63,156 nt of DNA, filler included, from 6 parts of 6 records of this genome joined end to end with filler, not necessarily neighbours in it, one strand, 5' to 3'. Shown: positions 1 through 63,156, counted from the first letter of the whole stretch. Numbers and translations: made by a program. The notes: generated by a model from the letters alone, not told the origin.

Positions 1-31
1 TCATATCAATTTAAATTGATATGATTTTTTC
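1..31. terminator. Intrinsic terminator-like hairpin downstream of ilvE, cut by the window edge
   Basis: TCATATCAAT-TTAA-ATTGATATGA followed by a T-run. Confidence 0.55.
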
Positions 32-37
32 TTGTAT

Positions 38-1030
38 TTAAAGTACTGTAATCCAATGATCAGGGTCTGGTTGCTCTCCAAATTGAATATCAATGAGTGT
101 TTTAAATAGTTTTTTTGTTATAGGTCCCATTTTACCATCTTGATTAAAGAAGTGTTGATGTCCTTGATGTGTAATTGAACAAATAGGTGTGATGATTGCT
201 GCGGTACCACAAGCACCAGCTTCCTTAATATGATCAAGTTGATCAATATATATATCGGTTTCTAAAACTTTTAAACCAAGGATATGTTTTGCGATATATT
301 TAAGTGAACGATTGGTAATACTATTAAGAATAGAAGGAGAAGTTGGTGTGACATATGTATGATCATGGGTAATCCCAAAGAAATTAGATGTCCCACATTC
401 TTCAATTTTTGTATGTGTTTTTGGGTCTAAAAAGACACAGTCTTTATAACCTTGTGCTTTGGCATCTTCTTTTGGTTTAAGTGATGCCGCATAATTACCA
501 CCGACTTTGTATGCACCTGTCCCATTAGGAGCTGCACGGTCTATATCACTTGTAATCATGTGTACTGGTTCATCATCGAAATATTTTCCAACAGGTGTTA
601 CAAAAATAATGAATTTATAAGAAGTTGATGGTTTCACGCCTACATTATGTCCATAACCAAACATGAAAGGACGAATATACAATGTTGATAAATCACCATA
701 TGCTGGGACAAATTTTTCATTTTTTAATACTGTTTGTTTAACAGCTTCAATAAATTTATCAACCGGATAAGCAGGCATCATTAAACCTTCACATGATTGT
801 TGAAAACGCTCAGCATTATCTTTGATTCTAAATAAATGAATATGATTGTCTTTGGTTCTATATGCCTTTAATCCTTCAAAGCATGATTGTCCATAATGTA
901 GTGCAGTAGAAGAGATTGGCATTGAAATGTAGTCTGATGCTTGAAAATGACCTTCATCCCATTGTCCATTTTCATATGTTGAAACAAAAGCAAGATCTGC
1001 CTTTGAATAATTGAATGCTGATTTTTTCAT
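38..1030 (-). CDS. ilvE: Branched-chain amino acid aminotransferase (PLP fold IV)
   Basis: LHYGQSCFEGLKAY, LYIRPF, KVGGNYAAS, EECGTSNFF, GTAAIITPI motifs. Confidence 0.95.
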   Translation of the reverse strand: MKKSAFNYSKADLAFVSTYENGQWDEGHFQASDYISMPISSTALHYGQSCFEGLKAYRTKDNHIHLFRIKDNAERFQQSCEGLMMPAYPVDKFIEAVKQTVLKNEKFVPAYGDLSTLYIRPFMFGYGHNVGVKPSTSYKFIIFVTPVGKYFDDEPVHMITSDIDRAAPNGTGAYKVGGNYAASLKPKEDAKAQGYKDCVFLDPKTHTKIEECGTSNFFGITHDHTYVTPTSPSILNSITNRSLKYIAKHILGLKVLETDIYIDQLDHIKEAGACGTAAIITPICSITHQGHQHFFNQDGKMGPITKKLFKTLIDIQFGEQPDPDHWITVL

Positions 1031-1099
1031 ATCTTTAACCTCTTTCGTAGCTTTGTTTGTCTTATATTATATCATGAATTTACATCATTTTATCATATG

Positions 1100-1131
1100 A
1101 AAAAAGGCACACCCACATAAAGTGTGCCTTT
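1100..1131 (-). terminator. Intrinsic terminator of glnA
   Basis: AAAGGCACAC/GTGTGCCTTT stem, with a T-run on the minus strand. Confidence 0.75.
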
Positions 1132-1152
1132 GAAAAACAAAATACAATTAAA

Positions 1153-2493
1153 TTAAATGAGTGTTAAATACTTATCTAATTCAAATTGAGTAACTTCCAT
1201 TTTATATGCTGTCCATTCTGCAGTTTTAGCTTCAATGAGTTTATCAAATAAAACATCACCGATGGCATCTTTCATTAATTTAGAACTACTAAATACATCA
1301 ATCGCTTCTTTTAAGTTTTCTGGAAGATTAGTAATGCCATAGCGTTTTAATTCAGCAGGTGACATTCTAAATAAGTTTTTCTTCACTGAATCGACCTCTT
1401 TTAAATCATCACGAATGCCTGATAAACCAGATGCAAGTATACCACTCATAGCAAGATAAGGATTTGCAGAAGGATCAACAGAACGTACTTCGATACGTGT
1501 TGCTTTACCTCTAGCAGCTGGGATACGAATCATAGTTGAACGATTTGCATCACTCCAAGAAATATAGCAAGGTGCTTCAAAACCTGGTACTAAACGTTTA
1601 TATGAGTTAATGGTTGGATTAGTGACTAAGCCAAACTCTCTTGCATGCTTCATGACACCTGCAATGAATTTACGTGCTGTCTTACTTAATTGTTTAGGAT
1701 CATTTGGATCATAGAATAAGTTGTTGCCATCAGCATCTGATAACGAACAGTTTGTATGCATACCAGAACCGTTAATACCTTTAACTGGTTTTGGCATAAA
1801 TGTCGCATGATAGCCATGACGTCTAGCTACATTTTTAACAACTAGTTTAAAAGTTTGGATATTATCACATGCTTGTAGTGCGTTATCATAGGTAAAGTTA
1901 ACTTCATGTTGACCATAGGCAACTTCATGATGAGATACTTCCATTAAAAATCCCATTTTCTCTAATTCTAAGACAATATCACGTCTCACATCTTCGGAAC
2001 CATCCATAGGTGATAAGTCGAAATAACCACCTAAATCTGAAAAGATATTGGTTGGTTTACCTTTTTCATCTAATTTAAATAAAAAGAATTCTGGTTCTAC
2101 ACCAACATTAAATTTTGCAAATCCAAGTTTTTCCATTTCTTTTAAATTTCTTCTTAGGATATATCTAGGATCACCATCAAATGGTACATGATCAGTTGTA
2201 TAAACATCACAAATAAGTCTTGCGACTTTTCCATTTGGAATAACTTCCCATTCTTGGATGAGCCATGTTGATAAATCTGGATATAAATACATATCAGCTT
2301 CATCAATTCTTACAAAACCTTGAATTGAAGAACCATCAAACATCACTTCGTTTGATAAAGCTTTTTCCAAATTAGATACTGGAATTTCTACATTTTTAAG
2401 TGTACCTAACATATCAGTAAATTGTAATCTTACGAATCTTACATTGTTTTCTTTTGCAGATTTTAATATATCTGCTCTACTTAAAGTTGACAT
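1153..2493 (-). CDS. glnA: Glutamine synthetase type I
   Basis: [66 protein letters not shown]. Confidence 0.97.
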
Positions 2494-2594
2494 AAATTAC
2501 CCCTATTTCTAAAATATATGTTTAAATTTTACATGATATGATAAAAATAATCAACCCATTTATTATTTTATGAATAAAATTTACATTTATATAC

Positions 2595-2633
2595 AAAAAA
2601 AGTCTTAACAATGAAGTAATTGTTAAGACTTTT
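2595..2633 (-). terminator. Intrinsic terminator of the ABC exporter operon
   Basis: AAAAGTCTTAACAAT...ATTGTTAAGACTTTT long stem with A/T tails. Confidence 0.8.
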
Positions 2634-2636
2634 CGA

Positions 2637-3353
2637 TTAAATATGTTGTTTTTTACTAAATAACAAGAATACGAAATATGTAATGATGATATGTGTCAAA
2701 ATACCAAAGATAAAATATAACCAATGACTTGTTAAAAAAGTAGTTGTTTGAGGTAATTGACCATAAATAAGTTTCGTTGTCCAATATCCAGGTAAGAAAC
2801 CGAGTAATAATTCAGTCCAATTGGTTAAAAATATGGTTGCAATCGGTGCAATCAGCAACATCGCGCTTGACTTCATAATGACGAAACCTTCGACTTTGTT
2901 TGAAGCAAATAAATTAATAATTAGTGCAAACATAGGTGCTTGCATAGGTGCGAGTAGGGCAATCATGATAAAGACTGTAGCGCTTATATCATTGTAGAAG
3001 CCACTTGCGAATAAAAACATGATGGTACCAATGATACCTAGTAAATAAGAAAATAATAATTTGATTGCAACATACCATCTGACAGATATTGGGGTGATGC
3101 GTAAGCTTAAGATGACTTTATCATCTTGATCATCTAAGAGTGTAAACCCTGTGACAGCACCATATAAAATACCGTTCATAATAAGAAATGTTGTGACAAT
3201 CAAATTTTTGACAAGTAGTGTTGAGTTTTCCTCTAAATATGGAATGAGAAAGTATGCTATAACTGCCAATATGATGGGGTAGACAAATAAGAAAGTATAC
3301 ATTGAATCTCTAAACATAGATTTCATTTCATGTTTAAATATACGAGCTAACAT
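2637..3353 (-). CDS. ABC-2 type exporter permease (fluoroquinolone-export-like family)
   Basis: About 6 TM segments; LLDDQDD...LRITP and ASNKVEG motifs; in an operon with an ABC ATPase. Confidence 0.8.
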   Translation of the reverse strand: MLARIFKHEMKSMFRDSMYTFLFVYPIILAVIAYFLIPYLEENSTLLVKNLIVTTFLIMNGILYGAVTGFTLLDDQDDKVILSLRITPISVRWYVAIKLLFSYLLGIIGTIMFLFASGFYNDISATVFIMIALLAPMQAPMFALIINLFASNKVEGFVIMKSSAMLLIAPIATIFLTNWTELLLGFLPGYWTTKLIYGQLPQTTTFLTSHWLYFIFGILTHIIITYFVFLLFSKKQHI

Positions 3354-3354
3354 C

Positions 3355-4089
3355 TTATATACCTCCTTGTTTTAACACATAGGATTTAAAGTTTGGTTTA
3401 ACAACAAATTGATAGAGCACATATGATCCGATGAGTAAATAAACAAATGAAATATAAAAATCAATACCAATACTTGCACCAAATGCCGCATCAGCTAATA
3501 TCGCTGATACTTGAGTAGGTGTAAATAATAGTATATAATGCCAAATATCTCCTGTGAAAAACACATCTAGTTGTGCTAATACTGTAGGAATCATTAAAGC
3601 GATTGTATACATCATCACAACAACAAGCATTGATGTGAAATCTTTAGTGATATAGGTTGCGATAAATCCTAATAATGTATGAAAGAATGTTGAGAACATA
3701 AGCATATATAATAAAATGAATAAGTTAATCTCAAATGGGTCTATGATATAAAATGCGAGTACGACTAAACCGGTAGAAAAAATGGTTTGAATGACACCAG
3801 CAATTGATTTTGACAAAATAATTGCGCCATGTGTCACAGGTGTGACAAGTAATGTAGAGGCTGTAAATTCAGTTTTTTCAAAAAAGAGTGTTGCCCCTGT
3901 ATAAATAATGGCCATCATGGCTGTGTCGATAATAATTATCATAGGTAATAATGCGATAAAGACTTCGTCGTTATCGATAAAAAATAGAAGAAGAAACCAA
4001 ATCACTGCAAGTATAATACTGACATGAAAGACTTTATATTTAAAAAGTCTAATAAGCTCACCTTTTATGAGTTGTGTAAATTTATTCAT
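3355..4089 (-). CDS. ABC-2 type exporter permease
   Basis: Multi-TM; FFEK...LLVTP motif; operon context. Confidence 0.8.
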   Translation of the reverse strand: MNKFTQLIKGELIRLFKYKVFHVSIILAVIWFLLLFFIDNDEVFIALLPMIIIIDTAMMAIIYTGATLFFEKTEFTASTLLVTPVTHGAIILSKSIAGVIQTIFSTGLVVLAFYIIDPFEINLFILLYMLMFSTFFHTLLGFIATYITKDFTSMLVVVMMYTIALMIPTVLAQLDVFFTGDIWHYILLFTPTQVSAILADAAFGASIGIDFYISFVYLLIGSYVLYQFVVKPNFKSYVLKQGGI

Positions 4090-4939
4090 GAGATAAGCCT
4101 ACACCAGTGACTTTAATGAAAATATCTTCAAGTGATGTTTCGCCACTATGAATTGTTTCTATTTGTTTTTCTTTTAGCAATTGAATAAATGCTTTGTTTT
4201 TACCAATCTCATCAAGTAAAAACTCTTCAGATTTTGATTGATTATCTTCTATATATTCTACACGACATATACGGTTCCCATATTTGATTTTTAAGTTTCT
4301 TGGACTATCTAGTTCAATAATTTTACCACCTACAATGAATGCGACGCGATCACATAATTGATCGATGTCTGCCATAATATGACTTGTAATAAAAACAGTA
4401 CCACCTTCTTGTTTAAAAGTTCTTATCATATCTTTTAGAATCATTGCGTTCGTAGGATCTAGTCCATTTGTTGGTTCATCTAAAAATAACATGTTTGGTT
4501 TATTGAGCATTGCTCTAACAAAATTGAGTCTGATTTTCATACCTTTTGAATATTCACTGACTAATTTATCTCTATCTTCCCATAAACCAACTTTTTTCAT
4601 GAGTGTTTCTACATCTGCTTGTTGTTTATATAAACTTAAGAAGAAGTTAACATTTTCTAATGCAGTCATTTTAGAAAAATGAATAGGCATTTCAAAACTG
4701 ACACCAATAGATTCATAAAATTCATGATTGAGTTCACTGATTTGCTTACCATCATAACTGATGATGCCATCATAATGATCTAATAACTTAATGAGTAATT
4801 TTTGTGTTGTTGATTTACCAGCACCTGAGGGTCCAAGAAAACCAAAAATTTCTCCCTTATTTATCTCAAATGAGATACCTTTAATTGCTTCTTCAGCATT
4901 TTTAGGATATTTAAAATGCAAGTTTTCTACTTTAAACAT
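4082..4939 (-). CDS. ABC exporter ATP-binding subunit
   Basis: Walker A GPSGAGKST, signature YSKGM, Walker B LFLDEPT. Confidence 0.95.
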   Translation of the reverse strand: MFKVENLHFKYPKNAEEAIKGISFEINKGEIFGFLGPSGAGKSTTQKLLIKLLDHYDGIISYDGKQISELNHEFYESIGVSFEMPIHFSKMTALENVNFFLSLYKQQADVETLMKKVGLWEDRDKLVSEYSKGMKIRLNFVRAMLNKPNMLFLDEPTNGLDPTNAMILKDMIRTFKQEGGTVFITSHIMADIDQLCDRVAFIVGGKIIELDSPRNLKIKYGNRICRVEYIEDNQSKSEEFLLDEIGKNKAFIQLLKEKQIETIHSGETSLEDIFIKVTGVGLSHE

Positions 4940-5546
4940 GATGTTCGATTCCTTTCTTTAAAATCGTTATAAATTCTTCTAACTTATGTTTAAAATCTTC
5001 GATTGAAAATCCTTGGTCATAATAAGTATTAATTCTTTTTGAGTCTAGAAAACTATAAATCATGTGTGTTAACATTTCTGGATTGATATCTGGGTTTAAC
5101 TGATTTGTTGCTTGATCCTTTTTAATTAGTGATATTAAGAATGAATCTGCTTGTGCTTGTGCATCTTTGATAAAATCAAATTGATAATAATATTTGAAAG
5201 TCATCATATTTCTTCCCGCTTTATACAAAAGAGGATAGGATAACATGAATGTATAAGCCGATAAATACATGAATTTTACCATATCAATAAAAGAAGTATT
5301 TGGATCGATATCAGATAAAGCCATAAAGGATTGTTTTTTATTTCCAATATACTTAAATATATAGATGTATAATTCTTCTTTATTTTTGAAGTACTGATAA
5401 AAACTTCCACGCGGGATGCGTGCATCTTTGATCATGTTTTGAATATTAATATGATCGGGTATAGTTCTAGCAAACTCTCTAATTGCCGCATCAATAATTC
5501 TTTGTTTTTTCTCAGGATTTAAATTTTCGAATGTTTGATTGGACAT
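4932..5546 (-). CDS. TetR/AcrR family transcriptional regulator (start reassigned to ATG at 5546)
   Basis: TFENL..EKKQRIIDAA..EF and IPRGSFYQYFKNKEEL HTH; GGAGG RBS just upstream of 5546. Confidence 0.9.
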   Translation of the reverse strand: MSNQTFENLNPEKKQRIIDAAIREFARTIPDHINIQNMIKDARIPRGSFYQYFKNKEELYIYIFKYIGNKKQSFMALSDIDPNTSFIDMVKFMYLSAYTFMLSYPLLYKAGRNMMTFKYYYQFDFIKDAQAQADSFLISLIKKDQATNQLNPDINPEMLTHMIYSFLDSKRINTYYDQGFSIEDFKHKLEEFITILKKGIEHHV

Positions 5547-5555
5547 AGCACCTCC

Positions 5556-5575
5556 ATATGACACAGTTGTCATAT
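5556..5575. promoter_or_regulatory. Palindromic operator, probably TetR autoregulation
   Basis: ATATGACA-CAGT-TGTCATAT, a perfect 8-4-8 inverted repeat between the -10 box and the RBS. Confidence 0.75.
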
Positions 5576-5579
5576 TTAT

Positions 5580-5608
5580 ATCATACACTTAGAAATCTGA
5601 TTTGTCAA
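5580..5608 (-). promoter_or_regulatory. Sigma-A promoter of the tetR-ABC operon
   Basis: TTGACA-N17-TATGAT on the minus strand. Confidence 0.75.
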
Positions 5609-5609
5609 C

Positions 5610-5629
5610 AAAAAAAGGCCGAAGCCTTT
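5610..5629 (-). terminator. Short intrinsic terminator
   Basis: Minus strand AAAGGC-TTCG-GCCTTTTTTT directly at the stop codon. Confidence 0.65.
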
Positions 5630-6104
5630 AGTTTAGATTTACTTGACAATTAGATTTAGTAAGTTGTCTGTTAATGATATAAATACCGAGTAAAATCAGC
5701 AATAATGATACCAATTTATAAGGAAGACCAGCAAGTGGAAGAGCGATGACTGAAAAAGCAATACCAACACTTGCAAAAAAGGCGATCACACAGGATGTAC
5801 AACCATATGTTAATATACCAAATAATACACTGATAAAACCGAGTGATGAACCTTTACCTTCACGCCCATTAAGCACAACCATTGTTGTACTTAAGTGCAT
5901 AAGTAAAGCACTTAGTAAAGCCATGAAAACATTGAGTGATATATTAATCAAGACAAGATATAAACCAAATTCATTTTGCATGGATTGATAGGACATATTT
6001 AGTGAATCAATAACAAAATAAATCACCATAAATGTTAAAAAGAATGCGATAAACTGTATGATGTATTTCTTAGTTTTAAGCATATCGAGTGATGTTTTAA
6101 ACAT
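5628..6104 (-). CDS. Small multi-TM membrane protein with a GCTSC (CxxC) motif, function unknown
   Basis: Hydrophobic segments; GGAGG RBS; own terminator. Confidence 0.75.
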   Translation of the reverse strand: MFKTSLDMLKTKKYIIQFIAFFLTFMVIYFVIDSLNMSYQSMQNEFGLYLVLINISLNVFMALLSALLMHLSTTMVVLNGREGKGSSLGFISVLFGILTYGCTSCVIAFFASVGIAFSVIALPLAGLPYKLVSLLLILLGIYIINRQLTKSNCQVNLN

Positions 6105-6209
6105 AATTGAAAAACCTCCATAATAGTTAAATTATCTCTTTATTTTAATTATAGCATACATTGAAAATATACAAGATTTAATGCAAACGTTTTTTTTCAT
6201 GTTTTAATG

Positions 6210-6237
6210 TTGACATATCAAAATAATGTAATATAAT
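6210..6237 (+). promoter_or_regulatory. Sigma-A promoter of potABCD
   Basis: TTGACA-N16-TATAAT, both boxes at consensus. Confidence 0.75.
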
Positions 6238-6322
6238 ATATGTGGTCTAGTTTATATTAGGTTAACAAATAGTTAAGTAATACTAAACTTTTATTATATA
6301 CAAAAGGTTTTCGGAGGTTTAT

Positions 6323-7609
6323 ATGGCAGCTTTAATCGAATTAAAAGATGTAACAAAAGAATTTAATGGACAAGTTGTTTTAAGAGGGATCGACTTAACA
6401 ATCGAGCAAAATGAATTTGTCACACTACTTGGTCCTTCAGGTTGTGGAAAAACAACAACACTAAGAATTATTGGTGGTTTTGTTGAACCAAGCCAAGGAC
6501 AAGTCCTATTTAATGGGAATAACATATTAGAAACACCTGCGCACAGAAGACCAACGAACACAGTGTTTCAAAGATATGCATTATTTCCTCACTTAGATGT
6601 ATTTGAAAATGTTGCTTTTGGTCTTAGGGTTAAAAACGAATCACTAGAGACAATGGAAAAAATTCGTTTTCTACAAAGAAGTTATCAAAAACAAATTAAA
6701 GGTTTAAGAGATAGTGCAACGATTAAAACACTAAGAAAAGAACTTAAACTAAAAATCAAAGCACTAAGAGATCCCAATCATGTATATAAAGAACAAATTG
6801 AAGCATTAAAAAAACAAATAAATCCATCTAATCAATCATCGATTGAGCAAGAGATAGCGTCGATTAAAGAAAAATTTGTCACAAAGGCATCAAAAGAAAA
6901 AGAAATTACGCAAAAAGTTAATAAATATTTAAAAATGGTTGGCCTTGAAGGCTATGAAAATAGAGAAATCCATCGTTTATCAGGTGGACAACAACAAAGA
7001 GTTGCAATCGCTAGAGCATTAATTAATGAACCACAAGTTTTACTCCTTGATGAGCCACTTGCTGCACTTGACTTAAAACTAAGACAAGAGATGCAATATG
7101 AATTAAAAGAAATTCAAAGATCATCAGGTATTACATTTATTTTTGTGACACATGATCAAGAAGAAGCACTCACAATGAGCGATAAAATTGTGGTCATGAA
7201 CCAAGGTGAAATCTTACAAATTGGATCACCCGAAGATATTTATAATGAACCAGCAAGTAAATTTGTCGCTAATTTTATTGGTGAATCAAATATTATGGAA
7301 GGCATCATGCTTGATGATTTCAAAGTAGCTTTTGATGATCAAACATATGCATGTGTTGATTCTGGTTTCTCTAAAAATGAACGTGTGGATGTTGTGATTC
7401 GACCTGAAGATATTGACATCGTTGAAGTGGGTAAAGGATTGATGACAGGTATTGTTGATAGTGTCGCTTTCAAAGGTGTACATTATGAAATAGATGTAAA
7501 AACGGATCGACGAATCTATACGATTCATACCACAGATCATGTAGATCTTGGTGAGCAAGTTGATCTATCATTTGGTAAAGAAGATATCCATGTCATGGAG
7601 CAATGGTAA
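6323..7609 (+). CDS. potA: Spermidine/putrescine ABC transporter ATPase with a charged insertion
   Basis: [47 protein letters not shown]-like C-terminus. Confidence 0.93.
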
Positions 7610-8466
7610 TGCAAGCAGATCGTAGAATTAAAAGAAAAAAATCAAAATTATCATTTGATCATTACCTCGGTCTTCCTTACTACATCATATTAGCAGTATT
7701 AGTTGTTATACCTATATTTTTACTTGTTTTATCTTCATTTCAGTCAGAGACATATTCAAACACCATATTCCCGTTTCAATTTACGCTAGAACACTATATA
7801 GAATTCTTTAGTCAATCATCGTTTGTTAGATCGATGTCAAATAGTATATGGATTGCATTTGCTACAACTGTTGGATCACTTGTTATAGGATATCCTTTAG
7901 CGTACATATTAACAAAAATGCCAAGCAAAAAAGCAGCGATGTTACTTATTTTAATTAATGCACCCATGTGGATTAACACATTACTTAGAATTAGAGCATT
8001 AGAACAAATCTTTAGAATGATGTTTCCATTTCTTATTGATTCTAGTTTGGGTATTGTTATTGGACTCATTTATATCTACCTACCATTTATGGTCCTACCC
8101 ATTTACACTGTCTTAGTAAAGATTGATCCTAATTTATTAGAATCATCTTATGATTTAGGTGCAAATCGACAACAAACGTTTACTAAAGTTGTCCTTCCTT
8201 TATCATTATCCGGGGTGCTATCTGGTGTCCTTATGGTATTTTTACCAGCAGCAACAACCATTATTGTGCCTCAATATTTAGCACCAAGCCAAAACATATA
8301 TATGATTGGTACGTTAATTGAACAAATGGTGAGAAAAAGTTCTAAGATTAGTTATGCATCTGCGGTTGCGATTATATTATCAATTATTATATTAGGCATT
8401 GTATATTATATTAACAAGCTAGATAAATATAAGGGGGTCAGTCAAAATGAACGTGAAGAAGCGTAA
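7603..8466 (+). CDS. potB: Polyamine ABC permease
   Basis: [22 protein letters not shown]-like loop LESSYDLGA. Confidence 0.9.
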
Positions 8467-9262
8467 TTATGGGCAACTTATATTTTTATCAAGTGTCTTA
8501 GTCTTTATTTATGCACCAATTGTCAGTATTGCGATATTTTCTTTTAACAGTGATGACTCGCTAACACGTTGGTCAGGATTTACACTAAGACGCTATGTGG
8601 AGTTATTTCAAGATACACAATTGTTTAATTTTGCAAACCCTAGTGAGTCCATTGTATTTATGACGATTTGGATTGCGATTGTATCAACATTTATATCAAC
8701 GATATTTGGTACATTAGCAGCGATATCTTTAGCAAAAACAAAGAAAAATATTAGAGATTTAACGATGCAAGTTAATAATATCCCAATTGTATCTCCTGAT
8801 ATTATTATTGCAGTATCATTACTTGTATTATTTGGAGCGATGCAAATTGCACCATCATATAACACGATGTTACTTGCACATATTGCATTTTCTACACCTT
8901 ATGTATTAATTACAGTGTATCCAAAAGTAAAAAGTCTAGATCCTAACTTAGCACATGCTGCTTATGACTTAGGTGCAACACCACTGCAAACATTGTTTAA
9001 AGTGATATTACCACAAATAAAAGTTGCGATTTTTGCAGGTGCAATACTCGCATTTACCATGTCATTTGATGACTTTATTATTTCATATTTTGTTGCTGGT
9101 TCTAGTGGCGATATGAATTTATCGATTTATTTATATACAAATAAATTGAGACCAAAACCAATTATTAACGCACTATCTACAATTATTTTAATGATAGTCG
9201 GTGCGAAGATATTATATGATTATTTTAAAACAGATAAAAAAACGAATAGGAGCATAAGATGA
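8447..9262 (+). CDS. potC: Polyamine ABC permease
   Basis: YAPIV..FSFN, HIAFSTPYV, FTMSFDDF. Confidence 0.9.
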   Translation: MNVKKRNYGQLIFLSSVLVFIYAPIVSIAIFSFNSDDSLTRWSGFTLRRYVELFQDTQLFNFANPSESIVFMTIWIAIVSTFISTIFGTLAAISLAKTKKNIRDLTMQVNNIPIVSPDIIIAVSLLVLFGAMQIAPSYNTMLLAHIAFSTPYVLITVYPKVKSLDPNLAHAAYDLGATPLQTLFKVILPQIKVAIFAGAILAFTMSFDDFIISYFVAGSSGDMNLSIYLYTNKLRPKPIINALSTIILMIVGAKILYDYFKTDKKTNRSIR

Positions 9263-10503
9263 AAAAATATTTATTAGTATTAACACTGATCACAACCACT
9301 GTGTTTTTGGCAAGTTGTCAAAGTGGACCTACCCTAAATTTATATAATTGGGGTGAGTATATAGATGATGCTTTAGTTGAAGCATTTGAAGAAGAGTCAG
9401 GTATTAAAGTAAAACAAATTGCATTTGATTCAAATGAAGTTGCAATCACACAAATTAAAGCTGGTAATGATTATGATTTAGTCATTCCTAGTGATTATGC
9501 AATTGAACAATTAGCAGCTGAAGATTTAATTGATCCAATTGATTGGGAAAGAGTGACAACTTTTGATAAAGAAACTGATATAGCAACTGGTCTTGATAGT
9601 GTATTAACAACGCTTGATAATCAGGGAGAAGGTTTTGATCTCTTAGAATATGCAGTACCTTATTTTTGGGGCAATGTAGGTATTTTATATGATACAACAG
9701 TTGTTGATGAAGCAGATTTAACTGGATGGGATGTACTTAATATGTCAGATACATATGAAATTGCATTTTACAATAGTTCTCGAGATGCATACATGAGTGC
9801 AATGTTTGCAACAAATACAGCGGATATTAACAATCCAACTGATCAAGAATTATCAGATGCTACCGATTGGCTAAATCATGCATTAACTTCAGATACTTAT
9901 GTGATTACAGATGACATATTTGAAGCCATGTTAGCACCTGCTACATATAACTTAGCAGTAAGTTATTCAGGTGATGCAAATTACTTAATGATGGAAAATG
10001 AAGACTTAAGTTTCTTTGTTCCTGATGAAGGGACAAATGTATGGGTTGATGGATTTGTTTTACCAAAAGGTTCAAATCAAGATTATGCTTATGATTTCAT
10101 TAATTTTATGTTAAGTTATGAATCAGCATTACAAAATACAGATTGGGTAGCATATACATCACCTCGACAAGATGTCATTGATGCATTACTTTTAGATGGT
10201 TATGATGCATATGAATCATCATTTGATGTGAGAATTAACGCAAATGATCAAGTGTATCGCTATAATAATACATTAAAAACTGAGATTGATAATTCTTGGC
10301 AAGAAATACTTGCGAATAAAGGATTTGATGAAGAAGGTATTGGAACAACGACAATTATCGCAATTGTTGTCGTTGCAGCAATTGTTATTGGTACTTCAGT
10401 AACTGCAATAATTAAAAAAGAAAGACAATTTAAGCGAAAAAAACTCCTAGAAAATTCTAGGAGTTTTTTTTACCATAATATATTTTTTTATCTTTGTACA
10501 TGA
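9259..10503 (+). CDS. potD: Polyamine-binding lipoprotein; true stop probably TAA at 10431-10433 (one A missing in the run at 10414-10419)
   Basis: LASC lipobox, NWGEYID, PSDY, PYFWG, YSGDA, GTNVWVD; as given, the ORF runs through a terminator into the convergent gene. Confidence 0.9.
   Translation: MKKYLLVLTLITTTVFLASCQSGPTLNLYNWGEYIDDALVEAFEEESGIKVKQIAFDSNEVAITQIKAGNDYDLVIPSDYAIEQLAAEDLIDPIDWERVTTFDKETDIATGLDSVLTTLDNQGEGFDLLEYAVPYFWGNVGILYDTTVVDEADLTGWDVLNMSDTYEIAFYNSSRDAYMSAMFATNTADINNPTDQELSDATDWLNHALTSDTYVITDDIFEAMLAPATYNLAVSYSGDANYLMMENEDLSFFVPDEGTNVWVDGFVLPKGSNQDYAYDFINFMLSYESALQNTDWVAYTSPRQDVIDALLLDGYDAYESSFDVRINANDQVYRYNNTLKTEIDNSWQEILANKGFDEEGIGTTTIIAIVVVAAIVIGTSVTAIIKKERQFKRKKLLENSRSFFYHNIFFYLCT
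10437..10471. terminator. Bidirectional terminator between potD and the GGDEF gene
   Basis: AAAAAAACTCCTAGAA-AA-TTCTAGGAGTTTTTTT. Confidence 0.8.
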
Positions 10504-12019
10504 GATGATCAGCTTCAGAAATAAAGTGATTGACATCCGTCATTTCTTTATCATATTTAATGATACCGTGGCTTGCAGATAATTCATATAATTTAGTATG
10601 CGTTGCATTGACTTGTTCAAATGTATCAATGACATTTTGCCATAATGCTTTAAGATAAGATTCATCACGTGTAGTCACAATAATAAATTCATCGCCACCT
10701 AATCTAAAAATATAATCATCTTTTGAAATAAACGATTCAACAATTTCAACAATATCTGTAATGAAAGCATCGCCTGTTTCATGACCAAAGGTATCATTAA
10801 TTGATTTTAATCCATTGAGATCAAAGAAACATATCGCAATATTTTCTTCTTCACCAATCATCTTTTCTAATTGAGTAATGCCGTAATTCCTATTATATAA
10901 CTTAGATAGTGGATCGACAGTTGCATAAAACCTTGTTTCATAATCTAATTTTGTTCGAATATAGATAACAATGGTTAATGTGATGGAAATGAAAACAATA
11001 ATGACAATAAATACCCAGTAATTCACAATGGAGATAAGAATAAGTTGTGGGATGATATTTGTTTTAAATAAATAAGGATTTGTTTGTGTGTCTACATGCG
11101 ATAAAATATATAAGTCTGATTGTGTGGTATGTATAGTATATGTATCGGATATATATGCATTTTCGAATGTAAATGTTTCAACTGTAAATAATCCATCATC
11201 TGTTAGTGCAACCGAGATGTCATTAGATAATCGATCAAAAACATTTGGATAGTTTTGACCAAAACTATAGCTTGAACGTTCATCAATATCAAAACCATAG
11301 AGTTTTGTATCATCTTGATTATAAATATAGTGACCATTCTCATCAATAACAAAAAATGTTCCTTGTGAAATGTCCTGATAGTAAGACATTGGTTCAAATA
11401 AATAGGAAGTATTGAAATTGATGATAATCATCCCTTGCAATACATCATCGATATAGATAGGTGTTGAAAGTCTAAATTCTAAACTATAAGGTGTTTCAAC
11501 GACGCCATTTTCAACATTTAAATCCATGGATGAATAGAAAATAGAATTATCCGGTAGATTCATTGTTTCTGTGAAATAGTAGCGATCGCTTTTATTTTGT
11601 AAATCTTCAGATGGTACACGGGTTGCGCCACTAGAAGTATTTGTATTAATACGTATAATTTCCATACCTGTTGTATCAATAAATCTAAGTTGTGTATATA
11701 GTTGTCGTTCATTGGAATAAATGAGCCAATCGTCAGCAATTCGGTCTATGTCTTCGTTAAGTGTTTGTGCTAATAAGTATTCATTTTTAAGTAATACAAG
11801 ATCTTTAGTAACAAAATTAACATGCGTATCAATGCGATTCTTCGCACCTTCTACGACTAATGATTCTCTAGAACCAATGGTTTCAATAGCTTCCATTCTA
11901 GAACGATTACTTATATAAAGTGTGATTGCAAAGAAGAAAAGCATAAAAGTCATAAAAACAAAAATAAACACTTTGATGATAAAATATTCGTTATATAATT
12001 GGAAATCTTTTTTGTTCAT
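10457..12019 (-). CDS. Membrane diguanylate cyclase with an extracellular Cache-like sensor
   Basis: Two TM segments flank LRFID..G.E / LQNKSDRYYF / SSMDLNVENG; C-terminal DLNGLKSINDTFGHETGD and RLGGDEF. Confidence 0.9.
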   Translation of the reverse strand: MNKKDFQLYNEYFIIKVFIFVFMTFMLFFFAITLYISNRSRMEAIETIGSRESLVVEGAKNRIDTHVNFVTKDLVLLKNEYLLAQTLNEDIDRIADDWLIYSNERQLYTQLRFIDTTGMEIIRINTNTSSGATRVPSEDLQNKSDRYYFTETMNLPDNSIFYSSMDLNVENGVVETPYSLEFRLSTPIYIDDVLQGMIIINFNTSYLFEPMSYYQDISQGTFFVIDENGHYIYNQDDTKLYGFDIDERSSYSFGQNYPNVFDRLSNDISVALTDDGLFTVETFTFENAYISDTYTIHTTQSDLYILSHVDTQTNPYLFKTNIIPQLILISIVNYWVFIVIIVFISITLTIVIYIRTKLDYETRFYATVDPLSKLYNRNYGITQLEKMIGEEENIAICFFDLNGLKSINDTFGHETGDAFITDIVEIVESFISKDDYIFRLGGDEFIIVTTRDESYLKALWQNVIDTFEQVNATHTKLYELSASHGIIKYDKEMTDVNHFISEADHLMYKDKKIYYGKKNS

Positions 12020-12129
12020 AGGCTCATCTCCTTTTTATCATTATAGCATATATATATGTATATATATAAATTCAACCTTTTTTATACCTTATCAATGGAA
12101 AATATGCTAAAATATATGTGAGGTGTCAC

Positions 12130-12519
12130 ATGAAAAACGAACTAAGAAAACAAAGAGAAACACTAATATTTAATCTTTATCAAAAAGAAATCTTTGATCA
12201 TATTGATCAACATTTTGAACCATCATTTGAATCAAATGAAAATATGGCTTTATATACATCAATTCTTGAACATCTAGATGAAATTGATGATGTGATTGAA
12301 TCACAACTTTACAATTACAGTTTAAAACGTATTTCATATGTTGATCGTGCTATTATTCGTTATGCAACTTATGAAATGATGTTTACTGAATTGCCTGTTG
12401 AGATTATTTTAGATGAAGCTGTAGAAATTACTAAAGAATATACGAATATGGATGATGGTAAACAACATAAATTTTCAAATAAAGTATTAGACAATATTAA
12501 GAAAATCCTAAAGGGTTGA
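12130..12519 (+). CDS. nusB: Transcription antitermination factor NusB
   Basis: RISYVDRAIIR.ATYE, IILDEAVEITKEY, FSNKVLD; upstream of xseA. Confidence 0.9.
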   Translation: MKNELRKQRETLIFNLYQKEIFDHIDQHFEPSFESNENMALYTSILEHLDEIDDVIESQLYNYSLKRISYVDRAIIRYATYEMMFTELPVEIILDEAVEITKEYTNMDDGKQHKFSNKVLDNIKKILKG

Positions 12520-12523
12520 TATT

Positions 12524-13852
12524 TTGGAGAATTATTTAAGTGTTACAGCATTAACCAAATATTTAAAAGCGAAACTAGAAGGTGATAAACACCTTGTTTC
12601 TATTTATATAAAAGGTGAAGTATCTAACTTTAAGCACCACAGTCGTGGTCATTTTTATTTCACACTTAAAGATGAGCATGCACAAATAAGTTGTATTATG
12701 TTTTCAAGTTATACAAAGCATGTTAATTTTAAACCTAAAGATGGCGATCATGTGTTAATAAATGGACGTATGAGTCTTTATGCTGCTGGGGGATCTTATA
12801 GTATACAAGTTAAAGAAATGCAACTTGATGGTATTGGCGAACTCTATTTAAAATACGAAGCGTTAAAAAAGGATTTAGAGCATAAGGGTTATTTTGATCA
12901 ATCACATAAAAAACAAATTCCTAAATTTCCTAAGCGCATTGGTGTGGTAACATCACCTACTGGTGCTGTCATCGAAGATATTAGAAATACTGTGTCTAGA
13001 AGATATTTACTTACTGAAATATTTTTATATCCGGCACTTGTTCAAGGACCTGATTCATCTCAATCAATTGCAAAACAAATTAAATTAGCAAATCAGAAGC
13101 AAGAAGTTGATGTTTTAATTGTTGGTCGTGGTGGTGGATCAATTGAAGATTTATGGGGATTTAATGAATTGCCAGCAATTATGGCTATTTATGAATCAGA
13201 GATTCCAGTTATTACTGCAATTGGGCATGAAACAGATTTTACGATTTGTGATTTTGTTTCTGATTTAAGAGCACCAACGCCGACAGCAGCTGCAGAACTT
13301 GCAACACCTAATAAAAACGACTTACTCGAATTTATTGAAAACCAACAATCACAATTAAACAAACATATGCAAAGATATTTTGAATCAAAGCGTCTTATAC
13401 TTGCACATATGGATAAGCGATTGGATGTTACATCACCTATTTATCAAGTAGAACATGCTAAGAAAGAATTGCATCGTTTCAATATGTTATTAACAAGAAA
13501 TTATCAGTTAAATATTAATCAACAAAAAAATGAAGTCAATTACTTAAAGAAATACATGCGGTCTCCTATGGATCATGTGCATCAATTAAAAGAACGATTG
13601 ATGCAACAAGATCAACGCTTAAAGTCACACATGGCCTATGTATTAGAGAGAAAAGCACAACAATATAGTGTAAATCAAGTGGCATTAAAAGGATTAAATC
13701 CTTTATCATATATGGATAAAGGGTTTGCATATATTGAAAAAAATGATCATGTGTTATCATCCATTCGCGATGTTGATGTGAATGATATGATCCATGTCAC
13801 GCTAAAAGATGGTAAGATACTTACAAAAGTTATTGAGAAGGAGGAAAAATGA
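12524..13852 (+). CDS. xseA: Exodeoxyribonuclease VII large subunit
   Basis: GEVSNF..H.RGHFYFTLKD, RGGGSIEDLWGFN, GHETDFT, PTPTAAAE. Confidence 0.96.
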   Translation: MENYLSVTALTKYLKAKLEGDKHLVSIYIKGEVSNFKHHSRGHFYFTLKDEHAQISCIMFSSYTKHVNFKPKDGDHVLINGRMSLYAAGGSYSIQVKEMQLDGIGELYLKYEALKKDLEHKGYFDQSHKKQIPKFPKRIGVVTSPTGAVIEDIRNTVSRRYLLTEIFLYPALVQGPDSSQSIAKQIKLANQKQEVDVLIVGRGGGSIEDLWGFNELPAIMAIYESEIPVITAIGHETDFTICDFVSDLRAPTPTAAAELATPNKNDLLEFIENQQSQLNKHMQRYFESKRLILAHMDKRLDVTSPIYQVEHAKKELHRFNMLLTRNYQLNINQQKNEVNYLKKYMRSPMDHVHQLKERLMQQDQRLKSHMAYVLERKAQQYSVNQVALKGLNPLSYMDKGFAYIEKNDHVLSSIRDVDVNDMIHVTLKDGKILTKVIEKEEK

Positions 13853-14037
13853 TGGAACAAAAATCATTTGAGTCTCTACTTAAAGAATTAGAACAAGTAG
13901 TGAAGGATTTAGAACAAAAAGAAATTACATTGGATGAATCAGTTAAAAAATATCAAAGAGGCATTGAGTTATCAAAACAATGTTATCAAATGTTAGAAGA
14001 AGCTGAGAAATTAGTTGTAAAGGAAATTAAAGGATAA
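13849..14037 (+). CDS. xseB: Exodeoxyribonuclease VII small subunit
   Basis: SFESLLKELEQVV..LE...LDES...YQRG; follows xseA. Confidence 0.92.
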   Translation: MMEQKSFESLLKELEQVVKDLEQKEITLDESVKKYQRGIELSKQCYQMLEEAEKLVVKEIKG

Positions 14038-15854
14038 TGATATTAACAGACATCAAAGATCCTTCAGATATTAAAGATTTATCAATGAAAGAACTCGAAA
14101 AATTAGCCGTAGACATACGTGCTTTTTTGCTAGAGTCAATACCTAAAACTGGGGGTCATTTAAGTTCAAATTTAGGTACTGTGGAATTAATTATTGCATT
14201 GCATTATGTTTTTGATAGTCCAAAAGATGCATTTGTCTTTGATGTTGGACATCAAGCATATACACATAAAATATTAACAGGTAGACTACATGAGTTTGAG
14301 CATTTAAGACAAACAGATGGTCTATCGGGTTATATTAATTACAAGGAATCAGTCCATGATCAATGGGAAAGTGGGCATGCTGGTACTGCGATATCTGCTT
14401 TAGCAGGTATTGTGTATGCAAAAAGATTAAAACAAGAGCCGGGTGAAGGTATTGCCGTTGTGGGTGATGCATCTATTGTTAATGGCATGAGTTTTGAAGC
14501 ACTGAATATGCTAGGAAATGATCAAAATCATCGTGGCATCATTGTTTTAAATGATAATGAAATGAGTATTAGTAAAAGCGTTGGTGCTTTTTCAGGTGCA
14601 TTAACAAAGATTCGCTCTATGAAAATGGTCATACGTTTGAAAAAACTTTGGGCACGCATTTTACCCGATATGATTTTACGTGCGATGGGGCGTTTTAAAA
14701 GATCACTTCGTGCTTTATTTCAACGACAAAACATATTTGAAGATTTAGGTTATATGTATGTGGGTCCTATTGATGGACATGATTTAAGATTGCTTATTAA
14801 AACGTTAGAACGTCTTAAAAAAGTTAAAAAGTCTGTCATCATGCACATCATTACGGATAAAGGTAAAGGACATCCGGATGCAGAAAGTGATACAACCGGG
14901 GCTTTTCATGGTATTTCTAGTCAAAATGGTAAGCCAAGTACAGGCATATCTTGGAGTGAAGTGATTGCTTATAGTATGGATCAACTGCAATCACTTAAAA
15001 AGACTTTTGTTGTCATGCCAGCGATGACAATGGGAACTAAAATGCAAGCATTTGCGACGAAATATCCTGATCAATTTGTTGATGTGGGTATTGCTGAAGA
15101 GCATGGAGCAACCATGGCAGCTAGTCTAGCACATCAACATATTTCAGTTTATTATCCAGTTTATGCAACATTTAGCCAAAGAGCATTTGATCAAATATTA
15201 AATGATATTGCGAGATCTGATCATCATGTTGTGTTTGGTATTGATCGTGCAGGTATAGTAGGAGAAGATGGGTCTACACACCAAGGTATTTATGATGTTT
15301 CAATGTTTTCTATGATGCCCAATATGGTGGTCACAATGCCATATGATTTAGATGATGTTTGTGAACTTATCCATTATGCATTTATTGAGCAAAAGCATCC
15401 TTTTGTGATTAGATATCCAAGAGGTAAAATTAATCAAGATTTATCCAATATAGCCTTAAAACCACTTGAAGGTTTTTGGAAGTATATACGAAAAGGTAGT
15501 GGTCCACTGTGTGTGAGTTATGGGCCTAGTCTTGATTTATTGATCAAAGCAAATGAAGTACTTGGTTCTGATTGTACGATCATTAATGCAAGATTTATCA
15601 AACCGATTGATGAAAAAATACTTCATGAAGCATTGAAAAAAACTGATAAAATCTTCATTTATGAAGAAATTGATAATAAAGCAGGACTTTATCCGAGCAT
15701 ACTTGATTATATGAAACAACATGGATTTAATCATCAAGTTAAGCATTTATCCTTAACTGATCAAATCGTCACATTTGGTCGTTATGAAGATATATTAAAA
15801 AAATATCATATGGATTTAGATCATGTGGTTAAAGCACTCAAGGATTTTATATGA
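14037..15854 (+). CDS. dxs: 1-deoxy-D-xylulose-5-phosphate synthase
   Basis: GGHLSSNLG, FDVGHQAYTHKILTGR, GDAS..NDNEMSIS, DVGIAEEH, DRAG..GEDG.THQG, IRYPRG. Confidence 0.96.
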   Translation: MILTDIKDPSDIKDLSMKELEKLAVDIRAFLLESIPKTGGHLSSNLGTVELIIALHYVFDSPKDAFVFDVGHQAYTHKILTGRLHEFEHLRQTDGLSGYINYKESVHDQWESGHAGTAISALAGIVYAKRLKQEPGEGIAVVGDASIVNGMSFEALNMLGNDQNHRGIIVLNDNEMSISKSVGAFSGALTKIRSMKMVIRLKKLWARILPDMILRAMGRFKRSLRALFQRQNIFEDLGYMYVGPIDGHDLRLLIKTLERLKKVKKSVIMHIITDKGKGHPDAESDTTGAFHGISSQNGKPSTGISWSEVIAYSMDQLQSLKKTFVVMPAMTMGTKMQAFATKYPDQFVDVGIAEEHGATMAASLAHQHISVYYPVYATFSQRAFDQILNDIARSDHHVVFGIDRAGIVGEDGSTHQGIYDVSMFSMMPNMVVTMPYDLDDVCELIHYAFIEQKHPFVIRYPRGKINQDLSNIALKPLEGFWKYIRKGSGPLCVSYGPSLDLLIKANEVLGSDCTIINARFIKPIDEKILHEALKKTDKIFIYEEIDNKAGLYPSILDYMKQHGFNHQVKHLSLTDQIVTFGRYEDILKKYHMDLDHVVKALKDFI

Positions 15855-16591
15855 GACTTGATCAATATCTAGTTAGCCAGAAGCATGTTAAAACGCGTTC
15901 TAAAGCGATTGATCTAATCAAAAGAAAATTTGTATTAGTAGATGGGAAATTTGCTAAAAAAGGTGGTATTGATATTGTGAATCAAACGGTAGAAATCATT
16001 GATCACATATCATTCGTAGGACGTGCTGGTGAAAAACTATATCATGCAATTGATCGATTTAATCTTGATTTTAATCAAAAGACATGTATTGATATAGGTG
16101 CATCTACAGGTGGTTTTACAGATTGTGCACTAAAGTCTGGTGCAAAAAAAATATACACATATGATGTTGGTCGTGATCAATTAGATGAAAATTTAAAAAA
16201 CCATCCACAAGTTGTTGTGCACGAACAAACAAATATATTAGATGTTTCGATACCTGATGCAGATATGATTTTAATTGATGTATCATTTATTTCAATTATA
16301 AAAGTATTTTCGCATCTTGTTGGCTATGATAAAGAGATCATAGCACTGATTAAACCACAGTTTGAAGTGGGGAAAAAGATGATTAAACAAGGTGTCGTCA
16401 AAGATTTGAAACTCCATAAAAAAATATTAGAAGACACATTGAAACAAATCAAACAATTAGGTTTTCATATGATTGATTTGGATAAATCTGAAGTTAAAGG
16501 AAAAAAAGGAAATCAAGAGTATGTACTTTATGTTAATGGCGCATTAAAGCCTGATAAGTACATCAATGATTTAATTGAGGCGGTTATATGA
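15851..16591 (+). CDS. tlyA: TlyA family rRNA methyltransferase
   Basis: S4 domain MRLDQYL, DIGASTGGFTD, DVSFIS, LIKPQFE, G.KGNQEY. Confidence 0.93.
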   Translation: MRLDQYLVSQKHVKTRSKAIDLIKRKFVLVDGKFAKKGGIDIVNQTVEIIDHISFVGRAGEKLYHAIDRFNLDFNQKTCIDIGASTGGFTDCALKSGAKKIYTYDVGRDQLDENLKNHPQVVVHEQTNILDVSIPDADMILIDVSFISIIKVFSHLVGYDKEIIALIKPQFEVGKKMIKQGVVKDLKLHKKILEDTLKQIKQLGFHMIDLDKSEVKGKKGNQEYVLYVNGALKPDKYINDLIEAVI

Positions 16592-18240
16592 TACAACAAT
16601 TAAAAGTCAGCAATTTTGCATTAATTGATGACCTAGATATGACATTTGAATCAGGACTAACAGCACTAACTGGTGAAACAGGAGCGGGGAAATCAATTAT
16701 TTTGGAATCACTACATTTATTGTTTGGTAAGCGTAGTGATGCACAAATGATTCGATATGGCGAAGATCAAGCACTGGTCACAGGTATTTTTAAACTACCA
16801 ACTCAAGTGAGTTCATTTTATGGTTATCCAGACGAAGTAGAAATAAAAAGACAAATCGATAAAAGTGGTCGCCATCAAATGAAGATTAACGGTGAGACTG
16901 TCACACTGTCGAAACTTAAAAATTTCACAAAAATGTTTGCAAGCATTCATGCGCAAGATGAAACGATGCAACTGATGGATAAGCAATCATATATGCAATT
17001 TATTGATCAAGTTGATGAAGAAGGCATTGAAAAGTTACATCAAGCTTATATGATGAAACGATCAACCTATATCGAAAAGAAGAAAGCATTTGATCAACTT
17101 AAAAACAAAAAACAAGAAAGTCTAGAACGTGCAGACTATTTAGCATTCCAAATAAAAGAATTAGAATCATATCAATTGGTTAAAGGTGAAAAAGAACAAT
17201 TAAATCATGATATTAAGCAATTAGAGAATTATGATAAAACGATGTCACAGTTAACACAAAGCTATGCGCTTTTATCATCGGATGTGTTTCAATTAGATGA
17301 TTTATATGCATCATCTAAAGCACTCAGTAGATTAGCGGATATTGATCAAAATTATGAAGATATGGCGCAGAGGTTGTCGAGTAGTTATTATGATATTGAT
17401 GATATCAAATCCAATATATATGCATTAATAGAATCGCTTGATTTTGATCAAGATGCATTTGATGAAATGCAAGCACGTGCATTTGAATTGCAAAAAATTG
17501 AACAAAAATATCAAAAATCTATTGATGAACTGCTTATATATTTAGAAGATATAAAAGATGAATTATTAAAAGTAACCAATTATGATGCTTATGTTTTAGC
17601 ATCAAAGAAAAAGCTTGATGATGCATTTGATCAAGCTTATCAACAAGCACTTAAACTCATAGACTATAGAAAAAAACTTGCTAAACAATTAAGCAAGCAA
17701 GTACTTGAAGAATTAAAAGATCTTGATTTAGCAAAAGCTTCATTTGAGATATCATTTGATATCCCTGATAAAGCACATACAAATTTTTTAGATACAGGTA
17801 TAGAATCGGTTGAGTTTATGATTTCCCTTAATGAAGGTGAACCGATTAAACCACTTGCTAAAGTTGCGAGTGGTGGTGAGCGTGCACGTTTTATGTTTGC
17901 GTTAAAATCAATTTATGCAAAAGCTAATCAACTATCTTTACTCATTCTTGATGAGATTGATATTGGTATTAGTGGTAAAACTGCTGCAAAGGTTGCGACT
18001 AAAATGGCAACTTTAAGCGAAGATATGCAACTCTTAGTTATTACGCATTTACCACAAGTTGCTGCAAAAGCCAATTATCACTATGGTATTACAAAGCATA
18101 AAGAAAATAATCGTATGGTGACTAAGATTAATCTGTTATCACAAGAAGAACGTATTTCAAATATTGCGATGATGTTAAGTGATGAAAAATTATCGCATTA
18201 TGCGATTGGGCAAGCAAAGATTTTACTTGGATTAGAATAA
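16588..18240 (+). CDS. recN: DNA repair protein RecN
   Basis: TGETGAGKSII, KVASGGE.AR, DEIDIGISG, ITHLPQVAA. Confidence 0.96.
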   Translation: MIQQLKVSNFALIDDLDMTFESGLTALTGETGAGKSIILESLHLLFGKRSDAQMIRYGEDQALVTGIFKLPTQVSSFYGYPDEVEIKRQIDKSGRHQMKINGETVTLSKLKNFTKMFASIHAQDETMQLMDKQSYMQFIDQVDEEGIEKLHQAYMMKRSTYIEKKKAFDQLKNKKQESLERADYLAFQIKELESYQLVKGEKEQLNHDIKQLENYDKTMSQLTQSYALLSSDVFQLDDLYASSKALSRLADIDQNYEDMAQRLSSSYYDIDDIKSNIYALIESLDFDQDAFDEMQARAFELQKIEQKYQKSIDELLIYLEDIKDELLKVTNYDAYVLASKKKLDDAFDQAYQQALKLIDYRKKLAKQLSKQVLEELKDLDLAKASFEISFDIPDKAHTNFLDTGIESVEFMISLNEGEPIKPLAKVASGGERARFMFALKSIYAKANQLSLLILDEIDIGISGKTAAKVATKMATLSEDMQLLVITHLPQVAAKANYHYGITKHKENNRMVTKINLLSQEERISNIAMMLSDEKLSHYAIGQAKILLGLE

Positions 18241-18271
18241 AGAAAAAGGTGCCTATGGCACCTCTATTTCT
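18241..18271. terminator. Hairpin terminator between recN and a convergent small gene
   Basis: AGGTGCC-TAT-GGCACCT stem with A/T-rich flanks. Confidence 0.6.
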
Positions 18272-18283
18272 TCATTTGATTAA

Positions 18284-18463
18284 TTATGCAGTTCCACTAA
18301 CAATTGCCATCACTAATGCTAAGACGACAAGTCCAACCATACCAAATAAAATTACCCAAACAATTAATTTTCCCCACCATGTTTCAGTAGGTGGTGTATA
18401 ATGTTTTTGATCTGGATGATTTGTTTTTGGAGCAGGTTTCTTTGATGCATGTTTTTTAGCCAA
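18284..18463 (-). CDS. Small single-pass membrane protein (about 59 aa, TTG start)
   Basis: GAGGTG RBS; basic N-terminus then a C-terminal TM helix. Confidence 0.65.
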   Translation of the reverse strand: MAKKHASKKPAPKTNHPDQKHYTPPTETWWGKLIVWVILFGMVGLVVLALVMAIVSGTA

Positions 18464-18530
18464 TGTAATCACCTCAATTTTTTGTCAGTATCATTATACA
18501 ATAATTTTAGAGTTATGAAAAGAGATATTC

Positions 18531-19661
18531 ATGAAAAACGAAGTAAAAATAATATTTCATATTGATCTTAATGCATTCTATTGTAGCTGTGCAATCATTA
18601 AAGAGCCTTATCTCAAAGATAAGGTGTTTGTTATTGGTGGAAGTGGCGTGACAAGAAGAGGGGTTATTTCAACGGCATCATATAAAGCAAGACGTTATGG
18701 TATAGGTAGTGCGATGACTCTCACAGACGCATTTGATCGGTATCCGAAGTTAGTTGTTGTCCCTTCTGATTTTAAATTATATCGTAAGTACTCAAAACTG
18801 TTTTTTGACTATTTAAGAACTTATGCTGATTTAGTATTACCTGCTAGCATTGATGAGGCTTATATTGACATGACTGAGCAATCAAAGACAAAACATCCAC
18901 TTGAAATTGCAAAAGAAATTCAAGAAGGATTAATGGACTTATATCAATTGCCATGTAGTATTGGTATTGCACCCACATTATTTTTAGCAAAAATGGCATC
19001 TGATATGAAAAAACCATTAGGTGTAACAGTCATTAGAAAAAAGGATATCGTTAAAAAACTTTTTCCTCTTCCAATTAAAGAGATGCATGGTATTGGTAAA
19101 AAAACATACCCCAAATTAGAACAAATAGGTATAAAAACAATTGGTGATTTCACAAAAAAACAATATCAAGAAGACATCTTAAATATTATGAGTTCATCAT
19201 CATATCAAGGGTATATCTCCCTTATTATGGGTCGTTCAAATGATATTGTTGATCCTAAGAAATATAGTGTCCATCAATCGATAAGTAATGAGACAACACT
19301 AAATTACGTCATTGATCAAAGTGATATCGTATTAAAAGTAATTGATGATTTAATCGATGTGACATACCAGCGATTAATGAAAGAAGAATATGTGGTAAAA
19401 ACAGTAGGTATTAAGTTTAAATATCAAGATTTTAAAACAACAACAAGAAGCTTTTCATTTAATGATTATCATGATGATAAATCATTAATTATCGAACAAA
19501 TCCACGAACTCGTTGAAACATATTACCATCAAGAGCCAGTCAGACTCATTGGTGTTTCATTTCAACAAATTATGCTAAAAAAAGATGTTAAAGTTGATAT
19601 TAACTTGTTTAATTATCAGCAATTCACACATAGAGATAAACAATTGTTTAATAAAAAATAA
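18531..19661 (+). CDS. dinB: DNA polymerase IV
   Basis: HIDLNAFY, STASYKARRYG, SIDEAYID, LAKMASDMKKP. Confidence 0.95.
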   Translation: MKNEVKIIFHIDLNAFYCSCAIIKEPYLKDKVFVIGGSGVTRRGVISTASYKARRYGIGSAMTLTDAFDRYPKLVVVPSDFKLYRKYSKLFFDYLRTYADLVLPASIDEAYIDMTEQSKTKHPLEIAKEIQEGLMDLYQLPCSIGIAPTLFLAKMASDMKKPLGVTVIRKKDIVKKLFPLPIKEMHGIGKKTYPKLEQIGIKTIGDFTKKQYQEDILNIMSSSSYQGYISLIMGRSNDIVDPKKYSVHQSISNETTLNYVIDQSDIVLKVIDDLIDVTYQRLMKEEYVVKTVGIKFKYQDFKTTTRSFSFNDYHDDKSLIIEQIHELVETYYHQEPVRLIGVSFQQIMLKKDVKVDINLFNYQQFTHRDKQLFNKK

Positions 19662-19670
19662 TGAAGACAT

Positions 19671-20600
19671 TTATAAAATGTCTTCATCTGATAATTGAGA
19701 TTGATGATCCCAAGTATTTGGATCATCTTTTTTATATTGTTTTAAAAATGCTATGACTTCATTTGTCACTGAAGTTGGTGTTGATGCACCACTTGTCACA
19801 GATACTTTGTGCGCACGATTAAGCCATGTTAAGTCAATATCACTGATATTTTGAATTAAGAAACTTTGGGTTGCTTTCGTTTTTAATCCAACATTGACAA
19901 GTTTATTAGAATTAGATGATTTTTTATCACCCACGACAAGCATAAGATCAATCTCATCTTGTTCCATGACAGCTTCTTGTCTAACAGTTGTTGCATTACA
20001 TATTTCATTATCGAACTCATAATGAGGATATTTTGTTTCAATCATTTTTAAGACTGAATCAATGTCATACATCGATAGTGTCGTTTGATTGGTGACAAAT
20101 ATTTTTTCATGATAGAGTGCTTCTGGTAATATCATCACATCTTTTTCATTTTCCACAAAATAGATATCATCACTTATATCTAGAACACCTTCTGGTTCTG
20201 GATGATTTCTGTGACCAATATAAATCACTTTATAACCGTCAAGGAGTTTAGCTTGAACTGCTTTATGTACTTTTAAAACATCTCTACATGTTGCATTCAT
20301 GTAGGTAAGTCCTTTTTCTTTTGCACGAGCAATGATTTTTTGACTCACACCATGTGCTGTAAATATGACCGTACCAGATTCTACGGCATCGAGTAAATCG
20401 TATCTTGTTTTTCCAGAATCATCTAAACTAATGACGCCGTGTGTTTTAAAATAGGCAGTAATCTGTCTATTATGAACAATTTGACCTAATACATAAATAG
20501 GTCGCGGATAACTTTTATTTTTAATAACCTTTTTAACTATGGCCAAGGCATTTAAGACGCCATGGCAATAGCCTCTAGGTTTAATTTCTATAACTTCCAT
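19671..20600 (-). CDS. ispH: 4-hydroxy-3-methylbut-2-enyl diphosphate reductase
   Basis: PRGYCHGV, IVHN, TAHGV, ATC, HPEPEG, ICNAT..RQ, SSNS, GASTP. Confidence 0.96.
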   Translation of the reverse strand: MEVIEIKPRGYCHGVLNALAIVKKVIKNKSYPRPIYVLGQIVHNRQITAYFKTHGVISLDDSGKTRYDLLDAVESGTVIFTAHGVSQKIIARAKEKGLTYMNATCRDVLKVHKAVQAKLLDGYKVIYIGHRNHPEPEGVLDISDDIYFVENEKDVMILPEALYHEKIFVTNQTTLSMYDIDSVLKMIETKYPHYEFDNEICNATTVRQEAVMEQDEIDLMLVVGDKKSSNSNKLVNVGLKTKATQSFLIQNISDIDLTWLNRAHKVSVTSGASTPTSVTNEVIAFLKQYKKDDPNTWDHQSQLSDEDIL

Positions 20601-20702
20601 GTTTATTCACTCCTTACTATTCTTATTATACAAAATAATGTCAAGAATGCTGATATTTTTACATTATTTCATAAAAAATGGTATACTGTCAATGGTGATT
20701 TT

Positions 20703-21947
20703 ATGTATATAGAAAATAAATTAAAAGCCTTAGGATTTAATGAGCCTTCTCCAATTCAAAAAGAAGTATTTAAGATCTTTGATCAACAAAGACACTTGGT
20801 TGGATTAGCACCTACAGGCACAGGGAAAACGCATGCGTATTTGCTCCCTATATTAGCAAAAATAAATAAAGAAGAAGCCTCAATTCAAGCGGTTATTGTC
20901 GTGCCTACTAATGAACTTGTCTTGCAAGTTTTTGATATGCTAAAAAGTGTTGACGATGAAATCATTGTTAAAGCTTATATCGGTGGTAAAGATAGACAAA
21001 ATGACATTGCTTGGCTTAGAAAAAGACAACCTCAAGTTGTTATTTCGACACCTTATCGTCTTTTACAATATGCATTAGAAGATGGTGCACTCAAACTATT
21101 TGATGCCAAATATATGGTATTTGATGAAGCTGATATGATGTTTGATGAAGATTTTTTATCAGATATTGATCCATTAATCGAACGTATGAAACGTGCGAAG
21201 TTTTTGTTATTCTCAGCTTCTATTACACCAGTAATGGAACCATTTATTAAAGCATATTTTGGTGTTTATGATTTTATTGATACACATAAGTTTCATGATC
21301 TAGATATCGATTATCAGCTCATTCATATCAAAGAGATGGATAGACTAGTTGCACTTAATCATGTGATTAAGCACATACAACCTTATTTATGTCTTGTTTT
21401 TATTAGTAGAAAAGATGATCAATTAAAGGTTTATCAAGAACTTTTATCACAAGGATTAAAAGTTTGTAATTATTCATCTGATGTACCTATGAAGCGAAGA
21501 AAGCAAATGATAGATGATATTAAGGCATTAAAATACCAATATGTGGTATCTAGTGATGTTGTTGCACGTGGTCTTGATTTTGATGTGTCTCATGTTATTC
21601 ATTATGACCTGCCTTATCATTTAGAGTTCTTTATTCATCGAAGTGGGCGTACAGGTCGTATGCACAAAAATGGTGTTGTTATGACTTTGATGCAATTAAG
21701 AGACCATCGTAAAATTGAAAAACTGTCTAAACAAGTATCGTTTAATCACTATGGATTATTACCAAGTGGTGAACTGGTGAAACGTGAAAAGAAAGTTAGA
21801 CGAATGAGTGTTGAAGAAAAAGAAGCAGTTAAATCAATAAAAAAACCTAAAAAGGTTAAACCAAACTATAAAAAGAAATATAAACAAGCCGTTGATAAAG
21901 CGAAGAAAGAAGCTAGGAGGAAAAAATATTATGGTAAAAATAGGTAG
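20703..21947 (+). CDS. cshB: DEAD-box RNA helicase, CshB-like
   Basis: APTGTGKT, PTNEL, DEAD, SAS, ARGLD, HRSGRTGR, KVKPNYKKK tail; ispH-helicase-nfo synteny. Confidence 0.85.
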   Translation: MYIENKLKALGFNEPSPIQKEVFKIFDQQRHLVGLAPTGTGKTHAYLLPILAKINKEEASIQAVIVVPTNELVLQVFDMLKSVDDEIIVKAYIGGKDRQNDIAWLRKRQPQVVISTPYRLLQYALEDGALKLFDAKYMVFDEADMMFDEDFLSDIDPLIERMKRAKFLLFSASITPVMEPFIKAYFGVYDFIDTHKFHDLDIDYQLIHIKEMDRLVALNHVIKHIQPYLCLVFISRKDDQLKVYQELLSQGLKVCNYSSDVPMKRRKQMIDDIKALKYQYVVSSDVVARGLDFDVSHVIHYDLPYHLEFFIHRSGRTGRMHKNGVVMTLMQLRDHRKIEKLSKQVSFNHYGLLPSGELVKREKKVRRMSVEEKEAVKSIKKPKKVKPNYKKKYKQAVDKAKKEARRKKYYGKNR

Positions 21948-22821
21948 TCACGTATCAATGAGTGGGGATGATATGTATTTAGGTGCTGTAAAAGAAGCGC
22001 TAAGCTATAAAGAAACAGCGTTTATGATTTACACAGGTGCACCACAAAATACAAGAAGACGTTCATTGGATAAAATGAAAATCGAAGAAGCACTTGCGTA
22101 TATGGAAGAAGTTGGTATTGATCCTACGACGGATGTGATTGTCCATGCACCATATATTATGAATCTAGCTAATCCAAGTGAAGAAAAAAGACAATTTGCC
22201 ATTGACTTTTTAACACAAGAACTTATACGTTCATCTGCAATGAAAGCAACACAAATTGTATTGCATCCTGGTAGTGCTGTTGGTAAAGATAGACCACAAG
22301 CAATTCAATGGATTGCTGAAGGTCTTAATCAAGTCATTGAAAATACTAAAGATTTAACGATTAAAATTGCGCTTGAAACTATGGCAGGTAAAGGTAATGA
22401 AGTTGGTAAAACTTTTGAAGAGTTAAGAGCTATCATTGATTTAGTGACTGATAAGTCTAGATTAAGTGTGTGTTTTGATACATGTCATACACATGATGCA
22501 GGCTATGATATTAAAAACGATTTTAATGGTGTCATTAAACATTTTGATGAAGTCGTCGGTAAATCATATATTTCTGTTTTTCATGTAAATGACTCTAAGA
22601 ATGAAATGGGTGCTGCAAAAGATAGACACGAAAACTTTGGATTTGGATATATTGGTTTTGATGCTTTATTACAAGTCATCTATCATCCAGATTTTTTACA
22701 AGTACCAAAAATACTAGAAACACCTTTTATTGAGAAAAAAGCGCCTTACTTAGAAGAAATTCAAATGATTAGAGATCAAACATTTGATCCAGAATTAAAA
22801 AATAAAATTATTGAAAAATAA
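21931..22821 (+). CDS. nfo: Endonuclease IV
   Basis: IGSHVS, HAPYIMNL, ETMAGKG.E, CFDTCH.HDAGYD, H.NDSK, DRHEN, LETP. Confidence 0.96.
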   Translation: MVKIGSHVSMSGDDMYLGAVKEALSYKETAFMIYTGAPQNTRRRSLDKMKIEEALAYMEEVGIDPTTDVIVHAPYIMNLANPSEEKRQFAIDFLTQELIRSSAMKATQIVLHPGSAVGKDRPQAIQWIAEGLNQVIENTKDLTIKIALETMAGKGNEVGKTFEELRAIIDLVTDKSRLSVCFDTCHTHDAGYDIKNDFNGVIKHFDEVVGKSYISVFHVNDSKNEMGAAKDRHENFGFGYIGFDALLQVIYHPDFLQVPKILETPFIEKKAPYLEEIQMIRDQTFDPELKNKIIEK

Positions 22822-22847
22822 TAGATGATAAATAAAGGATAGCAATT

Positions 22848-22877
22848 AAAAACACTACAAAAATGTAGTGTTTTTTT
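22848..22877. terminator. Bidirectional terminator
   Basis: AAAAACACTACA-AAAA-TGTAGTGTTTTTTT between convergent genes. Confidence 0.8.
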
Positions 22878-22901
22878 AGGTGTATTTATTTAATGATAGA
22901 C

Positions 22902-23456
22902 TTAGTGTTTATGTTTTAATGCATTTTTAATGAGTTTTTCATAAATTGAAAGCATATGTTTTTCGCTGACATGTTGTTGATATGATTTAAGTGAAAACCA
23001 TTGTACATCTAGATTTTCATCGGGTTTATGCATAATATCTTGTGCTTCATTTGCAATGAGTAAATATGTGACATTTAGATGAAGGTGATCTGAGACATGT
23101 ATGCCTTTTTTAATATGTCTTGGTACATGAATAATATCAATACCAATGATATCATCAATTGCATGAACTTCTTTTATACCAGTTTCTTCCATCGCTTCTT
23201 TAATGGCGACATGTTTAAAATCAGGATCGCCATCATTATGTCCACCAACCCATCCCCATGAGTCATAGATTTTATGATATGCAAAAAGTATTTTTGTCAT
23301 ATCCTCATTTAAAACAATTGCTGATGATGTGAAATGAGCGATTAAGTTGGAACGTTCTAATGTATTATCATAATGAGCGATAAAATCAAGCATTGCTAAT
23401 TTATCCGTACGTTCTTGTTCACATGTAGGTTGATACGTTTTTAGTGCCTCAAACAT
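22902..23456 (-). CDS. NUDIX hydrolase
   Basis: HFTSSA, W.WVGGHNDG......AIKEAMEETGI Nudix box. Confidence 0.9.
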   Translation of the reverse strand: MFEALKTYQPTCEQERTDKLAMLDFIAHYDNTLERSNLIAHFTSSAIVLNEDMTKILFAYHKIYDSWGWVGGHNDGDPDFKHVAIKEAMEETGIKEVHAIDDIIGIDIIHVPRHIKKGIHVSDHLHLNVTYLLIANEAQDIMHKPDENLDVQWFSLKSYQQHVSEKHMLSIYEKLIKNALKHKH

Positions 23457-24152
23457 TTAAAATGCCTCCTTGTGATGATATTTTGTAGAAAGTGCTAGTA
23501 GCACTTGTGTGGGTAAATAAAATAACCAAATGAGATTAATAGGTGTTGAAGTTAAAAAACTAAAAATTGATGGAGTGGCAAATGTGATATATGGATCTGC
23601 CATATGCATGGCAACCATAAGATCTGCAGCTATGTAGCATGTAAGACCAATAGTAAATAGTATATATCGCTTATGTGTCATCCATGAGAAAATCATATTA
23701 AGCAGTAGAAAACTGAAATATAATAGACTAACAATGATTAATACATCAATACTTTCTAAAATTAAATAAAACATTAAAACAAAAATACTAAAAACCGCAG
23801 TATAAAGATAAATGATCTTATGTTTAATGCGTTGATAAGACAGATGAATTCTAAAGAAGAACATGACTTGAGATAAAAAGAATAAAAACGTGCCTAGCAC
23901 TTGCTCTTCACTATGTAATGTTAAAAAATAGTCTGCTGCAAGTGTTGCGATAAAAGCTAAGCGCATGATATTGTAATCCATGTCATTTTTCTTGTGAATG
24001 AGAAGCATATATACAAAACACACAAAAATACTCATAAATGAGACAAAGCGATGCCATCCATCTAAGTCAGCAAATAGAATAAGTATATAAAGTATGACTT
24101 CAATTGATATAAACGATATATCTATTTTTTTATTATTTATCCATGTTTTCAT
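23457..24152 (-). CDS. YhhN/lysoplasmalogenase-like membrane protein
   Basis: Multi-TM; TLAADYFL, G..FF..Q, ADL.VA, WLFYLPTQVLLALS. Confidence 0.65.
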   Translation of the reverse strand: MKTWINNKKIDISFISIEVILYILILFADLDGWHRFVSFMSIFVCFVYMLLIHKKNDMDYNIMRLAFIATLAADYFLTLHSEEQVLGTFLFFLSQVMFFFRIHLSYQRIKHKIIYLYTAVFSIFVLMFYLILESIDVLIIVSLLYFSFLLLNMIFSWMTHKRYILFTIGLTCYIAADLMVAMHMADPYITFATPSIFSFLTSTPINLIWLFYLPTQVLLALSTKYHHKEAF

Positions 24153-24189
24153 AAAATTATTATAGCATAAAAAAAGAGCTAAAAAACTC

Positions 24190-25626
24190 TTAAATTTCAT
24201 TGTTTACAAGTTTTTGATATAGTTTTTCATATTGATCAGCCATACGATCCATAGGATGATGAATATGCATAGCTTGATGAATTAGATCATAAAATGTTTG
24301 TTTATGATTGAGATAAAGATCCAATGCTTGATCAATGGTTTCCTTTAGCTCTTCAGTATCGTTATTCTTAAAGCCAAAGCCACTCCCTACACCAGTAAAC
24401 TTATTATAAGGTGTTACTGTGTCTTTTAATCCACCAGTAAGACGAATAATTGGTAAAGATCCAAATTTCATCGCAATCATCTGATTTAGACCACATGGTT
24501 CAAATAAACTTGGTAGTAAGAAAAGGTCACTCGCAGCATAAACTTGATGTGATAAATCAATATCAAATGAATTTTGAACATATACAAGATCTGGATATTT
24601 TTCTTTTAATTGATTAAAGTATAGTGTATATGATGGCTCACCTTTACCAAGAATAACAAAATAAAATGCATCTTGATCTAAATAATCATCAATAACTTCC
24701 ATGAGTAAATCAATACCTTTTTGTTTTGCAAAACGATTAATAAATGAAACAACTGGTTTATCTTCACTATATGTAAAACCTAGTTTTTCAAGAAGTGCTT
24801 TTTTATTATATTTTTTTCCAATTTCAAACGTATGTTCATCATATGTTTGAATCAGATGAGGGCTAATCTTTGGGTTATGGATTGTTTCATCAAAACCATT
24901 TAATATACCAAATAACTGTGGTTCTCTAGATTTTAATGGCGCTTGTAGACCAAATGCATAAAATCTTGTGAGTATATCTTCACGATAAGACTCACTCACT
25001 GTATTGATTGCATGCGCACGCATAATACCGGTTTTTAAACAATTGATACGGTTCATATGAATATATGTAAAGTTTTTATGTTCTAATATATGTTCGTATT
25101 CAAGAGGAAAAGATCCTTGTTTTTCTAAGTTATGAATCGTTAGAAGTGTTTTGATATCTTTATATAAAGATGCTTGTTTTGATTTTTTATACTTTGTATC
25201 TAATAAAAATGGTAGAAGTGATGTTTGCCAGTCATTGATATGTATTACTTCGGGTATATCTTGACTTAATTGTATATATGTTAAAATAGCATGATTAAAA
25301 AAAGTAAAACGAATAACATCATCTTCGTAACCATAATAATTGAGTCGACCAAACAATTTGTCATTTCTGACTAAAATGTATGTTACATCATCATAGGTTA
25401 CTTCGTAATATGTGACTTTAAATGATTGATCACTAAATGTGATATGATCATCATAGCGTTTGGTAAATGTTGGAATTTCTTTGATATTGTGCTTGTACAA
25501 AGGTATAAAAACCTTTGGATTGTGCCCATGGTTGTGCAGTGTTTTTGGAAGAGACGCTGCAACATCAGCTAAGCCACCAGATTTAGAATATGGATAAGCC
25601 TCGGAACTACAAAAATAAATATTCAT
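24190..25626 (-). CDS. glgA: Glycogen synthase
   Basis: E.YPYSKSGGLADV, HINDWQT, TIHNL..QG, GILNG, PSLFEPCGLNQM, TGGLKDTV. Confidence 0.93.
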   Translation of the reverse strand: MNIYFCSSEAYPYSKSGGLADVAASLPKTLHNHGHNPKVFIPLYKHNIKEIPTFTKRYDDHITFSDQSFKVTYYEVTYDDVTYILVRNDKLFGRLNYYGYEDDVIRFTFFNHAILTYIQLSQDIPEVIHINDWQTSLLPFLLDTKYKKSKQASLYKDIKTLLTIHNLEKQGSFPLEYEHILEHKNFTYIHMNRINCLKTGIMRAHAINTVSESYREDILTRFYAFGLQAPLKSREPQLFGILNGFDETIHNPKISPHLIQTYDEHTFEIGKKYNKKALLEKLGFTYSEDKPVVSFINRFAKQKGIDLLMEVIDDYLDQDAFYFVILGKGEPSYTLYFNQLKEKYPDLVYVQNSFDIDLSHQVYAASDLFLLPSLFEPCGLNQMIAMKFGSLPIIRLTGGLKDTVTPYNKFTGVGSGFGFKNNDTEELKETIDQALDLYLNHKQTFYDLIHQAMHIHHPMDRMADQYEKLYQKLVNNEI

Positions 25627-25705
25627 GTTATCACCCACGTTTATTATACATAAGATATAAGATTTAGACAAGATAAAACAAATTAAATAGATACACTTCA
25701 TGTGA

Positions 25706-25734
25706 TTGACTATCAATTTGATATATGCTAAAAT
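25706..25734 (+). promoter_or_regulatory. Sigma-A promoter of purA-purB
   Basis: TTGACT-N17-TAAAAT with a TGn extended -10. Confidence 0.6.
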
Positions 25735-25794
25735 TTACGTGGCGATAGCCATTTTTGTTTTTATAAACAAAAACCACATAATAAAGGGGTTTCT

Positions 25795-27063
25795 ATGAAA
25801 AGATTAGTAGTAGTGGGTAGTCAATGGGGAGATGAAGGAAAAGGTAAGATTACAGATTATTTAGCACAGCGTGCTGAAGTTGTCGTGAGATATCAAGGTG
25901 GGAATAATGCTGGACATACGGTGATTTTTAATGGTCAAAAACATAGTCTGCATTTATTGCCTTCAGGTATTTTAAATCCAAACATTACCAATGTGATGGC
26001 AAATGGTATGGTGATTGATCCTGTGGGATTTGATCAAGAAATATCAAAAATCCAAACATCTTATCAATTATATATTTCAAATAGAGCACATGTAGTCATG
26101 CCTTATCATAAAGATATAGATAAGATTAATGAGATGAATATGAAAGATCAAAAAATTGGAACAACCCATAAAGGTATTGGTCCAACATATACAGATAAAT
26201 ATATAAGATCAGGACTAAGAATCGCAGAATTTATAGATCCTACATTATTTAGAGCATATTTAGAGCGTATGCTACCTATTAAAAATAAAGTGCTTGCTGA
26301 AGCAGGATTTGACACTTATGATGTAGAAGAGTTATATGCATTATATTTACCATATGCAGCAAAAATAAAATCATATGTGACAGATACATCTATCCTTTTA
26401 GATACATGTATTAAACAAGATAAAAAAATATTATTTGAAGGTGCACAAGGTATTATGCTTTGCGTTGACCATGGGACATATCCATATGTGACATCAAGTA
26501 GCCCAACGGCCGCATCAGTGCCTATTAATGCAGGTATTGCTCCATGGTTATTAGAAGGTTCTATTGGCGTAACAAAGGCATATACTACTCGAGTTGGTGA
26601 AGGTGTTTTTCCAAGTGAAATCTTTGGCGATTTAGCACATGAAATTAGAGAACGTGGGCATGAATATGGCACAACAACTCAACGCCCTAGACGTATTGGA
26701 TGGTTAGATACAGTCGTTTTAAGACATGCGAAAAGAGTATCTGGACTTTCCTATTTAGCAGTTACACTATTAGATGTTCTATCAGGCATTAAAAAGTTAA
26801 ATATTGTGACGCATTACCAATTAGACGATCAAATCATTGATTATATTCCGGCAGATATTAAAACATATGAACGTATCAAACCTGTTTATGAAACACTTGA
26901 TGGATGGGATGAAGACATCACAAAGGTTGATACATATGATGCATTACCATTAAATGCGAAAAAGTATTTAGAAAGATTGACACAATTAGTCGGCGTAGAA
27001 CTTGCTATATTCTCAGTGGGCCCTGATCGCTTACAAACGATAGAAACAAAACATATTTTTTAA
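25795..27063 (+). CDS. purA: Adenylosuccinate synthetase
   Basis: QWGDEGKGK, RYQGGNNAGHT, IGTT.KGIGP, FEGAQG, GTYPYVTSS, EYGTTT.RPRR.GW. Confidence 0.97.
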   Translation: MKRLVVVGSQWGDEGKGKITDYLAQRAEVVVRYQGGNNAGHTVIFNGQKHSLHLLPSGILNPNITNVMANGMVIDPVGFDQEISKIQTSYQLYISNRAHVVMPYHKDIDKINEMNMKDQKIGTTHKGIGPTYTDKYIRSGLRIAEFIDPTLFRAYLERMLPIKNKVLAEAGFDTYDVEELYALYLPYAAKIKSYVTDTSILLDTCIKQDKKILFEGAQGIMLCVDHGTYPYVTSSSPTAASVPINAGIAPWLLEGSIGVTKAYTTRVGEGVFPSEIFGDLAHEIRERGHEYGTTTQRPRRIGWLDTVVLRHAKRVSGLSYLAVTLLDVLSGIKKLNIVTHYQLDDQIIDYIPADIKTYERIKPVYETLDGWDEDITKVDTYDALPLNAKKYLERLTQLVGVELAIFSVGPDRLQTIETKHIF

Positions 27064-27074
27064 GAGGTGAACAT

Positions 27075-28349
27075 ATGATCGATCGATATCAACGACCAAC
27101 GTTTAAAAAACTTTGGAGTGATGAAAATAAATTCAAAAAATATTTAAAAGTTGAAATAGCTGCATCTTATGCGTGGTCAAAGCTAGGTTTATTTAGCGGA
27201 GAAACATTTGACAAGATTGCTGCATCAAGCTTTAATTTAGAAGATATTTATGCTTACGAATCAGTTTTTAAGCATGATGTGATTGCTTTTACAAAATCAG
27301 TCATGGATTCACTCGGTGAAGAAAAAAAATATATTCATTATGGTCTTACATCAACTGATGTTGTTGATAGTGCTTATGGTTTACTCTTAAAAGAGGCAAA
27401 TCAATATATTAGACAAGATATCTTAACCTTTATGGATGTTTTAAAAGAAAAAGCAATCGCTTATAAAATGACTCCGATTATGGGTCGTACGCATGGCATG
27501 CATGCTGAAGTGACGAGTTTTGGATTAAAGTTTGCGCTTTGGTATGAAGATTTTAAACGTTTATTAAAAAGATTTGATGCTGCTGCATCCGATGTAGAAG
27601 TATGTAAGATGAGTGGTGCAGTGGGTAATTATAGTGCAAACACACCAAAACTTGAATACATGGCAGCAGCATATTTAGAATTAACACCTGCAAATATCTC
27701 AACACAAACCTTACAACGTGATCGTCATGCAAATTATTTATCAGTCATTGCTCAAATAGGTAGTGAATTAGAGAAAATAGCTGTTGAAATGAGACATTTA
27801 TCTAGAACTGAAGTTAAATCAGTAAGTGAACCTTTTCGCGCAAAACAAAGAGGCTCATCAGCTATGCCGCACAAAAAGAATCCGATAAGTAGTGAAAACA
27901 TATCCGGATTATCAAGAATTCTTAGAGGATATATGATTGCTGAATTTGAATCAATTGCTTTATGGCATGAAAGAGATATTTCTCATTCATCTGTTGAACG
28001 AATCGCAATCGTTGATGCAACTACGCTGATTGATTATATGCTAAATCGCTATCAAAGGACTTTAAAAGATTTGGTTGTCTATGAAGATAAAATGTTAGAA
28101 AACATTGCATTATCATATGGCATATTCTATGCTCAAAATTTATTGCATTTATGTATTGACGATGGGTTTGATCGCGACCAGACATATCCTATCATTCAAA
28201 AACTAGCAAGAAAAGCACAAGTTGAAAAAATTCAATTTTTAGATTTAGTAGGTGCGCACGAAAAATTCAAAAAATATAGAAATTCACCTAAATTAACAAT
28301 AAAAGACTATTTAAGATATGTCAATGAAATTTATCAACGTATTTTTTAA
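27075..28349 (+). CDS. purB: Adenylosuccinate lyase
   Basis: HDVIAF, HYGLTSTDV, GRTHG.HAE, GSSAMPHKKNP, WHERDISHSSVER. Confidence 0.97.
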   Translation: MIDRYQRPTFKKLWSDENKFKKYLKVEIAASYAWSKLGLFSGETFDKIAASSFNLEDIYAYESVFKHDVIAFTKSVMDSLGEEKKYIHYGLTSTDVVDSAYGLLLKEANQYIRQDILTFMDVLKEKAIAYKMTPIMGRTHGMHAEVTSFGLKFALWYEDFKRLLKRFDAAASDVEVCKMSGAVGNYSANTPKLEYMAAAYLELTPANISTQTLQRDRHANYLSVIAQIGSELEKIAVEMRHLSRTEVKSVSEPFRAKQRGSSAMPHKKNPISSENISGLSRILRGYMIAEFESIALWHERDISHSSVERIAIVDATTLIDYMLNRYQRTLKDLVVYEDKMLENIALSYGIFYAQNLLHLCIDDGFDRDQTYPIIQKLARKAQVEKIQFLDLVGAHEKFKKYRNSPKLTIKDYLRYVNEIYQRIF

Positions 28350-28435
28350 TAAAAAATAGAGATATATGCTGATTTCAATTGAATAACATAGAGTTTTATG
28401 CTATAATCTATGAGAATCGAACGAGGAGGTTTATC

Positions 28436-28948
28436 ATGGCAGATAAATATAATAAACTAGAACCTAAAGTTCCAAAAGAGGTTATTTACGGATTAGCAGG
28501 ATTTTTAATATTAATCGTTGCTTTATTCTTTATTATAAGACCGAATAATCAGGAAAAAGTTTATCAAGCATTTAGTGCAGTTACAACAAGTGAGGATTTT
28601 ACAGAAGAACATCCTTTTTATGAAGTAAGTTATAAACAATTAATGAAAAAAATTGAATCAGAAAATTATGTGTTTGTATTTATTGGTTCACCTGATAATA
28701 CATCATCAGCTGCATATATCGGTGCTTTCCAAAAGTACTTTGAATCAGAAGGTGCAGATGAATATGCAGAGTATATTTATTATTTTAATCCTATTGATGA
28801 TTTATCTGGATTAAGTGATTTATCTGAAGAGTTTGAATTAGTTAACGGCAGCAGTAATCAATTACTTCTATTTATTGATGGTGTAGATAGTGTAGCATTT
28901 GAAGAAAATGGTACAGCGGATTCACAATTAATTAATAGAGCTTCAAGA
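28436..28948 (+). CDS. Membrane-anchored protein with a possible thioredoxin-like fold, 3' truncated
   Basis: GAGGAGG RBS; N-terminal TM; VFVFIGSPD and YIYYFN strand pattern. Confidence 0.6.
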
Positions 28949-29048
28949 NNNNNNNNNNNNNNNNNNNNNNNNNNNNNNNNNNNNNNNNNNNNTTAATTAA
29001 TTAANNNNNNNNNNNNNNNNNNNNNNNNNNNNNNNNNNNNNNNNNNNN
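28949..29048. other. Artificial contig spacer
   Basis: N44-TTAATTAATTAA-N44. Confidence 0.99.
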
Positions 29049-29098
29049 CGTCGTAAGAACAACAAAAGGTGGGGGTGACATCCCAGGCTTTTGAAATT

Positions 29099-29168
29099 GT
29101 CATCCTGGACGACAAAAACGTCATTCCGGACGACAAAAATGTCATCCCGGACGTGATCCGGGATCCAG
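29099..29168 (+). repeat. Three tandem REP-like units with a 21-nt period; the last is a complete hairpin
   Basis: GTCATCCTGGACGACAAAAAC / GTCATTCCGGACGACAAAAAT / GTCATCCCGGACGTGATCCGGGATCCAG. Confidence 0.8.
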
Positions 29169-29244
29169 CAGTTATAAATAATGTTCTTAAAACGCATGCA
29201 CTGTTATAAAAAGGACGCTAGAAAAAATAAAAGAGGAAAGCAAG

Positions 29245-31308
29245 ATGACTGAAAAAGTCGATTCTTACGAAAAAGTTCCTATCAACCCAAGCGATGTTTG
29301 CTACCGAGCATTTGAATTGATGCAGGCAAAGCAGCTAGACGAGGCAGAGAAGCTCTTGAATAACAATCTTGTCAAAGTTGATGATCCTGTCGCTGTTGGC
29401 CTCTTTCATTCTTCCCTTGGTATACTCTTTAAATTAAAAGGTGAGATGAAGACAGCTTGGAAGCACTACCAAAGGGCTGAAAAACTTATCCCAGAAGATC
29501 CCGCTCTCAAAATAATTATAGCAAGATTGCTTCTGGAACAATTTGCAGAGTACGATTCAGCAATAAAGAAGGCAAAGAAGGTCTTGAAAGTCATTCCAGA
29601 TAATCCCGTCTTTGCTCATCAAGCCTACGTAACAATGGGGCTTGCTTATATTGGAAAAATTCAAAAACAGCGTGCAATACAGATGCTAAAATCTTCAATG
29701 ATTGAAGATTTCGCTGGCTTTGTTACAGCAAGAAATATAGATTTTAATTTGGTTGAAATGCTGCTTAGGAAAGGTTGGGGAGTTGATAAATGCAAACTCT
29801 TTCTCGAAAAGGCTCGTGATTTTGCAAAAATACAAAACGAGGCAGATTGGGTTGAACTAGTCGACAGAATGCTTGCGGCTTTTCCAGAGGAGAAGATACA
29901 AAATGAAGAAGAATCAGGAAAACTTCCGCTAATTGATACACACGCTCACTTAACGTGGCCGGACTATAAAGAAGACATCGACGATGTTTTGAAGAGGTCT
30001 TGGAGTTCAGGCCTGGAGGCTATTGTTGCAATAGGTTCCGGAGACGGTCTCGAAGGCAATAAGCGCGTTGTTGATTTTGCAAACAAACATAAAAACGTCT
30101 ACGCAGCAATCGGAATACATCCCCATGATGCCGAGAAGGTTTCGATAGAAGACGCACTTGCCACATTAAAAGGCTTGGCTGATAATGAGAAGGTCGTTGC
30201 AATTGGAGAAATTGGCCTCGACTATCACTACGATTTTGCAACACCAAAAGCGCAGATGAAGATGTTTTCGACTTTGCTAGATTTGAGTTCAGAATTGAAG
30301 TTGCCGATTTCCATTCACGACCGTGAAGCTCACAAAGATGTTCTTAATATGGTGAGAGAAAAAAAATATGAACACTTGGGTGGAATCTTTCACTGCTTTA
30401 GTGGTGATGTAAAGATGGCTCACGAAGTTGTTGATCTCGGTTTCTATATCTCAATTCCCGGAATAGTAACTTTCAAAAAAGCAAAAGAGTTAAGAAAAGT
30501 TGTAGAAGAAATACCAGTTGAAAGATTAGTGATTGAAACTGATGCTCCTTACCTTGCTCCAGAACCTTTCCGAGGAAAGCGCAATGAACCTTCATACACA
30601 ACCTTTATCGCCGAAGAGATTTCGAAGATAAAAAGCTTGTCGGTTAGCGATGTTGCTCGCATTACAACAATCAACGCACGTCGCGCATACAATCTTCCAG
30701 GGATGATTCCGGTTGGAAAGTTGGCTTATCCAATTCGTAATTCACTATATATCAATTTGACAAATCAATGTACGCTAACTTGTGTCTTTTGCCCGAAACG
30801 ACACGGAAGATATGAAGTCAAAGGACACAATCTTAAACTCAAGCAGGATCCAAATGTCGAAGATATCCTAAGAGCAATTGATGAATTCAATAATTATGAC
30901 GAAGTTGTTTTCTGTGGATTTGGCGAGCCAACCTTGAGACTCGAACAGATGAAGGTTATTGCAAAACATATGAAAGAAAAGGAAGTTCGCATCAGGTTGA
31001 ATACGGATGGCCTAGTAAACTTAGTCAGCCAAAGAGACGTCTTGCCAGAACTTGCCGGTTTGATTGATGCTGTAAGTGTAAGCATGAACGCCCCAGACCC
31101 AAGAACATACGCAAAACTCTGTCCTTCCGACTACGGAGAAAAAGCCTTCTACGCAATGCTTTCATTCCTAGGAAAAGCAAAAGAGTTCATTCCAGAAGTA
31201 ACAGCAAGCGTAGTCTCCGCACCAGGAGTAGACGTAGACGCCTGCAAAAAACTAGCAAAAGAACTAGGCGTCCAACTAAGAGTAAGAAAATACCAAGAAC
31301 TAGGATAG
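29245..31308 (+). CDS. TPR region + TatD nuclease + TatD-linked radical SAM domain; the TPR part may be a separate gene
   Basis: TPR-like helices in aa 1-215; TatD motifs DTHAH, GIHPH, IGEIGLDY, HDRE, HCF, ETDAPY; CTLTCVFC (CxxxCxxC) and FCGFGEP. Confidence 0.88.
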   Translation: MTEKVDSYEKVPINPSDVCYRAFELMQAKQLDEAEKLLNNNLVKVDDPVAVGLFHSSLGILFKLKGEMKTAWKHYQRAEKLIPEDPALKIIIARLLLEQFAEYDSAIKKAKKVLKVIPDNPVFAHQAYVTMGLAYIGKIQKQRAIQMLKSSMIEDFAGFVTARNIDFNLVEMLLRKGWGVDKCKLFLEKARDFAKIQNEADWVELVDRMLAAFPEEKIQNEEESGKLPLIDTHAHLTWPDYKEDIDDVLKRSWSSGLEAIVAIGSGDGLEGNKRVVDFANKHKNVYAAIGIHPHDAEKVSIEDALATLKGLADNEKVVAIGEIGLDYHYDFATPKAQMKMFSTLLDLSSELKLPISIHDREAHKDVLNMVREKKYEHLGGIFHCFSGDVKMAHEVVDLGFYISIPGIVTFKKAKELRKVVEEIPVERLVIETDAPYLAPEPFRGKRNEPSYTTFIAEEISKIKSLSVSDVARITTINARRAYNLPGMIPVGKLAYPIRNSLYINLTNQCTLTCVFCPKRHGRYEVKGHNLKLKQDPNVEDILRAIDEFNNYDEVVFCGFGEPTLRLEQMKVIAKHMKEKEVRIRLNTDGLVNLVSQRDVLPELAGLIDAVSVSMNAPDPRTYAKLCPSDYGEKAFYAMLSFLGKAKEFIPEVTASVVSAPGVDVDACKKLAKELGVQLRVRKYQELG

Positions 31309-31330
31309 ATCATCTAAATAGTCTTCATAG

Positions 31331-31568
31331 TCTTCGAGAGAGCGAAGCGAGTCGAGAAGAAAAAACTTCTGAAAAATATTATTAAAGGGGTTGCAAAAAA
31401 AGCAACCCCTTTTCAATTACAATTGCGAGGAGCCTGAAAGGCGACAATGCAATCAAAACAATTATAGTTGCAAGGAGCAAAGCGACAAAGCAACAAGTAC
31501 TATTCCCTCCCCCGCTGAACGGGGGAGGGCTAGGGTGGGGGATAGATAAGATGTTCGCAATGCGAACA
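31331..31568 (+). repeat. Cluster A of short palindromic REP-like elements
   Basis: Units at 31331-31360, 31384-31413, 31422-31454, 31467-31494, 31502-31541 and 31552-31568; four of the types recur at 35102-35343. Confidence 0.85.
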
Positions 31569-31653
31569 ACAAAACCCGTTCTCTTTAGGTACGTTATTCA
31601 GAATTTATTATTTTATATTTATCGTAAAGGGTTTAAATGCACATATAAGAGAT

Positions 31654-31737
31654 CTTAAAAATTTGTTATAGATATTTCCCGTACAGCGCCTTGTTAATTC
31701 GAAGCTGGTAGGGACATATCTATAACAAATTTTTAAG
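31654..31737. repeat. 27-bp inverted repeat (26/27 match) with a 30-nt spacer
   Basis: CTTAAAAATTTGTTATAGATATTTCCC at 31654-31680 versus GGGACATATCTATAACAAATTTTTAAG at 31711-31737. Confidence 0.9.
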
Positions 31738-32120
31738 TAAGTATTATATGCAAGCTGAGAAATTGAAGTCTGTAGATGAATATAAAAATAAGAAATTTTC
31801 AATTACCCTAAACCTCCACTTTAACTAATTTCCATACCAAAACCCCCAAAAACCTAAAAATCCCAATTTCTCCACAAAAATAATTTTATACGAATCCACG
31901 TTTTTCTAATAATTATAAGACCTTAAATCCTTATTGAGAACGATCCCAAAAGGTCATTTTTTTAGCAACAAAATTGCTCTAAGTGTCGAATAATATTAGT
32001 AAAGGGAATTACTTGACAGGGCAATTTTTCCTTGTCACAGCGCGTTAAAAGAGCTAAAGTTCGCGTGTCCAGTGGATATGGCGGAATGTCTCTGGGCGCC
32101 CCAAAAGTAGGGGGTGGGTT

Positions 32121-35084
32121 ATGGGCAGGATGAAAATCCTTTCGGTGGTACTGGCGGTCATGGTGACTGTCACAATTTTTGGTTGCGGTGGGTCATCGTC
32201 TTCAAAAGATTCATCGCCAAATTTTAATGCCTCTCCAGATAATTACACTTCAAAGTATTCAACTACCTGGAAAAAATTTCTCAACTCGAATCACTACAGT
32301 GGCTACCTCGCTTTAAAATTCAAAACAGAAACCGAAATGCGTCTCCGCAATGACGTCATGTATAGTAGTTCTAATCCCGCACTAGCTGAAACCGTTAACG
32401 AACTTCTCTTAGCCCATGGAGCAGTTGTTGAACGTTCATTCAAAGTTGAAGAAGAAGTAATTACTCGCGCACTATCGAGAGCAAAGCGCGAAGGAAAGAA
32501 ACTCAACGATTGGAATCTCTTCTACAATATCAAAGTAAAAAGTCCAGGACATGCAGAAGATCTCTATCGTGAGATTGGTTCTCTCGAAGGGATCGAATGG
32601 ATTCACCCTATTCCAAAACCAGTTATTTCAAATGTTGGTGGCGTTTCGGATCTAGTTGCGGAACAAACCTACATTGAACCTCACGATCCATTGACGGGGG
32701 GAGGTTTGAATATTCAGGCTGCCTGGGATGTTGGTATTACGGGTCAGGGAGTTAAAATAGTTGATGAAGAAATGAATTGGGATTTCGATCACTTTGATCT
32801 TCCTATAGATGAGAGCGATGTAGATTCTTCCCCATATTTTGAATTTACAGAAGAGTACAATACAGATGAGTTTATAAATCATGGAACAGCAGTTGTAGGT
32901 CTTCTTGCAGCATTAGATAATGGTGAAGGTATTACAGGTATTGCTCACTCAAGTGAAATTAAACTCTGGAGAACCGATTCAGTTGTTTGGGAGTTAGCTG
33001 ATGAGGTTGCTGATTTGTTAATCGACTATGCAGAAGGTCAAGATGTTGATCCTTGGTTAAGACCTGGAGATATTATTTTGATGGAAGTAGCTGCTCCAGG
33101 GCCTAGTACTCCAGCTGCAACAGGTTGTAACATTAACGAAGTTGGCGATGAACCAACGTATTGTATTCCAGTTGAAGCTTATCCTCAAACCTTCATGATG
33201 TTAGAAGATGTAACTGAACTAGGAGTTATTGTTGTTCAAGGTGCTGCAAATGGTGGAATAGATTTAGCTAATCCAGCTGCTCAGATATCAAACTGTGGTG
33301 GTGAAGGCGGAAGTCTTCCATTTGACTGTGTTGATTTAGCCACTGATCATTCTGGAGCGATAATGGTTGCTGCTTCAAATGGTCAGGCCAACGATTTTAA
33401 ACCTTGGTGGAGTAATTGGGGTAACCGCATTGATGCTTATGCTTGGGGCTTAGGTGTTGCAACGACAGGCTATGGTGACCATCCAGATTCAAATGGTGAA
33501 AATGCAGAATACACCTCAAACTTTAATGGAACTTCTTCAGCAGCAGCACTTGTTGCAGGATCGCTTGCTTTAGTTCAAAGTTACACAAAAGATCATTACA
33601 AAAATATAGTTCCTCACAAGGAAGTCTATCTTGATGCTCCGCAAATGAGAGAGTTGATTGAGTTGACTGGTCATGCTTCTTCAAGCTCCGATCATATTGG
33701 TAAAAAGCCAGATGTTGGTGCGATGATGGAGGCTATTGATAACTTCGAGGTTATTCCACATATAGCACCTGCAACAGAGACTTTGCTAAGAGATCAGAGA
33801 CCAATTAACAGAATTATGTATGATCTCGATAAGGATTCCAGAGCCGATCTAATTACATGGAGTGGTGGCACATGGAAAATCGATCTTTCAACTATTGCAC
33901 CAGATATCGATAATCCAAATCCAGATAACTATGGATCATGGGATAGAGAGATATATTTTGAAGGTTGTCCTACAGGTGATTGCATAATCTATCCAGTTGT
34001 TCATGATTATGACACAGACGGTGACGCAGATCTTGCCCTCTACGATTCAAAGAATGGAATTTGGTATATCAAGTTCACAACAGATGAAGTTTTAAACGCT
34101 GGTATCGGTGAAACATTAACATGGGATCTTGAGATCGACTACAGTTTAAGTCCAGAGTGGGAACCATACTCAAGACCAGCTCCTGGAGATTATAATAACG
34201 ACAACAATCTTGATATTGGAATTGTTACACCAAATGGACATTGGTTGATGGATTTTGGTGGAATCGGTTCCTTTGAACTAGTCGGTGGTAATATGCACTG
34301 GGTCTCTGAGTTTGGAACAATCGAAAAAGATGTCAAGTTCCTAACAGATGCTCAACTAGCAGCAGCGCCAGGCTGGGCCTATATGCCGATATCTGTCAAG
34401 TTTAGTAATCATTCTCTTGATCTGGTCTATAAAGTGCCTGATGGTTTAGAAGGTGAAAATATTATTAAGCTTATTAAGTGGGCTCATTATTCTGAAGATG
34501 TTGAATATACAGATTTATGGATTGAAGAGCATACCCTCGTACGAGATATGCATAACTATGGATCAAACGAGAATATATTTGTTGGTTCATCAATTGACTA
34601 TAATGATTTGAATCTTAAGGATATCGCAGTTTATCAGAATCAAAATGATGTTCAGGTAATAGATGGTGCTTCAATGTACTATTATTATGGAGATGTTTCA
34701 CAACCTTCGTGGTCGTACCAAGATCCTTGTAAACCAATAGTTTCTGATTTTGATGGTGATAAGAAAGATGATTTTGCAATGATGTGTCCTGATGGCTGGC
34801 ATATAACTTATCATGATGTTGAGCTAGGTTATCCTTCAGTCTATACAGTCTCATCGGAAAGAACAGTTGATTTAGATGTTGGATCAATGTCTCTACCTCC
34901 AATGATATACCCAGGAGGAATCAGTTATCAAGAAATACAAAACATCTTAGAAGGCTACGACCTGGTAGAAGAATACCAAGACAAAGACCCATTCACACCA
35001 CTAACAGTAGACTGCATAAAACACTGGGCCCCACCAGCCCCATACTGCCTATCAAACTACGAAGGCCCAGAATACAATAATTAA
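32121..35084 (+). CDS. S8 (subtilisin-like) serine protease lipoprotein with C-terminal FG-GAP/VCBS-like repeats
   Basis: IFGC lipobox; triad motifs KIVDEE, NHGTAV, GTSSAAA; DLDKDSRADL, DYDTDGDADL, DYNNDNNLDI, DFDGDKKDDF repeats. Confidence 0.9.
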   Translation: MGRMKILSVVLAVMVTVTIFGCGGSSSSKDSSPNFNASPDNYTSKYSTTWKKFLNSNHYSGYLALKFKTETEMRLRNDVMYSSSNPALAETVNELLLAHGAVVERSFKVEEEVITRALSRAKREGKKLNDWNLFYNIKVKSPGHAEDLYREIGSLEGIEWIHPIPKPVISNVGGVSDLVAEQTYIEPHDPLTGGGLNIQAAWDVGITGQGVKIVDEEMNWDFDHFDLPIDESDVDSSPYFEFTEEYNTDEFINHGTAVVGLLAALDNGEGITGIAHSSEIKLWRTDSVVWELADEVADLLIDYAEGQDVDPWLRPGDIILMEVAAPGPSTPAATGCNINEVGDEPTYCIPVEAYPQTFMMLEDVTELGVIVVQGAANGGIDLANPAAQISNCGGEGGSLPFDCVDLATDHSGAIMVAASNGQANDFKPWWSNWGNRIDAYAWGLGVATTGYGDHPDSNGENAEYTSNFNGTSSAAALVAGSLALVQSYTKDHYKNIVPHKEVYLDAPQMRELIELTGHASSSSDHIGKKPDVGAMMEAIDNFEVIPHIAPATETLLRDQRPINRIMYDLDKDSRADLITWSGGTWKIDLSTIAPDIDNPNPDNYGSWDREIYFEGCPTGDCIIYPVVHDYDTDGDADLALYDSKNGIWYIKFTTDEVLNAGIGETLTWDLEIDYSLSPEWEPYSRPAPGDYNNDNNLDIGIVTPNGHWLMDFGGIGSFELVGGNMHWVSEFGTIEKDVKFLTDAQLAAAPGWAYMPISVKFSNHSLDLVYKVPDGLEGENIIKLIKWAHYSEDVEYTDLWIEEHTLVRDMHNYGSNENIFVGSSIDYNDLNLKDIAVYQNQNDVQVIDGASMYYYYGDVSQPSWSYQDPCKPIVSDFDGDKKDDFAMMCPDGWHITYHDVELGYPSVYTVSSERTVDLDVGSMSLPPMIYPGGISYQEIQNILEGYDLVEEYQDKDPFTPLTVDCIKHWAPPAPYCLSNYEGPEYNN

Positions 35085-35101
35085 TTATACCCCTCCATAT
35101 C

Positions 35102-35343
35102 ATTCCCTCCCCCTCGAGGGGGAGGGTAAGGGTGGGGGTGAAAATATAATTTCAAAAACAAAAGGGGTTGCTCAAAAGCAACCCCTTTTCTATTTATTCC
35201 CCTTAGAAAAAGAGGGGCTAGGGGAGATTTTATAATAAAACCCTCCGCCACATTTTTTTGTTTTGTCATTGCGAGGATCCTGTAAAGGCGACGCGGCAAT
35301 CCAGGTAATAATACTCTTCGAGTGAGCAGCGCGAGTCGAGAAG
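35102..35343 (+). repeat. Cluster B of short palindromic REP-like elements
   Basis: Units at 35102-35140, 35160-35189, 35199-35230, 35265-35304 and 35315-35343. Confidence 0.85.
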
Positions 35344-35351
35344 CATACATA

Positions 35352-35994
35352 TTATTTCTTCTTATTCAAAAGTTTTTTATCTTCAGGTTCGCTAAGATAG
35401 TTTTTGCTTGAAATTACAGGACGTTTAATTTCTTTCTCCAGATTCTTACGTGCATTGCCTGCTATAGTTCCGCCTCTTTTTGCATCGGATTTCAATTTAT
35501 GCTTACCTCTAGAATCTTCAACTTGAGTAATCTCCGTTGTTGCTCGTTCACCAAGCATTGAAAAGATAAGTTCAAGATCGTTCATATGGTCTCTAAGATT
35601 TTCTTTGTTGATATTTTAAAAATCTTTGTATTCTGATGGAGTCATTCCAAAAGTTGCTTTTGAAATTTCTGCTGTCAGGATTGCATAATCTCGTTCATTG
35701 TTAGAGCCTCTTTTCGACCATTCATCTGTCAGCTCTTCACGAATTGCAATTCCTCGCATTCGCTTCTCAATCCAGTTGTCTGAATACCCCTTTGCTTTAT
35801 ATAGAGCTCTTGTTCTTTTAGTGGCAAGCTCTGGATCTTCAATTTCCTTGACTCGTTCATAGCCAACACTTGCAAGCCACCTCTTAAAAGGTTCAGCCTT
35901 TGGAGAAGGGATTGATTGGATTATTCGGAAAATACCCTCAGTATTGGCACAGTTTATTTTTTGTTTTCCTCCTGATGTAGCTATTGAAAGGGGG
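35352..35994 (-). CDS. Bro-N domain (phage antirepressor-like) protein, 5' truncated, apparent frameshift near 35614-35617
   Basis: Manual translation gives FRIIQSIPSPKAEPFKRWLA.VGYERV.EIEDPEL and ELTDEW; one added base joins it to NLRDHMNDLELIFSMLGE. Confidence 0.85.
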
Positions 35995-36094
35995 NNNNNN
36001 NNNNNNNNNNNNNNNNNNNNNNNNNNNNNNNNNNNNNNTTAATTAATTAANNNNNNNNNNNNNNNNNNNNNNNNNNNNNNNNNNNNNNNNNNNN
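35995..36094. other. Artificial contig spacer
   Basis: N44-TTAATTAATTAA-N44. Confidence 0.99.
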
Positions 36095-36096
36095 GA

Positions 36097-36351
36097 GAAG
36101 ATAGAAGACCTAGAGAAGACAGAAATCCTAGATACAACAATAACAAACCTGAAGTTAAAACTGAAACTAAGGTTGAAGAAAAAAAACCTGTTGAAGTGAA
36201 AAAAGAAGAAAAAGTCGAAGTTGCTAAAGAAGCACCTCAAGTTGATTTATCAAGTTTAACAGTTGCTGAATTAAAAGCAATTGCAAAAGAACGCGAATTA
36301 ACAGGATACTCAGCCCTTAAAAAAGCAGAACTTATTGATTTACTAAAATAA
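36097..36351 (+). CDS. rpsB: 3' end of probable ribosomal protein S2, with a low-complexity linker and a Rho-N-like tail
   Basis: Open frame missing from the ORF track, ending DLSSLTVAELKAIAKERELTGYSALKKAELIDLLK*; rpsB identity rests on position upstream of tsf only. Confidence 0.65.
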   Translation, partial: EDRRPREDRNPRYNNNKPEVKTETKVEEKKPVEVKKEEKVEVAKEAPQVDLSSLTVAELKAIAKERELTGYSALKKAELIDLLK

Positions 36352-36354
36352 TGC

Positions 36355-36382
36355 ATAAGGGGATATATTCCCCTTATTTTTA
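36355..36382 (+). terminator. Hairpin terminator/attenuator upstream of tsf
   Basis: ATAAGGGGA-TATAT-TCCCCTTAT-TTTT. Confidence 0.65.
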
Positions 36383-36410
36383 TAAAAACGTTATAGGAGG
36401 ATAACTTAAA

Positions 36411-37283
36411 ATGGTTACTGTACAATTAATTAAAGAATTAAGAGAAAAAACTGGTGCAGGTATGCTTGATTGTAAAAAAGCATTAACTGAAACAGATGGA
36501 GATATCGCTGCAGCGATTGATTACCTAAGAGAAAAAGGTATTATGAAAGCAGCTAAGAAAGCAGACAGAGTTGCTGCTGAAGGTTTATGTAATATTGCGA
36601 TTGATGGTAATGAAGCAGTGATTTATGAATTAAATTCAGAAACTGACTTTGTTGCAAAAAACGAAAAATTCTTAGATTTATTAAATAAAGTCGGAGAAAT
36701 TATTGTTTCATCAAATGCAACAAACACAGAAGAAGCATTGGCGATTGAAGCTAATGGAGAAACTGTAGAAAAAATCTTAATTGATGCAACTGCAACAATT
36801 GGAGAAAAAATTTCATTACGTCGTGTATCAAGAGTTGTTAAAGAAAACAACCAAGGATTTGGTGCTTACTTACACATGGGTGGTCGTATTGCAGTGCTTG
36901 ATGTATTATCAAATAATGATAGTGATACAGCAAAAGATATCGCGATGCATGTTGCTGCTCAAAACCCTAAATACTTAGATCGTTCTCAAGTGGCAGAAGA
37001 CCTATTAGAACATGAAAAGAAAGTTTTAACACAACAAGCTTTACAAGAAGGCAAACCAGCACATATCGTTGAAAAAATGGTCATTGGTCGTATTAACAAG
37101 TTCTTAAAAGAAATTTGTTTAGTTGATCAACCATTTGTCAAAGATCCTGACCAAACAGTTAAACAATTTTTAAAATCTAAAAATGTAGAAGTTGTTTCAT
37201 TTATTAGATTAGCTGTTGGTGAAGGTATCGAGAAAAAAGAAGAAAATTTTGCTGAAGAAGTTGCAGCACAATTAAATAAATAA
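36411..37283 (+). CDS. tsf: Elongation factor Ts
   Basis: [35 protein letters not shown]. Confidence 0.97.
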
Positions 37284-37318
37284 TATAATAGATATAAAAC
37301 CAAAAGGAGTGGCAATAC

Positions 37319-38032
37319 ATGTATAAAAGAGTGATTCTAAAATTAAGTGGAGAAGCTTTGAAAGGCGATGGTACTTATGGTATTCATCCAATTACAGTAA
37401 AAAAAATTGCCACAGAAATTAAAGAAATACATGCACTTGGTGTTGAAGTTGGTATTGTTGTAGGGGCAGGCAACTTATGGCGAGGTAAAATTGGTGAAGA
37501 GTTAGGCATGGATCGTGCACAAGCAGACTATATGGGTATGTTAGGCACAATCATGAATGGTCTTGCACTACAAGATGCGCTTGAAGCTGTTGAAGTACCT
37601 ACAAGAGTCATGACAGTCTTACCTGTAAGTGCTGTTGCGGAACCATATATTAGAAGACGTGCGATACGACATTTTGAAAAAGGTAGAGTTGTGATTTTAT
37701 CTGGTGGAACAGGTTCCCCATTTTTCTCAACAGATACCGCAGCATCACTTCGCGCTGCAGAACTTAATGCAGAAGTGATATTGATGGCTAAAAATGGTGT
37801 TGAAGGTGTTTATGATAAAGACCCTAAAAAACATGATGATGCAAAAATGTATGATAAAATTTCACAAAATGAGTTATTAATGAAAAACTTACAAGTGATG
37901 GATCAAACAGCAGCTTCGATGTGTTTAGAAAATAAATTAAACATTATTGTCTTTAATATGAATCAGCATGGTAATATGAAAAAAGCAATTACCGAACAAC
38001 CGATTGGTACACTCGTCACATGGGAGGAGTAA
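37319..38032 (+). CDS. pyrH: UMP kinase
   Basis: [36 protein letters not shown]. Confidence 0.97.
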
Positions 38033-38036
38033 ATAA

Positions 38037-38591
38037 ATGAATGAACAAGCAGATATGTTATTAATGGAAATTGAAGAACATATGCAAAAATCAATAGAAG
38101 TACTACAAAAAGAATTAGCTGCAGTTAGAACTGGTCGTGCAAATCCTGCATTACTTGATCATGTTACAGTTGATTATTATGGTGCGGAAAGTCCTATTCG
38201 ACAAATCTCATCAGTTTCTGTTGTTGAAGGCAATCAATTATATATTAAGCCTTATGATAAATCAGTGCTTAAAAATATTGAAACAGCAATCTATGCCTCA
38301 GATTTAGGATTAAATCCTTTAAATGATGGTAATGGGATTCGTCTTGTCTTACCACAACCAACTGAGGAACGAAGAAGACAACTTGTTAAAGAAGTTGACA
38401 AATTAGGAGAACAAGCTAAAGTAGCAATTAGAAACATTCGTCGTGATGGCAATGATCAAGTGAAAAAACTTGAAATGTCTGAAGATGATGAAAAAGGTTA
38501 CTTAGAAGATGTTCAAGATTTAACAAATACTTTTGTTAAATCAATTGATCAAGTTTTAAAAGAAAAAGAACAAGAATTATTAAAAATGTAG
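38037..38591 (+). CDS. frr: Ribosome recycling factor
   Basis: RTGRANP, YYG, PTEERR, VAIRNIRRD. Confidence 0.97.
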   Translation: MNEQADMLLMEIEEHMQKSIEVLQKELAAVRTGRANPALLDHVTVDYYGAESPIRQISSVSVVEGNQLYIKPYDKSVLKNIETAIYASDLGLNPLNDGNGIRLVLPQPTEERRRQLVKEVDKLGEQAKVAIRNIRRDGNDQVKKLEMSEDDEKGYLEDVQDLTNTFVKSIDQVLKEKEQELLKM

Positions 38592-38616
38592 AAAAAGGCA
38601 AATGTTGCCTTTTTTT
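38592..38616 (+). terminator. Intrinsic terminator after frr
   Basis: AAAAAGGCAA-ATG-TTGCCTTTTTTT. Confidence 0.8.
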
Positions 38617-38684
38617 AAATAAGTGAAATTTCTAAATCTATTTTATTCTTTTCATTTATGCGTTATAATAAAATAAGGTGATTA

Positions 38685-39358
38685 ATGATGAATATGAAAA
38701 AAATGCCTAAACATGTTGCAATTATTTTAGATGGCAATGGTAGATGGGCAAAAAAAGAAAACAACCGAGATCTTATGGACATTATATGGGTGCAAGAAAT
38801 TTATTTAACATCGCAAATGTTGCCAATGATTTTGGTATTGAACAATTAAGTGTTTACGCATTTAGCACGGAAAACTGGAAAAGACCTAAAGAAGAGGTCG
38901 ATTATTTAATGAGTGAACCCGTGAAGTATTATCATAAAAATAAAGATAAAGTCAAAGATATAAAATATAAGATTACAGTTTCAGGTAGAAAAGATAGATT
39001 ACCTGCTGATCTATTAGAGGTCATTGATGATATTGTGATAAAAACTAAGGATAATCCAGGACTTAATTTAAATATATGTCTGGATTATGGTGCATATGAT
39101 GAGATTTTATCCGCTATTAATGCATCAGAAAAGCCAGTGACAAGAACATCACTGGAAAATCATTTAATGGTTAAAAAACCAGTAGATTTATTAATTAGAA
39201 CAAGTGGGGAACAGCGTATTTCAAATTTCCTTTTATGGCAAATTGCTTATGCAGAATTCTATTTTGCAAAAGTACACTGGCCGGCATTTAAAAAAAGACA
39301 ATTTGAAAAAGCATTGAAGAGTTATCAAAAGAGACATCGTCGCTTTGGAGGATTATGA
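38685..39358 (+). CDS. uppS: cis-prenyltransferase (undecaprenyl diphosphate synthase), apparent frameshift in the A-run near 38750
   Basis: Upstream frame has PKHVAIILDGNGRWAKK; downstream frame has YAFSTENWKRP and IRTSGEQRISNFLLWQ. Confidence 0.92.
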
Positions 39359-40305
39359 TGAAAAGAAGATTATTAACAAGTTTAATATTAGTTGCGATTA
39401 TTGTTCCCGTATTTTTTATACCGTTTAAACTTAATATCGTATTCTATACTGGGTTTATTACATTTATGTTATTATTTGTTGTATTAGCATCTAATGAATT
39501 AATTAAAATGTATGAGACAAACAAGAAATTTGGAAAATGGCCGAAAATTGGCATTATTATATTAACGCTTGCGACATTTTTATCAACAAGTGGTATTGGT
39601 GAAACATTAATAGAAACACCATTAGCGTCTAATGATGTGCTACGTATTACCATTCCATTAATCACACTTATACTTTTTAGTTTCTTAGTATTTTTTAGAG
39701 ATTTTAATGGGATAGATATTGGTAAAGCATTAACGATTATTAATTATGTAGGACTTGGTGCTGCATCCATTGTCGTCCTTAGATTTTTAGGGATTCGTTT
39801 TATTTTTTATTTATTTATGATTACAGTTTTAACAGATGTATTTGCATATATATATGGATCTAAATTTGGTAAACACAAAATGATACCACACATCAGTCCA
39901 AATAAATCTTGGGAAGGTGCGATTGCTGGGACAGTGATTGCGACTATTTTCGGTTCAGCATTTGCATTATTTTATGGGAAATTATTTGTTGCTGGAACTG
40001 CAGTAGGTGATTTTTTTAACAGTGAAGGTTATATTACTTTATTAGAAAATTTTTCATCAATAGGTAGTGAATCAATTTGGCTACAAACTTTAATTATTGT
40101 ACCACTTACACTATTTGGATCGATTTTTGCACAAATAGGAGATTTGGTAGCTTCACGCTTAAAACGTACGTATGGTATTAAAGACTTTGGTAATTTACTT
40201 CCAGGACATGGTGGTGTTTTAGATCGTTTTGATTCAACATTAATTGTGGCGATTTATTTAACTTCAGTATTTTTAATTATATTTGAGTTAGCACCTGTTA
40301 TTTAA
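39355..40305 (+). CDS. cdsA: Phosphatidate cytidylyltransferase
   Basis: DVFAY..G..FGKHK, SPNKSWEG, GDLVAS.LKR..GIKDFG.LLPGHGGVLDRFDS. Confidence 0.95.
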   Translation: MMKRRLLTSLILVAIIVPVFFIPFKLNIVFYTGFITFMLLFVVLASNELIKMYETNKKFGKWPKIGIIILTLATFLSTSGIGETLIETPLASNDVLRITIPLITLILFSFLVFFRDFNGIDIGKALTIINYVGLGAASIVVLRFLGIRFIFYLFMITVLTDVFAYIYGSKFGKHKMIPHISPNKSWEGAIAGTVIATIFGSAFALFYGKLFVAGTAVGDFFNSEGYITLLENFSSIGSESIWLQTLIIVPLTLFGSIFAQIGDLVASRLKRTYGIKDFGNLLPGHGGVLDRFDSTLIVAIYLTSVFLIIFELAPVI

Positions 40306-40315
40306 GGGGGATTAT

Positions 40316-41452
40316 ATGAAAAATATTTATATATTGGGTGGCACAGGTTCTATTGGAACACAAACACTTGATATCATAAAAAAACAACCGGATAAATTTA
40401 GATTGGTTGGTGTTTCATTAGGTAGAAGCGATAAGAAAAACGATCAAATTTTAAGTGATTTCGATATTGAAATAGCATGTTTGAGAAGTGATGCTAAATT
40501 GCATTTATATGAAAAAAAGTATCATAAAACCAAGTTTGTCGTTGGAGACTTAGGATTAATTGACATTGCAAAATATCCGAAACCAGGTATTTTGGTTAAT
40601 GCATTGGCTGGATCTGTTGGATTATATCCAACGATTGAAGCTATTAAACATAAAAAAGATATTGCACTTGCTAATAAAGAAACACTAGTTATGGCTGGTG
40701 ATATTGTCAATCAGCATCTTTTGGACTATCAAGTTAAACTATTACCACTTGATAGTGAACATGCTGCGATATGGCAAACTATTGATCATGAAAACCTTGA
40801 TGATATAAAAAAAATAGTGATTACTGCATCTGGCGGCTCATTTAGAAATAAATCAAGAGATGAACTCATTGAGGTAAGTGTTGATGATGCACTTAATCAT
40901 CCAAATTGGCATATGGGACCTAAAGTAACCATTGATAGTGCAACGATGATGAATAAAGGATTAGAAGTAATCGAAGCACACCATTTATTTCATATCGATT
41001 ATGCATATATAGAAACAGTCCTTCATGAAGAAAGTATAGTTCATGGATTAACTTATTTTAAAGATGGGACGATGAAAGCGAGTATGGGAGAAAACGATAT
41101 GCGCATTCCAATTTCTTATGCGCTTAATTATCCGAAACGCTTCTCTTTCGAAAGTGACATGCCACTTGTTGATATGCATTTTAAGCCTATGGATTTTAAG
41201 CGCTATCCTTTGCTAGCACTTGCATATGAGGTTGGGCAAAAAGGTGGGTTATTACCGACTGTGATGAATGCCGCAAATGAAGCAGCTGTTCGGTTATTTA
41301 TTGAAGGACAAATAACGTTTTTAAGTATCGAAGAAATTGTGATTCGAACTGTGAGGGCATTTAAAAATGTTTTAAATCCATCACTTGAACAAATTATAAA
41401 AACAGATAAAGATATACAAAATGAGATTATTGCATTTTATGAAAAGAGGTAA
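40316..41452 (+). CDS. dxr: DXP reductoisomerase
   Basis: LGGTGSIG, LANKE, DSEH, TASGG, HPNW.MG.K.TIDSATMMNKGLE, NAANE. Confidence 0.96.
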   Translation: MKNIYILGGTGSIGTQTLDIIKKQPDKFRLVGVSLGRSDKKNDQILSDFDIEIACLRSDAKLHLYEKKYHKTKFVVGDLGLIDIAKYPKPGILVNALAGSVGLYPTIEAIKHKKDIALANKETLVMAGDIVNQHLLDYQVKLLPLDSEHAAIWQTIDHENLDDIKKIVITASGGSFRNKSRDELIEVSVDDALNHPNWHMGPKVTIDSATMMNKGLEVIEAHHLFHIDYAYIETVLHEESIVHGLTYFKDGTMKASMGENDMRIPISYALNYPKRFSFESDMPLVDMHFKPMDFKRYPLLALAYEVGQKGGLLPTVMNAANEAAVRLFIEGQITFLSIEEIVIRTVRAFKNVLNPSLEQIIKTDKDIQNEIIAFYEKR

Positions 41453-42018
41453 GTGATGACAATATTAATTAATATTATTGTTTTTGTATTAGTATTAGGT
41501 ATTATCATATTAATACATGAAGCAGGCCATTTATATTTCGCAAAAAAAGCAGGTATTTTATGCCATGAGTTTGCAATTGGTATGGGACCTGTCGTTTGGC
41601 AAACAAAAAAAGATGATACATTGTATTCGATACGTGCAGTACCTATTGGTGGGTTTGTATCCATGGCAGGTGAAGGTGTATCTGATGCTTTATTTAAAAA
41701 AGGTGATACAGTAGGTCTTTTATTTGATGATGATCAAAAAGTAAAAGAGATATTATTGTATGAAGAAGCAACTTATGATCTAGTTGGTGAAGTTGAAGCT
41801 TTTGATTTATATGGTAAAGATATGTCTATATTATATATAGAAATCAAAGGTCAACGATATGAAGTCAATAGAGATGCGATTTATCGATTAAAAGAAACAC
41901 AAACGATGTTTATTACACCAGAAGAGAAGAGTTTTGAATCAAAAACATTAACTCAACGTTTTTTAACCATATTTGGTGGGCCACTTATGAACTTTATTTT
42001 AGCTTTCGTGTTATTTTT
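41453..42018 (+). CDS. rseP: RIP metalloprotease RseP (M50), 3' truncated
   Basis: HEAGH, FAIGMGP, PIGGFV.MAGE, GP.MNF. Confidence 0.9.
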
Positions 42019-42118
42019 NNNNNNNNNNNNNNNNNNNNNNNNNNNNNNNNNNNNNNNNNNNNTTAATTAATTAANNNNNNNNNNNNNNNNNNNNNNNNNN
42101 NNNNNNNNNNNNNNNNNN
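42019..42118. other. Artificial contig spacer
   Basis: N44-TTAATTAATTAA-N44. Confidence 0.99.
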
Positions 42119-42119
42119 T

Positions 42120-44369
<2,250 letters not shown>

Positions 44370-44520
44370 AACTCGGGGAATTCCCCATAAGAAATCAATA
44401 GCAAAATATAAAAGGATTAACAAAGGTAAATGCGACCATATGCCTCGGCCCATACGGATTTCGGTTTCAGTTATTTTTTAAGGGGTCGATACAAGAGTTA
44501 AGCGATAAAGGATCAAAGAT

Positions 44521-45630
44521 ATGGTAGAAAAAATCACAGATCAGATGAAACAATGGAATGGAGACTTCGGTCACAACGATACGGACGAAAACGAGTTAAA
44601 CACCATTGGTCACAACCGACCGGAAAAAATCATCGACATTGGCGGACGATTGGTCGGAGAAGGCCAGCCATGTTATATTATTGCCGAAGCCGGCAGTAAT
44701 CACGATGGGTCTTTAGATCAGGCAAAAAAAATGATTGATGCTGCTGAGGCGGCGGGTGCCGATGCGGTAAAATTCCAGATTTTCACGGCTGACCAGCTTG
44801 TAGAATCCAATGATGAAGATTTTGACCTGATCAAAAGCATTGAATTCAAACGTCAATGGAATCGGGAACTGGCCGAATATTGCGAGAAAAAATCCATTGC
44901 CTACCTGGCAACCCCTTTTGACATTGAAGCAGTGGACCTGCTTGAAACAGTCAATACCCCGGCCTATAAAATAGCATCCGGAGATATCACCCATCATCCC
45001 ATGCTTGCCCATATCGCCCAAACCCAAAAGCCAGTTTTACTTTCCACCGGAAAAAGCAGCATGCCTGAAGTAAAAAATGCTCTAAACTTTCTGCGCAAAT
45101 GCTCGGCAGGCCCCTTGGCGGTTTTTCATTGTGTCGCAACCTACCCTTCAGATCCCGGGGAAATGAACCTCAGTGTTTTGCCTGTCATGGAAAAAGAACT
45201 CGGCATACCGGTTGGCCTGTCCGATCATAGCAGGAGCACGATGATTCCGGCCCTTGCAGTGACACTGGGCGCCTCAATAATTGAAAAACATTTCACCTTA
45301 AGCCGCGACCTTCCCGGCCCGGACCATTCTTACGCCTTAGAGCCCCAAGAGCTAAAAGAGATGGTGGCCCACATTCGCCTGGCAGAGACTGCATTGGGGG
45401 ACGGTGAAAAAAACCGTCACCCCAGGAAAGCCAGCGTCTGCTTACCGGAAGGCGGGGGCTCTATGCCATTGAGGATATTTCAGCAGGAGAAACCATAACC
45501 CAAAAGATGTTTAAAGCGGTTCGTCCTCAAAAGGGGTTTCCCCGGCCGACCTGGCGAACCTCCTGGGAAAAAGCTGGTGCGGCCCCTGTCTGCCGGAACT
45601 GCCCTGACCATGAAAGATATTGAAGCCTGA
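44521..45630 (+). CDS. NeuB/PseI family nonulosonate synthase with C-terminal SAF domain; two apparent frameshifts (near 45410 and 45535)
   Basis: IIAEAGSNHDG, ADAVKFQ, KIASGD, HCV.TYP, GLSDH, IEKHFT; shifted frames give RRGLYA..DI.AGE.IT and LLGKKL.RPL.AGT.L ending at TGA 45630. Confidence 0.88.
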
Positions 45631-45639
45631 GGAGTATTT

Positions 45640-47346
45640 TTGAAAACCGTTGCCATCATCCAAGCCCGGACAAGCTCCCAAAGGCTGCCCAATAAAGTAC
45701 TGGCTGATATTTGCGGCACGCCCATGCTCCAATATGTGATTGAGCGGGTAAGGGCAGCCAAAGGGATTGATCAGGTTGTCATTGCAACAAGTGTTGAAAC
45801 AAGTGATGACCCGGTTGCCAACCTGGCTGAAAAACTGAAAACCACCTGTTTTAGGGGCAGTTTAGATGATGTGCTGTCACGCTATTATCATGCAGCAACC
45901 ATGGCAAAAGCGGATATCATTGTACGTATAACTGCAGATTGCCCGCTGATTGACCCCGGCGTGGTGGACCGCATGGTCACAATATACAAGGCCGGTTCCC
46001 TGGACTATATTGTTGCCCGGGCAAACGACACGCCCGGTGGATACCCCCGGGGGACAAATGTCGAGGTATTTTCTTTTGCCCAATTGGAAGCACTTCACAA
46101 GACGGCCCGGGATAAGAATCAAAGAGAGCACGTCACCCAATATTTTGATGACAATCCCGAACAATTCAACTCCATGAGAGTCGATGCAGAACCCGGATTG
46201 GCAAGGCCGTCATACAGAATCACGGTGGACACGCCTGACGACCTTGAACTGGTCCGAAAAATTTACACCCATTTCCGGGGAAACACTTTTACCCCTCTGG
46301 CTGACGTCATCAATTTTCTGGACAGCAATACGGAATTGACTTTCATAAACAATGGGCCAGCAATTGTTTTCCGAGTTGATGCGGATGTGGCCATCGGCAC
46401 AGGCAACTTTGTGCGTTGCAGACAACTGGCCGCGTCCCTGAAACTGCTGGGCTATACCCCCGTGTTTTTAATATCTGATTCCAGGGTGGCTCGAAAACTG
46501 GTAAAATCTTCCGGGTTCACTTCGATTTTACTCCAAAGCCGAGGCCATGGGCTCATAAATGAATTGCGCCTTCACCTGAAAAGACTTTCCCCCGCAGCCC
46601 TTATCATGGATCTTGTTGCCTGTTCCTTTGAACAACTCAGTCTGCTTCGGCGCTACAGTGGTTTATTGGTCAATCTGGCTCCTGAACTCGAAACCGCCAG
46701 TGCTGCGGATATTGAAGTGGACGGCGATATCGACCCCCAAAAACGCCCCTGGCACGAATCTGTAAATTACCTGCTGGGTCCGGACTATAAAATAACCGCG
46801 GTGACATCCCCTGCCCCGGATTCAATCCAAATAAATGATCAGGTTAAACGCATACTATTATACATGGGAGGAACGGACCCCTTAGGGCTCACAGGGCACC
46901 TCATCCGTATTTTAGCGAGTCGTACCGATTTAGATATTGAAGTCTTTATCGGCGCTGCCAACCCGGATCGCAAAGCATTAAAACAGCTGCTTGGTTCCTA
47001 TCCCCACATGATGCTCGGCAAGGACGGAAACAAATTTACCACCTCCCTGGCCAAGGCTGATCTGGCAATTATCGGGGGAGGCTTGACCCTGTACGAAGCA
47101 GCACAACTGGGAACCCCGGCAATGGTTGTGGCTCAAAACGAAACCCAACAAAACGATGCCCGAATGTTTCAGAACCGGGGGGCCTGCCTGTTTATAGGGC
47201 TTGGGAAAACACCTGAAGCAGAGGTTAAAAAGGCATTATCCACCATTGCCAGCCCAGATCTTCGGGCCGAGATCGCCAGAAAGGCGAAGGGGCTGTGCAA
47301 AGGAAACGGCGCCCAGCGGGTTGCCCGACATCTGCACAAAAGGATG
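45640..47346 (+). CDS. SpsF-like cytidylyltransferase fused to a PseG/SpsG-like UDP-sugar hydrolase, 3' truncated
   Basis: IIQART.S.RLPNKVL, RGSLDDVL.RY, RITADCP, REHVT, TVDTPDDL; then FRVDA...IGTG...RC, MGGTDP, GG.TLYE. Confidence 0.85.
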
Positions 47347-47446
47347 NNNNNNNNNNNNNNNNNNNNNNNNNNNNNNNNNNNNNNNNNNNNTTAATTAATT
47401 AANNNNNNNNNNNNNNNNNNNNNNNNNNNNNNNNNNNNNNNNNNNN
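47347..47446. other. Artificial contig spacer
   Basis: N44-TTAATTAATTAA-N44. Confidence 0.99.
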
Positions 47447-47447
47447 G

Positions 47448-47663
47448 GTTCTGGACATGATCATGGCCCCTGCCATATCCGGGCTTGAAACCTATCGGCG
47501 GATCAAGGAAATCCGGCCGGATCAAAAGGCGATTATTGCCAGTGGACATTCGAAATCAGAAGATGTATTAAAGACCCAGAAATTGGGGGCGGGATGTTTT
47601 GTTAAAAAACCGTATACAATCATGGACATGGGCATTGCCGTGAAAGAGGAATTGGAACGATAG
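47448..47663 (+). CDS. C-terminal receiver domain, probably of a hybrid sensor kinase, 5' truncated
   Basis: VLDMIMAP..SG.ET, IIASG, FVKKPY. Confidence 0.8.
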   Translation, partial: VLDMIMAPAISGLETYRRIKEIRPDQKAIIASGHSKSEDVLKTQKLGAGCFVKKPYTIMDMGIAVKEELER

Positions 47664-48515
47664 ATGGAAATCTTTGAGACAAAATCTGATATGCAGGCAT
47701 GGTCGTCGGCAAAGAAGGCTCAGGGCCGGACCATTTCCTTTATTCCCACCATGGGATTTTTGCACCAGGGGCATCTGTCACTTCTGGAGCTGGGCAGACC
47801 GCTGAGTGATGAACTGGTACTCAGTATCTTTGTTAATCCTACCCAGTTCGGGCCCAACGAGGATCTGGACGCTTATCCCCGGGACATTGAAAAGGATCTG
47901 AAGCTGGCAAGGGATGCCGGGGTGACCGCTGTTTTCCTGCCGGGTCCGGATGAAATGTACGGCAAGGACTTTCAGACCAATGTCTTTTTAGAGCAATTGC
48001 CCACGTTTTTGTGTGGCCGTTCCCGGCCCGTTCACTTTGGCGGGGTGGCCCTGGTGGTCACCAAGCTGTTCAACATTGTGATGCCTGATGTGGCGGTTTT
48101 CGGCAAAAAAGATTACCAGCAACTCCAGGTCATCCGTCAGATGATTCAGGACCTGGATTTTAATATCAGGCTCATCGGCGGAGAGATCATCCGGGAGTCC
48201 GACGGCCTGGCCATGAGTTCACGAAATGCCTATCTGAGTCCTGAGCAGCGCCAGTCGGCCCTGTGCCTTTCCAGGGCCCTGGAAATCGCCAAGGCCCGGG
48301 TGGCCGGTGGGGAAGAAGATCCCCTTGCCCTCTGCCAGGCCATGGCCGAGATCATCACTGCCGCCGATCATACTGCCATTGATTATATCGAGGTTTGCGA
48401 CCCGCACACCCTGGCCCCTGTGGATCGGATCAACCGGGAGGTGGTGGTGGCCCTGGCCGTTCAGGTGGGCCAGACCCGGCTCATTGACAATGCTGTCATG
48501 GGCCCGTTACAATAA
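47664..48515 (+). CDS. panC: Pantoate-beta-alanine ligase
   Basis: PTMGFLHQGH, SIFVNPTQF, RP.HF.GV, FGKKDYQQ, DGLAMSSRN, RLIDN. Confidence 0.97.
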   Translation: MEIFETKSDMQAWSSAKKAQGRTISFIPTMGFLHQGHLSLLELGRPLSDELVLSIFVNPTQFGPNEDLDAYPRDIEKDLKLARDAGVTAVFLPGPDEMYGKDFQTNVFLEQLPTFLCGRSRPVHFGGVALVVTKLFNIVMPDVAVFGKKDYQQLQVIRQMIQDLDFNIRLIGGEIIRESDGLAMSSRNAYLSPEQRQSALCLSRALEIAKARVAGGEEDPLALCQAMAEIITAADHTAIDYIEVCDPHTLAPVDRINREVVVALAVQVGQTRLIDNAVMGPLQ

Positions 48516-49359
48516 TTACCCGGCACTCCTTTAAAAACCGGTGACGTTCCGTCACCTTTTCAATGATTTTTGCATCTGCCATGCTGATGACAATATGGCC
48601 GCTGGATTGTCCCTCTTTTCGTAGGGCCTTGAATACCAGGGGATTGGAACCAATGCGCCTGAAGGCCATGGCTGCTTCCATATCGCAAAGATAGGTACAG
48701 ACCCCGTATTGAACGGCAAATTCCCGACTGATGAAAACCGAGGAGTAGAGTTCTTTTCCCGCTTCACTGACAATGACCGGGTAGAGAATGGGGGTCAAGG
48801 ACAGCTTCCGGGCATCAATAATCAGGCCGGTATAAGGGATCTGATTGAAATTGTCGGATGACTGGCCTTTGGGTTTTCCCGGGTTGGCGTCAGTGATCTT
48901 GGGGATCTGGCGGATGGACTCGGGCAGGACCAATTGAAGGAAACCGCCGAAAATGGCCGTTTCCACCCGGATCTCCACATCCAGGGCAGAGGTGTAGACC
49001 TGTCGGATGGTCAGGGCATCCTGGGCGGTTTTTTCAATGCCGGCCAGGATTTTGTCATGGGTGGAGGCATATTGGTCCACCCGGAGTCCCGGGGTAATGG
49101 GGATTTGCTTTAAAATTTGAATCAGCCCGGCTGTGGCCCGGGCCCGGGCAGATCCGGGCAGGGGCAGCAGGCTGCCATCGACCTGTTTTTCCGGGGCGGC
49201 TGTTCCCGTTGCCGTAATCTGTCCCGTCCCCCAGTTGATCTGGCCGTTTTCAAAAACCTGAATACAGCCCGAGCCGGTGGGGGCTTGGGCCCGGCCGGTG
49301 CCGGGCAGGGCCAGGGCTGCCATGAGAAGGATCAGACAGAAACAGCGGGCGCGGATCAT
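48496..49359 (-). CDS. Exported LPP20-like protein
   Basis: Signal peptide; INW..G.I.A.G, YTGLIIDAR, R.GSNPL. Confidence 0.6.
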   Translation of the reverse strand: MIRARCFCLILLMAALALPGTGRAQAPTGSGCIQVFENGQINWGTGQITATGTAAPEKQVDGSLLPLPGSARARATAGLIQILKQIPITPGLRVDQYASTHDKILAGIEKTAQDALTIRQVYTSALDVEIRVETAIFGGFLQLVLPESIRQIPKITDANPGKPKGQSSDNFNQIPYTGLIIDARKLSLTPILYPVIVSEAGKELYSSVFISREFAVQYGVCTYLCDMEAAMAFRRIGSNPLVFKALRKEGQSSGHIVISMADAKIIEKVTERHRFLKECRVIIVTGP

Positions 49360-49913
49360 CTGTCCGTCCCTGGCTTTTTGGGCGCTGAATTGTGCCCGGC
49401 GATAAAATTGTCAATGATGAAGTCTGCCATGGGGGAAATATCCTCTGGCCCGAATACCGGTACCTGGGGGCGGATGTCCGTATCCGTGATAAAGCCCACC
49501 AGATTAGGGTCCTCCAAAAACAGAGGAGAGGGATAGGGGCTGGCCTTTCTAAAGATCTCAATTTTCGGCAGGGGCTGGGCCTTGAACCCCTCGGCCAGGA
49601 TCAGGTCCATATCCCCGAGGTAGTCCAGCATTTTTTCCATTGGCGGGCGATGATCGTCTTTGACCATGGCCACCCGGGTATCCGTAGCCACCAGGGTAGC
49701 GGCAGCCCCGGCCTTTCTGTGGCGCCAGCTGTCCTTTCCCTTTTGGTCCAGCTCAAATCCGTCATGGGCATGCTTTACCGAGCCTATTGCAATGCCCCGC
49801 CCGGTGAGTTCGGCAATGAGTTTTTCCATTAAAGTGGTTTTTCCGGAGTTGGATTTTCCGGCAATGACAAGGATCTGTGGTGCCATGGGGGAAGCCTTTT
49901 GCTTAGTGGTCAA
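49356..49913 (-). CDS. mobB: Molybdopterin-guanine dinucleotide biosynthesis protein B
   Basis: GKSNSGKTTL, VKHAH, D..GKDSWRH..AGA, EGFK...PKIE. Confidence 0.93.
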   Translation of the reverse strand: MTTKQKASPMAPQILVIAGKSNSGKTTLMEKLIAELTGRGIAIGSVKHAHDGFELDQKGKDSWRHRKAGAAATLVATDTRVAMVKDDHRPPMEKMLDYLGDMDLILAEGFKAQPLPKIEIFRKASPYPSPLFLEDPNLVGFITDTDIRPQVPVFGPEDISPMADFIIDNFIAGHNSAPKKPGTDR

Positions 49914-51596
49914 AGTTCAGCCGGGTCCGGGTTTGGCCGTTTCGGGTTTTGGCCCGGATGGTATCGGTGTAGGACCGGATCAGGTATCCGGAAAGTGCGT
50001 CAAAGCATTCGGGGTGGTCCAGAAGCTTTTCGATTTTCGGGGATTTTTTCGGCAGTTCCGGTGCCTCTCCTTTATGGGAAAGGGTCAGGGTCAGGCGCAG
50101 TTCGTCAAAGTGAGCCTGGATCTCAAGGGGTTGGCCGGGGGATTTCCTTGAGATCAGTTCAGCGTATTCATTGGCCGCAGCACTGGCATTTTTGATGATT
50201 TCAGGACGGGCTGCCCAGGCCCTGCCCTGGGTTTCCAGAAAGCCGAATATGGGTTCTGATGTCTTTCCCGTGCAGTCAATGGACAGGGTGGCAGTGGATT
50301 TTATGCCGATCCTGAAGATGAGGTTGAGTATCACCGCCACCAGGGTGGAGGCGGACAGGGAGGAGGCAAAGACCGGCTGGATCCAGACCGGGGCATGGGC
50401 AAAGGCCTCGGGAATAAGATCGGCCATGAGGCCGAAAATTATGGACAGCCCAATGACAAAGGTTTTTCTGGCATCAATCATTCTGGACATGACGATTTGG
50501 AATCCGGTCACCACCATGAAGCTCAGGGCAAAGACCAGGGTGGCGCCAATGACCGGGGCAGGCATGATGGCAAAGACGGCTGAGAGTTTGGGAAAGAAGG
50601 AAAGCAGGACCAAAAGACCGCCGATGAAAAAGGCGATGGCCCGGCTGGTGGCGCCGTTGGCAATGGACAGGCCGATATTGGTGGATGAGGTGGACTGGCC
50701 CATTCCCCCGAAAAGGCCGGCACTAAAGCAGGCGATGCCGTCGGCCAGAATGCCTTTTTTGATATTGGGAAGATCCGGCCTTGTCCAGTTGGGATCATTA
50801 ATTTTCTGGCAGGTGGTCAGATCTCCGATGCTTTTCAGAGAAGAGCATAGCATGGCGATGATGAAGGGAATCACCATGGCAAAGGAAAAGCTGAATCCCG
50901 GATGATGGCCAAAGGGAAACCAGACCAGGGGAGAGGCTGCGGCCCTGCGGATGTCTTCGGGCCCCATCACCCCTAACGTATAGGCAATGATATAACCGCA
51001 GATCATACCGATGAGAATACAGAACAGCTTGATTTTTCCCTTTGTCCAGATGTTGAGCCCCACCATGATAAACAGGGTGAGCATCCCTGCCATGGCCGAC
51101 GGACTGTCATAGCTGCCGTCTTCAATGCCGAACAGATTCTTACCGGCCACCCGGATGACCGACAGCCCCACCATGGCAACAATCACCCCTGTGATTTCCG
51201 GGGGAAAAAGGATTCGGACCTTTTCAAGGATCCTTGAAAACAGGCCTTCGATCACCCCGGTAAACATGGTCATGCCCATGACAAGGGAAAGCCCCCTGTC
51301 TTCATACAGAGCATGGATGCGGCCAGAAAAGAGGGGCCGCAGACCGAGGGGCACAGGTAGCCTGATCCCACAGGCCCTTTATTCATGGCCTGGATCATGA
51401 CCCCCACCCCGCTGGCCAGCATGGACATGCTGATCATGAACTGGATCTGGTCTTCGGATCCCCCTATTGATCTTATGAGCAGGACGGGAAAAACAAGGCC
51501 AATGGAAATGATGCAGATGTGCTGGATACCGAGCAGCAGGGAAATGGAAACAGGGGGCCTATCCGTGAGGCCGTATATATGGTCAGAAGGTTTCAT
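49903..51596 (-). CDS. NCS2 (xanthine/uracil) permease with a cytoplasmic C-terminal domain; apparent frameshift near 51293
   Basis: DRPP....LLGIQH and GSGYL in 51270-51596; FPP.ITG, GILADG, S.NIGL...GATSR in 49903-51354. Confidence 0.88.
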
Positions 51597-51946
51597 TATT
51601 GATTTTTACAGAGTTAACAATTCCGGGCCTTTATGATAATTATGAGCGTAAAAATGGTATAGGCTAGACCCAAAACCCCGGTCTTGTCAACCCCGTCCTC
51701 ATTATGGGGCGCGAACCAATGGCGGATGAAAAACCCAATCCACAAGGTGATAAAAATCTTAGGATAAGATAGGCCTAAAGGCGTACCGGAATTGATTCCA
51801 AAAATCTTGACGGGAAGAAAACCTGGGGCGGCACCGTTGGTAGGGAGACGTCTTGAAATCCCGGCCTTGCAAACCTGCTATAATGAGGGTTATAGTATTT
51901 TTGTACAAACTTATGGGTAAGAATTGAAATTTTTGGACGAAATATA

Positions 51947-52443
51947 ATGAAAATTAATAAAAACTTGGCTTTAATTGGGATGCCGGCCGTGGGAAAGAGC
52001 ACCGTGGGGGTGCTGCTGGCAAAAAAGCTGGGATTTGCCTTTCAGGATACAGATATCCTCATCCAGACCCAGGAGGAGATGACCCTGGCCCAGATCATTC
52101 AGGCAAAGGGGCTGGAAACCTTTCTGGACATTGAAGCCGGCCACCTGCTGAGCCTGAACTGCCGGGGCTGCGTCATTGCCACCGGGGGTCTGTGATTTAT
52201 CGGGAGGCAGCCATGGCCCATTTGGCACAGATGGCCACCATTGTTTATCTGAGTGTTGATCTGCCCGTGCTCATGACCCGGCTCTCTGATCTGGCTGCCA
52301 GGGGGGTGGCCATTGATCCGGGGCGGGGGGTGGATGACCTTTACAAAGAAAGAACGCCTTTGTATGATAAATACTGCCATATGAAAATTGATTGTAAAAC
52401 CCTGTCTCCGGGCGAAGTGGTTCAGGCCATCGCAGGGGGCTGA
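51947..52443 (+). CDS. aroK: Shikimate kinase, apparent frameshift in the G-run near 52186
   Basis: LIGMPAVGKSTVG, DTD, VIATGG(S)VIY, ERTPLY. Confidence 0.9.
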
Positions 52444-52472
52444 CCGGTTAATTTAAGGATAGGTGATCGTCT

Positions 52473-53416
52473 ATGGGTGAGATGCTGACCACTCGGGAAG
52501 TGGCTAAATTCCTCCACGTTAATGAAAAAATGGTCTATTCCCTGATTTCAGACAAAGGGCTTCCTGCGTCCAAGATCACCGGGAAATGGCTGTTTCCCAT
52601 TGATCTGGTCCGGCAATGGGTGGAGACCGGGACAGAGAATTATCCTGAAACAGCCCAGCTTCCCCCCTACCACGGCCTGGTTTTGATTTCAGGGTCCAAT
52701 GACCTGCTTTTGGACCGGCTCATTTCCACCTTTAATATCAAGCACCAGGAGCACCTGGCCATGTTCGGCATCACCGGCAGTATGGGGGGCTCAAGGCGCT
52801 GCGCCGAAACCTCTGCCATATCGCCACCAGCCACCTTTTGGCCGACGACAATAAGGACTATAATTTTTCCTATATCAAGGATGAAATGGTTCACGCCCCG
52901 GCTGTTGTCAATCTCTGCCTTAGGGAGCAGGGGCTTCTTGTTCAGAAGGGCAATCCCCACGGCATCGCTTCTGTGGCCGATTTGAAAAAAAAGGGATTTA
53001 AGGTGGTGAACCGGCTTTTGGGCACCGGTACCCGACAGCTTTTTGACCGGGAGTTGAAACAGGCCGGTATCCGGGGAGAGACCCTGTCCGGCTATGATAA
53101 TTGCGTGGCCAGGCATATGGATGTGGGCCTGGCCGTCCAGGCCGGCAGGGCCCATGCCGGGCCGGGTATCCGGACGGTGGCCAATCTTCTGGATCTTGAT
53201 TTTATCTCCCTGGGCTGGGAGCGGTTTGATCTGTTGATTAAAAAAGAGCGGTTTTTTGATCAGGGCGTTCAACTATTTCTTTCCCTGCTTAAGGGCAAGG
53301 TGATTCAGCGCACCGCCGATGAATACGGTGGATATGACCTGACCTATACCGGAAAAATGATTTACCCTGAAACCGATGGGGAAACCGCCCCAGAGGAGAA
53401 AACCGAGTCTATCTGA
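52473..53416 (+). CDS. Excisionase-type HTH fused to a molybdate-binding (PBP-like) domain; apparent frameshift in the G-run near 52786
   Basis: LTTREVAKFL....VY..I....LPA.K..GKW.F; GSND, GS.GG, REQGL.V.KGNP, NR..G.GTR, ERFDL. Confidence 0.85.
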
Positions 53417-54122
53417 TCCGGACTTCCTTGACAAAGGGGGCCACCAGGCGTTTGAGTTCTCCCATCTCCTGGTCCGTAAAAAAATGGGACCCGTCATTGG
53501 GAAAGCCCGGATCCAAAACATCCACATTCCTTGAACAGGGCTGGAGGATATACAGGGCCGCGCCCGAGATCAGGGCCCCGATCTTGGGCATGATTTCCCG
53601 GGTGACAAAGGGGCGGGCGCAGGTGGTCCGAAATTCGTAGGCCGGGGCCCGGTCCATGATCAGTCCGATGCTTTCCCGGATCTTTTCCACATCTTTTTCC
53701 CGATTCTCGTCCCGGCCCTTCATGATCCCGGGGTAATGGGCCGGGTCGGTTTTAATGTCCATGGCCAGATAGTCCACCAGATTTCGATCAAAGAGATCCG
53801 CCAGGATTCCGGGCCGGGTGCCGTTGGAATCCAGCTTGATTTTGTATCCCATGTCTTTGATCTGTTTGCAGAACTGGCCCAGATCTTTTTGAAGGGTGGG
53901 TTCCCCGCCGGTGATGGCCACCCCCTGGAGCAGGCCCTGGCGCTTGTTCAAAAAGGCCAGAACCTCATCCAGGTCCCATGTCGATGCCGTGACAGAACCT
54001 GTCGCAAGTTCTGGGTTATGGCAATAGGGACAGATGAAATTGCAGCCGGGTGTAAACACCACGGCTGCAATCTGTCCGGGGAAATCAATGAGGGAGTTCT
54101 TCTGAAATCCGCCGATGTTCAT
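53409..54122 (-). CDS. nrdG: Anaerobic ribonucleotide reductase activating radical SAM enzyme
   Basis: SLIDFPG, GCNFICPYCHN, ITGGEPT, YEFRTT; follows nrdD. Confidence 0.92.
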   Translation of the reverse strand: MNIGGFQKNSLIDFPGQIAAVVFTPGCNFICPYCHNPELATGSVTASTWDLDEVLAFLNKRQGLLQGVAITGGEPTLQKDLGQFCKQIKDMGYKIKLDSNGTRPGILADLFDRNLVDYLAMDIKTDPAHYPGIMKGRDENREKDVEKIRESIGLIMDRAPAYEFRTTCARPFVTREIMPKIGALISGAALYILQPCSRNVDVLDPGFPNDGSHFFTDQEMGELKRLVAPFVKEVRIR

Positions 54123-54139
54123 ATGATGAGACCCTGCCC

Positions 54140-55654
54140 TTAGGAGGCAGCCTTTTCCGGGGCCTTGTCCGCGCTGACCTTATGGGTGTTATAGGTTTTT
54201 CTCATGCAGAACTCGGTCTGTTTGCCGTTGTTCCACTGGCCCACAGGCCGCAGATACCCCACCACCCTGGAATATATTTCCGTATCTGCGTTGCAGGTGG
54301 TGCATTTGGCATGCTCTCCTGAAATATACCCGTGGGAGGGGCAGATGCTGAATGTGGGGGTCAGGGTAAAATAGGGAAGACGGAAGCTGTTGGACACCTT
54401 GGACACCACCTGTTTGACCACTTCTGTATCTTTGACCTCTTCTCCCAGAAACAGGTGCTGGACCGTGCCGCCCGTATATTTGGTCTGGAGTTCGTCCTGG
54501 AGTTCCAGGGCTTCAAAGAGATCATCCGTATAATTCACCGGCAGATGGGTGGAATTGGTATAAAAGGGGTCGCTCCCGTTCTGGAATTCTTCCTCGTTGG
54601 CGCAGAGGATGTTTTTAAATTTCTTTTTATCCAGGTTGGCAAACCTATAGGTGGTTCCTTCGGCCGGTGTGGCTTCCAGGTTGAAGATTTCATCGGTTTC
54701 CTCCTGGAGGGCTTCAATCTTGGACCGGATATGGTCCATGACCCGGACGGCAAAGGCCTGGCCCTCCTTGGAGGCGATGCCGTTTTCCGTACCCAGGAAA
54801 TTGACGCAGGCTTCGTTCATGCCCAGGATCCCGATGGTGGAAAAATGGTTCCGCCAGTATACCCCGGTGCTTTCCTTGATTTTTCTCAAATAGAACTTTG
54901 AATAGGGGTAAAGATCTCCATTGGTGAATTTTTCAAGGATTTTCCGCTTAATGCCTAAAGATTCCGCTGAAATATCAATGAGTTTATCCAGGCGTTCATA
55001 AAAGTCCGCTTCGTCTTCGGCCAGAAATCCGACCCTGGGCAGATTCAGGGTGACCACGCCGATGGAACCGGTCAGGGGATTGGCCCCGAAGAGCCCGCCG
55101 CCCCGTTTGCGCAACTCGCGATTGTCCAGGCGGAGCCGGCAGCACATGGACCGGGCGTCTTCAGGGTCCATATCGGAATTGACAAAATTGGAAAAGTAGG
55201 GAATCCCGTATTTGCCGGTCATTTTCCAGAGATTGTCCAGCCTGGGATTGCTCCAGTCAAAGTCATCGGTAATATTGTAGGTGGGAATGGGAAAGGTAAA
55301 TACCCGGCCCTTGGCGTCCCCTTCCATCATCACATCGGCAAAGGCCGCATTGATCATGTCCATCTCTTCCTGGAACTGGGCATAGGTCTCTTCCTGTATT
55401 CCCCCCCGATGATGATGGGGGAATCCTTTAGGGTGCCGGGGACGTTCAGGTCCATGGTGATATTGGTAAAAGGGGTCTGGAAGCCCACCCGTGTCGGGAT
55501 ATTGATATTGAATACAAATTCCTGAAGGGCCTGTTTCACCTCTTTATAACTGAGTTTGTCAAACCGGACAAAGGGGGCCAGAAGGGTGTCAAAATTGGAC
55601 ATGGCCTGGGCACCGGCCGCCTCCCCCTGGAGGGTGTAGAAAAAGTTGACAATC
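54140..55654 (-). CDS. nrdD: Class III anaerobic ribonucleoside-triphosphate reductase, 5' truncated, apparent frameshift near 55404
   Basis: FTFPIPTYN, SMCCRL, TGSIGVVT.N, EATPAE, YTGGT, CxxH/CxxC, YSRVVGYLRP glycyl radical motif. Confidence 0.95.
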
Positions 55655-55754
55655 NNNNNNNNNNNNNNNNNNNNNNNNNNNNNNNNNNNNNNNNNNNNTT
55701 AATTAATTAANNNNNNNNNNNNNNNNNNNNNNNNNNNNNNNNNNNNNNNNNNNN
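55655..55754. other. Artificial contig spacer
   Basis: N44-TTAATTAATTAA-N44. Confidence 0.99.
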
Positions 55755-55775
55755 ACCCATAATGCCTATATTCAT
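55755..55775 (-). CDS. Possible start of a Rossmann-fold oxidoreductase (MNIGIMG...), cut by the contig end
   Basis: Only seven codons; beta-strand/Gly pattern; promoter upstream. Confidence 0.35.
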
Positions 55776-55794
55776 CCATAACCCCAAAAAATGT

Positions 55795-55890
55795 ACTGAA
55801 TCAGTTCTCATTTTTTCCAGCAAATGAAAAGATTCATCTCCCAGGGCAGACAAATCATATCCAAATTACAACTGAATCACTTCTCATTTT
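55795..55890. promoter_or_regulatory. Pair of 20-bp direct repeats, putative operators
   Basis: ACTGAATCAGTTCTCATTTT at 55795-55814 and ACTGAATCACTTCTCATTTT at 55871-55890. Confidence 0.6.
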
Positions 55891-55918
55891 ATTGTAAGTC
55901 ATAAGTGGGATATGTCAA
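55891..55918 (-). promoter_or_regulatory. Sigma70-type promoter
   Basis: TTGACA-N16-TACAAT on the minus strand. Confidence 0.6.
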
Positions 55919-56045
55919 CAAAAAATTTATGGAAAATTTATATTGGGCGGATTGTGCAATGAAGTGACATAAAAAAAGGAGATAACAAAAATCCCCTCGT
56001 GAAATCTTGTTTACAAAAATAATGCTTTAGTAATTTGGCTTCTCT

Positions 56046-56435
56046 CTATACCCTTTTATTTTGACCTCTTATGAATATAACCAATCCAGCTGCCGTTGCT
56101 GCGACAAAAAATACTAGCGCTGTAATTGTGAAAATAAGAGATATTGGCTCGTCAGTTTCGTAAAGACCGGATACTACATTATGAATAATCGAACCAACAA
56201 TAAAACCTGATAAAGAAGCCCCAGCCACTATCAGTAAAACTTGCAGTCTTTTCATCTGATTTTCAGACAGCCACTTTTCTCCTTGGTCTTTCAACTCATT
56301 CTTCCGTTGTTTCCAAACCTCTCTGACTAAGTATATCCAGACTAATAGTGTCGGCAACCCAACTAACAATGGACTTATTAAAGTTAGCGCTATACCAAGT
56401 GCAACCAAAATGCCAATGAGAATATTCCTTTTCAT
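56046..56435 (-). CDS. Hypothetical membrane protein
   Basis: 3-4 hydrophobic segments; AAGGA/GGGAG RBS. Confidence 0.65.
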   Translation of the reverse strand: MKRNILIGILVALGIALTLISPLLVGLPTLLVWIYLVREVWKQRKNELKDQGEKWLSENQMKRLQVLLIVAGASLSGFIVGSIIHNVVSGLYETDEPISLIFTITALVFFVAATAAGLVIFIRGQNKRV

Positions 56436-56474
56436 TCCTTTCTCCCCTATTAGTGCAACAAGGCCTGTGAGTTT

Positions 56475-56684
56475 TTAATCCTCTTTAAGACTTTGCAAAA
56501 CATTCTCAGCCTTCTCAAAATCTTCATCTCTTACGAGTACTTTTGCCCCGCTTGAGGTCATGAGATACGGCCTTGCTCCGCCGCAGTCATCGGCTTGAAT
56601 CAAACAGGGAATTGAATTCTCTTCCAGAATTGATGCGAACATTTCCGCTTCCGGTCGTATACTGCAGGTTTTTATGATTTTCAT
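56475..56684 (-). CDS. DUF2007-like putative signal-transducing small protein
   Basis: EAE...SILE...IPC.I..DD.GG, V.V..ED.EKA; GAGGAGG RBS. Confidence 0.75.
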   Translation of the reverse strand: MKIIKTCSIRPEAEMFASILEENSIPCLIQADDCGGARPYLMTSSGAKVLVRDEDFEKAENVLQSLKED

Positions 56685-56899
56685 AATCGAATCCTCCTCA
56701 ATCGAAGAAATTCTTACTCATTATCTCCTTGTTTCAATATAATTATAGCACAGTTCTGAAATCAATACCCTGACTGTTGACCTGCTGATAATCATTCTCT
56801 GCTCACAATCACACTCTCAGCACTGGACTGTCATGCCATAATCAGGTATTGTCCTGTTGGCATGTAAAGAACGCCGATCATACAAAACAGGATACTAAT

Positions 56900-58726
56900 T
56901 TGGGAAATAAAATAGAGAATAAAGATATACGCAATATAGCAATAATCGCCCATGTCGATCACGGTAAGACTACCCTGGTTGATGCAATGTTCCGCCAGAG
57001 CGGTGTATTCAGAGATGGCCAGGTGCCCGATGAACGCATTATGGACAGCATGGATCTGGAACGGGAGCGCGGGATCACCATCGCCGCCAAGAACTGCTCA
57101 ATTGTCTGGAAAGATACCAAGATAAACATACTCGATACACCGGGACACGCCGATTTCGGGGGTGAAGTAGAACGTGCCATGTCGATGGTAGACGGGGCAA
57201 TCCTGCTTGTTGACGCTGCAGAAGGTCCCCTCCCCCAGACTCGTTTCGTCCTGGGGAAAGCCCTGCAGTCAGGATTGAAGCTCATGGTCGTCATAAATAA
57301 AATTGACCGCCCCGATGCCCGAACCGCGGCTGTTCTTGATGCAGTGTATGACCTGCTGATAGATCTGGATGCCCATGAAGACCAGCTTGATTTTCCGGTC
57401 ATGTATGCCGTTGGTAAGGATGGTACCGCATCAACCAGCCTCGAAACACCAGGTACCGACATGCGCCCCCTGTTCGATGCAATTGTTGATTATATCCCCG
57501 GACCCTATTACGACACAAAAGAACCTTTCCAGATGCTCGTTTCAGATTTATCACATTCTGACTACCTTGGACGGCTTGCTATCGGCAAGGTGGTGAATGG
57601 AAGCCTGCAGGCACGAGAACGACTGGTCTGCATGGGGGTTGATAATACCATGACACCCCTGAATGTTTCCCATCTGCAGGTCTACAGCGGAAATACCCTG
57701 ACCGATACCAAATCTGTTAATCCCGGAGATATTATCGTGCTTTCCGGCATCGAAAATGTACATATAGGCGATACTATCTGCCATACCGATAATCCCAAAG
57801 CCCTGAAACGCATCACGGTGGATGAACCGACAATCGCCATGCGTTTTACCGCCAACAGCTCACCTTTCAGCGGCCGTGAAGGTACGCAGGTGCAGTCAAG
57901 CAAACTTCGGGACCGCCTGAAACGCGAAACCCTGAAAAATGTCTCCCTGCAGATTGAGGAGCAAACTGGCTCTGAAGGCATCATCGTGAAAGGCCGCGGC
58001 GAATTTCAGATGGTCATATTGATGGAAACGTTGCGGCGGGAAGGTTTTGAGTTCTGTGCCGGTCAGCCTGAGGTTATCTTCTATTACAAAGATGGTAAAA
58101 AGCTGGAACCCATTGAACACCTCTTTGTTGACTGTGAAGAGAGTTATGCCGGTGTGGTAACAGAGAAACTATCCAAACGCAAAGGATTGATGTCAGCCTA
58201 TGTGAACCATGAAAGCGGCCGAGTACGATTGGAATTCACCATCCCCTCCAGGGGATTGATCGGATATCGTGATGAGTTTCTCACCGACACACGCGGAACC
58301 GGCCTGTTAAATTCATACGTTATGGGGAATGAGCCGTACAGAGGTGACTTTCCCACACGACAGAGTGGTTCACTGATAGCCGACCGTCAGGGAGAAGCTG
58401 TTCCGTATGCCCTCTACAACCTTGAACCGCGGGGAATCATGTTCATCACACCTGGAGATCCCGTGTATGAAGGCATGGTAATAGGAGAACACAATAGAGA
58501 TAATGACCTCAATGTGAATCCCTGCAAGACAAAAAAACTTTCGAATATGCGCGCTTCCGGTAAGGATGACGCCGTTATTCTCACCCCTATTCTGCCGATG
58601 ACGCTTGAACGGGCTATTCAGTTTATCAGGGAAGATGAGATGGTCGAGGTTACACCGAAATCCATTCGTATCAGGAAGAAGATTCTCTCTGCTTCTGAAA
58701 GGAAAATTGTCAGTAAACGGGTTTAG
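56900..58726 (+). CDS. typA: Translational GTPase TypA/BipA
   Basis: RNIAIIAHVDHGKTTLVD, ERERGITI.AKN, DTPGHADFGGEVER, GRGE, PSRGLIG, EVTPKSIR. Confidence 0.97.
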   Translation: MGNKIENKDIRNIAIIAHVDHGKTTLVDAMFRQSGVFRDGQVPDERIMDSMDLERERGITIAAKNCSIVWKDTKINILDTPGHADFGGEVERAMSMVDGAILLVDAAEGPLPQTRFVLGKALQSGLKLMVVINKIDRPDARTAAVLDAVYDLLIDLDAHEDQLDFPVMYAVGKDGTASTSLETPGTDMRPLFDAIVDYIPGPYYDTKEPFQMLVSDLSHSDYLGRLAIGKVVNGSLQARERLVCMGVDNTMTPLNVSHLQVYSGNTLTDTKSVNPGDIIVLSGIENVHIGDTICHTDNPKALKRITVDEPTIAMRFTANSSPFSGREGTQVQSSKLRDRLKRETLKNVSLQIEEQTGSEGIIVKGRGEFQMVILMETLRREGFEFCAGQPEVIFYYKDGKKLEPIEHLFVDCEESYAGVVTEKLSKRKGLMSAYVNHESGRVRLEFTIPSRGLIGYRDEFLTDTRGTGLLNSYVMGNEPYRGDFPTRQSGSLIADRQGEAVPYALYNLEPRGIMFITPGDPVYEGMVIGEHNRDNDLNVNPCKTKKLSNMRASGKDDAVILTPILPMTLERAIQFIREDEMVEVTPKSIRIRKKILSASERKIVSKRV

Positions 58727-58952
58727 TATGTACAGTACATATAATTTGCGGGTATGGCGGCACGACAACAGTAATCCATAATCCAACGGTGATATTGACT
58801 GATCCAAAAAACCAAAGTATATTTTTACCTTCTATTCAAACTGGTTGAAGAGAAGGGGTAACCCTTAAATAACCGTGAGTAGCCCGGGCAGAATACCGGG
58901 CTGTTCTCCAGTCCTGATTTATCTGCCCTCACATCATATAAGTGAGGATACA

Positions 58953-59687
58953 ATGAAAGAATATATAACAGAAGCCGAACAAACCTTGCGGGCATTATAC
59001 GCGGAAACCTATGGGATTACGACGGAACAGCTCGATGAAGCAGGTAATGCCGTACGGATTATCGATGCCCTGAGCAGTGAAAACAAACTCTATTTCACCC
59101 GACCAGTCAAGAAAAACTTAATCACTGTTTCACCCGAAGTTGCCGAGGTCTTGGGCAGCGATTTCCTCAGCATATGCAGTCTCGATGATCTGGCAAAACA
59201 CTTCGTCGGATGGGAAATAGAGGATCGCTACCCTCACCTCATTATCGAAGATAGAATTGCACCGGAATACACCCACCCCAAAGGGTATGAAATCCGAAAA
59301 ATTGATCCGGCTGACCATGAAGCCATTAAGGCATTTCTCGCACGCAATAGTGCTGATGATATTGAAGATGCACTGATTGATCCCGACGATCCCGATGAAG
59401 AGATCCGTATGGCGTATCACAACGGCCTCCCGGTAGGATATGCCGGATACAGGGTTTGGAAAAAGGGTTTAGCCGATACAGGAATTCTTATTCATCCGGA
59501 CCATCGAGGTAAAGGTTTAGGTAAATCACTGGTTGGAGAAGTTTCTGCTGCCTGTCTTGAAAATAACCGGATCCCATTATGGCGCACATGGGATGGAAAT
59601 CCAGCATCATACCGGATCGCCGTGCATAGCAGATATAAACTTCAATGGAAGACCGAAGTATATCAGTGGAAAGCATTAATCAAGTGA
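58953..59687 (+). CDS. GNAT family acetyltransferase
   Basis: DTGILIHPDHRGKGLGK acetyl-CoA motif, N.AS; GAGGA RBS before ATG 58953. Confidence 0.8.
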   Translation: MKEYITEAEQTLRALYAETYGITTEQLDEAGNAVRIIDALSSENKLYFTRPVKKNLITVSPEVAEVLGSDFLSICSLDDLAKHFVGWEIEDRYPHLIIEDRIAPEYTHPKGYEIRKIDPADHEAIKAFLARNSADDIEDALIDPDDPDEEIRMAYHNGLPVGYAGYRVWKKGLADTGILIHPDHRGKGLGKSLVGEVSAACLENNRIPLWRTWDGNPASYRIAVHSRYKLQWKTEVYQWKALIK

Positions 59688-59834
59688 GTTTCAGTAAGTT
59701 GCTGCAGAAGTGATGGCGGCTATTACGGCTTTAGGGTTTGGTTGTACTCGCTATCCTATTTCTCTGATCTGTTTCTGAATACATCGAAAATACGATCTTT
59801 CTTGCAGCCAAAATAACAATTAGAATGTTCCTTT

Positions 59835-60521
59835 TCATTGATTCGGTCCAATTGGATTTGGGGCAACTGCATACGGTGCATCGAAACGCTTTTCAAATGC
59901 GTTATTCGATTTGAGATTTTTATTCCAGTAATAGTTGGTTAAACCGATTTTTGTCAGCAGCTTGAATACGAATTGTGTCAAAGGTGATTGGGTTTCTTTA
60001 CCACGCAGCAACTTGAGAATATCCTGGCTGTATGGGACTCCTGATTTAAACTCAAAAGCTAATTTACTTATTGCTGCCTGCTTTTTCTTCAACATTTTCG
60101 GCGGCATCAACCTGAATCCTTCACTGCCTGGAATAATAATAACTCCATGATTCCTACATCTCATAATTGAAGAAAACCGGTTGAGGTATCTTTCCAATGC
60201 CCTGTTTTGAATTGCTTCACTAAACCCGGAATGGATAATAAATGTGATGTGCTTATCTTTTAATTGGGGTTTTATTTCAGCGAGAATCTCAAAAAAATGT
60301 TTGACCTGCCCCGGCATACCATCAACATAAAGGGGAAATACAAATAATATATCCGTGTAGTCACCTATTTCGCCGGCATATTTCTGATGCTGCTTACTTT
60401 TATTCAGATAATAGATGGGAATATCATCACTAGTATCATAACCTTCTACAAACCAGGAACTGATAACCGCTGAATTGCTTTTGCTGCCTCTTGGACTTCC
60501 GTTATATACGATTAAGGACAT
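59835..60521 (-). CDS. Flavodoxin-fold NAD(P)H-dependent oxidoreductase
   Basis: YNGSPRG..SNS, FPLYVDGMPG, SGF.E. Confidence 0.75.
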   Translation of the reverse strand: MSLIVYNGSPRGSKSNSAVISSWFVEGYDTSDDIPIYYLNKSKQHQKYAGEIGDYTDILFVFPLYVDGMPGQVKHFFEILAEIKPQLKDKHITFIIHSGFSEAIQNRALERYLNRFSSIMRCRNHGVIIIPGSEGFRLMPPKMLKKKQAAISKLAFEFKSGVPYSQDILKLLRGKETQSPLTQFVFKLLTKIGLTNYYWNKNLKSNNAFEKRFDAPYAVAPNPIGPNQ

Positions 60522-61047
60522 TTTTCACTCCTTCAACCTGGTCGATAGCCTCGAAATAGTTTACGGCAGTATGAAAATTCAAACTCATTCTTTTATAAGT
60601 ATACGCAATAAGATCAATATCCTCAGAAGTACTTTCATGATCTTTGAATAGCAGAACATTTATTTCCGGCATCTTTTTATATCGCTCTCCATGATGCATT
60701 TCACCCTTATATATAGTTATATAGGGAAGTAGCAGTGGTATACTGCGGTCTTTATATGTTTTCAGTAATGCAGATTCATACCCTAGAATAATTGGGGAAA
60801 TAAAGAGCACTTTATCAGCGGATGGGAAACGGCTTATGATTTGCTCCTGGTCATCTTTAATTGCACACCGCCCTGGGGTTTTCATCCAGCAATCCCAACA
60901 ACCTGTGCAGTAATGGATGTTCATATCCCGCAATACAAAATAGTCTATAGCATCCTCAGTATTGTTGCGGATTTCTTCCTCTAGAGTTGTCTCATAACTG
61001 CTGAAGTCACTTGTGTTTGGTATACCATTGATAATGAGTAATCGCAT
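60502..61047 (-). CDS. Flavodoxin/iron-sulfur flavoprotein family protein
   Basis: CTGCWDCW.KTPG.C..KDD, SP...G..SA.LK...DR. Confidence 0.8.
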   Translation of the reverse strand: MRLLIINGIPNTSDFSSYETTLEEEIRNNTEDAIDYFVLRDMNIHYCTGCWDCWMKTPGRCAIKDDQEQIISRFPSADKVLFISPIILGYESALLKTYKDRSIPLLLPYITIYKGEMHHGERYKKMPEINVLLFKDHESTSEDIDLIAYTYKRMSLNFHTAVNYFEAIDQVEGVKNVLNRI

Positions 61048-61201
61048 TTCTTACATACCTCCTAGCTGTTTGGAAGGTTGGGTGTTCATAAGCATGCAGA
61101 TAATTTCAGTTAAAATACCCAATGAAGAACATCATCATCCTCAGTATATCATACTTACTCTTAAGAAAATAAATTAAGATCCTGTGCAAAAGAGTAATAA
61201 T

Positions 61202-61288
61202 ATGATGATCTATCGATATGCAGCAAGTGTTTCACATACCGGTATATTCATTGAACAGGCAAGACAACTTGCCCAGAAAGCTAAATAG
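61202..61288 (+). pseudogene. Remnant paralogous to the 3' end of the 62608-63037 gene
   Basis: AASVSHTGIFIEQARQLAQKAK* versus AASSSNTSVYIEQARQLALKAK; 22/23 nt identity between 61250-61272 and 62990-63012. Confidence 0.65.
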
Positions 61289-61320
61289 AGCCGTATAGAT
61301 TCACTAATATATTCACTACC

Positions 61321-61890
61321 TTACATCGTGTTATCACCATTCCGATATGTGCCAATTATATGACCACGAGCAAGTATATTAGCGGAATCGCCATCAGCTT
61401 TGTTGAGTTTTTTGACAATGTCTCTGTACGATTCGTTGTAATCAAGTTTACCAACAGCTTTGCTTGGCTGCTGCTTAAGAGCGAATACTTCAATACGGTA
61501 ATCATGGACACCTGACCCTTTTGGAGGATATGGTCCAACATAGATTTTTTTGTCCGTATATTTACCTTCCTCTATCTCGGTGGCAGTAATGTCTGTCACA
61601 ACAAAATGCAGCCAGTCAGCACTGTCATCAAACATAACAACAGCATAAAAGTTCGCACCTTCTACCGGTTCCCATCTTACGGCTGGGCTTAGGTTTTGTC
61701 CAAGCGGACTGTTCGGTTTTTTATCAGCGGCTGTTACGGTTAAAAGTTTGCCATCTGAAATTGATGTTGAGGAGACCATTATTGTTGGTATTTCCGCGCT
61801 TGAGTTGGGCATATTACCGCTTGACGCGCATCCGGCAATTAAGATCATAACAGTCAGTATAATTGTGGAAACTTTCAGTAATTTTTTCAT
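61321..61890 (-). CDS. YbhB/YbcL (PEBP-like) lipoprotein
   Basis: IAGC lipobox; N.SP...W, W.H.VV, YVGPYPPKG.G.H.Y...VFAL. Confidence 0.85.
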   Translation of the reverse strand: MKKLLKVSTIILTVMILIAGCASSGNMPNSSAEIPTIMVSSTSISDGKLLTVTAADKKPNSPLGQNLSPAVRWEPVEGANFYAVVMFDDSADWLHFVVTDITATEIEEGKYTDKKIYVGPYPPKGSGVHDYRIEVFALKQQPSKAVGKLDYNESYRDIVKKLNKADGDSANILARGHIIGTYRNGDNTM

Positions 61891-62121
61891 GTCAGGGCTC
61901 CTTTAACCATAATTTCGACAGTACTTATTCCATTAACTCTTTTTCGAACTATAGCATACTTATGAGAAAGGCACAAAAATTAATATCCTGATCAATTAAG
62001 CCGTTTTATCATTTTTCTGGTGGAAAATCAGGCATATCCAGGTAATCTCATCCCTAAGGTTGATATACAAATTTCTGATTTGCGCTGATACTGCTTCTAA
62101 TTGCTTCTAGAGGAAATCAAA

Positions 62122-62313
62122 ATGATATTCGCAATTATTTTACTTCTCATTTATCTCATTGCATATTTTCTTGGATTCAATATTATTCAACCTAACCGTC
62201 CAACCCTTGAAGTTTCACAAACTCATTTATTCCAGCAACTGGCAATAATCGGGATAATTGGTTGTACTATTCTGGTTCTGGTATTGCTGATTGTCCGCAG
62301 GTCAAAGAAGTGA
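62122..62313 (+). CDS. Small two-TM hypothetical protein
   Basis: GAGGA RBS; two hydrophobic helices; basic tail. Confidence 0.5.
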   Translation: MIFAIILLLIYLIAYFLGFNIIQPNRPTLEVSQTHLFQQLAIIGIIGCTILVLVLLIVRRSKK

Positions 62314-62607
62314 GATACATCACATCTCAGATAACAATTCAGTTTTACATTCTCATTGGATCCGGGAGTTAAGCATCCACTTAACTGCAAGGTACAAAAC
62401 ACTAATAATATAATTCTTGTTTTCATGTATACAGAGAGGGTTCCAGACACAATATTTAGTGGAGAACAGGTTTTTACGGTTTTAGTGCGGCTTGAAAAGA
62501 CACTTAAAAAGGCATAATCCTTGAATTATGGATATTTGGGTACTATGATTAATAAGATTGATTACGCCAAATTCAAGAAGCATGAAAATCTGTCAGGAGA
62601 TTAAGGA

Positions 62608-63037
62608 ATGAATTTAATCAGGAAAATCTCTTTAATATTGCTTATTGCGTTTATTATATGTGGGACTTTAGGCTGCATGACTCAGATTGGAACCCATACC
62701 TACAGTTCTGACTCCCTTCCCAAGTTACAGGCTATGCAAAATATCCAGGCATTTTATCTGCTGACTGACAAACACCATCAAAGTCTTGAAATAATAGCCT
62801 CCTACCTTGAGTCGGCACAACAGAATTATCAATCCATAGTGGTGGCAGCCGAATTTGCCGCAACCCGGGAAGCAATACTCAGGCTTTTTAGAAATAGCCT
62901 ATTATGCTTCTATATCACCTGAAATGGATGCTGAGTTCATAAAACTTCTCAGGCAAGCAGCAGCCAGTAGTTCCAATACCAGTGTGTATATTGAACAGGC
63001 CAGACAACTTGCTCTGAAGGCAAAGGATAACCATTGA
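62608..63037 (+). CDS. Hypothetical lipoprotein with short helical repeats, frameshifted near 62865
   Basis: AGGA RBS; TLGC lipobox; two overlapping ORFs with the same repeat character. Confidence 0.6.
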
Positions 63038-63156
63038 TTAGGGATGTATTATATGGATTTCACAGTGTCAGAATGAAAAATATTTTGATCGTACTGGAAT
63101 AATGTATACTTCTGCAGGTTGAAAATTATATGAACTGATCGAAAGAGTGTGGGAAG

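Follow-up and report, generated by a model that had tools for sequence, protein, structure and literature searches.

Ssn proteins have been described as tiny GIY-YIG single-strand DNA nucleases whose targets are the NTS/SRM repeats (Chenal et al., 2025, Nat Commun 16:2388; PMC11893778); Ssn proper corresponds to CDD family cd10448. According to the same source, they bind such a hairpin as single-stranded DNA only, and on one strand only, and cut a few bases 5' of it; SsnA is reported there not to bind RNA. In Neisseria, their action restricts recombination of incoming DNA carrying the repeats (PMC11893778). NIME arrays, made of dRS3 plus RS elements and, according to the paper describing them, not seen outside Neisseria, flank surface-protein genes that diverge more than average, and a role in directing recombination with incoming DNA has been proposed for them (Bentley et al., 2007; PMC1797815). 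A further group of palindromic repeats is REP/BIME/REPIN with the associated RAYT proteins (PMC2817692, PMC3116915, PMC3733652).

The repeats studied here lie in a window of 63,156 nt (the whole stretch of DNA analysed), which consists of six contigs joined by N44-TTAATTAATTAA-N44 linkers. The array-bearing contig occupies positions 29049-35994 (6946 bp) and starts directly after an N linker. Since the window is six joined contigs, the original prediction that no nuclease lies on the contig covers these 6946 bp only. Perfect hairpins occur at about 2.6 per kb in this contig and at 0-1.3 per kb in the other five. Besides the two arrays named originally, a third cluster of units was found at the left end of the contig (29066-29168). 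The genes and units are as follows.

29066..29098, + strand: left-end cluster, part 1: a lone G-rich arm AAAGGTGGGGGTGA like the unit 4 tail, then a degenerate half copy GACATCCCAGGC... of the unit 6 5' end (read)
29099..29140, + strand: two truncated copies of the 5' part (tag and left half-stem, GTCATYCYGGACGACAAAAA), repeated in tandem with the complete unit 6 hairpin, period 21 nt
29140..29168, + strand: unit 6, TGTCATCCCGGACGTGATCCGGGATCCAG, an 8-bp perfect hairpin with GTCAT tag and ATCCAG tail (RNA fold -13.8 kcal/mol)
29245..31308, + strand: gene for a TPR + TatD + radical-SAM fusion protein, 687 aa (Pfam TatD_DNase 2e-82; Radical_SAM 1.4e-15, residues 503-665)
31318..31335, + strand: 9-bp duplication, ATAGTCTTC twice (period 9, 2.0 copies, 100% matches)
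31329..31359, + strand: unit 1, left copy, AGTCTTCGAGAGAGCGAAGCGAGTCGAGAAG, a weak hairpin (pattern search, folding)
31384..31413, no strand assigned: unit 2, left copy, 11-bp stem between an A tract and a T tract (terminator scan; -17.9 kcal/mol)
31422..31454, + strand: unit 3, left copy, solo left-arm type, tag decayed to ACA and tail to ATCAAA (pattern and covariance model)
31466..31494, + strand: unit 3, degenerate copy (covariance-model match 31468-31493)
31502..31541, + strand: unit 4, left copy, three arms, ATTCCCTCCCCC-loop-GGGGGAGGG-CTA-GGGTGGGGG (read, folding)
32121..35084, + strand: S8 subtilase gene, 987 aa (Pfam Peptidase_S8 4.8e-11)
35102..35138, + strand: unit 4, right copy (pattern search, folding)
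35160..35189, no strand assigned: unit 2, right copy, 13-bp stem between the convergent protease and Bro-N genes (terminator scan; -20.1 kcal/mol)
35196..35228, + strand: unit 5, ATTCCCCT-loop-AGGGG-CTA-GGGGAG, a unit 4 variant (read, folding)
35265..35303, + strand: unit 3, right copy, solo arm with GTC tag and ATCCAG tail intact (pattern and covariance model)
35315..35343, + strand: unit 1, right copy, CTC at the tag position (pattern search, folding)
35352..35993, - strand: Bro-N/DinD-like gene, cut by the contig end, one in-frame TAA near 35613-35615 (translation; Pfam Bro-N 3.3e-08)

Pattern search and direct reading confirmed that four motifs are common to the two intergenic regions around the protease gene and that all of them are on the + strand, in the shuffled order 1-2-3-3'-4 on the left and 4-2-5-3-1 on the right. 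The sequence beside the units, read by eye, differs between the clusters; this favours modular units over a segmental duplication, as had been proposed. Motif 1 has exact matches at 31331-31359 and 35315-35343, with 0 matches in 100 shuffles. The two motif 2 loops differ in length by one base, so that a fixed-length pattern matched the right copy only. Similarly, the gapped motif 4 pattern caught only the right copy because the loops are 7 nt (left) and 4 nt (right); the left copy was read directly. Motif 3 lies at 31422-31454 and 35268-35301, and its degenerate copy was recovered by a covariance model not trained on that copy (16.1 bits, E 0.039). The predicted fifth type is present but is not a separate type: its C-arm, loop, G-arm, CTA and second G-arm make it a variant of motif 4. 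Tandem Repeats Finder returned the 9-bp duplication, which spans the unit 1 tag (AGTC) and the first stem bases, and also a tandem array at 29099-29153 (period 21, 2.6 copies, 88% matches).

In other genomes, both termini of gene-less inverted doublets, and likewise of GIY-YIG-bearing elements, consist of unit 3. One genome scan gave at least 123 loci, around which 1.03 Mb of DNA was fetched. These loci carry some 18 phylum-level labels, i.e., the unit is pan-bacterial; the record titles name Chloroflexota, Alpha-, Beta-, Gamma- and Deltaproteobacteria, Omnitrophota, Patescibacteria, Nitrospirae, Planctomycetia, Verrucomicrobia, Bacteroidota, Spirochaetes and others. GTC, which was absent from the search pattern, precedes the unit in 128 of 132 copies. 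An inverted partner CTCGCAATGAC lies within 200 nt downstream in 105/127 copies, versus 15/127 upstream, and the tagged copies with their partners thus make gene-less doublets of about 89 bp (median 89 bp, n = 95). A direct repeat of at least 3 nt at both ends was found in 0/95 doublets, i.e., they are without target duplication. Where the inner stem is extended, the changes are compensatory, full pairing being seen in 6/8, 7/7, 5/10 and 2/2 distinct sequences versus shuffled means of 1.5, 1.5, 0.5 and 0.2. The unit 3 copies of the window are solo arms in one orientation, unlike these doublets, and the left copy has no inverted partner anywhere in the window.

The original idea that type 3 palindromes surround small GIY-YIG genes is borne out in these other genomes for three of the 132 copies (L042, L055 and L017), where the arms enclose a gene for a protein of 95-96 aa within an element of about 0.4 kb. 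L042 and L055 are built as left arm, 6-17 nt, GIY-YIG reading frame, 0-6 nt and right arm; in L017 the reading frame between the arms is reversed and broken. The L042 and L055 proteins score 1e-16 and 5e-18 with Pfam GIY-YIG, the solved structure closest to them is that of the UPF0213 protein 1zg2, which has a single domain (E 3e-5), and an NCBIfam search returned no family above cut-off. Around a fourth GIY-YIG gene (L009), the flanking hairpins are of another kind, a pair tagged GTC...GAC. Only five GIY-YIG genes are present in the 1.03 Mb, and in the fetched loci unit 3 has no other recurrent neighbouring gene family.

Judging by sequence, units 3 and 6 are Ssn-related motifs, each with a (Y)GTCAT tag 5' and an ATCYRG tail 3' of a hairpin. 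The SRM string HGTCWYN(0-2)YYVSBRHN(0-5)WNVSBRGN(0-2)RNCYNB (taken from PMC11893778) has its exact and only match in the window at 29140-29168, which is unit 6, while shuffles of the contig average 0.01 matches. Units 1-5 have no match to the strict string, so 1 of about 10 window units carries it. The right copy of unit 3 has the SRM tag and tail, but its body is longer, with a nested, co-varying inner hairpin, and lies outside the published string. Both the units and the SRM are oriented, intergenic hairpins clustered around genes. The IS-like repeat-gene-repeat arrangement around a single-domain GIY-YIG protein of about 94 aa has its parallel in the unit 3 arms of L042, L055 and L017, unlike the window copies. 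In the window, SRM-type units are mixed with other families, all in one orientation, and no ssn-like gene was found (best E 0.013). Gene-less doublets of about 89 bp have no mention in PMC11893778, where the words 'REPIN' and 'MITE' each occur 0 times. Overall, the trans-acting small nuclease of the original prediction is a good reading for type 3, and unit 6 fits the Ssn motif.

Unit 1 was assigned to none of the families, but has the GTC tag and a GAGCGAAGCGAG core in common with the unit 3 arms; its left copy is not recognised by the unit 3 covariance model. The 1.03 Mb retrieved around unit 3 loci contained 0 matches to units 1, 2 and 6. Unit 2 is a bidirectional intrinsic terminator, its left copy serving the TatD-radical-SAM gene: a terminator scan called both copies on both strands as a GC-rich stem-loop with a T run 3' of a gene. 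It resembles intrinsic (Rho-independent) terminators in the GC-rich stem, the A tract before it, the T tract after it and the position just past a stop codon, but differs from them in that one 11-bp stem sequence is present twice within 4 kb, and for this reason unit 2 is itself a member of a repeat family. Units 4 and 5 belong to a second widespread family, consisting of a C-arm, a G-arm and a second G-arm. Unit 4 was found at 331 positions in 49 plasmid/chromid records, of which 42 are from Azospirillum, its three-arm layout is near-identical in Azospirillum replicons, and in Pannonibacter clusters of unit-4-type units fill an intergenic region. The regions fetched around unit 4 copies contain ordinary genes or no annotation. 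A resemblance of type 4 palindromes to those around DUF559/Vsr-like nuclease genes had been suggested originally; a motif search in all frames of 123 unit 3 loci (1.03 Mb) found no DUF559-like frame against which adjacency could be judged.

REP/BIME/REPIN repeats resemble the units in being tagged palindromes in mosaic intergenic clusters, in forming inverted doublets without target duplication (as unit 3 does elsewhere) and in having a single-strand-specific protein encoded between two repeats. However, according to the texts cited above, their tag is GTAG or CGTC rather than GTCAT, the associated protein is HUH/Y1 rather than GIY-YIG, BIMEs alternate in orientation, which the window arrays do not, and REPs are as a rule restricted to one lineage, whereas unit 3 shows near-identity across phyla. 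We rejected REP/BIME with RAYT on the tag, on the lack of a Y1_Tnp domain in the 61 ORFs scanned and on the uniform + orientation. Neisseria NIME arrays are likewise intergenic arrays of small palindromic repeats, variable in order and number (PMC1797815), but the organism here is not Neisseria, and this candidate was rejected since dRS3 (ATTCCC-N8-GGGAAT) has 0 matches on either strand of the window. Integron attC cassettes were rejected on the lack of GTTRRRY in the three clusters and of an integrase, and a MITE of a DDE transposon on the lack of target duplication, inverted ends being present.

We consider it probable that the three clusters are arrays of short, oriented, hairpin-forming, non-autonomous repeats, whose decayed solo arms accreted at gene 3' ends and are served by a nuclease in trans. 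The window copies would be such decayed arms, with the nuclease encoded elsewhere in the genome, and the units would accrete one by one, so that a mosaic resembling the NIME arrays of Neisseria or the BIME arrays of E. coli results. In addition to ending transcription, the arrays may make the protease gene that they flank a strand-specifically nickable, recombination-modulated locus. The N-terminus of this protease (…TIFGCGG) reads like a lipoprotein signal.

A mutational footprint in the neighbouring genes had also been predicted, and it is present as a run of A- or C-ending codons in both genes that end 5' of an array, covering their last 59-76 codons almost entirely.

31078..31305, + strand: A/C-wobble tail of the TatD-radical-SAM gene, 69/76 sense codons A- or C-ending, the last 25 all so
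34905..35081, + strand: A/C-wobble tail of the protease gene, 53/59 sense codons A- or C-ending

The lowest G3+T3 fraction over 40 codons is 0.02 in the first tail and 0.05 in the second, and such usage over 40 codons is absent from all 1411 control frames taken from other bacteria. The Bro-N gene has no A/C tail and is absent from the 12 lowest minimum-window values listed, the others there being at least 0.25. The switch is confined to synonymous sites and is graded and patchy, with no single break. The Radical_SAM match runs on into the first tail, and the protease C-terminus encoded by the second is conserved in four homologues. In NIME-flanked genes, by comparison, the reported footprint is amino-acid divergence (PMC1797815).

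The original prediction read the arrays as cassette-insertion hotspots, i.e., recombination sites where the protease and Bro-N genes enter and leave. This idea is not new, having in essence been put forward for NIME arrays by Bentley et al. (2007; PMC1797815), who proposed that they promote the exchange of genes next to them; of 19 tbpB replacement fragments, 13 terminate within or close to such arrays, according to that paper. The arrays do bracket the protease gene, a phage-type Bro-N gene abuts the right one, and the protease lacks a close relative: among 5.8 billion proteins it has 16 homologues, the best with 47% identity over 99% of the query and all of them singletons. We nevertheless regard hotspots as unlikely here. 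No integrase or recombinase is encoded in the array contig or among the 56 ORFs of the other contigs, and attC cores and dRS3 are lacking, as described above. All units share one orientation, leaving no inverted borders, and the protease does not stand out in GC content (0.33-0.45 across the contig in 300-nt windows). In the published experiment the effect was the opposite, repeats flanking a gene lowering its replacement by transformation (PMC11893778).

It is still less likely that the arrays act at the RNA level only, as a terminator plus REP-like hairpins stabilising the 3'-UTR, with no nuclease at the DNA level. The arrays begin 10-20 nt past the stop codon in the direction of transcription, unit 2 has the form of a canonical terminator, single-strand folding is strong (z -6.9 left and -4.9 right, 0/200 shuffles as good), and REPs have been discussed as 3'-UTR regulators in the literature. 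Such a role is at odds with the conservation across phyla of the 24-nt core and the unpaired tag bases of unit 3, with the physical enclosure of GIY-YIG genes by its arms and with the reported failure of SsnA to bind RNA (PMC11893778). Rfam gave no match above the gathering score, the sole match being RsaE at 27.1 bits versus a cut-off of 79.

Finally, an assembly or binning artefact, in which a chimeric contig joined at repeats combines arrays and recoded tails from different organisms, might be suspected from the mixed bin (contig GC 0.31 to 0.54), the start of the contig inside a repeat cluster and the sharp change of codon usage within two genes, but is highly improbable, as reading frames and conserved protein sequence continue straight across both switch points, the change is synonymous, graded and patchy, and the control frames hold no such usage.

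Returning to the arrays as hairpin repeats served in trans, we speculate, with considerable doubt, that arrays and recoded tails could be two halves of one process, a strand-specific event that starts 5' of the repeats and drives synonymous sites to A or C. It would begin on the side where Ssn-type nucleases cut single-stranded DNA and run about 180-230 nt back into the upstream gene, and with one strand repeatedly exposed or resynthesised, all synonymous sites on the repeat-bearing strand would come to be A or C. A similar pattern marks the strand that stays single-stranded while vertebrate mitochondrial DNA replicates. On this reading, these cuts would also have left the tandem 5' half-copies at 29099-29140 and 31318-31335 as scars. 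If this is true, genes beside such arrays would bear the imprint of a local, directional mutational field.

The window is composed of six contigs separated by N44-TTAATTAATTAA-N44 linkers (28949-29048, 35995-36094, 42019-42118, 47347-47446 and 55655-55754), so it does not represent one molecule; the order of the contigs across the linkers carries no meaning. GC content of the contigs is, in order, 0.31, 0.40, 0.32, 0.48, 0.54 and 0.42, and such a spread (0.31-0.54) means that the window is probably a mixed bin. All three repeat clusters are located within one 6946-bp contig (29049-35994, GC 0.40), which carries the following genes:

29245-31308, + strand: TPR-TatD-radical-SAM (TatD-rSAM) fusion gene
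32121-35084, + strand: S8 subtilase gene (the protease), 987 aa
35993-35352, - strand: Bro-N/DinD-like gene, incomplete at the contig end, with one in-frame TAA (35613-35615)

The Bro-N/DinD-like gene is the sole phage-like gene of this contig; it could be a pseudogene or contain a sequencing error. The best ESM Atlas scores for the TatD-rSAM protein were 0.76 and gave leads only (Omnitrophota, Thermodesulfobacteriota, Ignavibacteriota). Ordinary housekeeping functions account for the 56 larger ORFs of the other five contigs, and no GIY-YIG, Y1-transposase or integrase gene is among them at E 1e-5 or better. The stretch from the left array to the protease gene contains an AT-rich inverted repeat (31654-31737; 34-nt arms, 88% complementary, 16-nt spacer), which folds at -39 kcal/mol as RNA and might be an operator or a small element of some other kind.

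The left array occupies the spacer 3' of the TatD-rSAM gene, the right one lies between the protease and Bro-N genes. The original prediction described four motifs (units 1-4) shared by both spacers; this observation is confirmed, while the interpretation attached to it is partly supported. Pattern search located motif 1 at 31331 and 35315 and motif 3 at 31422 and 35268. For motifs 2 and 4, fixed or gapped patterns found the right copies but missed the left ones because loop lengths differ; the left copies are visible in the sequence and in hairpin and terminator scans. A degenerate copy of motif 3 was also claimed, and the unit-3 covariance model, from whose training set this copy was absent, matches it at 31468-31493 (16.1 bits, E 0.039). 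The 9-bp duplication reported next to unit 1 is present at 31318-31335. The proposed fifth type (unit 5, 35196-35228) exists, but it shares the architecture of motif 4 and is a variant of it. The reading of the clusters as modules holds as well: no sequence is common to them between or beside the units. Segmental duplication was rejected on these differences in inter-unit and flanking sequence, and modular units are therefore the right description.

Single-strand folding of the spacers departs from that of shuffles with z of -6.9 (left) and -4.9 (right). Perfect GC-containing hairpins occur at about 2.6 per kb on this contig versus 0 to 1.3 on the others. The third cluster, located at the left end of the contig, includes a solitary G-arm resembling the end of unit 4, as well as:

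29099-29153: two or three truncated 5' half-copies, repeating every 21 nt
29140-29168: perfect hairpin (unit 6)

A permissive Rfam search of the contig gave one chance match, RsaE, whose 27.1 bits fall far short of the gathering score of 79. A protein search for further mosaics, using a spurious ORF of 89 aa that lies across the right array, gave no match, and the unit motif strings retrieved only chance primer matches from the literature.

Ssn nucleases are small GIY-YIG proteins with a single domain and a length of about 94 aa (Chenal et al., 2025, PMC11893778). They bind their hairpin repeat as single-stranded DNA only, on one strand only, and cut a few bases upstream of it; cutting needs the bases just 5' of the palindrome, and binding needs a C just after it. 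The repeat is known as NTS in Neisseria (CGTCATTCCCGCGMAVGCGGGAATCYRG) and as SRM ("Ssn-related motif") in its generalised form. Ssn homologues have the motif nearby in 71% of cases and on both sides in 42%, the repeats are clustered around genes, and DNA carrying the repeats transforms N. meningitidis less efficiently owing to the nuclease (PMC11893778).

The published degenerate SRM string has a single match in the window (29140-29168) and none in the other contigs; contig shuffles give 0.01 matches on average. Unit 3 has the tag and tail of SRM, but its body is longer, so the SRM string misses it. The words REPIN and MITE are absent from the paper (PMC11893778). Unit-3 strings are absent from all 12 supplementary files searched, out of 14; as these list genomes instead of sequences, this absence says little. 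The window hairpins fall among the repeats that Ssn GIY-YIG single-strand nucleases recognise, and hence are not a new system.

A genome scan using a pattern with 24 specified bases matched unit 3 in at least 123 stretches. Record titles of the matches listed cover about 18 phylum-level groups, Alphaproteobacteria being the most frequent. GTC, which is not part of the search pattern, directly precedes 128 of the 132 non-duplicate copies among the matches listed, and is followed there by C (73), T (58) or G (1). The inner stem grows by compensatory pairs: distinct sequences are fully paired in 6/8, 7/7, 5/10 and 2/2 cases, with shuffled means of 1.5, 1.5, 0.5 and 0.2, respectively. Column-wise covariation on the unit-3 alignment A1 was uninformative, because the search pattern fixed most columns and short loops misalign, and was replaced by gap-length analysis.

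Most unit-3 copies are paired. Among the matches listed with enough flank, 105 out of 127 copies have an inverted partner, ending CTCGCAATGAC, within 200 nt downstream, compared to 15 out of 127 in the upstream control. The doublets listed have a median length of 89 bp (n=95), and in none of these 95 do both ends carry a direct repeat of at least 3 nt. ORF clustering revealed no recurrent neighbour family within 2 kb of the 132 copies; the largest cluster spans seven copies and overlaps the hairpin itself. Partial 5' copies were found upstream of unit 3 in 7/131 cases versus 2/131 in the control window, a weak excess that is suggestive.

In a Dehalococcoidia MAG (locus L045, ~9900-10040) three tandem partial unit-3 copies with a 42-nt period lie in a coding region that, read by eye, appears to encode an aminotransferase. 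Such a period would preserve the reading frame. A Chloroflexia chromosome (loci L026, 10001-10414, and L058) has a four-copy unit-3 array with spacings of 141, 141 and 101 nt. This array lies at the centre of a large inverted duplication, with the same ORFs of ~350 aa and 99 aa mirrored on both sides.

Of the 22 listed unit-3 copies that lack a near partner, three have arms that enclose a gene:

L042 and L055 (Omnitrophota): left arm, 6-17 nt, ORF of 95-96 aa, 0-6 nt, right arm
L017 (Sphingopyxis): ORF between unit-3 arms, reversed and broken

ORFs between unit-3 arms are GIY-YIG domains (Pfam E 1e-16 and 5e-18), and their closest solved structure is the single-domain UPF0213 protein 1zg2. A profile search over all 10,287 frames of the fetched loci found only five GIY-YIG genes. 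The fourth is flanked by a different hairpin pair, which starts with GTC and ends with GAC:

L009, 19100-19530: left GTC-GCCCCGTG-loop-CACGGGGC; right GCCCCGTG-loop-CACGGGGC-GAC; GIY-YIG gene between them

Since this pair has another palindrome but the same ends, the GTC...GAC ends outlast changes of palindrome. The fifth gene is truncated and followed by ATGAC remnants. DUF559-like frames, which the original prediction associated with hairpins like unit 4, were not found in the fetched loci. Literature searches found no work linking GIY-YIG with prokaryotic palindromic MITEs and nothing relevant on GIY-YIG COG2827/UPF0213/YhbQ. An older survey treats prokaryotic stand-alone GIY-YIG proteins as repair enzymes, with no mention of repeats in its relevant passages (PMC1564403).

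Unit 2 is a bidirectional intrinsic terminator according to the terminator scan. Unit 4 was found in 331 places, mostly unannotated spacers, in 49 plasmid/chromid records, 42 of them from Azospirillum. An Azospirillum copy located directly after a stop codon has the arrangement seen in the window: C-arm, G-arm, CTA, second G-arm. A 730-bp spacer of a Pannonibacter replicon (plasmid) is packed with unit-4-type units, and a hairpin with a second G-rich arm is recurrent in many fetched loci. Three-arm hairpins of this type are multi-copy in Azospirillum, with up to 32 places per record. Unit-4-type hairpins of Azospirillum and Pannonibacter are located as follows:

fetched locus L122: 4001-4046
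fetched locus L123: 3840-4570
plasmid matches: H28-H57

Units 1, 2 and 6 have no match in 1.03 Mb of fetched loci. Unit 1 has the GTC tag (left copy) and the GAGCGAAGCGAG core in common with unit-3 arms, and receives no score from the unit-3 covariance model.

The closest analogues of the mosaic are Neisseria NIME arrays and, judging by abstracts, E. coli BIMEs. NIME arrays vary in the number and order of repeats, the genes beside them diverge more than average, and a role in directing the exchange of neighbouring genes was proposed for the arrays (PMC1797815). No dRS3 pattern or REP tags were found by pattern search of the window, and no RAYT gene by ORF search; the likeness is a resemblance in working, not membership. 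Overall, the window hairpins can be considered members, partly new variants, of Ssn-related and REP-like repeats in NIME/BIME-like arrays.

The original prediction saw in the arrays a candidate cassette hotspot, at which gene content would vary among relatives. A protease that lacks a close relative (16 homologues were found, the best 47% identical) and an adjoining phage-type gene fit this weakly. However, there is no recombinase on the contig or among the 56 larger ORFs of the others, there are no cassette core sites and no GC contrast, and all units have a single orientation, so we do not favour a hotspot. Observed are the repeat families, their orientation and structure, the terminator and, elsewhere, GIY-YIG genes enclosed by unit-3 arms. 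Most likely, the window copies are decayed solo arms on which a nuclease gene product from elsewhere than the 6.9-kb contig would act in trans. Recognition would take place on single-stranded DNA of one strand, with a cut 5' of the hairpin, as described for Ssn (PMC11893778). Repeat units were probably added one at a time at the 3' ends of genes. In addition to terminating transcription, the arrays would make the bracketed lipoprotein-like protease gene a recombination-modulated locus.

Both + strand genes ending just 5' of an array change their codon usage near their ends:

31078-31305, + strand: TatD-rSAM tail; A or C is the third base in 69 of the last 76 sense codons, including all of the last 25
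34905-35081, + strand: protease tail; A or C is the third base in 53 of the last 59 sense codons, with ATG and TGG among the exceptions

The share of codons ending in G or T (G3+T3) is 0.43 in the TatD-rSAM gene body and 0.62 in that of the protease, while the lowest 40-codon values are 0.02 and 0.05, respectively. The other window ORFs tested go down to 0.25 and no lower; the minimum for 1411 control open frames of at least 200 codons from the fetched loci is 0.125, with none at or below 0.10. The change is graded and patchy towards the array. The Radical_SAM match reaches residue 665 of 687, inside the TatD-rSAM tail. Four homologues can be aligned to the C-terminus of the protease, where invariant residues extend from L925 to C976. 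Since the tails encode conserved protein, the codon switch in both is, judging by these alignments, synonymous.

In the tails, the apparent rule is A wherever the choice is fourfold or between purines, and C where it is between two pyrimidines; leucine is CTA. Proline is encoded by CCA and never by CCC, though the gene body uses CCT, which makes simple G-to-A and T-to-C transitions a poor fit. Nor is the A/C tail a general companion of unit 3: none was found in 41 genes ending within 200 nt upstream of unit 3 elsewhere (mean G3+T3 is 0.498 for bodies and 0.510 for tails, and the drop never exceeds 0.20). The Bro-N gene, which reaches the right array from the other side, has no such tail. A role as a Rho-loading (rut) site was rejected, C exceeding G in the protease tail only. 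An antisense ORF (31149-31313) was judged a by-product, because antisense codons ending in T or G rarely make stops. At the left edge of the contig, the first six codons of one frame (29050-29067, GTC GTA AGA ACA ACA AAA) end in A or C. Located just before the third cluster, this very short stretch could conceivably belong to the end of a third recoded tail.

Candidate causes of the tails are repeated exposure or resynthesis of one strand from the cut side of the nuclease, selection for an A/C-rich single strand that stays unpaired in front of the hairpins, and import of gene ends. The tandem 5' half-copies at 29099-29140 and 31318-31335 may be related scars, as may the partial 5' copies upstream of unit 3 in other genomes, for which the statistic is weak.

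We did not find in print a long-bodied class of nested-hairpin repeats nearly identical across ~18 phylum-level labels, or the occurrence of unit 3 mostly as gene-less ~89-bp inverted doublets without target duplication, which we regard as REPIN-like partners of the GIY-YIG gene. The same applies to two genes running into the arrays whose last 59-76 codons end almost only in A or C while the encoded protein is conserved. These recoded tails, observed on a single short contig of a mixed bin, are the one really strange feature. The effect of such arrays on DNA is a decades-old question for REP, BIME and NIME elements. If the arrays cause the codon switch, it would be a readable in-genome trace of that effect.
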